Notes: a model not told the origin generated them from the letters alone. A stretch of 64,000 nucleotides of DNA from Mobula hypostoma (GCF_963921235.1 NC_086097.1:10540001-10604000); one strand, 5' to 3'. Shown: positions 1 through 64,000, numbered from the stretch's first letter. A program made the numbers and translations.

Positions 1-245
1 GTAAACCCCGAGGAGCTGGAGTCTCTAAGGCAGTCCTGCATTGATTTCAAAGCTGACTGGTACCAAACTGTATTGGTCTCTGCCGTTCCTTTGGGTTCAT
101 CAAATGCCAGGAGAGGGGGACTTGCTACATATGCAACAGCTTGCTCTCCATAATGCACTGCCCAGGCTTGCATATCTAGAGAGCTGGGATGCAACATCCA
201 TTATGTCAACCCTAACCAACGGAGGCCTTACTCACTCACTCACTG
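1..245 (+). mobile_element. 3' half of non-coding RTE-type non-autonomous element (family A), ending in an (ACTC)n tail
   Basis: Its reverse complement aligns by eye with 45551-45820 and 59645-59890. It ends ggaggcctt-actcactcactcact. The 5' part lies outside the window. Confidence 0.75.
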
Positions 246-269
246 ATTAGCCACAAAAAGGTCTGAGAA

Positions 270-960
270 AATTTACTATGATAATGCTGGGACATGCAGA
301 CCTAAGTTATAGGGAAAGGTTGCATAGGTTTACTCCCTGGAGCACAGAAGAATGACAGGTTCAAAAGATTCAGATATCTCAAAGTACATTTACTATCAAA
401 GTATGTATGCAGTGTACAACCCTGAGATTCATCTTCCCCACAGACAGCCGAGAAACAAAGCGGAAGCCATTCAAAGAAAAATCATCAGCACCCCCTCGTA
501 GTAAAAGCAAATCATGCAAGTGGCAACAAGAAAGAACAAGTGCAAACACAGAAAATAAAATGCAAAATCGAAAGAGTGCATATTTTTCAGCTCAATGTTC
601 ATACCTGCAGGCCATCTGGATCTTAGGTAGACAAAACTATGAGGCTTTTTCCCTTAGGTTTGGTGAGACTAAAACTACAGGTGATGGAATAATGGTGAAA
701 GGTAAAATATTCAAGAAAAATCTAAGGGGGAGGTTCTTCACTCAGAAGGTGGTGCAAGGGTAGAATGAGCTGCCAGTGGAAATGATGGATGTTGCTTCAA
801 TTTCAAATTCAGGAAAAGTTTCCAGAGGTATATGGATGGCATGGGTTTGGAGGAATATGGTCCATGTGCTAGCAGATGGGCCTAAACAGAATATCAGATC
901 AGCATAGTCTAGATGGGCCAAAGGGTCTGTTTCTGTGCTGTAGTACTATATGAGTCTATA
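270..960 (+). mobile_element. Decayed CR1 3' fragment, interrupted at ~360-610 by an antisense Rex1/Babar-type 3' end
   Basis: Encodes NLRGRFFTQKVV and has the CR1 3' UTR gatgggccaaagggtctgtttctgtgctgtag. The insert resembles 28795-28980. Confidence 0.7.
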
Positions 961-1149
961 AATAAGAGCCATCTCACGTAAAGTTCTCTTGCATCTTGTG
1001 AGGTGTTTATTTAAGAAAAATATCATGATACAATGTACAGTACTTGTGCAGATTTGTTACCTTAAGCATAAAATCTAAGAACAAAACCTTAGACATCTTA
1101 ATTTAATTACATTCTTCAGCAATTATGTAACATTTCAGTTATTTTTTTT

Positions 1150-1515
1150 GGGTGGCGGGGTGGAGATACGTCTCAAGTGAGGTGCAAGGTACTCCTTCCC
1201 TCCGCTAGCCTGCAGGTCACCATTGGACAAGGTGTAGCACCTGCTTAGCTTCCCCCATCCTCCCCCCAGCTCCCAGCATCCACACTGAAGCCATGGGAGC
1301 AGCTGCTGCATATCACAAGTCCTGGTTACGCAACCGTTGACACCAGACAGACTACCTCTGAAGAGTATTGATAACGGCTGGGGTCACCTGTCTTGTAGAG
1401 TCAATGCCCAGAAGAAGCCAATGGCAAACAACTTCTGTAGAATTTGCCAAGAACAATCATGGTCATAGATAGACCATGATAACCCATGTCATACAACACA
1501 GCATATGAAGATGAT
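1150..1515 (+). mobile_element. RTE-tail non-autonomous element (family B)
   Basis: Four copies in the window (1150, 3205 minus, 33520, 55205). Contains the RTE/Bov-B/Sauria-like motif agaaggcaatggcaaaccacttct and a (TGA)n-like tail. Confidence 0.75.
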
Positions 1516-2620
1516 CAGTCATTTTGAATCCTAACTTACAAGCTACAAGACGACCACGGTAGTTTTTTTTTCATTGAAACGCTGTTGTTTTCAAAAGAAA
1601 ATAAACAACAAAAACCAAGAAGTAGTGAAGCTTTTAGTTTAATAGTCAGTTGAACTATCTTGTGCATATTTGCAAACTGTGTGCAAACTGAAGTCTAAAT
1701 GATAGGGATCTATTGAGCAAAGTTTTTGCAAAAGGAAAAGCAGAATATATTGGACCGCACAGTGTGAACATCAATGTCTTAGTGCTCAGTTTGGTAATAA
1801 ATGTACAATGAAAATGAAAAAGTTACCAAGTTAGAGTTTTAATTTACTTCAAAGGGCTCATTGTTGAAAATGCAAAAGAAATTCCAATGTTTCCTTTTAA
1901 TTTCCTCTGTGCTTTTGTTTTGAAAAAAATGCACCATTGAATTCAATATTACTAGTGAAGAGTCAATCCAACTACGGAAAGCACTGCCAATTTGTCATTT
2001 CCCAAGCAGAATAGAGAGGGAAAATGGATGGACATCCATTGAGACAAGACTTCTCCCTTACATTCATTTGCACAGATCAGTGCCACTGCTGCAAAGGCCA
2101 CATGCGATTGTGAGGCTGCTAAATGATCTGAAAATGAGCACCACCCCCTATCTAATAAGAAGAAAATGTTTTTTATATGCCATTTGTGCATTAAAATCAT
2201 GTACAAACAAGTCCAATTTCCAAACAATAATCATCTCATTCATTTTACTGGCAATTATAGGACACTTCATATTTTGAATAGCAGCTCTGTTTCAAAAGTA
2301 TCTCATTGACTATAAGTTTTCTGGGAAGTTCTCTTATAAGAGAACGTTTTAGTTTTTTCCTCTTTTTTGATGAGGACTATTTGATTCATGATCATAACTG
2401 TTAAATAACCTGAATTATTTTCAAATACTTTCGTGGCTTCATACTTCCTTAACCTTATTAATCTCTGCTAATATTATAACTCCTTGTTCCTCTAACCTTA
2501 CCTTCCTTCATTCCATACACCACAAAAATGAAGTTTATAACTGCACAGACTTGGATCTTTGTGTTTTGGAATTCCTATGATGTATGGCTATATCTTTTTT
2601 ATTTCACTCTTTATCTAAAC

Positions 2621-2700
2621 CAGGGCTTACAAACCTTTTTTATGCTATGGAGCCCTACGATTAACTGAGGGGTCCATGGACCCCAGGTTGGGAACCCCTT
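2621..2700. mobile_element. ~80-bp hAT/Charlie-like MITE
   Basis: Termini cagggcttacaaacc...ggttgggaacccct. A second copy lies in the opposite orientation at ~53087-53166. Confidence 0.6.
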
Positions 2701-2804
2701 CTTTACATTCAACCACCCTTAAATCAAACCTTCTAAAATCTGTTTCTGTAGCTTGATGTATATTTTTGTCTGATTATCTTCTAAGATCAATATGTAATGG
2801 ATTG

Positions 2805-3110
2805 GAATCTGAATCAAGTTTAATATCACCAGCATATGTTGTTCAATTTGTTAACTTTGTGTCAGCAGTACAATGCAATGCATGATAAATATAGAAAAAA
2901 TGAATTACAGTATGTACAGTATATATATAAAATAGTTAAATTAACTAGGGTGGAAATGGAAATAAAAAAGTAGTGATGTAATATTCACGTCTTCAATGTC
3001 CATTTAGAAATTAGATGGCAAAGGGAAGAAGCCATTCCTGAATCACTGAGTATGTGCCTTCAGGCTTCTGTATCTCCTTCCTGATGATAACAATGAGATG
3101 AGGGCATGTC
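2805..3110 (-). mobile_element. Rex1/Babar-type LINE 3' fragment
   Basis: Antisense of ...LLLSSGRRYRSL.. followed by a 3' UTR ending in a (GATTC)-like tail. Confidence 0.65.
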
Positions 3111-3134
3111 CTACATAAATTATTGTTGTCATTG

Positions 3135-3832
3135 GTCGTGTATTTAATATTTTAGTAATAATGGAGTTAATATATTGTAAGTATATTGTTTGAGTCAACA
3201 TTATCATTATATGCCATGTTATATGACATAGGTGATCATTGTGACCATGATTATTCTTAGCAAATTTTTCTACAGAAGGTGTTCACCATTGCCTTCTCCT
3301 GGGCAATGTCTTTACAAGATGGCTGACTCCAACCATTGTTAGTACTCTTCAGAGGTTGTCTGCCTGGCATAACCATACCCAGGACTTGTGATATGCACCA
3401 GATGCTCATACGACCATCTACCACTTACTCCCATGGCTTTATGTGACCCTGATTGGGATGCTAAGCAGGTACTACATCTTGCCTAACAGTCACCTGCAGG
3501 CTAGCGGAGGGAAGGAGCACCTTACTTTTCCATTAGTAGAGGTATATCTCCACCCTGCCATCCAAATATTGCAGCAGCATCTGGTGTGTGTTGCTTGGAT
3601 TTCCAACATCTGCAGATTTTCTCACATTTGTCATCTATATATTGTTTAAGTAAGCATTTCTTGTTCAAATAAGTCAATATGGGTTACATGAAAAATACAT
3701 CAATTGCCTTCATGATGCTACCACGTGATACATGTGCACTTTGCTTAAAGTAAAAACAAAACCAAGATATCACTCCAAGCTCTGCCTTTCCCCTTTAATT
3801 AATTTAATGTTTTGGAGTTAAAGGACATAACA
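3135..3832 (+). repeat. Gypsy 5' LTR, interrupted by a family B element and a Penelope terminus
   Basis: gtatttaatattttagtaat...ttgtttaagtaagcatt...ggagttaaaggacataaca matches 11971-12181 and ends in CA. Confidence 0.7.
3205..3562 (-). mobile_element. RTE-tail non-autonomous element (family B)
   Basis: Reverse complement of 1150-1515. Confidence 0.75.
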
Positions 3833-3924
3833 TTTAAATGAACCCGAGACAGCTCCTAACTGTTGAAGTGCAGTAAAACGTTTGAATAAAAATAAAGCAC
3901 AGAACAAAATAGCACAGAGCGCAC

Positions 3925-4452
3925 GTGATTTTTTGGGAGTGGATGGAGAGTGTTGAGTTTTTAAAAAAGGCAGAAAGATTTTATGGGTTCATAAAAATAA
4001 CAGCAGAAATAGCTGGCTACTTCGGAAAGATTGATGCAGTTGATTACATAACAGATAACTGGCTCGTGTGTACTAAGATAATTGAACAGTATTTTGAAGC
4101 AAATGATATATCCAATAAGAAGCGAGTGCCAGTTTTGCTGAGTGCATTGGGTTTAAAGGCATACAGTTTGCTTCGCAGTTTAACTGCTCCAACCAAACCA
4201 GCCAAAGTGAGGATTGCTCATATCATGAAAGTAATGCAAGAATATTTAGAACCAAAACTGTTGTTGATTACAGAACACATTAGGTTTCATAAGTGGAATC
4301 AAAAGAAAGAGGAGTCAATTTCAGCATACATGGCTGAATTGAAGAGATTGTTCAAGCATTGTCAGTTCAATAATGGGCTTAATGATGCAATGAAATATAG
4401 TTTAGTTTATGGAATCCTGAAAGAAAGCATACAAAAATGGCTCCTAATTTAA
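3925..4452 (+). pseudogene. Gypsy gag remnant
   Basis: EQYFEANDI..LLSALG.KAYSLLRSLTAP..RFHKWNQKKEESISAYMAELKRL..HCQF is typical of Gypsy gag. Confidence 0.85.
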
Positions 4453-6507
4453 ACACAACTTACATTTAAAAGAGCAGGCACTTCGTTTGAATTATTCTCC
4501 CTGACATAAATTGAGAGTCTCCTTATTACAGCACAGATGATCAAAAGGAAAACTAGAAAAGACCCTACACTGTCACAGGTCAACATAGCTACCAAAATGG
4601 CTGGAATGTGCAGCAAAAATTCTGGTTCTCCCATTTATACCAGCACCAGGATGAACTTGCCCTTGACTGGGTTGCCTTATGTGGGGATTGAGAGTTGCCG
4701 TACCATCCAAGCTGAAAGCTGAAATGTTGGAGGATCTACTGTTCATGCTGGTCATTTTGGCATGGTTAAAATGAAAGCATTGGCTTGAAGCACGTGGCTG
4801 AAGACATGGTGCAGGAGGGAGGGCTTCATATTTATAGATAATTGGGCAGTTTTCCAGGGAAGGTGGAACCTGTTCTGGCGGGATGGTATACATCTGAATT
4901 GGAGGGGGACAAATATTCTTGCAGGTAGGTTTGCTTGAGAGGCTCCAGTGGATTTAAACTAGATACAAGGGGGGAGGGGAACAAGGGTGTAGGAACAGAT
5001 GTAGGGGAGAAGGAAGAAAAAAAATAGTAAAGTTGTTTGCACCGTTAGTGATAAACACAGAGTAAGAAGTGGAAAATTTCTTAAGTGCATTTATTTTAAT
5101 GCTAGAAGCATTATAAGAAAGGTGGATGAGCTTAAAGCATGCATTGATACCTGGAAGTATGTGGTAGATATTAGTGAAACATGGTAACAGGAGGGGTGTG
5201 ATTGGCAACTAAATATTCCTGGATTTCATTGCTTCAGGTGTGATACAATCAGAGGGACAAGAGGGGGAGGTGTTGCATTGCTTGTCAGAGAAAATATTAC
5301 AGTGGTGCTCTGGCAGGATAGATTAGAGGGCTCATCTAGGGAGGCTATTTGTGTGGAATTGAGGAATGGGAAAGATGTAGTAATACTTATGGGGGTGTAT
5401 TATAGACCACCAAATAGGGAGCAAGAATTGGAGGAGCAAATTTGTAAGGAGATAGCAGATATTTGTAGTAAGCACAAGGTTGTGATTGTGGGAGATTTTA
5501 ATTTTCCCCACATAAACTGGGAAGCCCATACTGTGAAAGGGCTGGATGGTTTGGAGTTTGTAAAATATGTACAGGTTAGTTTTTTGCAGAAATACATAGG
5601 GATGCCAACTATAGAAGGGGCAGCGTTGAATCTCCTGTTAGGGAATGAGATAGGTCAGGTGATGGAGGTTTGTGTTGGGGAAGCACTTCGGGTCCAGTGA
5701 TCACAATGCCATTAGCTTCAATATAATTATGGAGAAGGATAGGTCTGGACCCAGGGTTGAAATTTTTGATTGGAGAGAGTCTAACTTTAAGGCGATGCGA
5801 AAGGATTTAGAAGGAGTGGATTGGGACAATTTGTTTTATGGGACGGATGTAACAGAGAAATGGAGGTCATTTAAAGGTGAAATTCTGAGTGTACAGAATC
5901 TTTATGTTCCCGTTAGGTTGAAAGGAAAGGTTAAAAGTTTGAGTGAGCCATGGTTTTCAAAGGATATAAGAAACTTGGTTCAGAAAAAGAGAGATATCTA
6001 CAATATATATAGGCAGCATGGAGTAAATAAGGTGCTCGAGGAATATAAAGAATGTAAAAAGAATCTTAAGAAAGAAATTAAAAAAGCTAAAAGAAGATGT
6101 GAGGTTGCTTTGGCAAGTAAGGTGAAAATAAATCAAAGGGTTTCTGCAGTTATATTAATAGCAAAAGGATAGTGAGGGATAAAATTGGTCCCTTAGAGAA
6201 TCAGAGTGGACGGCTATGTGTGGAGCCAAAAGAGATGGGGGAGATTTTGAACAATTTCTTTTCTTCGGTATTCACTAAGGAGAAGGATATTGAATTGTGT
6301 AAGGTAAGGGAAACAGATAGGGAAGTTATGGAAACTATGATGATTAAAGAAGAGTAAATACTGGAGCTTTTAAGGAATATAAAAGTGGATAAGTCTCCAT
6401 GTCCTGACAGGATATTCCCTAGGACCTTGAGGGAAGTTTGTGTGGAAATAACAGGACTCTGACAGAAATATTTCAAATCTCATTAGAAGTGGGGATGGTG
6501 CCGAAGG

Positions 6508-7219
6508 CATCTGATGGAGAATCTCACCTGGTCCCTCAACACCAGCTCCATAGCAAAGAAAGCCCAGCAGCATCTCTACTTTCTGTGAAGGCTGAGAAAA
6601 GTCTATCTCCCACCCCCCATCCTCACCACATTCTACAGAGGTTGTACTGAGAGCATCCTGAGCAGCTGCATCATGGCCTGGTTCGGAAATTGCACCATCT
6701 CAGATTGCAAGACCCTGCAGCGGATAGTAAGGTCAGCTGAGATCATCGGGGTCTCTCTTCCCGCCATCACAGACATTTACACCACACGCTGCATCCGCAA
6801 AGTAAACAGCATTATGAAGGACCCCACACACCCTTCATATAAACTCTTCTCCCTTCTGCCATCTGGAAAAAGGCACCGAAGCATTCGGGCTCTCACGACC
6901 AGACGATTTAACTGTTTCTTCCCCCAAGACATCAGACTCCTCAATACCCAGAGCCTGGCTTGACACCAACCTACTGCACTCTACTGTGCCTATTGTCTTG
7001 TTTATTATTTATTGTAATGCCTGCACTGTTATGTGCACTTTATGCAGTCCTGGATAGGACTGTAGTCTAGTGTAGCTTTTGTGTTTTTTCTTACATAGTT
7101 CAGTGTAGTTTTTGTATTGTTTCATGTAGCACCATGGTCCTGGAAAATGTTGTCTCATTGTTACTATGTTCTGTACCAGCAGTTATGGTTGAAATGACAA
7201 TAAAAAGTGACTTGACTTG
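6508..7219 (+). mobile_element. 5'-truncated Rex1/Babar LINE inserted in CR1
   Basis: Encodes NLTWSLNTSSIAKKAQQHLYFL..AWFGNC..KTLQRIVRSAE..LLPSGKR..FFPQDIRLLN, followed by AATAAA and a (GACTT)n tail. Confidence 0.85.
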
Positions 7220-7911
7220 CTCATGTTGTTCCATTGTTTAAAAAGGGTTCTAAGAGTAAACCTAGCAATTATCAGCCTGTGAGTTTGACGTCAGTGGTGG
7301 GTAAATTGATGGGAAGTATTCTTAGAGATGGTATATATAATTATCTGGATAGACAGGGTCTGATTAGGAACAGTCTACATGAATTTGTGCGTGGAAGGTC
7401 ATGTTTGACAAATCTTATTGAATTTTTTGAAGAGGTTACTAGGAAAGTTGTCGAGGGTAAAGCGGCGGATGTTGTCTATATGGACTTCAGTAAGGCCTTT
7501 GACAAGGTTTCACACGGAAGGTTAGTTAGGAAGGTTCAATCGTTAGGTATTAATATTGAAGTAGTAAAATGGATTCAGCAGTGGCTGGATGGGAGATGCC
7601 AGAGAGTAGTGGTGGATAAATGTTTGTCAGATTGGAGGCCGGTGACTATGGTGTGCCTCAGGGATCTGTACTGGGTCCAATGTTGTTTGTCATATACATT
7701 AATGATCTGGATGATGGGGTGGTAAATTGGATTAGTAAGTATGCAGACAATACTAAGATAGGTGGAGTTGTGGATAATGAAGTAGGTTTTCGAAGCTTCC
7801 AGAGATTTAGACCAGTTAGAAGATTGGGCTGAAAAATGGCAGATGGACTTTAATGCTGATAAATGTGCTATATTTTGGTAGGACTAATCAAAATAGGATA
7901 TACATGGTAAA

Positions 7912-8549
7912 TTAGATTATGAGGACATGCAGTAATGTCATTTAGTAATGCACGCATTCAGAAATGACACAATGATTTTCCAGAATGATATCATGGAAAC
8001 AAATGACAAACCGACTTAAAAACTAACAAAAACCACATAATTATAACATATAGTTACAACAGTGCAAAGCAATACCATAATTCAATAAGAACAGACCATG
8101 GCATGGTAAAAGTCTCAAAGTCTCTCAAAAGTCCCATCATCTCACGCAGACGGTGAACCTCCAGCGCCACCAACTTGCCGATGCAGCATCCTGGAAGCAT
8201 CCGACCACAGTCCGACTCCAAGTCCGTCCGAAAACTCCGAGCCTCCGACCAGCTCTCTGACACCGAGCACCGAGCACCATCTCTGCCCAGCGCTTTGACC
8301 ACTGCCCCAGCAACAGACAATAGGCAAAGCCGAGGATTTGGGGCCTTCATCTCCAGAGATGCTTGATTGCACAGTAGCAGCGGCAGCGAAGCAGGCATTT
8401 CAGAAGTTACTCCAGGTGTTCCTCCATGCTTCTCACAGCTGTCTCCATCAAATCCGGATTGTGCACAGCCCCCTAGTTAACACATACGACATCATTCGGA
8501 ATGGCCATGCATGCAGTGTCACGCTGCCATCTTCTCCTCCCTCCTTTTG
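7912..8549 (-). mobile_element. Non-coding ~640-nt non-autonomous retroelement (family C) inserted in CR1
   Basis: Closely similar to 31013-31690. Starts ggaggagaagatggc on the minus strand and ends in a (TAATC)n tail. Splits the CR1 sequence at ggtaaat|ggtagggc. Confidence 0.8.
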
Positions 8550-9298
8550 AATGGTAGGGCATTGAAGAATGCAGTAGAACAGGGGGATCTAGGAATAATG
8601 GGGCATAGTTCCCTGAAGGTGGAATCTCATGTGGATAGGGTAGTGAAGAAAGCTTTTGGTATGGTAGCCTTTATAAATCAGAGCATTGAGGATAGGAGTT
8701 GGGATGTAATGTTGAAATTGTACAAGGCATTGGTAAGGCTAAATCTGGAGTATTGTGTACAGTTCTGATCACCGAATTATAGGAAAGATGTCAACAAAAT
8801 AGAGAGAGTACAGAGAAGATTTACTAGAATGTTACCTGGGTTTCATCTCCTAAGTTACAGAGAAAGGTTGAACAAGTTGGGACTTCATTCTTTGGAGCGT
8901 AGAAGGTTGAGGGAGGACTTGATAGAGGTATTTAAAATTATGAGGGGGATAGATAGAGTTGACGTGGATAGGCTTTTCCCATTGAGAGTAGGGAGGATTC
9001 AAACAAGAGGACATGAGTTGAGACTTAGGGGGCAAAAGTTTAGGGGTAACATGAGGGGGAACTTCTTTACTCAGAGAGTGGTAACTGTGTGGAATGAGCT
9101 TGCAGCAGAAGTGGTTGAGGCACGTTCGATGTTGTCACTTAGAGTTAAATTGGATAGCTATATGGACGGGAAAGGAATGGAGGGTTATGGGCTGAGTGCA
9201 GGTTGGTGGGACTAGGTGAGAGTAAGTGTTCGGCACAGACTAGAAGGGCCGAGATGGCCTGTTTCTCTGCTGTAATTGTTATATGGTTATATGATTAT

Positions 9299-9640
9299 AA
9301 GCTTTGTCTGGTGGCCTGGGAGAGATCAACAGAATGAGCAACTTGCCATACACTATGCAAGATGCAAAAACAACCAGAAGCTGCCAAGAGCAGTACCTCT
9401 TCATCCCTGGGATTGGCTTACATTGCCCATGGCCTGGATTCATGTAGATTTTGCTGGACCATTCATGGGCACAAATTTCTTATTAGTAATGGATAGAGCT
9501 ACAAAGTGCCAGAAGTGTTCCCAATAGCCTCTACTACAGCCGTGAGCACTTTTGGTGTGTAGAGAAGCCGCTTCTCAAAGACTGGTGTTTCAGAAGACTT
9601 AGTCAGTGATAATGAACCACAGCTTGTAACAGAACAGTTT
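9299..9640 (+). pseudogene. Gypsy integrase fragment (zinc-binding region to core)
   Basis: FVWWPG, PLHPWDW, WIHVDFAGPFMG and VSDN motifs. Confidence 0.85.
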
Positions 9641-11128
9641 GCTCTATAGATTCAGGATCAGTTCCTGTGGATTGGAGGGTGGCTAATGTTGTCCCTGTCT
9701 TCAAGAAGGGAGGAAGAGAGAAAACAGGGAATTATAGACCGGTTAGCCCGACGTCGGTGGTGGGAAAGATGCTAGAGTCAATTATAAAAGATGAAATTAC
9801 GACACATCTGGATAGTAGTAACAGGAATCATCCGAGTCAGCATGGATTTATGAAGGGGAAATCGTGCTTGACTAATCTTCTGGAATTTCTTGAGGATGTA
9901 ACTGTGAAAATGGACAAGGGCGAGCCAGTGGATGTAGTGTACCTGGACCTTCAGAAAGCCTTTGATAAAGTCCCACATAGGAGATTAGTGGGCAAAATTA
10001 GGGCACATAGTATTGGGGGCAGAGTACTGACATGGATTGAAAATTGGCTGGCTGACAGAAAACAAAGAGTATCGACTAACGGGTCCCTTTCGGAATGGCA
10101 GGCGGTGACCAGTGGGGTACCGCAGGGTTCAGTACTGGGACCGCAGCTGTTTACAATATATATTAATGATTTAGATGAGGGAAATAAAAGTACCGTTAGC
10201 AAATTTGCCGATGACACAAAGCTGGGTGACAGTGTGAAATGTGAGGAGGATGTTATAAGAATGCAGGTTGACTTGGACAGGCTGGGTGAGTGGACAGATG
10301 CATGGCTTTATGTGGATAAATGTGAGGTTGTCCACTTTGGTGGTAAGAAGGGGAAGGCAGATTATTATCTAAATGGAGTCAAGTTAGGAAAACGGGAAGC
10401 ACAACGAGATCTAGGTGTTCTTGTACATCAGTCACTGAAAGCAAGCATGCAGGTACAGCAGGCTGTGAAGAAAGCTAATGGCATGCTGGCCTTCATAACA
10501 AGGAAAATTGAGTACAAGAGCAAAGAGGTCCTTCTGCAGCTGTACAGGGCCCTGGTGAGACCACACCTGGAGTACTGTGTGCAGCTTTGGTCTCCAAATT
10601 TGAGGAAGGACAGTCTTGCTATTGAGGGAGTGCAGCGTAGGTTCACAAAGTTAATTCCCGGGATGGCGGGACTGTCATATGTCGAAAGATTGGAGTGACT
10701 GGGCTTGTATACTCTGGAATTTAGAAAGCTGAGAGGGGATCTTATTGAAACATATAAGATTATTAAGGGATTGGACACGCTGGAGGCAGGAAGCATGTTC
10801 CGCTGATGGGTGAGTCCAGAACCAGAGGCCACAGTTTAAGAATAAGGGGTAGGCCATTTAGAATGGAGTTGAGGTAAAACTTTTTCACCCAGAGAGTGGT
10901 GGATATATGGAATGTTCTGCCCCAGAAAGCTGTGGAGGCCAAGTCTCTGGATGCTTTCAAGAAAGAGATGGATAGAGTTCTTAAAGATAGCGGAATCAAA
11001 GGTTATGGGGATAAGGCAGGAACTGGATACTGATTGTGGATGATCAGCCATGATCACAGTGAATGGCGGTGCTGGCTCAAAGGGCCGAATGGCATACTCC
11101 TGCACCTATTGTCTATTGTCTATTGTCT
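9641..11128 (+). mobile_element. 5'-truncated CR1 with a 343-aa open RT frame (9667-10698) and 10-bp TSD
   Basis: RT motifs including FADDTK. (ATTGTCT)n tail. TSD agaacagttt at 9631-9640 and 11129-11138. Confidence 0.92.
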
Positions 11129-11830
11129 AGAACAGTTTCAGTCATTCCTGAAAATGAATGGAGTAAGACATATTGCATCGGCACCTTATCACCTAGCTGC
11201 AAGTGGCTTGGCGGAAAGATTTGTCCAGTGTCTAAAGAATGCACTGTGAGCAATGTCAGTAGGACACACTACACTGACGCTGAATCAAAAGCTTGCCAAT
11301 TTCCACCTTGCATATTATAATGCAGCACACTCCCCAGCCAACAACTCACCAGTTATGCTGTTCCTGGGTTGCCCTTGCATTCACACTTGGATCTCCTCAA
11401 ACCCAATCTCAGAAGGTGTATGCAGATCAAGCAGCTGGGGCAAATTGAAGGCTCCTCAAACAAGGAGGTTCTGTGTTTCACTCCTGGACAAACAGTTCTG
11501 GGAAAGGACTATGGATGTGATCAAAAATGGGTACTCAGAAAGATTAAGGAGAGAAATGAACCATTCTCCTACACAGTGGAGATTGTGTTTGATGTCCCCT
11601 GGAGACGATGCATCGATCAGTTGAGGACGGCAGAGTCAATTGTTTGAGAATAAAGATGTCCTGAGCTGTCAGAACCACTTCCTGCAGTCCCAGAGTTAAC
11701 TCATACAACCACTATGAAGGAGGACTCAGAACCTGAGATGGTTTCAGAGCCGCAAGTCTCACCTTCCAAGCATAATGATCCTTGTCAGGAAAAACGTTAT
11801 CCCACCAGAGTAAGAAGGTGTCCACAGTGA
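11129..11830 (+). pseudogene. Gypsy integrase C-terminal fragment
   Basis: QFQSFLKMNGVRHIASAPYH..GLAERFVQ..; LDLLKP..FTPGQTVL..SYTV..WRRCIDQL; RYPTRVR. Confidence 0.85.
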
Positions 11831-11970
11831 TTAAACCTTTAGGTCTGAATGGGACAACTTAAAATTTACTAAGCTGTGGATGTCTGTATATTATATACAA
11901 TAGTATACTGTGCATATGGTTAATGTACAGTATTCTATATTGAGATGGAATTTGTAGCTAAGCAGAGAGG

Positions 11971-12181
11971 TTATGTACTTAATATTTCAGTAATACTTGA
12001 ATAATATTATAGATACATTGTTTGAGTAAGCATTCATTATAGGTTATATGTAAAAACCACATCAACTGCATAACTCTTGAAACTGCATGCCTCACTTAGA
12101 GTAAAACAAAAATAAGACGTTATTCCCGACTCCTCTTTCTCCTTTCCATTAGTTTAGCGTATTAGAGTTACAAAAGATAAA
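11971..12181 (+). repeat. Gypsy 3' LTR
   Basis: Follows the purine tract at 11961-11970 and is similar to 3135-3200 plus 3635-3832. Confidence 0.7.
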
Positions 12182-12319
12182 ATCATCCAATCTAACAAAA
12201 CAGACAAATGTACTAAGATTGCAATCAGATTTACACTAAGCTTAACCAAGGAAGAATTTGGAATACAAACAATTTATTGCACACCACGATCTCATGAAAG
12301 CTCCTAAATAGATGAAGAT

Positions 12320-14228
12320 AATAAATCTATCAGACATATGACAGAATTAGGCCGTTCAGCAAATAGACTCTGCTCCACATTCCAAAAGGGCTGATTTATT
12401 ATCCCTCTCAACTCCATTAGAGTCGTGGAGTAATAGAAAACTACACAGAAATAGACCTTTTGACACATCCAGTCCATACTAAAACATTCAAGTTGCCTAA
12501 TCCCATCAACCTGCATGAGGACCATAGCCCTCCAAACCCATTCCATCCAAGTGCCTATCTAATTTTCCCTTAAATGTTGAAATCAAAATCTCATTCACCA
12601 CTTGCGCTGGCAGCTCATTCCACACTCTTACCACCTTCTGAGTGAGGAAGTTTCCCTTCATGTTCCCTTTAAAAATTTCACCTTTCACCCATAATCCATA
12701 ACCTAGTTCAATCCTCTGCCAATCTCAGTGGAAAAAGCCTGCTTGCATTTACCCCTCATAATTTTTGTATACCTCTGTCAAATCTTCCCTCTCTCTTCCT
12801 TAGGTCCAAGGGATAAACTCCCAACCTATTCAATCTTTCCTTATAACCCAGGTCCTTCAGACCTGGCAACATCCTGGTAAATTTTCTCCGTACATCTTTC
12901 CTGTGGATAGGTGACAAAAACTGTACACAATACTCTGAATTAGGCCTCATCAACATCTTATGCAACTTTAACATTCCAACTCCTGTACTCAGTACTTTAA
13001 TTTATGAAATCCAATGTGTTAAGAGCTTTCTTAATAACCCGATCTACTTGTGATGCCGGGCTTGGTGTCATCCGCAAATTAGCTGATCCCGTTAACAACA
13101 TTATCATTCAGATTGTTGATATAGATGACAAACAACAATGGACCCAGCACCGACACCTACGACACTCTACTAGTCACAGTCCTCCAGTCAGGGAGATAAC
13201 CATCCACTACGTCTCTCTGGCTTCTCCCAGAAAGCCAATGTCTAATCCAATTTACTACTTCATCTTGAATGCTAAATGACTGAACCTTCTTGACCAACCT
13301 CCCATGCAGCACCTTGTCAAATGCTTTGTTGAAGTCCATGTAGACAAAATGCACTGCTGTGCCTTCATCAACTTTCCTGGTAACATACTCGAAAACCTCT
13401 ATCAGCTTGATGACCTACCATGCACAAAGCAATGCTGACTATCACAAATCAATCGCTGTCTTTCTAAATACTCCTATATCCAGTCTGTTAGAATACTTTT
13501 CAACAACTTTCCCACTACCAATGTCAGGCTCACAGGCCTATAAGTTCCGAATTTATTCTTAGAGCCTTTCTTAAAGAGTAGAAAAATATTAGCTATTTTC
13601 TAAACTTCCTGTACCTTACCTGTCATTAAGGATGATTCAAATATCTCTGCTGGGGCCCCTGCAATTTTTGCATTTGGCTCTCATAGGGTTTGAGGGAACA
13701 CCTTTTCAGGTGCTGGGGTCTTGTCAAACCTGATTTCCCTCAAGAGAGTAAACACCACCTCCTCTGTAATCCGTATAGGGTTCATGATTTCACTGCCGCT
13801 TTGCTTCAATTGTATACACTCTGTGTCTATCTCCTGAGTAAATACAGAGGCAAGAAATCCATTTAAGATCTCCCCCATCTCTTTTGGCTCCACACGTAGA
13901 TTGCCATACTGATGCCCTCTCACTGTAACGTTTGACAGCATTACTCATGAAGAACCTGTCAACCACCACTTTAAATATACTGAATGACTTAGCCTCCACT
14001 GCCATCTGTAGCAATGAATTCAACAGAATTACTACCCTATGGCTAAAGAAATTCCTTCTCAGAGTTCTTAATAACTCCCAGTAATTCCTTCCTGGGGCTG
14101 TGCCCTCTGGTCATAGAGTCCCCCACTATCAGAAGCATCCTCTCCACATCCAGTCCAGCTCAATATTTGGTACGGTTCAATATGATCCCCCCTCATTCTT
14201 CTAAACTCCAGCGAGTACAGGCCCAGAG
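12320..14228 (-). mobile_element. Two nested antisense CR1 fragments (inner copy ~12418-13905)
   Basis: Minus-strand ORFs include MDFNKAFDKVLHGRL and KGNFLTQKVVRVWNELP. The outer CR1 3' UTR at 12320-12418 continues at ~13905. Confidence 0.8.
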
Positions 14229-14356
14229 AAGAGAAGCAGAATAAAGGGTGTAAAGGTAGTAAGGGAGAAGGGCTAAAGTGCGTGTACTTCAATGCAAGAA
14301 GCATCAGGTACAAAGGCGATTAACTGAGAGTTTGGATACATACATGGAATTATGAT

Positions 14357-15037
14357 CAATGCAACACTCACAACACGCTGGAGGAACTCAGCAGGTCGGG
14401 CAGCATCCGTGGAAACGATGAGTCGACGTTTCGGGCCGGAACCCTTCGTCCGGACTGTAGGGGGAAGGGGCAGAGGCCCTATAAAGAAGGTGGGGGGAGG
14501 GTGGGAAAGAGAAGGCTGGTAGGTTCCGGGTGGAAAAACCAGTAAGGGGAAAGATAAAGGGGTGGGGAAAGGGAAGCAGGGAGGTGATAGGCAGGAAAGG
14601 TGAAGCAGGAATAGGGGAAAACACAATGGGTAGTAGAAGGAGGTGGAACCATGAGGGAGGTGATAGGCAGCTGGGGGAGGGGCAGAGTGAAATAGGGATA
14701 GAGGAAGGGAGGGGGAGGGAATTACCGGAAGTTGGAGAATTCTATGTTCATACCAAGGGGCTGGAGACTACCTAGACAGTATATGAGCTGTTGCTCCTCC
14801 AGCCTGAGTTTAGCCTCATCATGGCAGTAGAGGAGGCCATGTATGGACATATCTGAATGGGAATGGGAAGCAGAGTTGAAGTAGGTGGCTACTGGGAGAT
14901 CCTGTCTGCTGTGGCAGACGGAGCAGAGGTGCTCGACGAAGCGGTCTCCCAATCTGCGTCAGGTTTCACCGATGTAGAGGAGGCTGCACTGGGAGCACCG
15001 AATGCGATAGATGACCCCAACAGACTCACAAGTGAAG
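14357..15037 (-). mobile_element. 5'-truncated Penelope-like element (GIY-YIG C-terminus plus terminal repeat) with 12-bp TSD
   Basis: Encodes FTCESVGVIYRIRCSQCSLLYIGET*RRLGDRFVEH...LGSLQPLGMNIEFSNF. TSD tggaattatgat at 14345-14356 and 15038-15049. Confidence 0.92.
14421..14456 (-). ncRNA. Minimal hammerhead ribozyme motif (core U4 mutated) in the Penelope terminus
   Basis: AGTC-CGGACGA-AGGGTTCCGGCCC-GAAAC-GTC-GACT. Confidence 0.65.
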
Positions 15038-17809
15038 TGGAATTATGATGTAGTGGCCATTACAGAGGCTTGGCTGGCACCAGGGCAGGAATGGATTCTC
15101 AATATTCCTGGATTTCAGTGCTTTAAAAGGGATGGGGGGTAGGGAAGGGGAGGAGGGGTGGCATTACTGGTCAGGGATACTATTACAGCTACAGAAAGTG
15201 TGGGTAATGTAGCAGGATCCTCTTTTGAGTCAGTATCTGCGGAAGTCAGGAACCGGAAGAGAGCAGTTACTCTATTGGGGGTATTCTATAGGACCCCTGG
15301 TAGCAGCAGAGATACTGAGGAGCAGATTGGGAGGCAGATTTTGGAAAGTTGCAAAAATAACAGGGTTGTTATCATGGGTGACTTTAACTTCCCTAATATT
15401 GATTGGCAACTGATTAGTTCCAATGGTTTAGACGGGGCAGAGTTTGTTATGTGTGTCCAGGATGGACTCCTAACACAGTATGTTGACAGGCCGACCAGGG
15501 GGAATGCCATACTAGAACTAGTATTAGGTAACGAACCGGGTCAGGTCACAGATCTCTCAGTGAGTGAGCATCTGGGGGACAGTGACCACCACTCCCTGGC
15601 CTTTAGCATTATCATGGAAAAGGATAGAATCAGAGACGACAGGAAAATTTTTAATTGGGGAAGGGCAAATTATGAGGCTATAAGACTAGAACTTGCGGGT
15701 GTGAATTGGGATGATGTTTTTGCAGGGAAATGTACTATGGACATGTGGTCAATGTCTAGGGATCTCTTGCAGGATGTTAGGGATATATTTGTCCCAGTGA
15801 GGAAGATAAAGAATGGTAGGGTGAAGGAACCATGGGTGACAAGTGAGGTGGAAGAAGGCAGCATACATGAGATTTAGGAAGCAAGGATCACTTGGGTCTA
15901 TTGAGGAATATAGGGTAGCAAGAAAGGAGCTTAAGAAGGGGCTGAGGAGAGCAAGAAGGGGGCATGAGAAGGCCTTGGCAAGTAGGGTAAAGGAAAACCC
16001 CAAGGCATTCTTCAATTATGTAAAGAACAAAAGTATGACAGGAGTGAAGGTAGGACCGATTAGAGATAAAGGTGGGAAGATGTGCCTGGAGGCTATGGAA
16101 GTGAGCGAGGTCCTCAATGAATACTTCTCTTCGGTATTCACCAATGAGAGGGAAATTGATGACGGTGAGGACAATATGAGTGAGGTTGATGTCCTGGAGC
16201 ATGTTGATATTAAGGGAGAGGAGGTATTGTTGTTAAAATACATTAGGACGGATAAGTCCCCGGGGCCTGATGGAATATTCCCCAGGCTGCTCCACAAGGT
16301 GAGGGAAGAGATTGCTGAGCCTCTGGCTAGGATCTTTATGCCCTCGTTGTCCATGGGAATGGTACCGGAGGATTGAAGGGAGGCAAATGTTGTCCCCTTG
16401 TTCAAAAAGGGTAGTAGGGATAGTTCAGGTAATTATAGACCAGTGAGCCTTACTTCTGCGGTGGGAAAACTGTTGGAAAAGATTCTTAGAGATAGGATCT
16501 ATGGGCATTTAGAGAATCATGGTCTGATCAGGGACAGTCAGCATGGCTTTGTGAAGGGCAGATCGTGTCTAACAAGCCTGATAGAGTTCTTTGAGGAGGT
16601 GACCAGGCATATAGATGAGGGTAGTGCAGTGGATGTGATCTATATGGATTTTAGTAAGGCATTTGACAAAGTTCCACATGGTAGGCTTATTCAGAAAGTC
16701 AGAAGGCATGGGATCCAGGGAAGTTTGGCCAGGTGGATTCAGAATTGGCTTGCCTGCAGAAAGCAGAGGGTCGTGGTGGAGGGAGTACATTCAGATTGGA
16801 GGGTTGTAACTAGTGGTGTCCCACAAGGATCAGTTCTGGGACCTCTACTTTTCGTGATTTTTATTAACGACCTGGATGTGGGGGTAGAAGGGTGGGTTGG
16901 CACGTTTGCAGATGACACAAATGTTAGTGGTGTTGTAGATAGTGTAGAGGATTGTCAAAGATTGCAGAGAAACATTGATAGGATGCAGAAGTGGGCTGAG
17001 AAGTGGCAGATGGAGTTCATCCCGGAGAAGTGTGATGTGGTACACTTTGGAAGGACAAACTCCAAGGCAGAGTACAAAGTAAATGGCAGGATACCTGGTA
17101 GTGTGGAGAAGCAGAGGGATCTGGGGATACATGTCCACAGATTCTTGAAAGTTGCCTCACAGGTAGATAGAGTAGTTAAAAAAGCTTATGGGGTTTTAGC
17201 TTTCATAAGTCGAGGGATAGAGTTTAAGAGTCGTGAGGTAATGATGCAGCTCTATAAAACTCTGGTTAGGCCACACTTGGAGTACTGTGTCCAGTTCTCA
17301 TCGCCTCACTATAGGAAGGATGTGGAAGCATTGGAAAGGGTTCAGAGGAGATTTACCAGGATGCTGCCTGGTTTAAAGAGTATACATTATGATCAGAGAT
17401 TAAGGGAGCTAGGGCTTTACTCTTTGGAGAGAAGGAGGATGAGAGGAGCCATGATAGAAGTGTACAAGATAATAAGAGGAATAGATAGAGTGGACAAGCA
17501 GCTCCTCTTCCCCAGGGCACCACTGCTGAATACAAGAGGACATGGCTTTTAGGTAAGAGATGGTAAGTTCAAGGGGGATGTTAGAGGAATGTTTTTTACT
17601 CAGAGAGTGGTTGGTGCGTGGAATGCACTGCCTGAGTCAGTGGTGGATGTAGATACACTAGTGAAGTTTAAGAGACTACTAGACAGGTATATGGAGGAAT
17701 TTAAGGTGGGGGTGTTATAGGGGATGCAGGGTTTAAGGGTCAGCACAACATTGTGGGCCGAAGGGCCTGAACTGTGTTGTACTGTTCAATGTTGTATGTT
17801 CTATGTACT

Positions 17810-18960
17810 ATAGTGCTGTACAAACCATAACAGTTAGCTCAAATCACAAATACAAGAAACACAGATATAAACAACAAGGCACACGGTTTATAGGCACAAT
17901 ATAAACAACACATGAGCCTAGGCACAAGCCAAAAATCAACGACATCAGGAAGATTCAAATGCTAGTGAATAAAGGTAAGTTTTGAGCCTGGACTTAAAAG
18001 AGTCAATGGAGGGGGGCAGATTTGATAGGGAGGGGAATGCTGTTCCACAGTCTGGGGGCTACAACAGCAAAGGCGCGGTCACCCCTAAACTTAAATTTAG
18101 ATTGTGGGACAGCCAGGAGACCCAAGTCAGCCGACCTGAGGGGCCTGGAGGTAGAATAAAGGATTAAAAGGTCTGTGATATAAGATGGGGCCCTGCCCAT
18201 TTAGGGCTTTATAAACAAACAGGAGGACCGTAAAATCAATTCTAAACCATATGGTAGCCAGTGGAGAGAGGCCAGGATAGAAGTAATATGGTCCCTCTTC
18301 CGGGCACCTGTCAGGAGCCTGGCTGTGGTGTTCTGGACCAGTTGCAGGTGGGACAGGGGCAACTGACTAATTCCAGTATACAGGGAGTTGGAGTAGTCCA
18401 AGCAGGAGGATATAAGGGCTTGGATGACTTTCTCGAGATCTTTGAAAGAGAGAAACGACTTGATTTTGACAATAGTACGAAGCTGGAATTATCTGGCTTT
18501 TACTACTGCGTTAACTTGCTTGTCGATCTTAAAGGCGGAATCAAATATCACACCAAGGTTTTTGACAAGGGTGGACAGGTTACCAAGACTGTTGGTAATC
18601 ACTTCGATGGAGTCGGGGGGCCGAATAGGACAACTTCAGACTTGCCTTCATTCGGCTGTAGGAAGTTTTGTGCCATCCAACACTTTATGTTCGCAAGGCA
18701 GTTCACGAGACTGACTAGATTTGACTGGTCGTTTGTTTTCAAGGGGAGATAAAACTGTGTGTTGTCAGCATAACAATGGAAGGAAATGTCATGCTTTTGA
18801 ATGATTTGACCGAGGGGGAGCATGTATATAGAGAAAAGAATGGGACCTGTGATGGAACCTCGTGGGACCCCACGGGTGAAACTAGCTGGAGAAGAGGAAA
18901 ATTTGCCTATGCTGACGGAGAAGCTTCTATTTTTGAGGTAGGATGTGAACCAGTTCAAGG
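17810..18960 (-). mobile_element. L2-clade LINE 3' fragment
   Basis: ALNWFTSYLKNRSFSV..GVPRGSITGPILFSIYMLPLG..FHCYADNTQ; DHITSILASLHWLP; GDRAFAVVAPRLWNSIP. Confidence 0.85.
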
Positions 18961-18964
18961 CAGT

Positions 18965-20232
18965 GATTTGGAGTGATTTAGATCCGCTCCAATTCACCCA
19001 TCAAGACAGCAGATGCTATCTTGTTGGCTCTCCACACAACCCTGGAACATCTGGACAGCAAAGATCATACATCAGGATGCTCTTCATTGATTACAGCTCA
19101 ACATTTAATACCATCATCCCCACAGGACAAATCAGTAAACTCTAAGCCCGGGGCCTCAGTACTCCCTTGTGCAATTGGATCTTGGAATTCCTCACTTGCA
19201 AACTCCAGTCAGATCAGATTGGCAAAGACATCTCCTCCACAATCTCCATTAGCAGAGAAGCACTGCAAGGATGTGTACCCGTCCCCCTACTCTACTCACT
19301 CTACGCCTATGACTGTGTAAGTGCAACACCATATACAAGTTTGCTGATAACACCACTGTTGTGGGCTGTATCAAAGGGGGTGATGAACCAGCATACAGGA
19401 GGGAGATTGAAAACTTGGCTGAGTGGTGTCATAACAACAACCTCTCAATCAATGTCAATAAGACCAAGGAATTGATTGTAAGCTTCAGGAGAGGTATATC
19501 AGAGGTCCATGAGCCAGTAATCATCGGAGGATCGGAGGTGGAGAGGGTCAGTAACTTTAAATTTCTGGGTGTCACTATCTCAGAGGACCTGTCCTGGACA
19601 CATCATATAAATATTATTGCGAAGAAAGCATGATAGCACCTCTACTTCCTCAGGAGTCTGCGGAGGTTCAGCAGGTCATCAAAGACCTTGGAAAACTTCT
19701 ATAGATGTGTGGTGGAAAGTGTGCTGACTGGCTGCATCACAGCCTTGTATGGGTACTCTGATGCCTTTGAGTGGAAAGTCCTACAAAAGGTAGTGGATTC
19801 AGCTCAGTACATCACAGGTAAAACCCTCCCAATCATTGAGCACTTCTACAAGAAATATTGCCATAAAAAAGCAACATCCATCAAAGATTCTCACCACCCA
19901 GGCCGTGCTCTTTTCTCACTATTGCCATCAGGTAGAAGGTACAGGAGCCTCAGGACTTGCACCACCAGGTTCAAGAACAGTTACTACCCCTCAACTATCA
20001 GGCTCTTGCACAAAAGGGGATAACTACACTTATTCAAAGTCTCAGTTACACTATTTCATACACGTTATTTATTTATATCTGCATTTTCCCAGTTTGTTTA
20101 CAGTTAACAGTTCCTGATGTCTGTAGTTTACAGTTACTGTTCTATAGATTTGCTAATTCTGCCCACAGAAAAAGAATCTGTGTTGTATGTGGTGACGTGT
20201 ATGTACTCTGATAATAAATCTTTCTTTGAACT
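18965..20232 (+). mobile_element. Rex1/Babar LINE 3' part (RT plus C-terminal domain, decayed)
   Basis: LDPLQF, ALHTTLEHLD, IRMLFIDYSSTFNTI, NVNKTKELIV, FKFLGVTISEDLSW and LLPSGRRYRS. Tail aataaa..tttgaactt. Confidence 0.88.
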
Positions 20233-20234
20233 TC

Positions 20235-20405
20235 ACAGTATTTTCTAGTCCTCCGGAAATGAATGCTAACATTGCCTTTGACTTCCTTATCTCTGACTCA
20301 ACCTCCGAGTTAACCGTTAGGGAATTCTGCACAAGGGCTCCCATATCCCTTTGAACCTCTGATTTCTGAATTTGCTCTCGTTTTAGAAAATCATCTCCAG
20401 TCACC
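20235..20405 (-). mobile_element. CR1 internal fragment
   Basis: IQKSEVQRDMGALVQ. Confidence 0.7.
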
Positions 20406-21269
20406 TTTTTGGTTAAAATTCAACTCCTAAAATAAGCCTATAGCTCCCCCTAATGTTGGAAAGTAGTTATTTTATGAAAAATTTGGAGAAAAATAAATCT
20501 GCTCAAACTCTCTACAGCTTACAAATGGTTTTGCCATTGAAACTTCTTTAACAAGAAACGTGCAAAATCATTCACATTAGTATTAATTCATATGAACACC
20601 TTATTGGCATGCTCCCTAATGGCTCACCTCTCGATAATGCCTAGCTTTGTTTGACCAATGTGATCAGTTGAATTATTATCTATCTTTCAACACCATTTTC
20701 ATGGTACTGTATGTTACTCTGGGAAAAAAAGGATCTCAACCAGCTTTTGGAAAGAGAAGCTATTGTATGACATCAATCCACCAAATGTCATTTATGGAAG
20801 AGATGAGGAGGTAATGCTGGGAAAATCTTTCATGGTATTTTTATCATGAGTTCAAAAAGCAAAGGAGAATGTTTTTTTTTGGTGTATGCCAGTGACTGAG
20901 CAATGTAACGGAATGAATGTAAATTGTAAATTGTCCTGTGATTGGGCCAGGATCAAATCGGTGGGTTGTTGGTGGTGTAGCTTGTTGGGCCAACAGGGCC
21001 TGTTCCACACTGCATCTCTAAATAAAATAATTCCTCAGAAAATGTCTCCAATTTCAAGGTTCCCCACCAGACTGTCAGACCTCCTTAAATAAATGGATCC
21101 CAATTAGATCACTAAATTTTTGTACACTCCAGAGAACCTTGGCCAGATCTAGTCCGTCTTACATTATGAGAGAACCCATTGTTCCCAGACATTAATCTGA
21201 TGAATATAAAACATATGAACTGAAGAACAATGTAAGTCTAGGATTTCTTACTTCACATAAAATGTCATT

Positions 21270-21752
21270 CAAGGTAGGTCAATTAAAGGCAAGGATAACA
21301 TGTTCAGAGAACCTTGGTTTTCAAGAGATATTGAGACCCTTCTTAAGAAAAAGAAAGAGGTGCATTGCAGGTATAGGCAGGCAGGAACAAATGAGGTACT
21401 TGAGAAGTGTATGAAATACAAGAGAATATTTAAGCAGGAAATCAGGAGGTGTAAAAGAAAACATAAGGTTGCTCCAGCAATGTGAAGGAGAATAGTAAGG
21501 ACTTCTACAGATATATTAAGACCAAAGGGATAGAAAGGGACAAAACTGGTCCTCTGCAATATCAAGGTGGTAGTCTATGCATGAAGTCAAAAGAGATCTT
21601 AAATAGATATTTTGCATCTGTATTTACCAGGGGGACAGACGCAGAGTCTACAGCTGCGAGGCAATGCTGCAGCCAGGTCATGGACCCTATACAGGTTACA
21701 GAGGGGGAGGTGTTTTCTATCTTGAGGCTACTTAATGTGGATAAATCAGCTT
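21270..21752 (+). mobile_element. CR1 internal ORF2 fragment
   Basis: FREPWFSRDIE..., KENSKDFYRYIK and YFASVFT. Confidence 0.8.
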
Positions 21753-22370
21753 AAGTGAGTTAGAAGTGAGCTAGGTGGATTTTTGAGAGTCAGACACAGG
21801 AAAGGAAATAGAAGGTGTGTTGATGAATGGAAATGGGCCACAGAGCAGCTGTAAAACTAAATTATGTAGTAGGCTTTTTAGGGCTGAATGGCCTCACAGT
21901 TCTTCAATAGTCTTACTTTAAATCACACGTAAAGGTCATTGAGGCCCTTGTTCAAACTGGAAAGTAAAACTTCAAGACAGATATCAGGAAAAAGCCCTTT
22001 GCCAAAAAAACTGACTGAGAAATGGATGGATTCCAGACTTCGTGAAGGGAAAAAAAAGCTATGAATGATTTAAGAAGAAATTAAATGTCTAAAGGATAGA
22101 ATTTCAGCATCTTTTGACTGATGAGCAAAGGCAGACTGAAACATTCTCTTCATTTGCATCTGTGACAAACAGTTTCACATTTCCAGCCTTGATTTAAGAT
22201 AGATCATTTGGCTACTGAAGCAATACCCTTACAGACGAGCATGCATTACTGAAATTGTAGACAGATTTTTTTTGCCAACATTCATACACATTTAAAAGCA
22301 AAATATTGCAGTTGCATGACTTTGAAAATAAAATAACAAATTCCAAAAATACTCTAACTGCTACACAACA

Positions 22371-22668
22371 GGGCATACAGGTGGTGTAGCAGTCAGCGTG
22401 ACGCCATTAATAGCTTGGGGAGTTGGAATTCAGAGTTCAATTCTGGCATCCTCTGTAAGCGAGTTTGTATGTTCCTTCATGTGTGAGTGTGTGTTTCCTC
22501 TGGGTGCTCCAGTTTCCTCCCACAGTCCAAAGACGTACAGGGTAGTAGGTTAATTGGTCATTGTAAATTGCCCTGTGATTTGGATAGGGATAAGTAGCTG
22601 GGCAGCTGGCCGGCCTTGCTTGGTGGGCTGGAAGAGACTGTTCCACACTCTATTTCTAATAAATAAAA
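22371..22668 (+). mobile_element. tRNA-derived V-SINE (HE1-like)
   Basis: A/B-box-like head, V-domain gtttcctctgggtgctccagtttcctcccacagtccaaagac, CR1-like 3' end and (TAAA)n. A 3' fragment also lies at ~20910-21030. Confidence 0.8.
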
Positions 22669-24171
22669 ATATGTGCTCATGGGGAGTGGTTGTCAGGCAG
22701 CAACTGATAACAAAGAGAATTAAAATTTCAGGTCAGTGACCTTTCATTACAACAGCTAAATATATCTTGATTATTCAGTAAGGAAAAGACTACATTACCA
22801 AGCAGTCCACAGGCAGTCATGGTATCAAAGTAATATGGGATAGTGTGTATAAACGTTCCATTCTAGTCATTAGATTTCAGATTGTTATAATCCCCACAGG
22901 GGAAACTAAATGTTTAATGTTATAACAATTCTTCCTTAATGTTTAGATTTAACTAAGGGCTCAAGAGCCTGTTAACATTTACCAAATACAAAATGGAACA
23001 TAGAATCTAGCATTGTTGATATCAATTTAGATCATGCACAGAGGAAAGCAGTAAGTAAAATATCTTGTAGTCCATTGTTAGTGAAAAAATATGAATTATA
23101 AATGAGGAGCAAGAAAAGGCCATTTGTTTCCCCCAGACTATTATTTAATGAGATCGTGGTCAATCTGATCGCAACATTAACACTGCTTTCCTGTTTGCCT
23201 GCTCTCACTTGTCAGCAGCATGCTTATCAATATCACCCATATAAAATTCAGACTTGTTACTAGCACCCTTCGAGGAAAAGAGTTCCAAAACCACTTCACC
23301 TCACTTCAGTCTGTGATGAATATTCACTGTCCAGAGCTTGGGGTCCTTTTTTTTGCCAAACTCAGCTTTCTAACACAACAGCTGACACCTTCAGAGATTA
23401 AGGAGTTGTTTCTCAGTAAGTTAAACTTCCAACCAATATACTTTGTTCAGCTTTCTGTCATAAACAAGAAGCAGTCCTCAGCTCTTAATGTAAATGACAA
23501 GCGATAATCAATCTGACAAAAGGACAGCTTTGTAAACAAACAACACTGTCACACTGGTCCACGGCATAGGGCTGGCTGTTCAAGGGTTGTATGCAATACA
23601 ATGGGTTTTTATTAATTGGCTTGTATCAAACCAAACAACACTGGCTAAAACTGATACTACCACTTAGCATATCAAATTGCTGATCTATCAATAGTTGGAA
23701 AATTTGTGCATTTGTGCACTCAAAGAGTCTCCTCTCAGGGTGCATTGATTTTGGGTGTTTGGGAACTCTGTCCCCAGAAACTTTTAGACCATTTGCGTGA
23801 AAAGGTATCTGAAAAATAATCATCTGTCTGTGAAGTCACCCAAGTGGCAAAATAAATTTGTAAATGGAAGAGAACAGTCAGGCTTATTAGGAATGGTTAA
23901 GGGAAGTCATGAAGAATTGCAGAAAGACAGGGTGACTAGAATCCGTTCTTTGATTTCGGCAATAGACAGCTCATTCTTTTGCAACTCATTGGCATATGTT
24001 TTTACCTTATAGGGAACATACCCATATTTTGGAAATTTTTTATGTATTACTAGTCATTTGTAATATGTAAATATTTCATAAGCTAGAAATCCTCTGTGAG
24101 TTTTAAAAGTGTTTTAAGAATATCTAATTTTAAATGTGTATCAATAAAAATAAATGAACTGCGTTTAAACT

Positions 24172-24752
24172 ATTTAAATTCCACATCCCATTCCCATTCT
24201 GATATGACTGTCCACGGCCTCCTCTACTGTAAAGATGAAGCCACACTCAGGTTGGAGGAACAACACCTTATATTCCGTCTGGGCAGCCTCCAACCTGATG
24301 GCATGAACATTGACTTCTCTAACTTCCGTTAATGCCCCATCTCCCCCTCGTACCCCATCCGTTATTTATTTATATACACACATTCTTTTTCTCTCTCTCT
24401 TTTTTCTCCCTCTGTCCCTCTGACTGTACCCCTTGCCCATCCTCTGGGTTTCCCCCCCACCTTTTTCTTCTCCCTGGGCCTCCTGTCCCATGATCCTCTC
24501 ATATCCCTTTTGCCAATCACCTATCCAGCTCTTGGCTCCCCCTCCTGTCTTCTCCTATCATTTTGGACCTCCCCCTCCCCCTCCCACTTCCAAATCTCTT
24601 ACTAGCTCTTCCTTCAGTTAGTCCTGACCAAGGGTCTCGGCCGGAAACGTCGACTGTACCTCTTCCTAGAGATGCTGCCTGGCCTGCTGTGTTCACCAGC
24701 ATTTCTTGTGTGTGTTGCTTGAATTCCAAGCATCTGCAGAATTCCTCCTGTT
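24172..24752 (+). mobile_element. Penelope-like element 3' fragment
   Basis: NSTSHSHSDMTVHGLLYC..RLEEQHLIFRLGSLQPDGMNIDFSNF*, then a pyrimidine-rich UTR. Hammerhead-like motif agtc-ctgacca-agggtctcggccg-gaaac-gtc-gact at ~24619-24655. Confidence 0.88.
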
Positions 24753-25477
24753 TGCATTTAAACTACTTTGTTAGCTGAAGGTATCTACTTGGAAGGGAGG
24801 AGACCCACCACTCAAATAGACCATAAGAGCATAAGACCTAGGGCAGAATTACGCATTTGGCCCATCAAGTCTGCTCTGCCATTCAATCATGGCTGATCAT
24901 TTTTTCCTCTCTCAGCCCTGCTTCCCAGGTGAGTGGATATTGGCAGCTAAAGTCACTGTGGAGGATAAATAGGGAAGTGATGTAGACAGCGAAGAGTAGT
25001 ATAACCTCCATTTAGTGAAAGTACCTGTAGCTTTCTATTCCGATAGGGCTTAAGATCTTCAGCTGAGTTTAGAACTTAGTTGTCAGCAAACCTAATACCA
25101 TCGAAAATTTAGGTAGATGACTACTTATTTTTAAACAGTGACCTCTGTTTTCTGTTTCCTTGTTAAGATGAACCATCCTTTCAAAATCCATCCAGTCAAG
25201 ATAGCTCCAGATCCGACATGTTTCAATTAGGTCCCATGTTGCTCTTCTTAATATCAGTGGCTGCAAGGCTAGTCTATCCACTTTTTTCATAAAACAACCT
25301 GTATGTTCCAGATATTAATCTATTTACCTTCTTTGAATTGCTTTCAGCAGATGAATACCTTTATTTAAATTGGAAATTCAAAATCTAAAGTTCAAAGTAA
25401 ATTTATTATCAAGGTACTTAAATGTCACAGTACACTACAATGAACTTCATTTTCTTGCAGGTATTTACAGAGAAGAG

Positions 25478-26800
25478 ATAAGACCATAGGAGATAGAAGC
25501 AGAATTAGGCCATTCAGCCTATCAATTCTGATCTGCCGCTTGATCATGGCTGATCTATTTTCCCTTTCAACCCCATTTTCCTGCCTTCTTCCTGTAACCT
25601 TTGATGCCCTTGCAAATCAAGAACCTATCAACGTCCGCTTTAAATGTACCCAGTGACTTGGCTTCCACAGCCACCTGTGACGATGAATTACAAGATTCAC
25701 CTTTCTGGTTAAATAAATTCCTCCTCATCTCTGGTCTAAAGGGATGTCTTACCATTCTGACGCTGTGCCCTCTGGTCCTAGGTTCTCCCGTTACCGGAAC
25801 CATCCTCTGCACATCCATTCTTTCTAGGCCTTTCAATATTTGGAAGGACAAACTCCAAGGCAGAGTACAAAGTAAATGGCAGGATACTTGGTAGTGTGGA
25901 GGAGCAGAGGGATCTTGGGGTACATGTCCACAGATCCCTGAAAGTTGCCTCACAGGTGGATAGGGTAGTTAAGAAAGCTTATGGGGTGTTAGCTTTCATA
26001 AGTCGAGGGATAGAGTTTAAGAGTCGTGATGCAATGATGCAGCTCTATAAAACTCTGGTTAGGCCACATTTGGAGTACTGTGTCCAGTTCTGGTCACCTC
26101 ACTACAGGAAGGATGTGAAAGCATTGGAAAGGGTACAGAGAAGACTTACCAGGACGCTGCCTGGTTTAGAAAGTATGCATTATGATTGGAGATTAAGGGA
26201 GCTAGGGCTTTACTCTTTGGAGAGAAGGAGGATGAGAGGAGACGTGATAGAGGTGTACAAGATAATAAGAGGAATAGATAAGAGTGAATAGCCAGCGCCT
26301 CTTCCCCAGGGCACCACTGCTCAATACAAGAGGACATGGCTTTAAGGTAAGAGGTGGGAAGTTCAAGGGGGATATTAGAGGAAGGTTTTTCACTCAGAGA
26401 GTGGTTGGTGCGTGGAATGCACTGCCTGAGTCAGTGGTGGAGGCAGATACACTAGTGAAGTTTAAGAGACTACTAGACAGGTATATGGAGGAATTTAAGA
26501 TGGGGGCTTATATGGGAGGCAGGGTTTGAGGGTCGGCACAACATTGTGGGCCGAAGGGCCTGTACTGTGCTGTACTATTCTATGTTCTATGTTCTATTTA
26601 ACAGTTTTAATATAGATCTCAGTCTTCTAAACTCCAACGAGTATAGGTCCCGAGCTCCTCATACACTCCTCATACATTAGCCCTTTTATTGCTGGGATCA
26701 TTCTCGTAAACTTCCTCTGAACTCTGTCCAATGCCTGCACATCCTTTCTTAAACATGAGGCCCAAAACTGCTCACTGTATTCCGAACGTGGCCTGACCAA
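25478..26800 (-). mobile_element. Older antisense CR1, split by a young CR1 insertion
   Basis: Minus-strand ORFs 25567-25953 and 26627-26887 carry CR1 C-terminal motifs. Confidence 0.75.
25841..26596 (+). mobile_element. Young 5'-truncated CR1, same subfamily as 14229-17805
   Basis: Nearly identical by eye to 17048-17805. (TATGTTC)n tail, with tattt at both junctions. Confidence 0.9.
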
Positions 26801-28059
26801 ATAAAATACAATTTCTGAAAAACCATATGAAAACAGAGAGTGAACAACAACCAATGTGCAAAAGAAGTCCAACTGCAAATAAAGCAAAACACAAGATGTA
26901 AAAGGTCATTGAAAGTGAGTCTCTAGGAGTGGTGGTGATTGCAGTTATGCATGATGGTTCAGTTGTTTGAAGCTTGATGAAACTGGTGGCGTGGGACCTA
27001 AAGCTTTTGTGCCTCCTGTCCAACGGTAGATGATAGATTTCAAAAATGTACACCAAGTGATCTCACTATCTTTAATATACTGGAAGTGAAGGCATAAACG
27101 TACTCCTTTTGTACGTCACTCCTTTGGCAATATACACTATTGTCCCATAGGTTTTCCTAATAACATCTTCTTACCTGTATTTGCCTCTTACAAATCATGC
27201 ATGAAGATACCTAGATTTAAAAGGTCTGCAATTTCACACCATGTAGATAGATATTTCATTTTTTTCTCTTCCTAAAGTGCTTAAGTTCATATTTTACATG
27301 ATCTGAATCTAAATTACTCCTTTTACTTCTAGAGTGAAGAAAGATATGACCCATTCCATTTTTTGACATTAAGTTTTTGACATTGGCTTTCATTGACTTT
27401 TTAAAGTGTAGGCAGCTCAGGAAGAGATAGGAAATGTTCGCCCACTTATGACGGTTTTGATCAATATTACAGCATCATTAAACTTGTGAGCTGACAGAGG
27501 ACACACAACTATTCAAAGTTCTTATTAAAAGAAAATTTGTTGTCAAAGCATTTACTGACATATGTATAATGACAGGTCAGTGAAACTAGTCTTAACAACC
27601 CATCCAGCGACTGCACTACCTCTGGACTAATGAGTACTATTTCAACTTGTCTTTATAGAGCACATTAAATCATTTTCAAAAATGTTCAATCACGGACAAA
27701 TTTGCTCAGAATATTGTAGGTGAATTTAGCTTTAGCTAAACATGTTAGCTGACTAAATGAATATCAGGGCAACCTCCCATTCAGATTATGCTGAATTAAC
27801 AGTTGGTGACACCTTTGCCCAGTTAAATGGAATGTGCTGTTCTGGCTTATACATCATGCTGCTGATCTATAAGAAGTCTGATCTTAGCAGCAGAAAGAAC
27901 CCTCAAAATTAGATTCTGATTCAGATTACAGTCTTAAAAAGACCTTCTTTGATTTATAATCTTGGTGAAGACAAGCTGAATGGTCCATAGTTCAAAAAAA
28001 AACTGTGTTGAGTGTTGGTTTTAAATAATTGCAGAGATCACAGTTTGCCTGTCATGATG

Positions 28060-28550
28060 CAGAAGGTATAAAATGGAGACAAATTTCTGTTGGATGAATT
28101 CTGCTCCTGGATTAGAGATCATCTCATTGGAGGATAGGTTGAGGTTAAGGCTTTTCTCTTTAGAGAGAAAGTGGATGAGGGATGACTTGATAGAGGTGTA
28201 CAAGATGATAAGAGGCATACACTGTCAGAGACATTTTTTTGCCAGAACAGAAATGGCTAATACAATTAAGGTGTTTGGAAGAAAGTATAGGGGGGTGTGA
28301 TTGACAAATCTTTAAACAGAGATTGGTGAATGTATTGAATGCAGTATCAGGGGTGTTGCTAGAGGCAGATACATTAGGGACAGTTAAAAGATTCTTCGGT
28401 AGGCACATGGATGAAAGAAATATTGGGGGCTATGAAGAGGAGAAAGATTAGACTGATCTCAGTGCAGGTTAAAGAGTCAACACAATGTTGTAGGCTGAGA
28501 TGCTGGTTCTGCGTTGTACTGCTGTATGCACTGCGTTCTACGTTCTATTC
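28060..28550 (+). mobile_element. Decayed CR1 3' fragment
   Basis: LFSLERKWMRDDLIEVYKMIRG. Confidence 0.75.
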
Positions 28551-28794
28551 AGAGGTGCATGTAAACATTAGGATGTTTGCTCTCTTATGTTATCTTCCAT
28601 GGCCTTGTCTCATTTTATAAGATCTTTGAAATGACTTATGATGACAATGAACGGCTCTTCTTCAAAACGTGTGTGTGCACATCATCACTCAGACTCAGTT
28701 GATGAAAGAAATTCCTGAAATGACAGCTTGCTGATTTATTTTAATACAGCAATCAATATGATTAATATTTGCTGGAGATTCCTATTGTGATTAC

Positions 28795-29370
28795 GTTCAA
28801 AGTTCAAAGTAAATTTATTATCAAAGCAAATATATGTCACTATATACAACCCTGAGATTTGCTTTCTTGTGAGCATACTCAGTGAATCCAAAGAAATACA
28901 ATAGAATCATTGAAAGACTGCACCCTACAGGATGGACAAACAACCGACGTGCAAGAAGCAGCAAACTCTGCACAGACAAAAGAGAACATAAATAATAATA
29001 ATAGATAAATAAGCAATAACTATTGAATACATGAGATGAACAGTCCTTGAAAGTGAGTCCATAGGTTATAGGAACAGTTCAGTAATGGGTTGAGTGAGGT
29101 TATCCCCACTGGTTCAGGAGCCTGGTAGTTAACAAGCGGTAACTGCTCCTGAACCTGGTGGTGTGAGTCCTGATGCTCCTGTACCTTCTTCCGTTAGGAT
29201 TGCCTTGGTGTGGGAGGCCTTGACGATGGATGTTGTTTTCCTGCAACAGCACTCCTTGTAGATGTGCTCATTGCCAGGAAGGGCTTTACCTACGATAAAT
29301 AAATAAACAATAAATATTGAGAACATGAGATGAAGGAACCTTGAAAGAGAGTCCATAGGTTGTGGGAATT
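28795..29370 (-). mobile_element. Rex1/Babar 3' fragment
   Basis: GKALPGNEHIYKECC; antisense (TTTGAAC)n tail with aataaa. Confidence 0.7.
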
Positions 29371-29379
29371 CAAACATCA

Positions 29380-30070
29380 GAGGAGCAGAGGGACTTAGGA
29401 GTCCTCATGCAAGACTTCTAGAAGGTTAATTGACAGGTTGAATCTGTGGTAAAGACATTAATTTCAAGGGGTATAGAGTATAAAATCAAGATAATGCTGA
29501 GCTTTTATAAGAGGCTAGTCAGGACACACCTGAGTATTATCAACAGTTTTTGTCCCATATCTCAGAAAGGATGTGTTGTCATTGGAGAGAGTCCTGAGGA
29601 GGTTCATGAGTTTGATTCTAGGAATGAAGAGGTTAATATATGAGGAGCATTTGGCAGCTTTGGGCTTCTACTAACTGGAATTTAGATGAATGCATGGGGA
29701 TCCCATTGAAACCTACTGAATGTTGAAAGAGATAAAGTGGATGTAGAGAGGATGTTTCCTGTGGCAGAGGCACAGCCTCAAAAATGAGGGGCGACCTTTC
29801 AGAACAGAAGTAAGGAGGAATTTTTATAGCCAGAGAGAAGTGGGTCTGTGGAATGCTCTGCCACAGACTTCAGTGGAGGCCAAGTCCATGGAAATATTTG
29901 AGCAAAAGTTGATAAGTTTCCTGATTGGTCAGGACATCAAAGGATATGGCGAGAAGGCAGGTGTATGGGGTTGAGTGGGATCTGGGATCAACCACAATGG
30001 AATGGTGGAACATATTTGATGGACCAAATGGCCTAATTCTTCTCTATATATTTTATGGTGTTATGATCTA
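29380..30070 (+). mobile_element. Decayed CR1 3' fragment
   Basis: ISRGIEYK..YKRLVR..; CR1 3' UTR ggaccaaatggcctaattct. Confidence 0.75.
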
Positions 30071-30253
30071 ATGTTTTATGAGCTGCATTTCTGATGTGCA
30101 ACTGACTACTATGCTGTAAATTTGGAAAAACCTCAACATAACAGTTTTATGAGTAGAAGTACAATGAGTAATGTACAATGCTGTGCAAAAGTCTGATACA
30201 CATAGCTAAGGTCCCTAGGACTTCTGCACAGCACTGCATTTGTCAACGTGGAG

Positions 30254-30659
30254 GATGGGAGCTGACCTAACAGAGGTGTATAAGATGATGAAGGTTATTG
30301 ATCTTATCAATAATCAAAGGCTTTTTCCCAGGGCTGAAATGGCTAACACAAGGGGCCTTAGTTTACAGGTGCTTGGAAATAGGTACTGAGGAGATATCAG
30401 GTGTAAGTTTTTCACACAGAGAGTAGTGGGTGCGTGGAATGCACTGCCGGTGGCTGTGGTGGAAGCGGATACAGTAGGATCTTTTAAGCACATCTTAGAT
30501 AGGTACATGGAGGTTAGAGAAATAGAGGGCCATGCAGTAGGGAAATTTTAGGTAATCTCTAGAGTAAGTTACATGGTTGGCATAACATTGTGGGTCGAAG
30601 GGCCTGTAATGTGCTGTAGATTTCTATGTCTATATCATATGTCTATGTCTATGTTCTAT
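30254..30659 (+). mobile_element. CR1 3' fragment with short TSD
   Basis: FFTQRVVGAWNALP; tail tatgtctatgttcta; gtggag on both sides. Confidence 0.8.
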
Positions 30660-31012
30660 GTGGAGCAGAGAGCGAGTTTGTAAATCTGGTGGGACCAAAG
30701 GATTTTGGGAATGGTGAGGGTGGAACGCAGTGGGAGGGATTTGGGATAGGTGGCAGAGAAGCAGTGCTAGGGCAGGGCATGAGGTGTGAGATGGCTGTGG
30801 ACTGGGTGCAGTCACACCCAGCCCGGAGACACCAGGCAGTCAATTGATTCCAAACAATCGGTTTATTGATCATTACAGAATAGGTTTCTGGTACTTCCTG
30901 CACCCACCCCTCTCTCTTCCCCTTTTCCCAACCATGATTTCCCTCTTTCTGCCCTCTTCCCACTTTCAGTCCACAACAAAGACCTATATCAGAATCAGTT
31001 TGTCATGACATT

Positions 31013-31690
31013 TAGATTAGATTAGATTATGAGGACACACAGTCCTCTTTTATTGTTATTTAGTAATGCACACATTAAGAAATGATACAATATTCCTCCA
31101 GAAATGATATCACAGAAACACAAGACAAACCGACTGAAAAACTGACAAAAACCACATAATTATAACATATAGTTACAACAGTGCAAAGCAATACCGTAAT
31201 TTGATGAAGAACAGACCATGGGCATGGTAAAAAAAAGTCTCAAAGTCTCTCGAAAGTCCTATCATCTCACGCAGACGGTAGGAGGAAGAAAAAAAACTCT
31301 CCCTGCCATGAGCTTCCAGCGCCGCAAACTTGCCGATGCAGCATCCTGGAAGCACCCGACCACAGCCGACGCTTGAGTCCGTCCGAAAACTTTGAGTCTC
31401 CGACACTGAGCACCGAGCACCATCTCTGCTGAGCGCTTCGACCCCGGCCCCGGGAACAGACAATAGGCAAAGCCAAGGATTTGGGGCCTTCCCCTCCGGA
31501 GATTCTCAATCGCACAGTAGCAGCGGCAGCAAAGCAGGCATTTCAGAAGTTTCTCCAGGTGTTCCTCCGTGCTTCTCACATCTGTCTCCATCAAATCAGG
31601 ATTGTGCACGGCCCCTAGTTAACGCATACGATATCATTCGGAGCGGCCGCGCGCTCTGCTTTGCACCGCCATCTTCTCCTCCCCTCCTGA
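31013..31690 (-). mobile_element. Family C non-coding retroelement, second and more CpG-intact copy
   Basis: On the minus strand: 5' ggaggagaagatggcgg; 3' aataaaa, hairpin gaggac-tgtgt-gtcctc, then (TAATC)n. Confidence 0.8.
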
Positions 31691-32462
31691 TTTTGTTTTT
31701 GCAATAAATTTGTTTTTATTTTTCCATAGCAGTACAGTGCAATACATAAAATTACCATAGTTTTGTGCAAAAGTCTTAGGCATCCTAGCGGTATACAGTA
31801 TACAATATATGTACCTAATAGTTTTGCACAGTGCTGTATTTATTACAAGTACAATTCTTTTCATATCTTTGTATATTCAGAATATGTATCTTAAAATAGC
31901 TCACATAGAGTCTGTGATCCACCTGATTTCAAATTACAAACAAAGCCACTATTTTAAAAGGTATGCAGCACGTTTTCACAAAATGCACAATATCTATGAT
32001 CAGAACATGGACAGGGTGGAAATGATAATTTCAGCACAGTCAGTGAAGCTCATTCTATGTCTGAGAAAATGAACAAAGTGACAGAGCCAGGGGAGTAGCT
32101 GTGTCACTGGTCTAGTGAGACTGAAACTCACAGAGAAGACTTGGAGTCATATTTAGAGCAGATACCCTACCCAGAAGAACATTGAGGAACTGGAGATAAT
32201 CCATTCATAAGATCATGAGATACAGGAGTAGAAGTAGGCCTGTTGTCCCATTCAGTCTGCTCGGCATTCCATTATGGCTGATTTACTATCTGTCTTAACC
32301 ATATTCTCTGCCTTCTCCATGTAACCTTTAAAGCTCTGACTACCCAAGAACCTATTAAATTCTCAATGCCATAGCCTCCACAGCAGTCCATGGCAGTGAA
32401 TTCCACAGTGAATTTCACCACCCTATAACTAAAGAAATTCCTCCTCAGCTCTGTTCTACCAT

Positions 32463-32750
32463 GGGCAGCACAGTAACATAGTCGTTAGCACAAAGCTTTA
32501 CAGTACAGGCAACCTGGGTTCAATTCCTGGCACTGCCTATAAGGAGTTTGTATGTTCTCATTGTGACTGCATAGGTTTCCTCCGGGTGCTCTTGTTTCCT
32601 CCCACTGTCCAAAGACATAGCGGTTAGTAGGTTAATTGGTCATTGTAAATTGTCCCATGATTACGCGAGGGTTAAATTGGGGGATTGCTGGGTGGTGTGG
32701 CTCGAAGGGCCAGAAATGTCTACTCCGTGCTGTATGTCAATCAATTAATC
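32463..32750 (+). mobile_element. V-SINE (HE1-like)
   Basis: B box ggttcaattcc, V-domain and (TCAA)n tail. Confidence 0.8.
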
Positions 32751-32820
32751 AATGAATATCAGGTTAATGAGGTTTATTTGCTGCATCACTGCAAGTTGAG
32801 TGATTGCCAAGAAGGGATTA

Positions 32821-33247
32821 GGGTGGTCTCCATGGATTGTCACCTTGTCATGGTGGAGAAGCTTGTGTGGTCCTGAGATCCCGAGAGCGATGCCGTCTGG
32901 AGCTATGCTCCTGGTAGGGTCACCCATGGTGGTAAGGTCGAGGGTGAGGTCCCTGACAAAGAACATTCCAACCAAGACCTCAACGGTGGAACAGGCGGAC
33001 AAAGTTACTTCAAACTCAACGGCTGTGAAGGCGGATGAAGGCTGCAACAAATCCATCAGCTCCAATCGTCGTGGTTTCCGTGCCATTGGAATCAGTTGGT
33101 TGATTTGTGAAGTATTGTGTGCTTCTTGGAGTGCAACACCAAGTACATGTTAAACAAATACACGCACAGGCATCTTCACTCTGTGGGCCACTTCTTCAGA
33201 ACGAAGACCATCATCCTCGACCTTGGGGGATAGCCACGACGACGACG
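32821..33247 (+). mobile_element. Non-coding RTE (Expander/Bov-B-like) bipartite element (family D) with (GAC)n tail
   Basis: Its 5' part caccttgtcatggtggag...ggtagggtcacccatgg...ctgacaaag resembles RTE 5' UTRs. No RT ORF. Ends gacgacgacg. Confidence 0.65.
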
Positions 33248-33520
33248 GGGGAATAATAGAAATGTACTGCCTACCTACAGATTTCATTTGATGGGTCCAT
33301 CAATGACCACTCATCTAGTGCTCCGAAAAAACCTCCCTAACTCTAGCTCCTACTGAGGAACAAACACAAGCCCGTTCCCACTGACACCATGTGCAGTCTC
33401 CACCCAGCTAATAGGGTTCACCGGTCGTTCATCACCTGCGGCCTATCTGACCCCAGTTCTCATCCACAGTCCTTGTTCACTCCTCATGTCTTTTTATTTT
33501 GCAACCTTTTGTTAAAAGTT

Positions 33521-33900
33521 TGGGTAGCAGGGTGGAGATATATCTCTACCAAAGGAGACGTAAAGCACTCTTTACCTCCACTAGCCTGCGGGTCACACCT
33601 GGGCAAGGTGTAGCACCTACCTCTCCCCCCAATCAGGGTCATGTGAAGCTGTAGGAACAGGAGGTGGATGGTTGTATGAGCAGCTGGTGCATATCACAAG
33701 TTCTGGTTATGCAACCACTGACACCAGGCAGATGATTTTTGAAGAGTATTGATGATGGCTGGGGTCACCCATCATGTAAAGACACTGCCCAGAAGAAAGC
33801 AATGGAAAACTACTCCTGAAGTAAAATTTGCCAAGAACAATCATGGTCATGAGACCATGATCGCCCACGATGTCGGGCAATGCACATAATGATGATGATT
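33521..33900 (+). mobile_element. RTE-tail non-autonomous element (family B)
   Basis: Similar to 1150-1515, with an (ATG)n tail. Confidence 0.78.
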
Positions 33901-35185
33901 ATTAAAGTTATCATTGAATTGTCTCAGCTTCTCGGTCAACCTGCTCTACATTTCCTGACACAAAACGCTCACCACTTTCCTAAATCCTATCCAGTGATCT
34001 GTTCCTGAGGAAACTGTGTGCATAATGAAGCTTCAATTATTTCTCTCAATACCACAATATACAATAAATACTGAGCATCAGCAAAGGAAGAGTAAACACT
34101 CAACTCATCGACAGAGATGCACTTGCCACGCCTATTTTATCAGGACATTCTAGGCACTACTTCGATATTCTAAATGTAGTGTGTCATGATGACCAGTTCA
34201 AATTAGCCTCTTAATGATTAAGGACCCCACAGGGGTGGACATTATGAGCTACAGGCTCTTTCCGGTTATATTATGATGCACACAATACATCTGGCACTTG
34301 GAAGACCTCAGCAACCCGCTAAATGGCCAGCTGTTCTATGAATTGCTGCAGTGCTGCGGGCACGAAAGGCTGTATCATCAGTCCCTTTGTGAGCTCTTTG
34401 CCACATCCCCAAGTGTCAGAATTTTGATTTATATGTTGCCTCTATGTAAGGACAACGCTAAATTTCTGCAGGTTAATTGTTAAGGTGCCATGAGATATTT
34501 TATGAGTAATTCAATCTCTTGTATGGTCTAATAATGAGTTTGTAATGGTTTGCTGGGCATTCCTTCCTGGCCAGTTGTTCCGAGCACAGTGCTTAAATGC
34601 TTGTTGCTTACATGTCCTCACAAAGATGAAGGACATTGTGCAATTCTTTTATTAAAAAAAGACCAGGCAATTAGATAATAGTTCAATTAACTATCAACTC
34701 CCCAAGAGTTACGCTACGATTTCAGTCTCCCGCTGTTAATGTGATAAGGTTAGCATTTCATGAGCTGAAATATTCAGTATCTATTAAACTGCAATACATT
34801 ATAATAAAGAGTTATTGACTGGTAGAAATATTTCATTGGCACAATGCCAAAAATCCACACCGAGTCATAAATCATCGCTCCCTGGTACAGATGCAGGCAG
34901 ACAAACTCATTAGGAGATTCTACCAAGTTTCACTGGATTGAACTGCATTGGCATCACTCCATTCTTTGACCAAATAGGTTTGTCTCTAATTTGAAACTGG
35001 CTGGCATGTGTGCCTCAAAAAGGTGGGATCAATCATTACGGACCTCCATCAACTAGGACATGCCCTCTTCTCATTGCTATCATCAAGGGGGAGGTGCAGG
35101 AGCCTAAAGACAAACACTCAACCTTTCAGGAGCAGCTTCTTTTCTGGTGCTGTGAGAGAGCAAAAAAAAAATCATAGTATTTATT

Positions 35186-35385
35186 GTTGTTTTTGTTGAG
35201 TGCTATCAAGTCACCATCGACTCATTGCGACCCTATGGATAGGGCTTCCGTGGCAAGATACAGAAGTAGGTTGCCATGCTTTTCTTCTGCACAGATACTG
35301 CCGCTGCCCAGGTTGGGAACTGCCTGGATTCAAACTCACGACCAACCATCTTAAAGCCCAGTGCAGATGCTACTACCACATTAGC
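35186..35385 (-). mobile_element. tRNA-head/RTE-tail SINE inserted in a Rex1 3' fragment (35005-35500)
   Basis: Minus strand has a B-box-like gagtttgaatcc, then gcatggcaacctacttctgtatcttgcc..catagggtcgcaatgagtcg and a (CAA)n tail. tttattgt is repeated at both junctions. Confidence 0.65.
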
Positions 35386-35729
35386 CTTTATTGTAATCTT
35401 TAGTTTTTTTACTATTATGTATTACAGTGTACTGCTGCCACCAAATAATAAGTTTCATAACATATGCCAGCGATATTAAAGCTGATTCTAAGTCTGATTT
35501 ATTAGATTGGCTACTGGTGAACTTCCTTAATTCTATGTTATTGTCATGGCATAACTGGCCAAAATAGAACTGTCCTGGTGATTCTATGAAAGGCTTTGAT
35601 CTTGCAATTACAGATTAACACCTTCAGCAAAACTCTGAAAATAGAAAAGTTTTATCTACATAAGATTTTAAATCTTGAGCTGTCAAGCACACACGACTAA
35701 TGAATATGATAAAAGCCGAATGTGTTATA

Positions 35730-36003
35730 TGAGCATCGTGGTAGTTAGCGGTTAGCTCAAAGCGTTGGAGTTTGGAGTTCAATTCCAGTGCCATATGTAA
35801 GGAGTTTGCACATGGTCCCCGTGACCGTATGGGTTTCTTCTGGGTGCTCTCACAGTCCAAAGACATACAGGCTAATAGGTTAATTGGGCATTGTAAGTTG
35901 TCCTGTGATTAGGCTGGGGTTAACTAGGTGGGTTGCTTGGTGACGCTGCTTGTTGGTTGGGAAAGGTCTGCTTGTGCTGTATCTCTGATAAAATAAATAA
36001 ATT
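35730..36003 (+). mobile_element. V-SINE (HE1-like)
   Basis: tRNA-like head, V-domain and (TAAA)n tail. Confidence 0.75.
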
Positions 36004-36229
36004 AACACCAGGAGCAAGAAGTTGTAATGGGCCACAAAAAATAGCAAGGATTCATCTAAATAAAAGTTTAAATCTCAACCTGGCCAGCAGGCACGACTAA
36101 TGAATATGATCAAAGCAGGATGGGTTATAAATAAGCTGAGAGCCTTAGACAGACAAATTGATCTTGATTTTTTCTGTCAGGTATGGAAAACCATTTCAGG
36201 TCAAAAAACTTCTGAATCCAGAAATAAAG

Positions 36230-37075
36230 TTGAAGTTCAAATTCAAATTTATTGCCATTAAACTGTACACATGTATACCACCAAATGAAACAATGTTCCT
36301 CTGAAGCGAAGTGCATAACACAGTACATATAGCTCACACACACACCGCATATAAAGTAATATTACCACAAATAATAAGGTGCCTTTATAACACAAGTCAA
36401 AAGGTGAACAGTGTGACACTACTAGTGCTTTATACGTGATAAGTCCTGTGCAGTGTCCGGGAGCTCAGTAGTGAAGAGTACATAAATACATATCTGGGAT
36501 TTTGTATTCTGGTGTATTAAACTGTTTGAAAGTTTGACATTCAAGTCAAGTCAAGTTTATTGTCATTTAACTATATACATGTATACTGCCAAATGAGACA
36601 ACATTTCTTCAGAGCAGGATGTAAAGCACAATAGTATACATAACACACAATAACTTAGGTAAGTAAGAATTAAATCTACAAATGAATTATACATAGAGAA
36701 ACAAAGTAAAGTGCATAAATTAAATATTGTAGGGTACAATACAAATTATCTGCTGACACTTCGAATGCGATGTGGCAGGGAGTTCAGTAGTCTAATGGCC
36801 TGAGGGAAGAAGCAGTCTGCCATCCTGACTGTTCTTGTCTTTATGCATCGGAGTCTGCTATTTGATGTTAATAGTCAAAGAGGCTGCAGGATCCTTGATA
36901 ATACTAAAGTCCCTGCATATACAGTGCTCCTGGTAGATGTCCCTCATGGATGGTAAGGAGACCCCTATGGTCCCCTCAGCCATTTTCACAGTGCATTGGA
37001 GGGACTCCTAGTTTGATGCTCTGCTGCTCCCATACCAGGTAGAGATGTAGCCTGTCTGGATGCTCTCCTGTAAAA
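36230..37075 (-). mobile_element. Two antisense Rex1/Babar 3' fragments (36230-36475 and 36540-37075)
   Basis: Antisense tails (TTCAAA)n and (CAAGT)n followed by tttatt; decayed C-terminal coding sequence. Confidence 0.65.
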
Positions 37076-37169
37076 TTCAGTTAAGATAGGGGAGGTGTGC
37101 TCACTTATCTCATAGCATCCTGGGAAAGCAATTACAATTACATTTTGGTTACATAGTCCACAAAATGAC

Positions 37170-37794
37170 TACTCTAATGATCTGTTACAACCTATTTAGT
37201 AAGGGTAAGATAAGGAACACACACCAGAGGGATCAAAAGTGGAAAAATGGGAAATTTCAAGTTCCTGGGTGTCAATATCTCTGGGGATATAACCAGACCC
37301 AAGATATTGATGTAGCTACAAAGCATGAAGGCAGCTCTATTTCATTAGAAGTTTGAGGAGATTTGGTATGCCACGTAAAGCACTCGCAAATTTCTGCAGA
37401 TGTACCGTGGAGAGCATTTGAACTGTCTACATCACCATCTTGTCTGGGGTGGGGGAAGGGGGCTACTGCACAGGACTAAAATTAGCTGCAGAGCTGTAAA
37501 CTTAGTCAGATCCATCATGGGCACTAGCTGCCATAGTATCCAGGACATCTTCAAGGAGCAATGCTTCAAAAAACATGGAGTCCATCATTAATGACCCTCA
37601 TCACCCAGGACATGCCCCCTGCTTACAGCAACCATCAGGAAGGAGGGACAGAAGCCTGAAAGCACACACGCTCAATGGTTCAGGAACAGCTTCTTCTCTT
37701 GTGCCATCGAATTTTTGAGTGGACATTCAATCCATGAACACAGCCCCACCACTTTTTTATTATCTCTATTTTTGCATTACTTATTTAATTTAAC

Positions 37795-37831
<37 letters not shown>

Positions 37832-37935
37832 TGTAATTCACAATTGTTTTCTATTATTATGTATTGCATTGTACTATTGCTGCAGAGTTAACAAATTTCA
37901 TGACATATGTCAGTGATATTAAACTTGATTCTGAT
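37170..37935 (+). mobile_element. Decayed Rex1/Babar 3' fragment containing a (TA)n microsatellite at ~37798-37829
   Basis: FKFLGVNIS, FCRCTVESIL and PSGRR.RSL remnants. Confidence 0.7.
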
Positions 37936-38363
37936 TCCCCCTTCCCTTCCTTGATGAATCAAAGTAGCATTCATTTGTCATTTGCTTCATTTTCCTCTGC
38001 CATCACTGGTCCTGTATTACTGGTACATATGGTTAGTGGTTGCTAACGACCTGCAGAGAACTCATTATTCTTGCCCAGGTGCGCATCTCATCTGTCATCC
38101 AATGCCCAAGGTGCTGCCATTTGATGATTTGGGTATCTAAATCAGCGTCTCTTTGGAGGCTTTGCTACTGCTTGTACTGTGGGGGGAGTGGGCCATTGTT
38201 TTTGCTGGTGCAAGTAGGGGGATGGAGAGGGTCACTGCTTTTGCTGCTGTTTGTGTGTGGTGAGGGGAAGGGGGAGCTTAGGAGTTCTGATGTTTCTGTC
38301 ATTCGTTCTTTGGGTTTTATCTGTTTTGTGGATGTCTGTAAAGAGTAAAAGTTTCAGGTTATA

Positions 38364-38824
38364 CAAGGGGTGATTGATAATTTTGTGGCCTAGGGTAGAA
38401 GGAGTCAATTTTAGAAAACCTAGCTCATCTATTTTTCAACATAGTCCCCTCCTACATTTACACACTTAGTCCAGCCGTTGTGGAGCATATGGATCTTGGA
38501 CCTCCAGAAAGTGTCCACAGCATGGATGATTGATAGGTTTGTGGCCTAAGGTAGAAGGGGATGAGTTATACAGCTCTCGTTACATGCACATGCAGTTCAA
38601 TTCCTTGAGTGATTATGCAGAAAGTTTGAAGTTAATAACTCATCTCCTTCTACCTTAGGCCACAAACTTATCAATCACCCCTGCTGTGGACCACTTTCTG
38701 GAGGTCCAAGCTGCAACTTCTACAAAGCTAGACTAAGTGTGTAAATGTAGGAAAAATAAATGTGCTAGCTTTTCTAAAATAGACTCCTTTTACCTTGGGC
38801 CACGAACTTATCAATCACCCCTCG
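38364..38824. mobile_element. Mariner-derived palindromic MITE with TA TSD
   Basis: TA|caaggggtgattgataa...ttatcaatcacccctcg|TA. The arms contain the mariner C-terminus RWTKCVNVGGDYVEK*. A second, internal TIR pair is present. Confidence 0.85.
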
Positions 38825-39064
38825 TATACTGTAAACATTCTCTGTTATTAAATTGAACCATTAAACTATTGCTCTTGTCCTTCAAGAGGAAAATTAAATA
38901 AAAAGCTGCAGATGTCAAAAAATCTGAAAGAAAAACAAAAAATGTTGAAACTACTCAGCAGTTCAGTCATCATCTGCAGAAACTAGCATATCTGTCTTGA
39001 GCTCTGTTGGTCTCTGTGACTTGCCAGAAAGTGTTAAGCTTCCGGGGTTCTTGAGCACTGGTGG

Positions 39065-39906
39065 TTACCAGTTGTTAGAGACATTAAGCCCAGGTACTTT
39101 CTGTTTGGTCTTGTCAGGGTGGTTGTGACTGATATGTGTTTCTCCTGTTTCTATGGATTTTGGGCTGCTGATTATGAAAATCACCATGAACTTTCCCTAT
39201 TACACACAATTTTTAAAAAATTGTCTTTATTTGTTATTTTAATTCATAATTTGAGTCAGAATAACTGATGCCGAGATTAAGGAAGGCAGTGCTGTTGGTC
39301 CACAAATCAAACAGGTCAACAATGAAGGGCAATTCAAAGAACTGCTAGTGGGACAAGAGAAAATCACCTGGAGGGCAGCCAAGGATGTTACTGAAATCTT
39401 CTTGGCAACTACGGAGCACCAACTATGTGCAACTGGTTGACAAGATGCTTCAAGCATACAAAACAATGAAGTGCAACATGTCACCAAGGATTCATTTTCT
39501 GCATTCTCATCTAGACCTCTTCCCTGCAAATCTTGGTGTGGTCAGTGACAAGCATGGTAAAAGGTTTCACCTGAACATTGTGCTCATGGAGAAACAGTAT
39601 CAGGGCAACAGGAATCCATCAATGCTGTGCGATTATTGTTGAACACTTCAGCAAGAAGCCTCAGACATTGAGTACAAACAAAAGTCACACACAAAACATT
39701 TTTAGCTAAGTTGAATTATTGCAAAGTGTCAGAACTGTAATGGAATTAAAAGCATTATATTCAATAAAAGTTAATTTCTTGGTTCTCCAAATTTCTATGT
39801 GATACAAGTAGTCTGAAATTATATTTGTGTTCAGCTTCAAGGGTCTATCATAAACAAAAGAAATGCTGAGAAAGCAACACTTTTGAAACAAATTTGATGT
39901 CTGGTG
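39065..39906 (+). mobile_element. Chapaev3-like (CMC superfamily) DNA transposon remnant
   Basis: VGPQIK; CNMSPRIHFLHSHLDLFPANLGVVSDKHGKRFH..MEKQYQG..PSMLCDYC; ends aaatttgatgtctggtg. Confidence 0.75.
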
Positions 39907-40099
39907 TTATTTAGAGAGGACACTCATTGTGCTATGAAGGCAGAGTCCCACTGTGTGTTTGAGGAGCATGATTTGTCTCGTGGCTCAATTGTGCCTTGGA
40001 TACTCTATAGGTATTCCTATGTCTAACCCCTTCTTTCCGTTGCTTCAAGGGGAGACCGCTGTTCTTCCACTCCGGGGTTGAGATGTCACCAGAGCTCAC

Positions 40100-40225
40100 C
40101 ATGACTGACGCTGCCATTCGCTGCACCTGGGATGAGTCAGTGCCAGCAACCAGCGTGACAGAGAGAGTCTGCTGGCCCTCCACACTTGGGTCCAGTCCTG
40201 CGATATCAGATGGAAGGTCATTAAT
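40100..40225 (-). CDS. Candidate 126-bp internal coding exon of an unidentified host gene
   Basis: tcttcgctctAG|ATT...ATG|GTGAGC. It is a phase 0-0 frame of 42 open codons (INDLPSDIAGLDPSVEGQQTLSVTLVAGTDSSQVQRMAASVM), non-repetitive and more GC-rich than its flanks. Confidence 0.55.
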
Positions 40226-40759
40226 CTAGAGCGAAGACTATTTTCTATTCACAGATGGTGCCTCATCTATTGGATTTTCTGTTTTTTGATTAATTTTCCT
40301 ATCTCTACTTAGAATCTGTTTCAGAGTGAACGTTTTACTTTCTGTATTAATATAATGTCGCTTTCCTGCATTACAACTGGGGTCGCTTAAAGAAATGACT
40401 CTCATACCAGTGTGGTTTTTGCTATGCAACTATTGTTGCTGTAAAAACTGAGTGATCCAACAATTTGATTATCAGGTCATATGGCCCCAGTAACATTATC
40501 AATTCTCGAGTCAGAAAACTCGGAAAAAAAGTGACACTTCAGACTGTGACTGTAACATTGAAACAGCAACTGTCTGTCTCCCCTCCCACTGTGGAAGGAG
40601 TGATACATGTCCCTCCCTTGTCAGTGAGAAAGAGAGCCTGAGGGATGTCAGATTGCTGGAATACACAGTTAGCTTTTGGTCTACTGCAAATCATGGTCTT
40701 TCTTTGGGAGATTTGCAGTTGCTTGCATCGTGGATGTTGGGAGTGTTGATGCTTAATGC

Positions 40760-41597
40760 GAGAATAAAATGGCAAATGGAACACAATATTGGAAAATGCA
40801 TGGTCATGTAATTTGGTAGTATAAGTAACTGTGCAGACTATTCTCTAAACAGGGAGAAATTCCAAAAATCTGAGATGCAAAGGGACTGAGAGACCTTGTG
40901 CAGAACACCTAAAGGTTAACTTACAGGTTGAGTCAGTGGTGAAGAAGGCAAATGCAATGTTAGTATTCGTTTCAAGAGGTCTAGAATACAAGAGAAGGGA
41001 TGTGATGCTGAGGCTTTATAAGGCACTGATGAGGCCGCACCTTGTTAACAATCTGGGGCTCCTCATCTAAGAAATGATGTGCTGGCATTGGAGAGGATTC
41101 AGAGGAGGTTAACAAGGATGATTGTAGGAATGAAAGGTTTATCATATGAAGAATATTTGATGGCTGTGGGCCTTTACTCACTGGAATTTAGAAGGATGAG
41201 GGGGGATCTCATTGAAACCATTGAAATGTTGAAAGGACTAAACACAGAAGATATGGAAAGGATGTTTCCCATGGTGGGGGAGTTTAGGACAGGAGGGCAG
41301 AGCCTCGGGATAGAGGGGCATCCATTTAAAACAGATACACGGAGAAATTTCTTTAGCCAGAGAATGGTGAATTTGTGGGATTTGTCACTGCAGGCAGCTG
41401 TGGAGGCCAGGTCGTTGGGTATATATAGGCAGAGGTTGATAGGTTCTTGATTGGATACGGCATCAAAGGTCATGGGAAAAAGACCAGGGAGTGGGGCTCT
41501 AGAGGGGAATAAAGGATCAGCCATGTTTGAATGGCAAAGGAAACTTGATGGGCCAGGTGGCCGAATTCTGCTCCTATGTCTTAAGGTCTTACGGTAT
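40760..41597 (+). mobile_element. CR1 3' fragment
   Basis: LALERIQRRLTRMI..YSLEFRRMRGDLIE..RNFFSQR. Confidence 0.85.
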
Positions 41598-41934
41598 AAT
41601 AAGTGAGGGGAGGGAGAGGGTTAATGCTGCTTGTGCATGGGAGGGGGCAGGGGACTTTGGGTTTCTGACGTTCTTTTCTGTCATTCACTCTTTGTGTTTT
41701 TTTTCTGTTTCAAGGATGTCTGTGGAGAGTAACATTTAAGATTGTATATAGTATATATTCTCCGATAGAAAATGAAACCATTGATTGAACATTGAAAAGT
41801 TAAATCCAATCTGTCTCATTGAAAAATGTAAATAGTTCCCCATGTTCATCTTTATTTTATTCTCTTTCAAACTAACTTTTATTCATAAAACAGTCTGAAA
41901 ATGCTGATTACTCTTAACTAATCTCAGTTATGAC

Positions 41935-42773
41935 AATGGCAAAGAAGTGGAGGGTGGAATATAGTGTCATCAGTGTATGGCCATGCACTTTGGTAGAAGA
42001 AATGAAAGGCAACACTATTTTGTAAATGGAGAGAAAATTCAAAAATCTGAGGTGCAAAGAGACTCGGGAGTCCTTGTGCAGGATGTCCTAAAGTTTAGTT
42101 TGCAGGGTGAGTTGGTGATGAGGAAGGCAAAGGCAATGTTTGCATACACTTCAAGTGGACTAGAATATAAAAGCAAGGATGTAATGCTGAGGCTTTATAA
42201 GGAACTGGTGAGGCCTCACTAGGAGTATTGTGAGCATCTTGGGCCCCTTGTCTAAGAAATGATGTGCTGATATTGGACAGGGTTCAAAGGAGGCTCACAA
42301 AAATGATTCCGGGATTGAAAGGCTTATCATATGAGGAAATCTGATGGCTCTGGCTCTCTACTTACTGGAATCGGGAAGAATGAGGGGGCTCTCATTGAAA
42401 CCCATTGAATGTTAAAAGGCCTCAAGAAAGTGGATGTAGAGAGGATGTTTCGTATGGTGGGGGATTCTAAGACCAGAGGGCACAGCCTCAGAATAGAGGG
42501 ACATCGATTTAGAATGGAGATGAGGAGGAATTTCTTCAGCCAAAGAATGATGAATCTGTGGAATTCATTATCACAGGTTGCTGTGAAGGCTAAATCACTC
42601 AGTATACTTAAGCCAGAGGTTGATAGATTCTTGATTAGTCAGGGCATGAAAGGATACAGGGAGAAGGCAAAAGAATGGGGCTGAGAGGGAAATGAATTAG
42701 CCATGATGAAATGGTGGAGCAGAGTTGATGGGCCAAATGGCCTAATACTGCTCCTATATCTTATGGTCTTATG
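41935..42773 (+). mobile_element. CR1 3' fragment
   Basis: MHFGRRN..IQKSEVQRD..; tail tcttatggtcttatgg. Confidence 0.85.
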
Positions 42774-44139
42774 GACCTTTCCAACTTAAGTGAATTTGCA
42801 AAATATTATGATTTGTATTAAGCAGAACTCCTCTGTTGTGTTTAACAAGATCAATACACTGTTTCATTACAAATTTGCACTCATGTCAACAGGAAGTTTA
42901 GTGCTAACTGGACATAAAGGAACTGGAGGAACTCTGTCAGGCAGCATCTATGGAGAGAAATGAACTGACATTGTTTCAGGCCAAAGCCCTACATCAGGAC
43001 CAGTCTTACTGAGTTCCTCCAGCTTCTTGGGTCTTGCTCCAGCATCTCCAATAGATTTCCAGCATTTGCAGTTTCTTCTGTCTGCTCAACCCTAGCTACA
43101 GGCATCTATTTACAATGTTGAGGTCAAAAGCACTGGATTAAAATCAAAATAAATAAGTTTTTCAAAATCAGTGTGCCAAAGCTTATGAGGAATGATGAGC
43201 ATGGTAGAATCTCATCAGTCCGTGGCATTGTGTGAACTTTCAAACTTGCTTCAATATCAATCTAAACCTTCCCTCTCACATAGACATTAAATTTTCGTTC
43301 CATAAGACCATAAGATAAGACCGCTTTGAAAGGTAGAATATACTACAGCTGTACCGAGTGACCCAGTGATCTGTCTCGGAGGCCAATGTCGGGCTGTCTT
43401 TAACCCTCACAAGGCGGATGGTCCCATTGGAGTACCCAGTAAGGCTCTGAAAACTTGTGCCAACCAACTGGTGGGAGTATTAAAAGGACATTTCCAACTT
43501 CTCACTGCTAAGGGAGATACTGTCCAGCCAAAGTTTCTGAAGCTGTCCCTGTGGTTATACACTCCATGCAGAAATTCTCCATTGGGTTTATCTTCCACAG
43601 GCCCAAATATATCTGCAACTTTCCTTAAGAGTGCAGATAATTTTCTCATATTCCTCTGTGCTTTCACATTGAGCTGACTTTCATATTTATGCATACAACA
43701 ACCTAGTTCTATCATCATGATCCTCTATAAACTCATGGCTGTGAGTGCCAGAAATTACCTTGAGACTGAAATACCCTCAGATGTTAGTAGCTCCTAGACT
43801 GTTTTGCTTTTTTGTCCTTCTCATACTTCACTTCCCTGGTCTTAATGTGACCTCAAAAATGTCACTTCCCTCTGAGGATACGGCTTTCTGAGACTTTATA
43901 GAGACTTTATAGACTTTAGCCACATTATAAGAGGAATTACAACAACCATTGCAGTTACATTCTGAGATGCTCACTCATGTCTAAGAGAGGAATTGTCATC
44001 CACATACTGTATCATACTCTCCGTTCAGGAGAACCCATTTAGGCGTTTAATAATGGTATACAGATACCCTACTGAAGCACTCTTGTGACCAACATGAAAA
44101 GGTGTACTGCTATTTGCTAAATATAAATGTACAATTAGC

Positions 44140-44480
44140 ACAAGAGGTTCTGGAAATCCAGAACAACACACATCAAATGCTGGAGGAACTCAGCAGGTCA
44201 GGCAGCATCTATGGAGAAAAATAAACAGTCAACATTTCAGGCCGAGACCCTTCTTCAGGACAGAAAGGGAAAGGAGAGGTGCCAGAATAAGAAGGTGAGG
44301 AGAGGGGAAGGAGTACAAGATGGCTCCTTAGATGTAGCCCGATGAAGGAGAAGGTGGGTGGGTGGAGGAGGGTTTATGAAGACAGAAGCTTGGAGGTGAT
44401 AGGTGGAAAAGTTAAAGGAATGAAGAAGATGGAATCTGATAGGAGGGGAGCGTGAACCATGGGGGAAAGGGAAGGATGTA
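44140..44480 (-). mobile_element. Penelope-like terminal fragment
   Basis: Same terminus as 14357-14720. Confidence 0.8.
44226..44263 (-). ncRNA. Minimal hammerhead ribozyme motif with intact core
   Basis: GTC-CTGAAGA-AGG-GTCTCGG-CCT-GAAAT-GTT-GAC: CUGANGA, stem II AGG/CCT, GAAA, GUU cleavage triplet and stem I GTC/GAC. Confidence 0.7.
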
Positions 44481-44689
44481 CATTAAATATACACTGATCA
44501 TCTTTTCTTATCTGAGTAAACTAAAACCCATTAGAGATCTCCAATTCATTACACTGGCCCCCTCAAAATAACACGTCAAGCCTGTGCACCACAATGAGTT
44601 AATTCTAAAGCATACTCCACCTCATTTGCCTTTAAAATATGAGCTGTCCTGTCTTTATGGTGAATCCGTCTATCATAGGAACCCTTGAT

Positions 44690-45400
44690 CTAAGAGTTTC
44701 TTAACTGCGTCTAATATATTTGCCTCTACCATCACTTCTAGCAGCGAGTTCCACACACCTATCAATCTATGTGTAAAAAACCTACCTCTGACACCCGTCC
44801 TATACTTCCCTCCATTCACTTAAAATTATACCCCTGATATTTCTGCTCTGCGAAAACACCTCAGGCTATCCACTTGATCAATGCCTCTTATCATCATGTA
44901 CACCTCTATTAAGACAGCTCTCAACCTCCTTCACTTCAAAGATAAAAGCCCAACCGCACTTAACCTATAGATAAGATTTGCTGACCAGTCCAGTCAGTGT
45001 CCTAAGAAATCTCCGCTGTATCATCTCTAAAGCTTCCAAATCCTTTCTATAATGAGATGACAAGAAATGAACACAATATTTCTAGTGTGGCCTAACCGTC
45101 TTTTATAGAGCTGCACATTACCTCGAGCTCAATCCCTGACTAACAAATGTCAACATACTGTTCACCTTCTTAACTACACTATTAATGTGTGCAGCAACTT
45201 TGTGGGATCTATGGACAAGGATCCCAAGATTCTTCTGTTGCTCCATACTGCTAGGAATTGTGCTGTTAACCCAATATTCTGCCTTCAAGTTCAACTTTCC
45301 AAAGTGACTCACTTCACTTTTCTCTGGGTTGAATTCCATCTGCTACCTTTCAGCCCAACTCTGTATCCTGTCAATATACCATCGTATGTACTGACTCTCT
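44690..45400 (-). mobile_element. Decayed CR1 fragment
   Basis: MEFNPEKSEVSHFGK..QQKNLGILVHRS. Confidence 0.75.
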
Positions 45401-45550
45401 CCAACACTAATTCCCCAATCTAGACTGGGGCAGGTACTCCCTCCTTCTCTTTCCTGAAGTCAACATTTAGCTTGTGGTGGTACTCAACCAGATGTCCTAT
45501 CTTGGTCCTACGTTCAAAGACATTCTTTTACAACCATCTCGAATCCCAGT

Positions 45551-46120
45551 TGAGGCTCTACTTTGGTCAAAATTGACCATGGATGTGTTGTCCCAGCTGC
45601 CTACATGATATGCAAGCCAGGATGGTACATTACGGAGAGCAGGTTGTTGCCCATGCAGTTGGCTCCCCCTATCCACACAGCTGATGAATCCAAAGGAATG
45701 GTAGGGACTGACACAGTTTGGCACCAGTGGCATCACAGGAGCTCCCAGTCAGCGTTGAACTCAACATTGGATTGCTTTAGGGATTCCAGCTTCAGATTTT
45801 TTCTCAGAGTTTACTCCAAAAGTCTTCTCCATGACTACAGATGCAAGAAGGTGAAGGTTTGAGATTTTCCTCCTCTTAGCTGAGCTGCCAACCACAGCTG
45901 ATGAGCCCGTTTGTTCGAAGTGACTGGTTTTAAGGCACCAGTAACTTGCCTTTGCCCCTTCTCCTGTCAGTGGAAATGGTTCTGCTTGGTTCTGTAAAGA
46001 AAGCCAGGAGCTGGACTTGATTGTCAGAGACTATTTGAGGCACATACTACTGGGATCATTTAATAGTTCGTGGGAGCTTAACCTCTCCACCACACCTGGC
46101 TATAACAACCTTAAGGAACC
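45551..46120 (-). mobile_element. Family A non-coding RTE-type element, full length
   Basis: Starts GGTTCC on the minus strand. Contains the RTE-5'UTR-like ggcagctcagctaagaggaggaaaa. Homologous to 59640-60215 and 1-245. Confidence 0.78.
45961..46120 (-). ncRNA. Degenerate HDV-like ribozyme candidate at the 5' end of family A
   Basis: P1 GGTTCC/AGAACC, P2 CTCCTG/CAGGAG, P3 GCT/AGC and J4/2 CTGA. L3 is altered. Confidence 0.5.
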
Positions 46121-46524
46121 TCAGTATGTTCTTTATTTTTCTACGTTGTATTGGTGCAGAGTCAATGCCCCTCTCCACTGCTTTGAAATGGCTTTAACCC
46201 GCTCTCACTCTTACTTTCCCTTTCCTGACAAGATACTCACCTTCCTCACCCATCCAATAGAAAACATTGCCCTTCACAATGTCCTTCCATAAGCAATGAT
46301 TGACTAAACCAATCACAAAACAATTTGGTTCTATCTAAAGTGATTCCAGTACACTTTGTTCTTGTTCCAGTTCATTTATATGCATATCAACTTGGTCTCA
46401 AGTGGCCGTACTTTTATGAGATGGTTTTGATACCATGCCAGCCAGCATATTTCCTATAAATCTACCCAGCTATAGATGAATTACATTTCTGTGGGCCCAT
46501 TTCTGAATCACATACATGACTCTA

Positions 46525-47180
46525 CTAGACCATAAAACCATAAGACTTTAGCCTTTCGGCCCATCACACCTGCTCGTCCATTCCATCGTGGCTCTCTCAA
46601 CCTCATTCTCCTGTCTTTCCCCATAACCTTTGTCATCCTTATTAATCAAGAACCTATCAACCCCTGCTTTAAATATACTCAATAACTTGGTCTCCACAGC
46701 CACCTGTGCTAATGAATTCCACACATTCCCCACCCTCTGGCTAAAGAAATTCCTCTTTATCTCTGTTTTAAATGGATATCTCTCTATTCTGAGTCTATGT
46801 CTTCTAGTCCTAGATTCCCCCACTAAAAGAAAGATCCACTCCACCACCACTCTATCTAGACCTTTCAATATTTAGTAGCTTTCAATGAAATCCCCCCCCA
46901 GCCAAATTATTCTTCTAAACTCCATCAAGTACAGGCCCAGAGCCACCAAATGCTCCTTATACTCTAACCCTTTCATTCCTGGAATTATTCTTTTGAACCT
47001 TCTCTGGACTCTCTCCAGCACCAGCACATTTTTTTTCCTAGATAAGGGCCCCAAAACTATTCACAATACTCTGAGTGCAGTCTGACCAATGCCTATAACA
47101 CCTCAGCATTCCATCCTTGCTCTCATATTCTCGTCTTCCTCATCTTTCTTCTAAATGAATGTCCGTCTGTTTGTGAGGCT
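46525..47180 (-). mobile_element. CR1 3' fragment
   Basis: VLERVQRRFKRIIPGMKGL; RNFFSQRVGNVWNSL. Confidence 0.85.
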
Positions 47181-47339
47181 GCCTGTACAAATAGCCCTCT
47201 TTCTCAGCTTATTGAGTCATAGCATTATATAATAGAAAAACAGGACTTTTGGCCCAAATTGTCCATGTCAACTAAGTTGCCTATTTGCGCTGATCCCATG
47301 GCAACATTAATAACAGAATTTGTGCAAACAAGAAGATTT

Positions 47340-47880
47340 AAGGAGATACAAGTGACTGCAGATGCTAGAATCTAGAGCAACAAACAATCTGCTGGAGGAG
47401 CTCATTGGGTTGAGCAGAATCTGTGGGGCAAAAGAAATGATAATGTATCAAGTTGACATTCATAACTAACTACAGCAGTTGCCAGTCTGTTGCTGGACTA
47501 ATGTTCCTTCTTGTATTTCACTGGAAGTAGGTCACGATATATTATTTATATCCTGGTCTATTCTCCTCTCCTAAACAATTCTTTCATCTTCAGCTGTTCA
47601 CCTCTTCCACCTATCATCTCCCAGCTTCCCATTTCATCCCACTCACCCACCTTCTCCTTCACTGTGTCTCACTTCTCACCTGTCAGGTTGTGCACTTTCC
47701 TCTCCTCCCACTATCTTATTCTGGCTTCTTCCCCCTTCCTTTTCAGTCAGGATGAAGCAACTTGGCCTGATACGTTGACTGCTTAGTTCCCTCCGCTGAT
47801 GCTCCTGACTTGCTGAGTTCCTCCAGCATGTTGTGTGTGTTGCTCCAGATTTCCAGCATCTGCTAAGTGTCCTGTGTTCA
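47340..47880. mobile_element. Pair of opposed Penelope terminal fragments
   Basis: ctgcagatgctagaatct..gctggaggagctc at the left, and gagttcctccagcat..gatttccagcatctgc at the right. Confidence 0.7.
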
Positions 47881-49084
47881 TAGCCTATTAGCAAATGGTT
47901 CTGTGTGTTTCTCTTTTTCCAAGATTTTAAAATGATCATATAGCATACCTAATATGTTGCTTAGTCTCCTCCTGCATTACCCAAGGCCAGGCACTTTCAA
48001 GTCTTGGTTAATCCAACCAACACATCTCATCAAATCGCAAATACATTTTCCTTTCATCTTTACATTATATTGCAGTCATTATTTTTAAAATGAAAAGGTA
48101 ACCACTCATACCACAGTCTGTTCCTGTGCTGCACTCCATTCTTCAAATTTTGACCCCATCTGAGGGTTTCCAGATGTGCACTGATCTCTTTTAACTGTGA
48201 GGGAATATCATCATCCTAAATACTCCTGGGTCTTGCTCATCCACAGATAATGGGTGTTTGTGTCTAATTGGACACATTAATCCTTGCTCTGCCTTTCGAT
48301 GCCTATCCCTTCTTGCCTTTTACCTTCTTCTCTAGCACCTTTCGATTCAATTCAATTCAGGTTTAATTGTTATGCAACTATACATAAATACTAATGCATA
48401 CAGCCAAACGAGACAGCGTTACTCGGGGTAAAGGTGCAAAATACAGTTATTAACAGTCACACACAGCACAAAGCACACATAGCATGTATGAGATAGAAAG
48501 ATACAGCCATGCAATAAAAGACTCGAGCCGTCCGACACTGCCAAAATCTGCAGACGACCACTATAGATGGCAATAGAACTTGTCTTCTGCTGAGTGAACA
48601 CCGGGGGGGAGGGGCCTGGAAGTCTCACCACATTGCCCCTGGTAGAGCACACTGACTCTAATGCCTCTCTCCTAGCGGCTGTAAGCAGGCGACACCACAA
48701 CTTGAGAGCTACTCTTCGCACATGCAAGATGCCAAGCACATATTGGATATCAGTAAAATACAACCATACAAAAAAATAGATATTTATATTTCACTACCCA
48801 AATTACTTCTCACTCTCTCCTGAATTCTGTTGCCTCTGCTAAACATCTCCCTTGCTGTGACTGCAGACGCTGGAAATCCAGAGCAATGTACATAAAATGC
48901 TGAACAAACTCAAACTCAACAGGCCAGACAACAAATATGGACAAAAATAAAGAGTCAATGTTTTAGGCCAAGACCCTTCATCAGCTCCTGATGAAGGCTT
49001 TTGCACCTTCACATCCTTTTGCTGCTTTTTTTGTCACCTCCTTCCCAAAAGATACAAATATTTTTCTTTATGTCCCCTCAACAA

Positions 49085-49430
49085 CTGTTGTGTTTTCACC
49101 CACAGAACTGCTGGTCACTGGATATTGTTCTGTTTTCCACAACATTTTCTGTCAACTCCAGAGACAGAAAGTCTCATGGAAATCTCAGGAGATCAGCAGT
49201 CTCTGAGATACTCAAACCACCCCATCTGGCACCAACAATCACTGCACGGTCAAAGTCACTTATATCATATTTCTTCCTCATTCAGATGTTTGATCTGAAC
49301 AACAATTGAACCTCTTGACCATGTTTGCATTCTTTTATGCACTGAGTTGCTGCCACATGATTGGCTGATAAGATATTTGATTTAAGGAGAGATTTTCAGA
49401 TGTACCTAATAAAGTGGTCGCTGAGTGTAT
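49085..49430. mobile_element. Tc1-like non-autonomous element, partial
   Basis: Ends cctaataaagtggtcgctgagtg|ta. Homologous to 52060-52393. Confidence 0.7.
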
Positions 49431-49754
49431 GTCACTGTTCAGTAAGGTCAGTATTTTCAAAAGATGTCACCAAGTCTATTACACTGATTGTAAATTCTTC
49501 CACTTTATGTCCCAAATGTCTCCTTCAAAGAACTCGACTGACAGGTTAGATACTTTAAATAGAGTGCCAAGCTCTGGAAGTTATGCTGAAGTATCTTCAT
49601 TATTCTATACATCAAGCAGAGGTGACCTTCATGGACTGTGCTTTTAGTTTGTCTCACAGCAGAACTGATTTCTTTTCAGAGCTGTCGTTTGACTATCAGA
49701 CACAGTGTCCTACCATGTAATTGTAAAGTCAATGCAGTGAACAACATGTAATTT

Positions 49755-50850
49755 AGGACCATAAGACCATAAGACATAGACATAAAACATAGGAGCAGAA
49801 TTAAACATTCGGCCTATCAAATCTGCTCTGCCTTTCCAGCATGACTGATTTATTATCCCTCTCAACACCATTCTCCCTCCTTCTCCCCATTACCTTTGAA
49901 CCCCTGATTAATTAACCTATCAACCTTTGCCTTAAATATATCCAATTACTTGGCCTCCACAGCCTTCTGTGGCAATGAATTGCACAGACTCATCACCCTC
50001 TGGCAAAACAAATATTTCCTCATCTCTGTTCTAAATGAATATACCTCTGTTCTGAGGCTGAGGCTGTGTCCTCTGGTCCTCGACTCCCCCACTATATGAA
50101 ACATCCTCTCCACATCTAGGCTTTTCCATATTTGATGGATTTCAATAAGCACCCCCCCCCCATTCTTCTAAACTCCAGCGAGTACATGCCCAGAGCCATC
50201 AAATGTTCTTCATATTTTAACTCTTTCATTCCTGGAATCATTCTCATGAACCTCATCTAGATACTCTCCTAAACCAGCACATCTTTTCCAGATAAGAAGC
50301 CCAAAACTACTGTCAAATCTCCAAGTGGGATCTGACCAATGCCTTATAAAGTCTCAGTTTACCCTTTTCTATTCTAGTTCTCTCGAAATGAATGCTAACA
50401 TTATATTTGCCATCCTTACCGCTGACTCAACCTATAAGTTAACCTTTAGGAAATCTGCCACGAGGATTCTTAAGTCCCTTTGCACCTATGATTTTTGAAT
50501 TTTCACTCCATTTAGAAAATATTAGCTGCTTTTTTTTCCTTCTACCAAAGTGCATGACCATGTACTTCCCTGCACTAAATCAGCCATGATTGAATGATAG
50601 AGCAGACTCGATGGGTTAAATGGCCACTTCTTTGCCCGTTGCCCAATCTGTCCAAGTCCTTCTGCAGACACCCTGCTTCCTCAACACTGCCTGCCCCTTT
50701 GCTTATCTTTGTATTGTTCACGAACTTAGCCACAAAGCAATCAATTCTTTTATCCAAATCATTGGCCTATAACATGAAAAGAAGCAGTCCCAACATCAAC
50801 CCCTGTGGCACACCAATAGTCACCAGCAGCCAACCAGAGAAGGTCTCCTT
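49755..50850 (-). mobile_element. CR1 3' fragment
   Basis: GVPQGLMLG, VAKFVNNTKI..LQKDLDRL and an antisense (ATAAGACC)n tail. Confidence 0.85.
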
Positions 50851-51829
50851 TATTTCCGATATTGATTCAAGGGGGACCAATACCAACACAAGTATATTGA
50901 TCGAAAGAAAACAAAGACTGTGACTTTGTAGTGTCACAAGCCGAGAAATCTGCAGATATTGAAAATCCGAAGCAACACACACAAAATGCTGGAGGAACTC
51001 AGCAGGCCAGGTAGCTTCAGTGGAAAACAGTCAACGTCTCAGCCCGAAATGTTGATTGTTTGCTCTTTACCATAGATGCTGTCGACCTGCTGAGTTCCTC
51101 CAGAATTTTGTGTGTGTGACTTTGCAGGAAGTTTTGGGTTTCTGCCTTTGTCAGTTCACTTGTCTCATGTCTAGTGCTCCATAAAACTAATGAGCTGTGT
51201 AACATTTAGATAGATTTGTGCTGTAATGTACTGAGTTACCTACTTGCATGTCAAAGATCTCCAGTGTTGATAAAGTTGGAGTAATTTGTTGCTTTTATTT
51301 ATTCTCATTTAAAATATAATTAATTTCTGTGAGATTTAGTCCTGATAAACTGACAAAGGGAGATGCGTTACGGAGTAAATACCTTAAAGTAAGGATACTT
51401 ACTGGCAGGCAATGTGTTTCCTAAGATACAAAGAGCCTGACTAACTGGGAATGGATGGAACATGGAGCATTGTTTTACCAATGGGAACTAGAAATATGGA
51501 GTGGAAGTTGGTTCAGTTGGACTTTAGATTCATGGCCCTTTTAGTACTGAGGGGAGGAGCTGGACAGTGGTGATGCATGATCGTATGAGGAAATGCAAGC
51601 TGCTCATGCTTTTCTCTGTTCCATTTAGGATAATTACCCTGAGCTACTCTAAGAGATGCCACAGGAATTGCAGCATTGAAAAAACTCCTTGGTAGGCACA
51701 TGCATGTAAGAAAATAAGGGACCAAGAGCGGTACACGAGGGAAATGTTAGACCGATCATGAAATAGGTTTATATTTGTTGGCACAACTTTGTGGACCGAA
51801 GGGGCCATATTGTTCTGTATTGTTCTATA

Positions 51830-52393
51830 GTCAGTAGATATTTTATTAGATACCTCTTGTACCTAATCAAGGGGCCACTGAGTGTATGTTCATGGTGTGC
51901 TGCTGCTGTAGACCATTCACTTCAAGGTTCAATGTCGTGTGAATTCAGAGATGCTCTTCTGCACACCACTGTTGTAACATGAGGATATTTGAGTCACTGT
52001 TGCCTTCCTGTCAGCGTGAACCAGATCGGCCGTTCTCCTCCGACTTCTCTCATTAAAAAGGCATTTTTGCCCACAGAACTGCAGCTCACTGGATGCTTTT
52101 GTTTTTTTGCATCATGCTCTTTAAATTCTAGAGACTGTTGTGTGAGAAAATACCAGGAGATCAGCAGTTTCTGCAATACTCAAACAACCCCATCCGGCAC
52201 TAACAATCATTCCACAGTCAAAGTTACTTAGATCGCATATCTTTCCCTTTCTGATGCTTGGTCTGAACAACAAATGAATTTCTTGAACATGTCTGCATGC
52301 TTTTTTTTGCATTGAGGTGCTGCCACAGGATTGGCTGAGTAGATATTTGCACTATCTAATCAGGTGTACCTGACATAATGGCCACGGAGTGTA
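51830..52393. mobile_element. Tc1-like non-autonomous element inserted in a CR1 tail (CR1 at 51640-51830)
   Basis: TIR-like gtacct..ggccactgagtgta at ~51860-51887 and ~52366-52393. The CR1 tail tgttcta resumes after it. Confidence 0.7.
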
Positions 52394-52729
52394 TGTTCTA
52401 TGTTCTGTGAATTCTCTGATTTACTCTCTTAGAATGGATGCTCTTTTGGAACGAAAGATATGAAGATGAAACTTTCAGTTGGCTCCTGTCAAATCTACTA
52501 CTCATGCCATTTTGCATGTCTTAGTTTTAATTAAATCCCCACTAACTGTAACCAGTTGTAAATGTAGATTCTGTCCTTGCTCTTTCATTCTGTTTGACAT
52601 TTTCCTCATCTCTGGTCTGAACCACAGGGATGCGGAAGAACCAATCCTTTTTGTTCCCTCCTGGCATGCTGCAGTATTATAGCTTGATCCTATTTTATCA
52701 CTGTGGGCCATAAAATATTTTTTATTGCA

Positions 52730-53240
52730 AGACCATAAACCATAAGATATAGGAGCAGAAGTAGGCCATTCAACCCATCAAGTCTGCTCCATCATTCAAT
52801 CATGGTTGATTTATGACCCTCTCAACCTATTCTCCGACCTTCTCCCCATAACCTTTGATGCCTTCACTAATCAAGAACCTATTAACCTCTACCTTGAATA
52901 TACCCAATAAACTGGTCTGCACATCCATCTGTGGCAATGAATTCCACAGGTTCACCACTCTCTGGCTGAAGAAATTCCTCCTCAGCTCTGTTCTAAAGGA
53001 ACATTATTTTATTCTGACGTTGTACCTTCTGGTCCTAGACTCCTCCATGGTAGGAAACATCCTCTCCACATCCACTCTATCTAAGCCAGGGGTTCCCAAC
53101 CTGAGGTCTACAGATCCCTCAATTGAAGATAGGGGTCCATGGCATAAAAAAGATTGGGAACTCCTAATCCCGGCCGTTCAATGTTTGATAGGTTTCAATG
53201 AGATTCCCCCTTATGTTTCTAAACTCCAGTGAGTATTATA
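52730..53240 (-). mobile_element. CR1 3' fragment containing a hAT MITE (~53087-53166)
   Basis: Antisense RNFFSQRVVNLWNSLP; insert caggggttcccaacc...gattgggaactcct. Confidence 0.8.
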
Positions 53241-55204
53241 ATTTGCACAGAGTTCAGTCACAAAGGGTTTGAAGAAGCACATGAGCATTGTTAACCTGGA
53301 TCAACCAATCTTGTCTAGAATTAGAGTACTCTGGTGCACATTTCCCTGATGACTTCCAAGTTTGCACACACATTATTTGAATTTATTACATCTGAGCTGG
53401 AAAAATACTGAGCTGGGTGAAAGACAACACACATATGTTGAAAAAGAAATCAATTATTTAAAAGTTCATCTCACAAGAATAAAAGGTTGTGCCACATGAT
53501 GAACACCATATGCAAGTCTTTCTCCTCCTCTCCCTGCACATACTACCACGTACGTTAATCATTACGCTAAGTATTGACTTTAATTAAGATATCGTGATGT
53601 TGCATTTTATGTTTAAAAGTTTAATAAGTTTGCCCAAAAGATAACAAAACAATGTTAAGACTATAAGATCATAAGATATAGGAACAGAATTAGGCCATTT
53701 GGCCCATCAAGTTTGCTCCGCCATTTCATCATAGCTGATCCATTTTCCCCCTCAGCCCCACTCTCCTGCCTCCCCCCGTATCCCCTCATGTCCTGACTAA
53801 TAAAAAATCTATCAACCTCTGCCTTAAAAATACCCAATAACTTGGCCTCCAGTGCCACCTAATGATTTGATTTGATTTCATTTCACTTCATATCAACAGG
53901 ACAACACCACTCCATCTGCTAACCTGTCTGTTCTTTCAATACACTGTGTATCCTTGAACATTAAGTTCCCAGCCATAATCTTCTTTCAAACACGATTCAG
54001 TGATGCCCACAATGTGATACTTGCCAATCTGTAACTGGGCTACAAGTTCATCTACCTTTTTCCATCAATCTACCAATCGGTATATCTTTGGACTGTGGGA
54101 TGAAAGTGAAGTATCCGGAGAAGTCACGGGGAAAGCATACAAACTTCTTGCAGGCAGCAGCAGGAATTGAACCCAGGTTGCTAGCACTGTAAAGCATTGT
54201 GCTAACCACTAAACGACCTATCGAATGGACAGTTGCTGGGCATAGATACAAGATAGGTGAAGAGAGATTTTAAAGCTTTTAAGATTATAGATAAAGATTA
54301 GCTTTATTTCTCACATGTACAGAGAAACATGGAAACATACGTACGATGAAATGCAACATCAGCAACCTATACAGTCCAAGGATAAAGCTGGAGGCAGCAC
54401 CACACATCCTGTGCCAACTTAGCAAGCCACAACTCACAGATCCTAACCTGAACCCATACGTCTTTGGCATGGAGAAAGGTGGAGTTCCTGCAACAATCAC
54501 ACTCAGTCACAATGAGAACATACCAACTCCTTACAGACGGCTGTGGGAATTGAACTATGATTTCCATATACTGTGTGCATTCAAATACAACTCCCTCAGT
54601 CCTGTATTCACCCTTCTCGATTCTGACCACCTTTTGCATTGCAACTCCCTATGATCAGTTTCTCCAAGTGAAGAAGTTTCTTTTGCCAAGGAGTGTTGGA
54701 TTTGTTACCACTTGCAGCTGTGGAGGCTATGTCGTTGGGTGAGATTGATAGGTTCTTGATCGGACATGGCATCAAAGGTTACGGGGAGAAGGCCAGGAAC
54801 TAGGGTTGAGGAAGAAGGATCAGCCAATCAGCCATGATTGAATGGTGGAGCAGACTCGATGGGCCAGATGGCCTAATTCTGCTCCTATGTCTTATGGTAT
54901 TATGTTTGGTGTTTGCAGACAATGTAACACATTATGCTAGCTCCTACACTATCATGTTGTGCAATGTCGTACCTGATTAAAGCCAAACCACACAGAAGCG
55001 GTGACTGTGAAACATAAAAGTCTTTATTCACACAATAAACATCCAGAAGAGTCCAAAAAAATCTCATTCTATTCACATGATGTTTATGCTTCTTCAATAT
55101 AAAGATAACAAAAACTGATTCACTACAATTTCAATAGGTATAATTAACTTCAATATTTGGAATATAGTCAGGTAAATTTACAGCATTACTTAGTTATAAA
55201 GCTG

Positions 55205-55555
55205 GCAATGTGGAGATACCTGGAGAAGTAAGGCGCTCCTTTCCCTCCGCTAGCCTGCAGGTCACCCTTGGGCAAGGTGTAGCACCTGCTTAGCCCCTCC
55301 CTGATGAAGCCATGGGAGCAGGTGGTGGATGGTCGTCTGAGCAGCTGGTGTTAGCAAAGTTCTGGTTATGCAACCACTGATGCCAGGCAAACAATCCCTG
55401 AAGAGTATTGATAATGGCTGGGGTCACCCATCTTGTAAAGACACTGCCCAGAAGAAGGCAATGGCAAACCACTTCTGTAGAAAAATATGCCAAGAACAAT
55501 TATGGTCATGGAAAGACCATGATCACCCATCTCATATGACATGGCACATAATGAA
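55205..55555 (+). mobile_element. RTE-tail non-autonomous element (family B)
   Basis: agaaggcaatggcaaaccacttctg; similar to 1150-1515. Confidence 0.8.
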
Positions 55556-55559
55556 ATGA

Positions 55560-55820
55560 CATGAAATGCTGGAGGAGCTCAGCAGGCCAGGCAGCATCTA
55601 TGGGAAAGAGTAAACAGTCAACACTTTGGTCCAAGACCCTTCATTAGGACTGAAAAGGAAGAGTTCTCCTCTTTCTTTCCAGTGCTCATGAAGGGTCTTG
55701 GTTCAAAATATCAACTGTTTACTCTTTTCCATAGATGCTGCGTGACCTGCAGAGTTCCTCCAGCATTTTGTACACATCGCTTTGGATTTTCAGCATCAGC
55801 AGATTTTCTCGTGTTTGTGA
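55560..55820. repeat. Inverted pair of Penelope termini (~100-bp arms)
   Basis: aaatgctggaggagctc..gacccttcat / atgaagggtc..gagttcctccagcattt. Confidence 0.8.
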
Positions 55821-55989
55821 TATAATGAATGAACATATTTACAATGGCTACACATCCCAACCAGCATAAGATCTTTGAAAATTCAGTACTGGAGTCTGTT
55901 CAAATAGCCAGACATACAAGATATACCCCTTTTATTACCGTGTTGAGCAATGGTTCCATGAATATACGAATAACCAGAAATTTAAGTAA

Positions 55990-57110
55990 AGAAACAGATG
56001 AGCAGCATGCATGGAAAAGAATAAACAGTTGATGTTTCCAGTCAAAGCCCTTCATCAGGATTGGAAACGAAAGGGATGATGCCAGATTATAAATGTGGGA
56101 GGAGGGGAAGCAGGACCAGCTGGAAGGTGATAGGTGAAGCCAGATGGGTGAGAAAGATAAAGGGCTGGAGAAGAAGAAATTTAATAGGAGAGGAAAGTGG
56201 ACCAGAGGAGAAAGGGGAGAGGTGAGGCACCAGGTGGAGGTGATAGGCAGGTGAGGAGAAGTGGTAAGAGGCCAGAGTGGGGACAAGAAGAAGATTACGG
56301 GAGGGATAAAAATATACCAGAAGGAGAAACCAATGCACATACCATCATGTAGGAGACTAACCTAGCTGGACTAAGAGGTGTTACTACTCCACACTGAGAG
56401 TGGCCTCATTGTGGCAAAAAGGAGGCCATGGACTGACATATTGGAACAGGATTAGGAATTGGAATTAAGATGTTTGGCTGCTGGAGAATTCTGCTTTTGG
56501 TGGATGGAGTGGAGATGATCTACAGAGTGGTCCCCAATTGACAATGGGTCTCACCAGTATAGAGGAGGCCTCATTGGGAGCACTGGACACGGCAGGCAAC
56601 CCCAACAGATTTGCAGGTGAAGTGTTGCCTCACATGGAAGGACTGTTTGGGGCCCTGAATGGAGGTGAGGGAGGAGGTGTAACATTTATGTCACCTGTAA
56701 GGCTGAATGCCAGGGGAGAGATTAGTGGGGAGGGATGAATGGACAAGGGAATCATAGTGATCCCTGTGGAAAGCGGAGTGGGGGCGAGGTGGTAGAATCC
56801 CTTTGAAGATAATGGAAGTTGCAAAGAATGATGGGTTGGATGCTGACGCTCATGGGGTGGTAGGTGAGGACACGGGGAACCTCACCCCTGGTAAGATGGT
56901 GGGAAGATGGGCTGAGCACGGATGTCCAGGAAATGGAGGAGATGCGGGTGAGAGTAGGATCAATGTGAAGGAAGGGAAACCTCATTCTTTGAAGAAAGAG
57001 GACATATGCGGTGGAAATGAAGGAACTGAGAAAAAGGAGTAACATTTTTACAGGGGATAGGGTAGGAAGAAATATAGTCAAGATCTTTCCTGAATTGCAT
57101 GAAGTGTCAG
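55990..57110 (-). mobile_element. Longer decayed Penelope-like element
   Basis: Minus strand encodes VLTYHP..IILCNFHYLQRD and GIY-YIG remnants, then a purine/pyrimidine-skewed UTR and a degenerate hammerhead (ctgatgaagggc..gaaac) at ~56026-56063. Confidence 0.8.
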
Positions 57111-57296
57111 TGATGTACATTTAACAATGTGCTAGTAGCAGGAACATCCGTCTATTCGCTTCTCCTCTGTAGTTTCAATGGGACAGAGTCAGAATGATTA
57201 AAAGAGACCTTCTTTCTACAGAGAGTTGTGAGTACTTGTAACGAGCTATCAGAGGAATTGTTTAAGGCAGATGTAATCGCAAAACATTTAAGAGAC

Positions 57297-57385
57297 ATTT
57301 AGAGAGGGTGGGTAGGGAAGGTGTGATTTAGAGAGGGTGGGTAGGGAAGGTGTGATTTAGAGAGGGTGGGTAGGGAAGGTGTGAT
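57297..57385 (+). repeat. Perfect 29-bp tandem repeat x3 inside a CR1 3' fragment (57140-57480)
   Basis: Unit atttagagagggtgggtagggaaggtgtg. Confidence 0.95.
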
Positions 57386-57744
57386 CGCAGGCAACTGGGA
57401 GGATGCTCTGGCTGTCATTGAACAGCTGGGCCGAAGGGCCTGTTTTCCCGCTGTATTACTCAATGACTCTGTGACCTCTGTAACAGAAAGGATATAACCG
57501 GGGGGTCAACAGATGAATGAGAACACAATCATCACCGTAAGTTGTACAGCTAGTTTCTTCCAAAGCAACAACCTACTTTGGAAATGCACCACTGGCCATC
57601 CATTGCCACCGGATCTATGTGCTGGAACTTCATACCCAGTGTCACCATGACAGCCTTCCTTAGGAGGATTGCAGTGGCTCAGGGAGGCGGCTGGTTACCA
57701 CCACTCAAGACCAATTAATAAATAAATAAACAAGCCAGCGAGTA

Positions 57745-58060
57745 AAGTGTAATGTAGTGTGGTCTTTAGCATGACACTATTACAGCTCAGGGTGTCAGAG
57801 TTTGGCGTTCAGCTCCACTGTCACTTGTAAGGAGTCTGTATATCCTCCCCGTGGAATACACAGGTTTCCTCCAGGTGCCCTGGTTTCTTCCCACTGTGCA
57901 AAGACAGGCCAAAGGGCCTCTTTCTATGAGATACCAGCTAGTAGGTGAATTGGTCGCTGTAAATCATCCTGTGACCAAGCTAGGGTTACGTCAGTGGCTT
58001 TCTGGGTGGTGCTGCTGGCAGGGCATAGTGTATCTCTAAACCAAATTAAAAGAATAAAAA
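57745..58060 (+). mobile_element. V-SINE (HE1-like), diverged
   Basis: V-domain ggtttcctccaggtgccctggtttcttcccac. Confidence 0.7.
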
Positions 58061-59639
58061 TGAACATTGGCTGAGTCAGAAATGGCCAGGTGCCAGATAA
58101 TGAATTTTTTAAAAATCTTGCATCGTTGATGTTGCTTTACCAGGAGTACGGAAGAAACTCTGGATGAGCAGATCAGAATTTCTAATGGCCTACCAGGCAA
58201 AATGCCAATGGAACAGCAGCAGATCTGAGGAAGTTCCAGGCAACAAACCTATTCTGGATATTTAGGATCAGATGCTCTTGTTTATTGAATCAGCATCAGA
58301 CACCTGCGCTGAATGTTTACCATTTGTGCTCAGATTTTAACATATTTTTGACAAAAGAGGGATTCAAAGCATTATTAAAGCCTAAACGTAGCTCATTTTG
58401 AGAAGAGATTGCCAAAATGCATAAATAAACATCTGCAGGTATTTGCCTAGAACACTGAGCATTAAGGTTTGTAAATATCTTTCAATCATCATTAAGCATT
58501 CAACATGTTCATAAGAATCGCAATCATCAGCCTTGCAGTGATTGTCCTGAAGAGATAAGAGATATGCAAAATACACAACACCTTTTTTTCTGCTTCTGGT
58601 ATTGGGGTTTGAACTGATCCCAGAATAAAGGACCAAATTGCTCTCTCTGCTGTTTCTACAGGATTCACTACATCTACCAAATAAAATTGACTGATTTTTG
58701 CATGTAATACTATCACCCCCTAAAAACTAATCAATAAGCTTTCAGACCTTGGCCTTAATATCTTCTTATGCAGTTCGATCCTCAATTTCCTCACTTGTCA
58801 GTCAGTTTGGATTGGCAACATAATCTTCTTCAGAAGTGCCATCACAAGGCTGCAAGCTTAGCCCCCTGCTCTACTCGCTTTATACTTACGACTTGTTAGC
58901 AAGGCATAGCTCCAACGCCGTATTTAAGTTTGCTGATGACAGCATTGCCATAGGTTGAACCTAAGGTGGTGTCAGATCAGCATATAACGAGATTGAAAAC
59001 CTGGCTGAGTCGTGCCACAACAACAACCTCTCACTCAATATCAGCAAGACCAAGGAGCTGACTATTGACTTCAGGGGAAGGAAGCCGGAGGTCCATGAGC
59101 CAGACATCATTGGAGGATCAGAGTTGGAGAGGGTCAGCAACTTTAAATTTCTCATATCAGAAGACCTCTCCTGGGTGCAACACATAAAGTGCAATTATGA
59201 AGAAAGCACAGCAGTGCCTCGACATCCTTAGTAGTTTGTGAAGATTCGGCTTGACATCTAAAACTTTGACAAAACTCCATAAATGTGTGGTGGAGAGAAT
59301 ATTGAGTGATTGTATCACTGCCTGGTATGGAAACATCAATGCCCTTGAATGGAAAATCCTACAAAACACAGTGGATACAATCATATTCATCACAGGTAAA
59401 GCACTCCCCACCATTGAACACATCCACACAGGGCATTTTGGCAGGAAAGCAGCATCCATCAACAGGGGCCCCCATCACCCTAATCATGCTCTCTTCTCAC
59501 ATCTGCCATGAAGAAGAAGGCACAGGAGCCTCAAGGTTCACACCAACTATTTGCAGTTTGTTATCTTTTGCACACTGGCTGTCCACCCTGTAGCTGCGGT
59601 ATTTCATTGATTCGATTATGGCTATTGGACTTACTGAGT

Positions 59640-60215
59640 CTGTCTGAGGCCTCTGTCGGTCAGAGATGACGATGGATATCGCGTCCTGGCTGTCTGGATA
59701 AGAAAGCCTGGACAGTACAATATGCCCACGTAGCAAGCTCCCCCTCTCTACACATCTGATAAACCCAAAGGAAAGGCAGAGACCGATACAGTCTGGCCCC
59801 AGCAGTGTCACAGCGATTGCCAGTCAACATTGAACTCAATGTAGGACAGTCTTAGGAGCTCCAGCTTCAGATTTTTCCCTCGAGGTTTACTTCTGAAGTC
59901 CTTCCCCGTGAGTGGGCAAAGCCACAAGGCAGAGGAGGTTTGAGATCAGAGTTTTCCTTTTCCTAGATAAACTGCCAAATACAGCTGATGAGTCCCATCT
60001 GCCCAAATCAACTGGTTTTAAGGTAACCCAAATTTGCTCCTTTGCCTGTCAGTAGAAATGGTTCTGCCGGGCTTAGTAGTTAAGCCACACGTGAAGGCCA
60101 GGAGCTGGACTTGGTTGTTAGAAGACTATTTGAGGCACATGCCACTGGGAGAATTTAATGGGTAATGGGAACTTGTTCCCAATATCACTTGCAACTCTAA
60201 CAATGTTAAGGAACC
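59640..60215 (-). mobile_element. Family A non-coding RTE-type element, full length, with ~11-bp TSD
   Basis: TSD acttactgagt (59629-59639) and acttattgaat (60216-60226). RTE-like ggcagtttatctaggaaaaggaaaactctgatctcaaacc. Confidence 0.82.
60043..60215 (-). ncRNA. HDV/CPEB3-like ribozyme candidate
   Basis: P1 GGTTCC/AGAACC, P2 CCTG/CAGG, P3 GCC/GGC, L3 TTCACGT plus an inserted hairpin, and J4/2 CTGA, all in canonical order. Confidence 0.6.
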
Positions 60216-60864
60216 ACTTATTGAATATGCCCGCAAGAAAACAATTCTCAGGGTTGTATGTGATGACATATATATACTTTAATAATAAATTTCATTTGAG
60301 CTTTGAACCTTGAATAGCTGGAACAGGAAAAGCACCGACCTTGAACATACTTTCTTTTTTCTCACCACTGCGGTCCTTTGTTACTGCCGGTACGCCGGGA
60401 GTAATTCTGCAGCTCATTAGTTACTTTTGAAAAGGAATGTAGGAACTCAAGCAGGTTATTTGTTCACAAGCTTACACAATGATAATTCCTCAGATATTCA
60501 CCCTTTGATCAGTTGTGCTAAATGACAATACCAGTGCATCAGCACATTGTACTTTCCACTGATGTTCCTTCCATTGTCTTACTCAATGTATTGTACTCTT
60601 TCTAAAGATATCATAAAATAAACAGTAAGTCAAACTAACCAAAAGAGTATTTTATTAAGTATAATAAAATACAGTATCAAGGCAAAATTGACTTGTTGCT
60701 TTGCAACAGGAACAGGTGCAGTCAATGGCAGTGTCCAGTCTCAGCGTAAAGCTTCATTCAGGAGGAGGCTGAATTCTGGTACACTCTGTCAGATTCAGCA
60801 CAGTTCTCATTCTCAAGTCTCCAGCGTGGAACTTGAACTGCAACCAGCCAACTTAAAGGAATGA

Positions 60865-61135
60865 ACTGCGGCGCCACAGTAGCGTCACCGTCAGCACGAC
60901 ACTTTTAAGCTCAGAGCATCAGAGTTTGATGTTCAATCCGACATCATCTGTAAGGAGTTTGTATGTTTCTTCCCATGAATGCATGGGTTTCTCCCACTGT
61001 CCAAAGATACACTTGCTTGTTGATTAATTGGTTATTGAAAATTGTCCAGTCATTAGGCTAGGGTTAAAGAGATGGGTTGCTGGCCAGTGTGGTTCATTGG
61101 GCTGGAACAGACTGTGACACACAGCATCTCTAAAT
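60865..61135 (+). mobile_element. V-SINE (HE1-like)
   Basis: tRNA-like head; ctgtaaggagtttgtatg..cccactgtccaaaga. Confidence 0.7.
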
Positions 61136-61552
61136 CCGGGCTAGCGTTGTCATTACACTGGAATTGAAGTTTTATTTTACTGCTAACTAAGCTGTAAAGT
61201 TGTCCTAGTAATGCTAGCTGGCTTCATTTGATACAGTTTCCCTGAACAATTCTTCTTCGCTGTAATAAGACACTCAGATGGCAAGGGCTCATATATTATC
61301 CTGGGTATTTATTCCATATTGCTGCTCTATGCTGTCCTCACCTTTGCTTTCAGCATAGAGCATGAAAGAATTTCCAAGCAAATTTGCACTTCAGACTTGG
61401 CAGCTTCATGAAGAGCTGCATGGAACTTAAAGGAATAATTGAACTGTGAACAAAAATGCCTACACACCACTGTAACTACTTTATCATTTTCTGTCAGATT
61501 CACCTTATATACAGACACCCCTATGCCCAGCGTCACTTTATGGACATACAAT

Positions 61553-61843
61553 TGTGGGACAGTAAAGTAGTGTAGTGGTAAGCACAGCACTTTACAGTAC
61601 GAGCAACAAAAGACCCAGGCTCAATTCCCAGCGCTGCATGTAAGGAGTTTGTATGTTTTCCTCTGACCGCATGGGTTTCCTCCAGCTGATCTGGTTTCCT
61701 CCCACAATCCAAAGAATTACCGATTGGTAGGTTAATTAGCCATTGTAAGTTTTCCTGTGATTCGGTTAGGATTAAATTGAGGGATTGCTGGGTGGCGTGA
61801 CTCAAAGGCCACACTTCGTCTCAATAAATAAAAAATAAAAAGA
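61553..61843 (+). mobile_element. V-SINE (HE1-like)
   Basis: B-box-like ggctcaattcc, V-domain and an A-rich tail. Confidence 0.75.
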
Positions 61844-63279
61844 ATTGGTGTATGTATATAAGTTAATGTATCTTATGTATTTATATTTATTGTGTTTTAT
61901 TTTTGTGTTCTTTATCTTTTTGTGTCTTTTTTTGGGCTGCATCAGATCCAGAGTACCAATTATTCTGTTCTCCTTAACACTTCTGTACTGGAAATGACAT
62001 TAAACAATCTCGAATCATGAATGTTGAGAAAATACGTAATGTTGTGTCATAATACACCGTGAGGGAAAGATTTATTATTCATTAGGAGAACATTGAGCTG
62101 TAAATGACTTTCCAATTAGTTTTCATTCAATGATCAGTACCTTATCAGGTGAATATTTTGTACTGTCACGGTCCGTTACATAGCTCTCACACAATGTTAA
62201 ATATTAATGTCTAGTGGTCAAAAGCAAAATCACTTATTTTGCTAAATGTGCATTAAGAAACACTATAGAAAATAATTATCTTATAATGTTAATATAGACT
62301 CCTAACATTAACAATTCCATGCAAATTTTCTGGGTTGGTATTGGAACAGTGAATGTTAGAAGTTTGCATATATAGTGGGGAAGATTTTTGTACTGGTGTA
62401 ATTAATGGCATTTGCTCAGTAGTGTCAGAGACATGGAATATGAGAACACAGCTGTGACTACATCTGCTGTGGCTGCTGTTTATGAGTGGGCTGTTTTATG
62501 CACAAGATGAATGATAATCAGCATGCAGGTTGACAGCTATGTTGGAAGGGAGTATCTGGTGCATTGTAATGCACAACATATCTGCTGGGCTCTTTTTCAA
62601 ATAGTATAAACTTTCGCTTGATAAAATGTTTACCCTTTCCAACTCCCAAAGAGTATAAACATAAAGAATGGTGCCTTGCAGATCTGTTCAAATGTGTACA
62701 ATATGCATTCTTCCTAACCATGAGGGAGCTCTACTCAATAACAGTGGTACGGTCCACTACCTTAATGAGGCCTTTGCAATTGTATTGTCTGATTGGTTGA
62801 GGTCCAGTTGTCTTAACTCATTAATCCCAACATATGCACTCAGCATTCTTTAAGCACATTTGTGTGCTTTAAATTGATTTCTGTTTTGTGATAGACCGTT
62901 GAAAGCACTCTGAGGACTCATTTAAGTCAACCTCAGCATTCATCTCCAGTCCCAATATTGTGTTGAGGTGTCTACCTCTGGGGCTCTTTTGCTTTATGTA
63001 AAGACAGCACTTTGAATGTTTCAAACCATTGGGGAAGAAGACAGGCTTTAATTTATTTATGATATTAAAAGAAGTTTCAGATTTAGGGTGGTAGTTCTGA
63101 ACACAGAGGAACATCCATTACTACATTTGTCAGTTGTCACATTTCATTTGCAGTGAAGTTTGTGATGCTAAAGTAAGAAAGAAGAAGAAAACAAATTGGA
63201 AAAAAAAAGCTAATGCAAAAGGTGAAAAAAGTGAAATGAAATAAAGCTAGAAAATACCAGGAAATGCATAATCAGGACA

Positions 63280-63725
63280 ATAAGACCATAAGACATAGGA
63301 ACAGAATTAGGCCATTCAGTCCATTGAGTCTACTCCAGCATTCCATCATGGGTGATTTATTAACCTCTCAACCCCATTATCCTGCCTTCTGTCCATAACC
63401 TTTGATGCCCTTACTAATCAAGAACTTGTCAGCCTCCACTCTAATTATACCTAATGGCTTGGGTACTACAGCCATCTGATTCACTACCCTCTAGCTAAGA
63501 AATTCCTCCTCATCTCTGTTCTAAATGGATATTCCTCCATACTGAGGTTGCGCCTCTAATCCAAGACTCCCCTACTATAGGAAACATCCTCTCCACATTC
63601 ACTCTGTGTAGGCCTTTCGATATTCAATAGTTTTCAATAAAATTCTCCTTCATTCTTCTAAGCTCAAGCGAGTACAGGTCCAGAACCATCAAATGCTCCT
63701 CATACATTAAACCTTTCTGTCCCGG
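63280..63725 (-). mobile_element. CR1 3' fragment
   Basis: Antisense CR1 3' UTR and (ATAAGACC)n tail. Confidence 0.8.
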
Positions 63726-63727
63726 AA

Positions 63728-64000
63728 ACATATGAAGCATGTTTGATGGTTCAGGGCCTGTATTCATTGGAATTCAGAAGAATGAGGGGTGATCTAATTG
63801 AAACCTGTTGAATGGTGAAAAGCCTTGATAGAGAGGATGTGGAGAGGATGTTTCCTGTGGTAGGAGAGTCTAAGATTAGAGGACACAGCCTCAGAATAGA
63901 GGGTTGTTCTTTTAGAATGGAGACGAGGAGGAATTTCTTTAGCCAAAGAGTGGTGAATCTGTGGAATTCATTGCCACAGACACCTGTGGAGGCCAAGTCA
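63728..64000 (+). mobile_element. CR1 3' fragment that runs off the window
   Basis: YSLEFRRMRGDLIE..RNFFSQRVVNLWNSLPQ. Confidence 0.85.

What the first reader, a model, noticed from the sequence alone, without database searches (positions are those of the whole stretch)
60043..60215. HDV/CPEB3-like self-cleaving ribozyme candidate defining the 5' end of a non-coding retroelement
Seen on the minus strand, in canonical HDV order: P1 GGTTCC (60215-60210); a ~105-nt J1/2 with its own hairpin GGGAA-CAAG-TTCCC; P2 CTCCTG (60104-60099); P3 GCC; L3 TTCACGT; P3' GGC; P1' AGAACC (60065-60060); a short ATTTCTA in place of P4; J4/2 CTGA; and P2' CAGG. The target-site duplication abuts exactly the first G of P1, and the second full copy starts at the same base. 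Established: UUCACGU is the L3 of the mammalian CPEB3 ribozyme, and HDV-like ribozymes process the 5' ends of several non-LTR clades including RTE. Inference: this is a SINE-like element with no Pol III promoter, released from read-through transcripts by self-cleavage. Caveats: P1 is only 5 bp plus a C-A mismatch, and J1/4 is AT rather than GT. Both A's follow a C and could be CpG decay.
Basis: partly seen in the sequence, partly recalled or inferred. Interest (0 to 1): 0.82.

Follow-up and report, generated by a model that had tools for sequence, protein, structure and literature searches.

The report
HDV-like ribozyme heads SINE-like retroelement
The flagged stretch is a worn-out copy of a hepatitis-delta-type self-cutting RNA that forms the first 170 bases of a very abundant non-coding jumping element, borrowed from the leader of a LINE in the same genome, and it probably cut the element's RNA free from longer transcripts.

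Summary
Window 60215-59634 (minus strand) is one copy of a ~590-nt non-autonomous non-LTR element (family A). It has target-site duplications, a 3' stem-loop with a short-repeat tail, thousands of copies and a sharp 5' end at the first G of the proposed P1. The window copy is decayed.

This consensus fits a published HDV-like descriptor except for a 104-nt J1/2 and 20 extra nt (a 17-nt hairpin) after the L3 heptamer. None of 200,000 shuffles fits.

A pattern search for insert-free cores then found a LINE family (B). Its 5' UTR is the source of the module. Its plain consensus has the canonical 7-nt L3 and a G1·U pair, and only J1/2 length exceeds the descriptor.

Against: no Rfam hit, no covariation, no intact extant copy, and no cleavage data. 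There is no precedent in the papers I read for the L3 insert.

Verdict: a new variant of a known kind. I put about 0.6 on a genuine, ancestrally active ribozyme.

The parts
59634..60215 (-). Family-A element, full-length copy (582 nt). It is 83.8% identical to the family consensus and non-coding.
   Evidence: Boundaries come from 30-60 genomic copies. Flanking 5-nt duplication.
60216..60220 (-). 5' copy of the target-site duplication TAAGT
59629..59633 (-). 3' copy of the target-site duplication TAAGT
60210..60215 (-). P1 5' strand GGTTCC. The predicted cleavage site is 5' of G at 60215.
60105..60209 (-). J1/2, 105 nt here (104 in the consensus). It is a self-contained folded domain with a closing stem and the hairpin at 60180-60167.
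   Evidence: MFE folds. One-sided pair-keeping changes between families A and B.
60099..60104 (-). P2 5' strand CTCCTG
60096..60098 (-). P3 5' strand GCC
60089..60095 (-). L3 heptamer TTCACGT, which fits the published pattern TYYHCGY
60069..60088 (-). 20-nt insertion specific to family A: GT, a 17-nt hairpin at 60086-60070, then C. It is absent from the LINE family B.
60066..60068 (-). P3 3' strand GGC
60060..60065 (-). P1 3' strand. It reads AGAACC here, GGAACC in the family-A consensus and GGAACT in family B.
60053..60059 (-). J1/4 (AT here, GT ancestrally) plus a 5-nt linker TTCTA where P4 would be
60049..60052 (-). J4/2 CTGA, which fits CNRA. The candidate catalytic C is at 60052.
   Evidence: (CTGA in 51 of 63 copies)
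60043..60048 (-). P2 3' strand. It reads CAGGCA here and CAGGAG in the consensus.
59806..60215 (-). Head (about nt 1-410), homologous to the 5' UTR of LINE family B
   Evidence: 75-77% identity to L065 and L068 over nt 1-410
59634..59805 (-). Tail: 3' stem-loop CTCTG/ACCGA/CAGAG at 59665-59651, then GCCTCAG ACAG ACTCAG at 59650-59634. It is about 70% similar to the tail of a tRNA-headed CORE-type SINE.
45551..46120 (-). Second copy, older (77.9% identical to the consensus). It has the same first bases and a 12-nt deletion in the L3 region.
1..228 (+). 3' part of a third copy. Its 5' part lies just upstream of the window.

Best explanation
The flagged 173 nt are a mutated copy of an HDV-like (double-pseudoknot) self-cleaving ribozyme. 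The ribozyme makes up the first ~172 nt of a ~590-nt non-coding, non-autonomous non-LTR retroelement (family A, at least several thousand copies). The module comes from the 5' UTR of an endonuclease/reverse-transcriptase LINE (family B) in the same genome. Family B's consensus shows the canonical core: P1 GGTTCC:GGAACT with a G1·U pair, P2 6 bp, P3 GCC:GGC, a 7-nt L3 TTCACGT, J1/4 GT, a 5-nt linker instead of P4, and J4/2 CTGA. Family A joins this head to a different LINE-type 3' stem-loop and short-repeat tail, and carries a 17-nt hairpin (20 nt in all) inserted between the L3 heptamer and P3'.

Shown: the anatomy, the fit of both consensuses to a published descriptor, the sharp 5' ends at G1, the target-site duplications, and the A-B homology.

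Inferred: the elements have no promoter of their own at the very 5' end, or do not depend on one. They are transcribed within longer host or read-through transcripts. The ribozyme cuts 5' of G1 and stays on the downstream RNA. A LINE reverse transcriptase that recognises the 3' stem-loop and tail then copies the RNA to its exact 5' end. Microhomology between the target and GG(T) helps join the 5' junction. The window copy, like every copy I sampled, is now inactive.
For: (1) The consensus of 63 family-A copies restores all 15 helix pairs as Watson-Crick pairs, plus J1/4 G. The three G's that the window copy or the simple majority lacks sit in CA/TG/CG mixtures typical of CpG decay. Family B has G at the two positions I corrected (22 of 22 and 18 of 22 copies).
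(2) The published RNArobo 'loose P4' HDV descriptor (PMC4870747, supplement Fig. S11/S13, read) is met element by element. Family A needs J1/2 above 50 nt and 20 extra L3 nt. Family B needs only J1/2 above 50 nt. With these relaxations there were 0 of 200,000 anchored dinucleotide shuffles for each family, 0 hits in 290,684 bp x 2 strands of real DNA, and 0 hits for decoys replacing the catalytic C with A, G or T.
(3) The motif starts at the very first base of both families. In A, 37 of 63 copies start at nt 1-3, and the duplication abuts or overlaps G1 in 10 of 17 copies. In B, at least 16 long matches start at nt 1-4 and their upstream flanks are unrelated.
(4) The pattern GCCTTCAYRTN{0,6}GGYRGAACY gave 20 genome hits against 2 for the reversed control. 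Eleven of the 20 are the insert-free canonical form.
(5) The A and B consensuses differ at 1 of 43 core positions (C to T, turning G1-C into G1·U) against 26 of 187 elsewhere (Fisher p = 0.034).
(6) Unconstrained MFE folds pair nt 1-6 with P1' and close J1/2 as a domain of its own.
(7) Literature, passages read: in R2 ribozymes P1 is 6-7 bp, P2 at least 5 bp, P4 may be too short to fold, J1/4 is 0-2 nt, and P1 to P1' spacing runs from 23 to over 700 nt; 5'-end cleavage is known for the R4, L1 and RTE clades (PMC3774820).
(8) No tRNA or other Pol III-type RNA gene was found in the head.
Against: No Rfam family (HDV, CPEB3, drz models) matches at E of 10 or below. This holds for the window copy, for the near-consensus A copy L041, and for 20 B copies.
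There is no covariation. On 54 A plus 16 B copies, 86.4% of cells pair, but shuffling partners gives 86.5% (349 of 500 shuffles at least as high; covariation score 0.101 against 0.102). The pairing therefore belongs to the consensus only, as expected for neutrally decaying copies, and it is no independent proof.
None of 63 A copies and none of 22 B copies passes the whole descriptor. Only 3 of 63 A copies keep all three helices.
The simple-majority A consensus has A at columns 147 and 156, so P3 is complete only after CpG correction.
The three CpGs in P3'/P1'/J1/4 decayed to CA far more often than to TG (88:39, against 154:156 at seven other CpGs). This could mean that some source copies carried pair-breaking A's.
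I found no precedent in the papers read for a helix inserted in L3, and it may have killed the family-A ribozyme.
Fold stability is ordinary (z = -1.13).
Two related LINE families with intact ORFs show no such motif in the 815-960 nt upstream of their endonuclease domain.
A transcription start at G1 would explain the sharp 5' ends equally well.
Confidence: 0.62

Rival explanations
1. The head is a LINE 5' UTR with an internal promoter that starts transcription at G1. The HDV-like arrangement is either a relic that no longer cut when family A amplified (the L3 insertion inactivated it), or it never cut. The sharp 5' ends reflect the start site.
For: Sharp 5' ends fit a fixed start site as well as a cleavage site. 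The 20-nt L3 insert is present in the family-A consensus, so it predates amplification. CA excess at the three ribozyme CpGs. No covariation. No Rfam hit. A precedent for a 5' segment that is both promoter and ribozyme exists in L1Tc Pr77 (abstracts of PMC3383444 and PMC3185411 seen).
Against: It leaves unexplained why both consensuses satisfy every sequence and pairing element of the published descriptor exactly at nt 1 (0 of 200,000 shuffles each). It also leaves unexplained why the 43 core positions changed less between A and B than the rest (1 of 43 against 26 of 187). No promoter evidence was obtained either.
Confidence: 0.27
2. A dual system as in L1Tc: the first ~170 nt are both an internal promoter and a working ribozyme. 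Elements can then be expressed on their own and also be trimmed out of read-through transcripts.
For: A known precedent (Pr77/L1TcRz, abstracts). The head is shared by a LINE and its non-autonomous derivative, as Pr77 is by L1Tc and NARTc.
Against: Nothing in my data bears on promoter activity. This is an extension of the best explanation rather than an alternative to it.
Confidence: 0.08
3. Chance: the reader fitted a permissive pseudoknot template to the start of a repeat.
For: With G·U pairs allowed and no sequence constraints, 1,382 of 20,000 anchored shuffles fit the helices. There are 60 unanchored all-Watson-Crick helix sets in the window itself. Earlier notes of this scan include a chance HDV look-alike in another genome.
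Against: With the published sequence constraints, 0 of 200,000 shuffles fit. The consensus repaired the window copy's defects as predicted. A second family has the canonical version.
Confidence: 0.03

Closest known systems
HDV-like ribozymes at the 5' ends of non-LTR retrotransposons (R2, R4/Dong, RTE, L1Tc, Baggins)
   Same: A double-pseudoknot core at the very 5' end, with cleavage predicted 5' of the first base so that the ribozyme stays on the element RNA. A long J1/2, P4 reduced to a few nt and a 6-bp P1 all lie within the range described for R2 (PMC3774820). Microhomology at 5' junctions matches what that paper describes for elements cut at their own 5' end.
   Different: These are dispersed, high-copy families in a 3.5-Gb animal genome rather than a site-specific rDNA element. 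The LINE clade was not assigned. Family A has a helix inserted in L3. Activity is untested.
Non-autonomous derivatives that keep the ribozyme head: R2 SIDEs (PMC3414825) and NARTc/SIDER of trypanosomatids (PMC3185411, PMC4035085). I saw abstracts only.
   Same: A short non-coding element that keeps the LINE's 5' ribozyme and a 3' end recognised by a LINE reverse transcriptase.
   Different: Family A's tail does not match the 3' end of the one family-B LINE copy I examined. It resembles instead the tail of a tRNA-headed CORE-type SINE. Family A therefore looks like a chimera of a ribozyme head and a foreign LINE tail, built like a SINE, rather than a simple internal deletion.
Mammalian CPEB3 ribozyme
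   Same: The same L3 heptamer. The mouse primer GTTCACGTCGC, 18 nt from the cleavage site, is printed in PMC10919898. The J1/4 GU identity rests on my recollection only.
   Different: CPEB3 is a single-copy intronic ribozyme with a P4 helix and a short J1/2, and its P3 sequence differs. The Rfam CPEB3 model does not match here. The heptamer is 1 of 24 allowed by the published L3 pattern, and convergence of active-site sequences is documented for R2 (PMC3774820).
Minimal HDV-like and theta ribozymes (PMC10879173; passages read)
   Same: A core without a real P4. The catalytic C is the first base of J4/2.
   Different: Those are about 50-60 nt phage or metagenome ribozymes next to tRNAs. This one has a 104-nt structured J1/2 and sits on a retroelement.
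Classical tRNA-derived SINEs
   Same: Short, non-coding, very abundant, flanked by duplications and mobilised through a LINE-type 3' tail. A tRNA-headed CORE-type SINE in the same genome has a tail about 70% similar.
   Different: No tRNA, 5S or 7SL head and no A or B boxes. The head is a LINE 5' UTR with a ribozyme fold.

Membership tests
HDV-like self-cleaving ribozymes (published RNArobo descriptor, PMC4870747 supplement Fig. S11/S13) | P1 of 6 bp beginning with G at +1 and closed by a pyrimidine (GNNNNN:NNNNNY) | tested here: met
   A consensus GGTTCC:GGAACC; B consensus GGTTCC:GGAACT. The window copy itself has a C·A mismatch.
HDV-like self-cleaving ribozymes (published RNArobo descriptor) | J1/2 of at most 50 nt | tested here: not met
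   104 nt in both consensuses. R2 ribozymes are reported with P1-P1' spacing of 23 to over 700 nt (PMC3774820), so this is a limit of the search descriptor and not of the fold.
HDV-like self-cleaving ribozymes (published RNArobo descriptor) | P2 of 6 bp crossing P1 (pseudoknot) | tested here: met
   CTCCTG:CAGGAG in both consensuses. The window copy has 4 bp.
HDV-like self-cleaving ribozymes (published RNArobo descriptor) | P3 of 3 Watson-Crick pairs, with P3' directly followed by P1' | tested here: met
   GCC:GGC next to P1'. In B this is the plain majority (G127 in 22 of 22 copies). In A it holds only after CpG correction of column 147 (CA 31/CG 15/TG 12).
HDV-like self-cleaving ribozymes (published RNArobo descriptor) | L3 of exactly 7 nt, TYYHCGY | tested here: not met
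   Family A (the flagged element) has TTCACGT followed by 20 further nt before P3'. Family B meets the feature exactly.
HDV-like self-cleaving ribozymes (published RNArobo descriptor) | J1/4 RN, then at least 4 nt (loose P4), then J4/2 CNRA with the catalytic C first | tested here: met
   A: GT (AT in the window copy), TTCTA, CTGA. B: GT, TTACA, CTGA. There is no P4 helix.
HDV-like self-cleaving ribozymes | Match to an Rfam covariance model (HDV_ribozyme, CPEB3, drz families) | tested here: not met
   No such match at E of 10 or below. None at gathering threshold in the whole window.
HDV-like self-cleaving ribozymes | Covariation supporting the helices | tested here: inconclusive
   Observed equals shuffled. 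Copies are neutral decay products of two source sequences. Between A and B there are only one-sided pair-keeping changes (G-C to G·U in P1; G-C to G·U and U·G to C-G in the J1/2 closing stem).
HDV-like self-cleaving ribozymes | Site-specific, divalent-ion-dependent self-cleavage that needs the J4/2 cytosine | not testable with these tools
   No experiment was possible, and no RNA run is listed for this DNA.
Non-autonomous non-LTR retroelement (SINE-like) | Discrete unit with target-site duplications, a LINE-type 3' end, 5' truncated copies and no long ORF | tested here: met
   Duplications. 3' stem-loop with short-repeat tails. 26 of 63 copies truncated at nt 7-54. Length about 590 nt.
Non-autonomous non-LTR retroelement (SINE-like) | Pol III-type head (tRNA, 5S or 7SL), the feature that defines classical SINEs | tested here: not met
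   ARAGORN found 0 genes and Rfam gave no hit. The head is homologous to a LINE 5' UTR.
CPEB3 ribozyme family | Rfam CPEB3 model match; single-copy intronic locus | tested here: not met
   No match. The locus is a multi-copy repeat.

The most novel reading that the evidence does not exclude
A vertebrate-sized animal genome holds a LINE lineage and a promoter-less, SINE-like chimera, present in thousands to tens of thousands of copies, that both owe their exact 5' ends to an HDV-like ribozyme. The chimera's ribozyme still worked with a 17-nt helix inserted between the L3 active-site heptamer and P3'. That would make it a new structural subclass of the HDV fold, and a third way, besides Pol III heads and hammerhead retrozymes, to build a successful short retroelement.
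Probability: 0.4. Interest if true: 0.78.

Novelty: new variant of a known kind. Interest (0 to 1): 0.68.

Why it matters
HDV-like ribozymes are known to trim the 5' ends of some LINEs. The well-studied cases are rDNA-specific R2 elements, insect RTE elements and trypanosome L1Tc. Here the same device heads a dispersed LINE and a very abundant SINE-like derivative in a large animal genome. That would show that ribozyme processing can replace a Pol III promoter as the 'head' of a successful short retroelement.

The A/B pair is also a natural experiment on the fold. The cores are identical, with and without a helix inserted in L3, and this can be tested directly at the bench.

A CPEB3-type L3 in a retroelement keeps open the idea that cellular HDV-like ribozymes descend from such elements. 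My data do not support specific kinship.

Tried and rejected
- Rfam at gathering and at E of 10 or below on the window, on a near-consensus A copy and on 20 B copies gave no HDV-type hit.
- ARAGORN on the element found nothing.
- Earlier notes of this scan: nothing on this genome or sequence.
- Looking for the LINE partner with Pfam RVT_1 returned 150 hits, apparently all from one young LINE family. The one copy I fetched (L062) has L1-like features, a 339-aa ORF1 and a 1,264-aa ORF2, and is unrelated to the element.
- The upstream copy at the window start proved to be a third family-A copy, not a LINE.
- The 3' end of the one family-B LINE copy examined does not match family A's tail, so A's mobilising LINE remains unidentified.
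- Two related LINE families with intact 1,109-aa EN-RT ORFs show no HDV-like motif in the 815-960 nt upstream of the endonuclease, even allowing one mismatch in P1 and in P2. Their true 5' ends were not mapped.
- Covariation counting gave nothing beyond the consensus.
- I looked for subfamilies within the ribozyme region of family A and saw only star-like decay.
- Sequencing runs: no RNA holder listed; read laying was not used.
- The Webb & Luptak 2011 review and Ruminski et al. 2011 are not held. Statements about them rest on citations in other papers or on recollection.
- Literature searches for an HDV-like ribozyme on a vertebrate SINE-like or CR1/L2-type element found no such report within the held library.

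Full report
**What is there.** On the minus strand, window 60215-59634 is a 582-nt copy of a repeat. A search of the window's own 3.48-Gb assembly with this stretch gave 8,825 first-look candidates. Forty were scored, all 78-81% identical to the window copy apart from the self-match, and most begin within a few bases of 60215. A second, older copy lies at 46120-45551. The 3' part of a third copy lies at 1-228.

An alignment of 30 genomic copies with their flanks shows a discrete unit:
- Unrelated DNA lies upstream of GGTTCCTTAAGG.
- The 3' end has a stem-loop (CTCTG/ACCGA/CAGAG), then GCCTCAG and short tandem units such as ACTCAG or CCTCA.
- Target-site duplications flank the unit.

In the window copy the duplication is TAAGT (60220-60216 and 59633-59629). 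No tRNA-like or other known RNA gene lies in the head. The element is therefore a non-coding, non-autonomous non-LTR retroelement, which I call family A.

All motifs are at the stated coordinates. The one thing glossed over is that 20 nt separate the TTCACGT heptamer from the GGC that precedes P1'. These are GT, a 17-nt hairpin and C, at 60088-60069.

**Family consensus.** From 63 copies (two in the window, the others from loci) I made a column table.
- The consensus has P1 GGTTCC (1-6) and P2 CTCCTG (111-116) pairing with CAGGAG (167-172).
- It has P3 GCC (117-119), L3 TTCACGT (120-126), the insert (127-146), GGC (147-149) and GGAACC (150-155).
- Then come J1/4, TTCTA and CTGA (163-166).
- The window copy's C·A mismatch in P1 and its two unpaired P2 positions are private mutations.
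- Three columns need CpG reasoning: 146-147 (CA 31, CG 15, TG 12), 149-150 (CA 27, CG 18, TG 13) and 155-156 (CA 30, TG 14, CG 9). TG cannot arise from CA in one step, so CG is ancestral.
- The simple majority nevertheless has A at 147 and 156. I therefore used a CpG-corrected version (two bases changed) and say so wherever it matters.
- 5' ends: 37 of 63 copies start at nt 1-3 and 26 are truncated at nt 7-54.
- Among 42 near-full-length copies, 17 have a duplication of 8 nt or more. In 10 of these it ends at G1 or overlaps it by 1-3 nt.

**Is it more than chance?**
- Helices alone are weak evidence. With G·U pairs allowed, 1,382 of 20,000 anchored shuffles fit.
- Unanchored, the real window holds 28 and 32 all-Watson-Crick helix sets on its two strands.
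- Anchored at nt 1 and all Watson-Crick, 35 of 100,000 shuffles fit.

I then took a published descriptor for HDV-like ribozymes with a loose P4 (RNArobo paper PMC4870747, supplement). Its elements are:
- P1 GNNNNN:NNNNNY
- J1/2 up to 50 nt
- P2 6 bp
- P3 3 Watson-Crick pairs
- L3 TYYHCGY
- J1/4 RN
- 4-54 nt in place of P4
- J4/2 CNRA

The corrected family-A consensus meets every element except two lengths: J1/2 is 104 nt, and 20 nt follow the L3 heptamer. With J1/2 allowed up to 150 nt and up to 25 extra L3 nt, results were as follows:
- The consensus gives one hit, at nt 1.
- None of 200,000 dinucleotide shuffles gives any hit.
- 290,684 bp of real DNA on both strands gives none.
- Decoys replacing the catalytic C give none.

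None of the 63 individual copies passes. Only 3 of 63 keep all three helices.

**A canonical relative.** To see whether insert-free versions exist, I searched the genome for GCCTTCAYRTN{0,6}GGYRGAACY. There were 20 hits against 2 for the reversed control. Eleven of them are GCC-TTCACGT-GGC-GGAAC(T/C) with no insert.

Two fetched loci (L065, L068) are 75-77% identical to family A over nt 1-410. They then continue into degenerate ORF pieces with endonuclease- and reverse-transcriptase-type motifs. This is a LINE, family B.
- A search with its first 1,200 nt found at least 16 long matches starting at nt 1-4.
- In 22 aligned copies the DNA upstream of GGTTCC is unrelated.
- The plain majority consensus of these 22 copies reads P1 GGTTCC, a 104-nt J1/2, P2 CTCCTG, P3 GCC, L3 TTCACGT, P3' GGC, P1' GGAACT (a G1·U pair), J1/4 GT, TTACA, CTGA and P2' CAGGAG.
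- It passes the descriptor with only the J1/2 length relaxed. None of 200,000 shuffles passes, and none of the 22 single copies passes.
- Family B has G in 22 of 22 and 18 of 22 copies at the two positions I had CpG-corrected in A. This supports that correction independently.

**A against B.** The two consensuses differ at 1 of 43 core positions. That change is the last base of P1', C in A and T in B, and both pair with G1. Elsewhere they differ at 26 of 187 positions: 11 in J1/2, 2 in the linker and 13 downstream (Fisher p = 0.034). There is also one clean 20-nt indel, located exactly between the L3 heptamer and P3'.

Some family-A copies share family-B bases in J1/2: C at 17 in 9 of 63, G at 34 in 15 of 63, and T at 41 in 23 of 63. 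This fits an older A subfamily closer to B.

Family A's last ~180 nt do not match the 3' end of the one family-B copy I examined. They are about 70% similar to the tail of a tRNA-headed, CORE-type SINE found in the flanks of three loci. Family A therefore looks like a chimera: the LINE-B 5' UTR with its ribozyme fold, joined to another LINE-type tail.

**Folding.** The unconstrained MFE fold of the consensus head pairs nt 1-6 with P1' and closes J1/2 as a separate domain. The same holds for the genomic copy L041, in both the MFE and the centroid structure, although overall stability is ordinary (z = -1.13). P2 crosses P1 and cannot be evaluated by these programs.

**What speaks against.**
- No Rfam HDV-type model matches any copy.
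- On 54 A plus 16 B copies the named structure pairs 86.4% of cells, against 32-50% when slid. But shuffling partners among sequences gives the same value, and there is no covariation. That is expected for neutrally decaying copies of two source sequences, and it means there is no independent evolutionary proof.
- The three CpGs in P3'/P1'/J1/4 decayed to CA about twice as often as to TG (88:39), unlike seven other CpGs (154:156). There is no linkage among the three sites (6 triple-CA copies of 63). I cannot explain this asymmetry.
- I found no precedent for a helix in L3 in the papers I read.
- Related LINE families with intact ORFs lack the motif in the stretch examined.
- A fixed transcription start at G1 would give the same sharp ends.

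**Comparison with what is known.** The R2 study (PMC3774820; sections 12, 16 and 18 and passages) reports the following:
- P1 of 6-7 bp and P2 of at least 5 bp.
- P4 sometimes too short to fold.
- J1/4 of 0-2 nt.
- P1 to P1' spacing from 23 to over 700 nt.
- Only the catalytic C and four other positions invariant.
- Cleavage at the element's 5' end in the R4, L1 and RTE clades.
- Microhomology-based 5' junctions when cleavage is at the element's end.

All of this fits what is seen here. Non-autonomous carriers of such ribozymes are known (R2 SIDEs, NARTc; abstracts). The mouse Cpeb3 ribozyme contains GTTCACGTCGC 18 nt from its cleavage site (primer table of PMC10919898), so the L3 heptamer is indeed shared. 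But it is one of the 24 heptamers the descriptor allows, and the R2 study documents convergence of active-site sequences.

**Verdict.**
- The module comes from a LINE 5' UTR that carries a canonical core.
- The flagged family carries a 20-nt L3 insertion whose effect on activity is the main open question.

I put about 0.62 on an ancestrally active ribozyme that defined these 5' ends. That figure is higher for family B and lower for family A. I put about 0.27 on a start-site explanation with a relic or non-functional fold.

Noticed in passing
L032:2428-2738, L006:2425-2739, L030:1094-1333 (flanks of family-A loci): A tRNA-headed SINE with clear A and B boxes and a CORE-like central block. Its last ~200 nt are about 70% similar to the tail of family A, so two unlike heads share one type of LINE tail.
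   Followed up: partly
L062 (G000:C40:77475000-77484500), and 150 RVT_1 hits genome-wide: A young, very abundant LINE family. The fetched copy (L062) has L1-like features, with a 339-aa ORF1 and a 1,264-aa ORF2. Many of the 150 RVT_1 hits have open frames of the same 1,264-aa length. It is unrelated to the flagged element.
   Followed up: partly
L090 (G000:C58:18197800-18202600) and L091-L094: LINE families related to family B (about 50% identical in the endonuclease). One has an intact 1,109-aa EN-RT ORF and a very short 3' UTR with a hairpin. No HDV-like motif was found in the 815-960 nt upstream.
   Followed up: partly
Family-A alignment columns 146-147, 149-150, 155-156 (window 60069-60068, 60066-60065, 60060-60059): The three CpGs inside P3'/P1'/J1/4 decayed to CA 88 times and to TG 39 times. 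Seven other CpGs in the head give 154:156. The three sites show no linkage. Possible causes are G-to-A editing of cDNA, context bias, or polymorphic source copies.
   Followed up: partly
L061:5607-5779 (about 4.3 kb upstream of the window start): A short derivative holding only nt 4-91 and 497-530 of family A. It is an internally deleted copy that lacks the catalytic core.
   Followed up: no
G000:C1:10488007-10489786 (about 50 kb upstream of the window): A 5'-truncated copy of LINE family B lies on the same contig, close to the window.
   Followed up: no
window 55564-55663 and 55669-55768; also 63553-63704 and 63731-63882: Near-adjacent inverted duplicates (100 nt at 85% and 152 nt at 76% complementary) of other interspersed repeats. 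The window is densely packed with several further repeat families (repeat finder families D1-D20).
   Followed up: no
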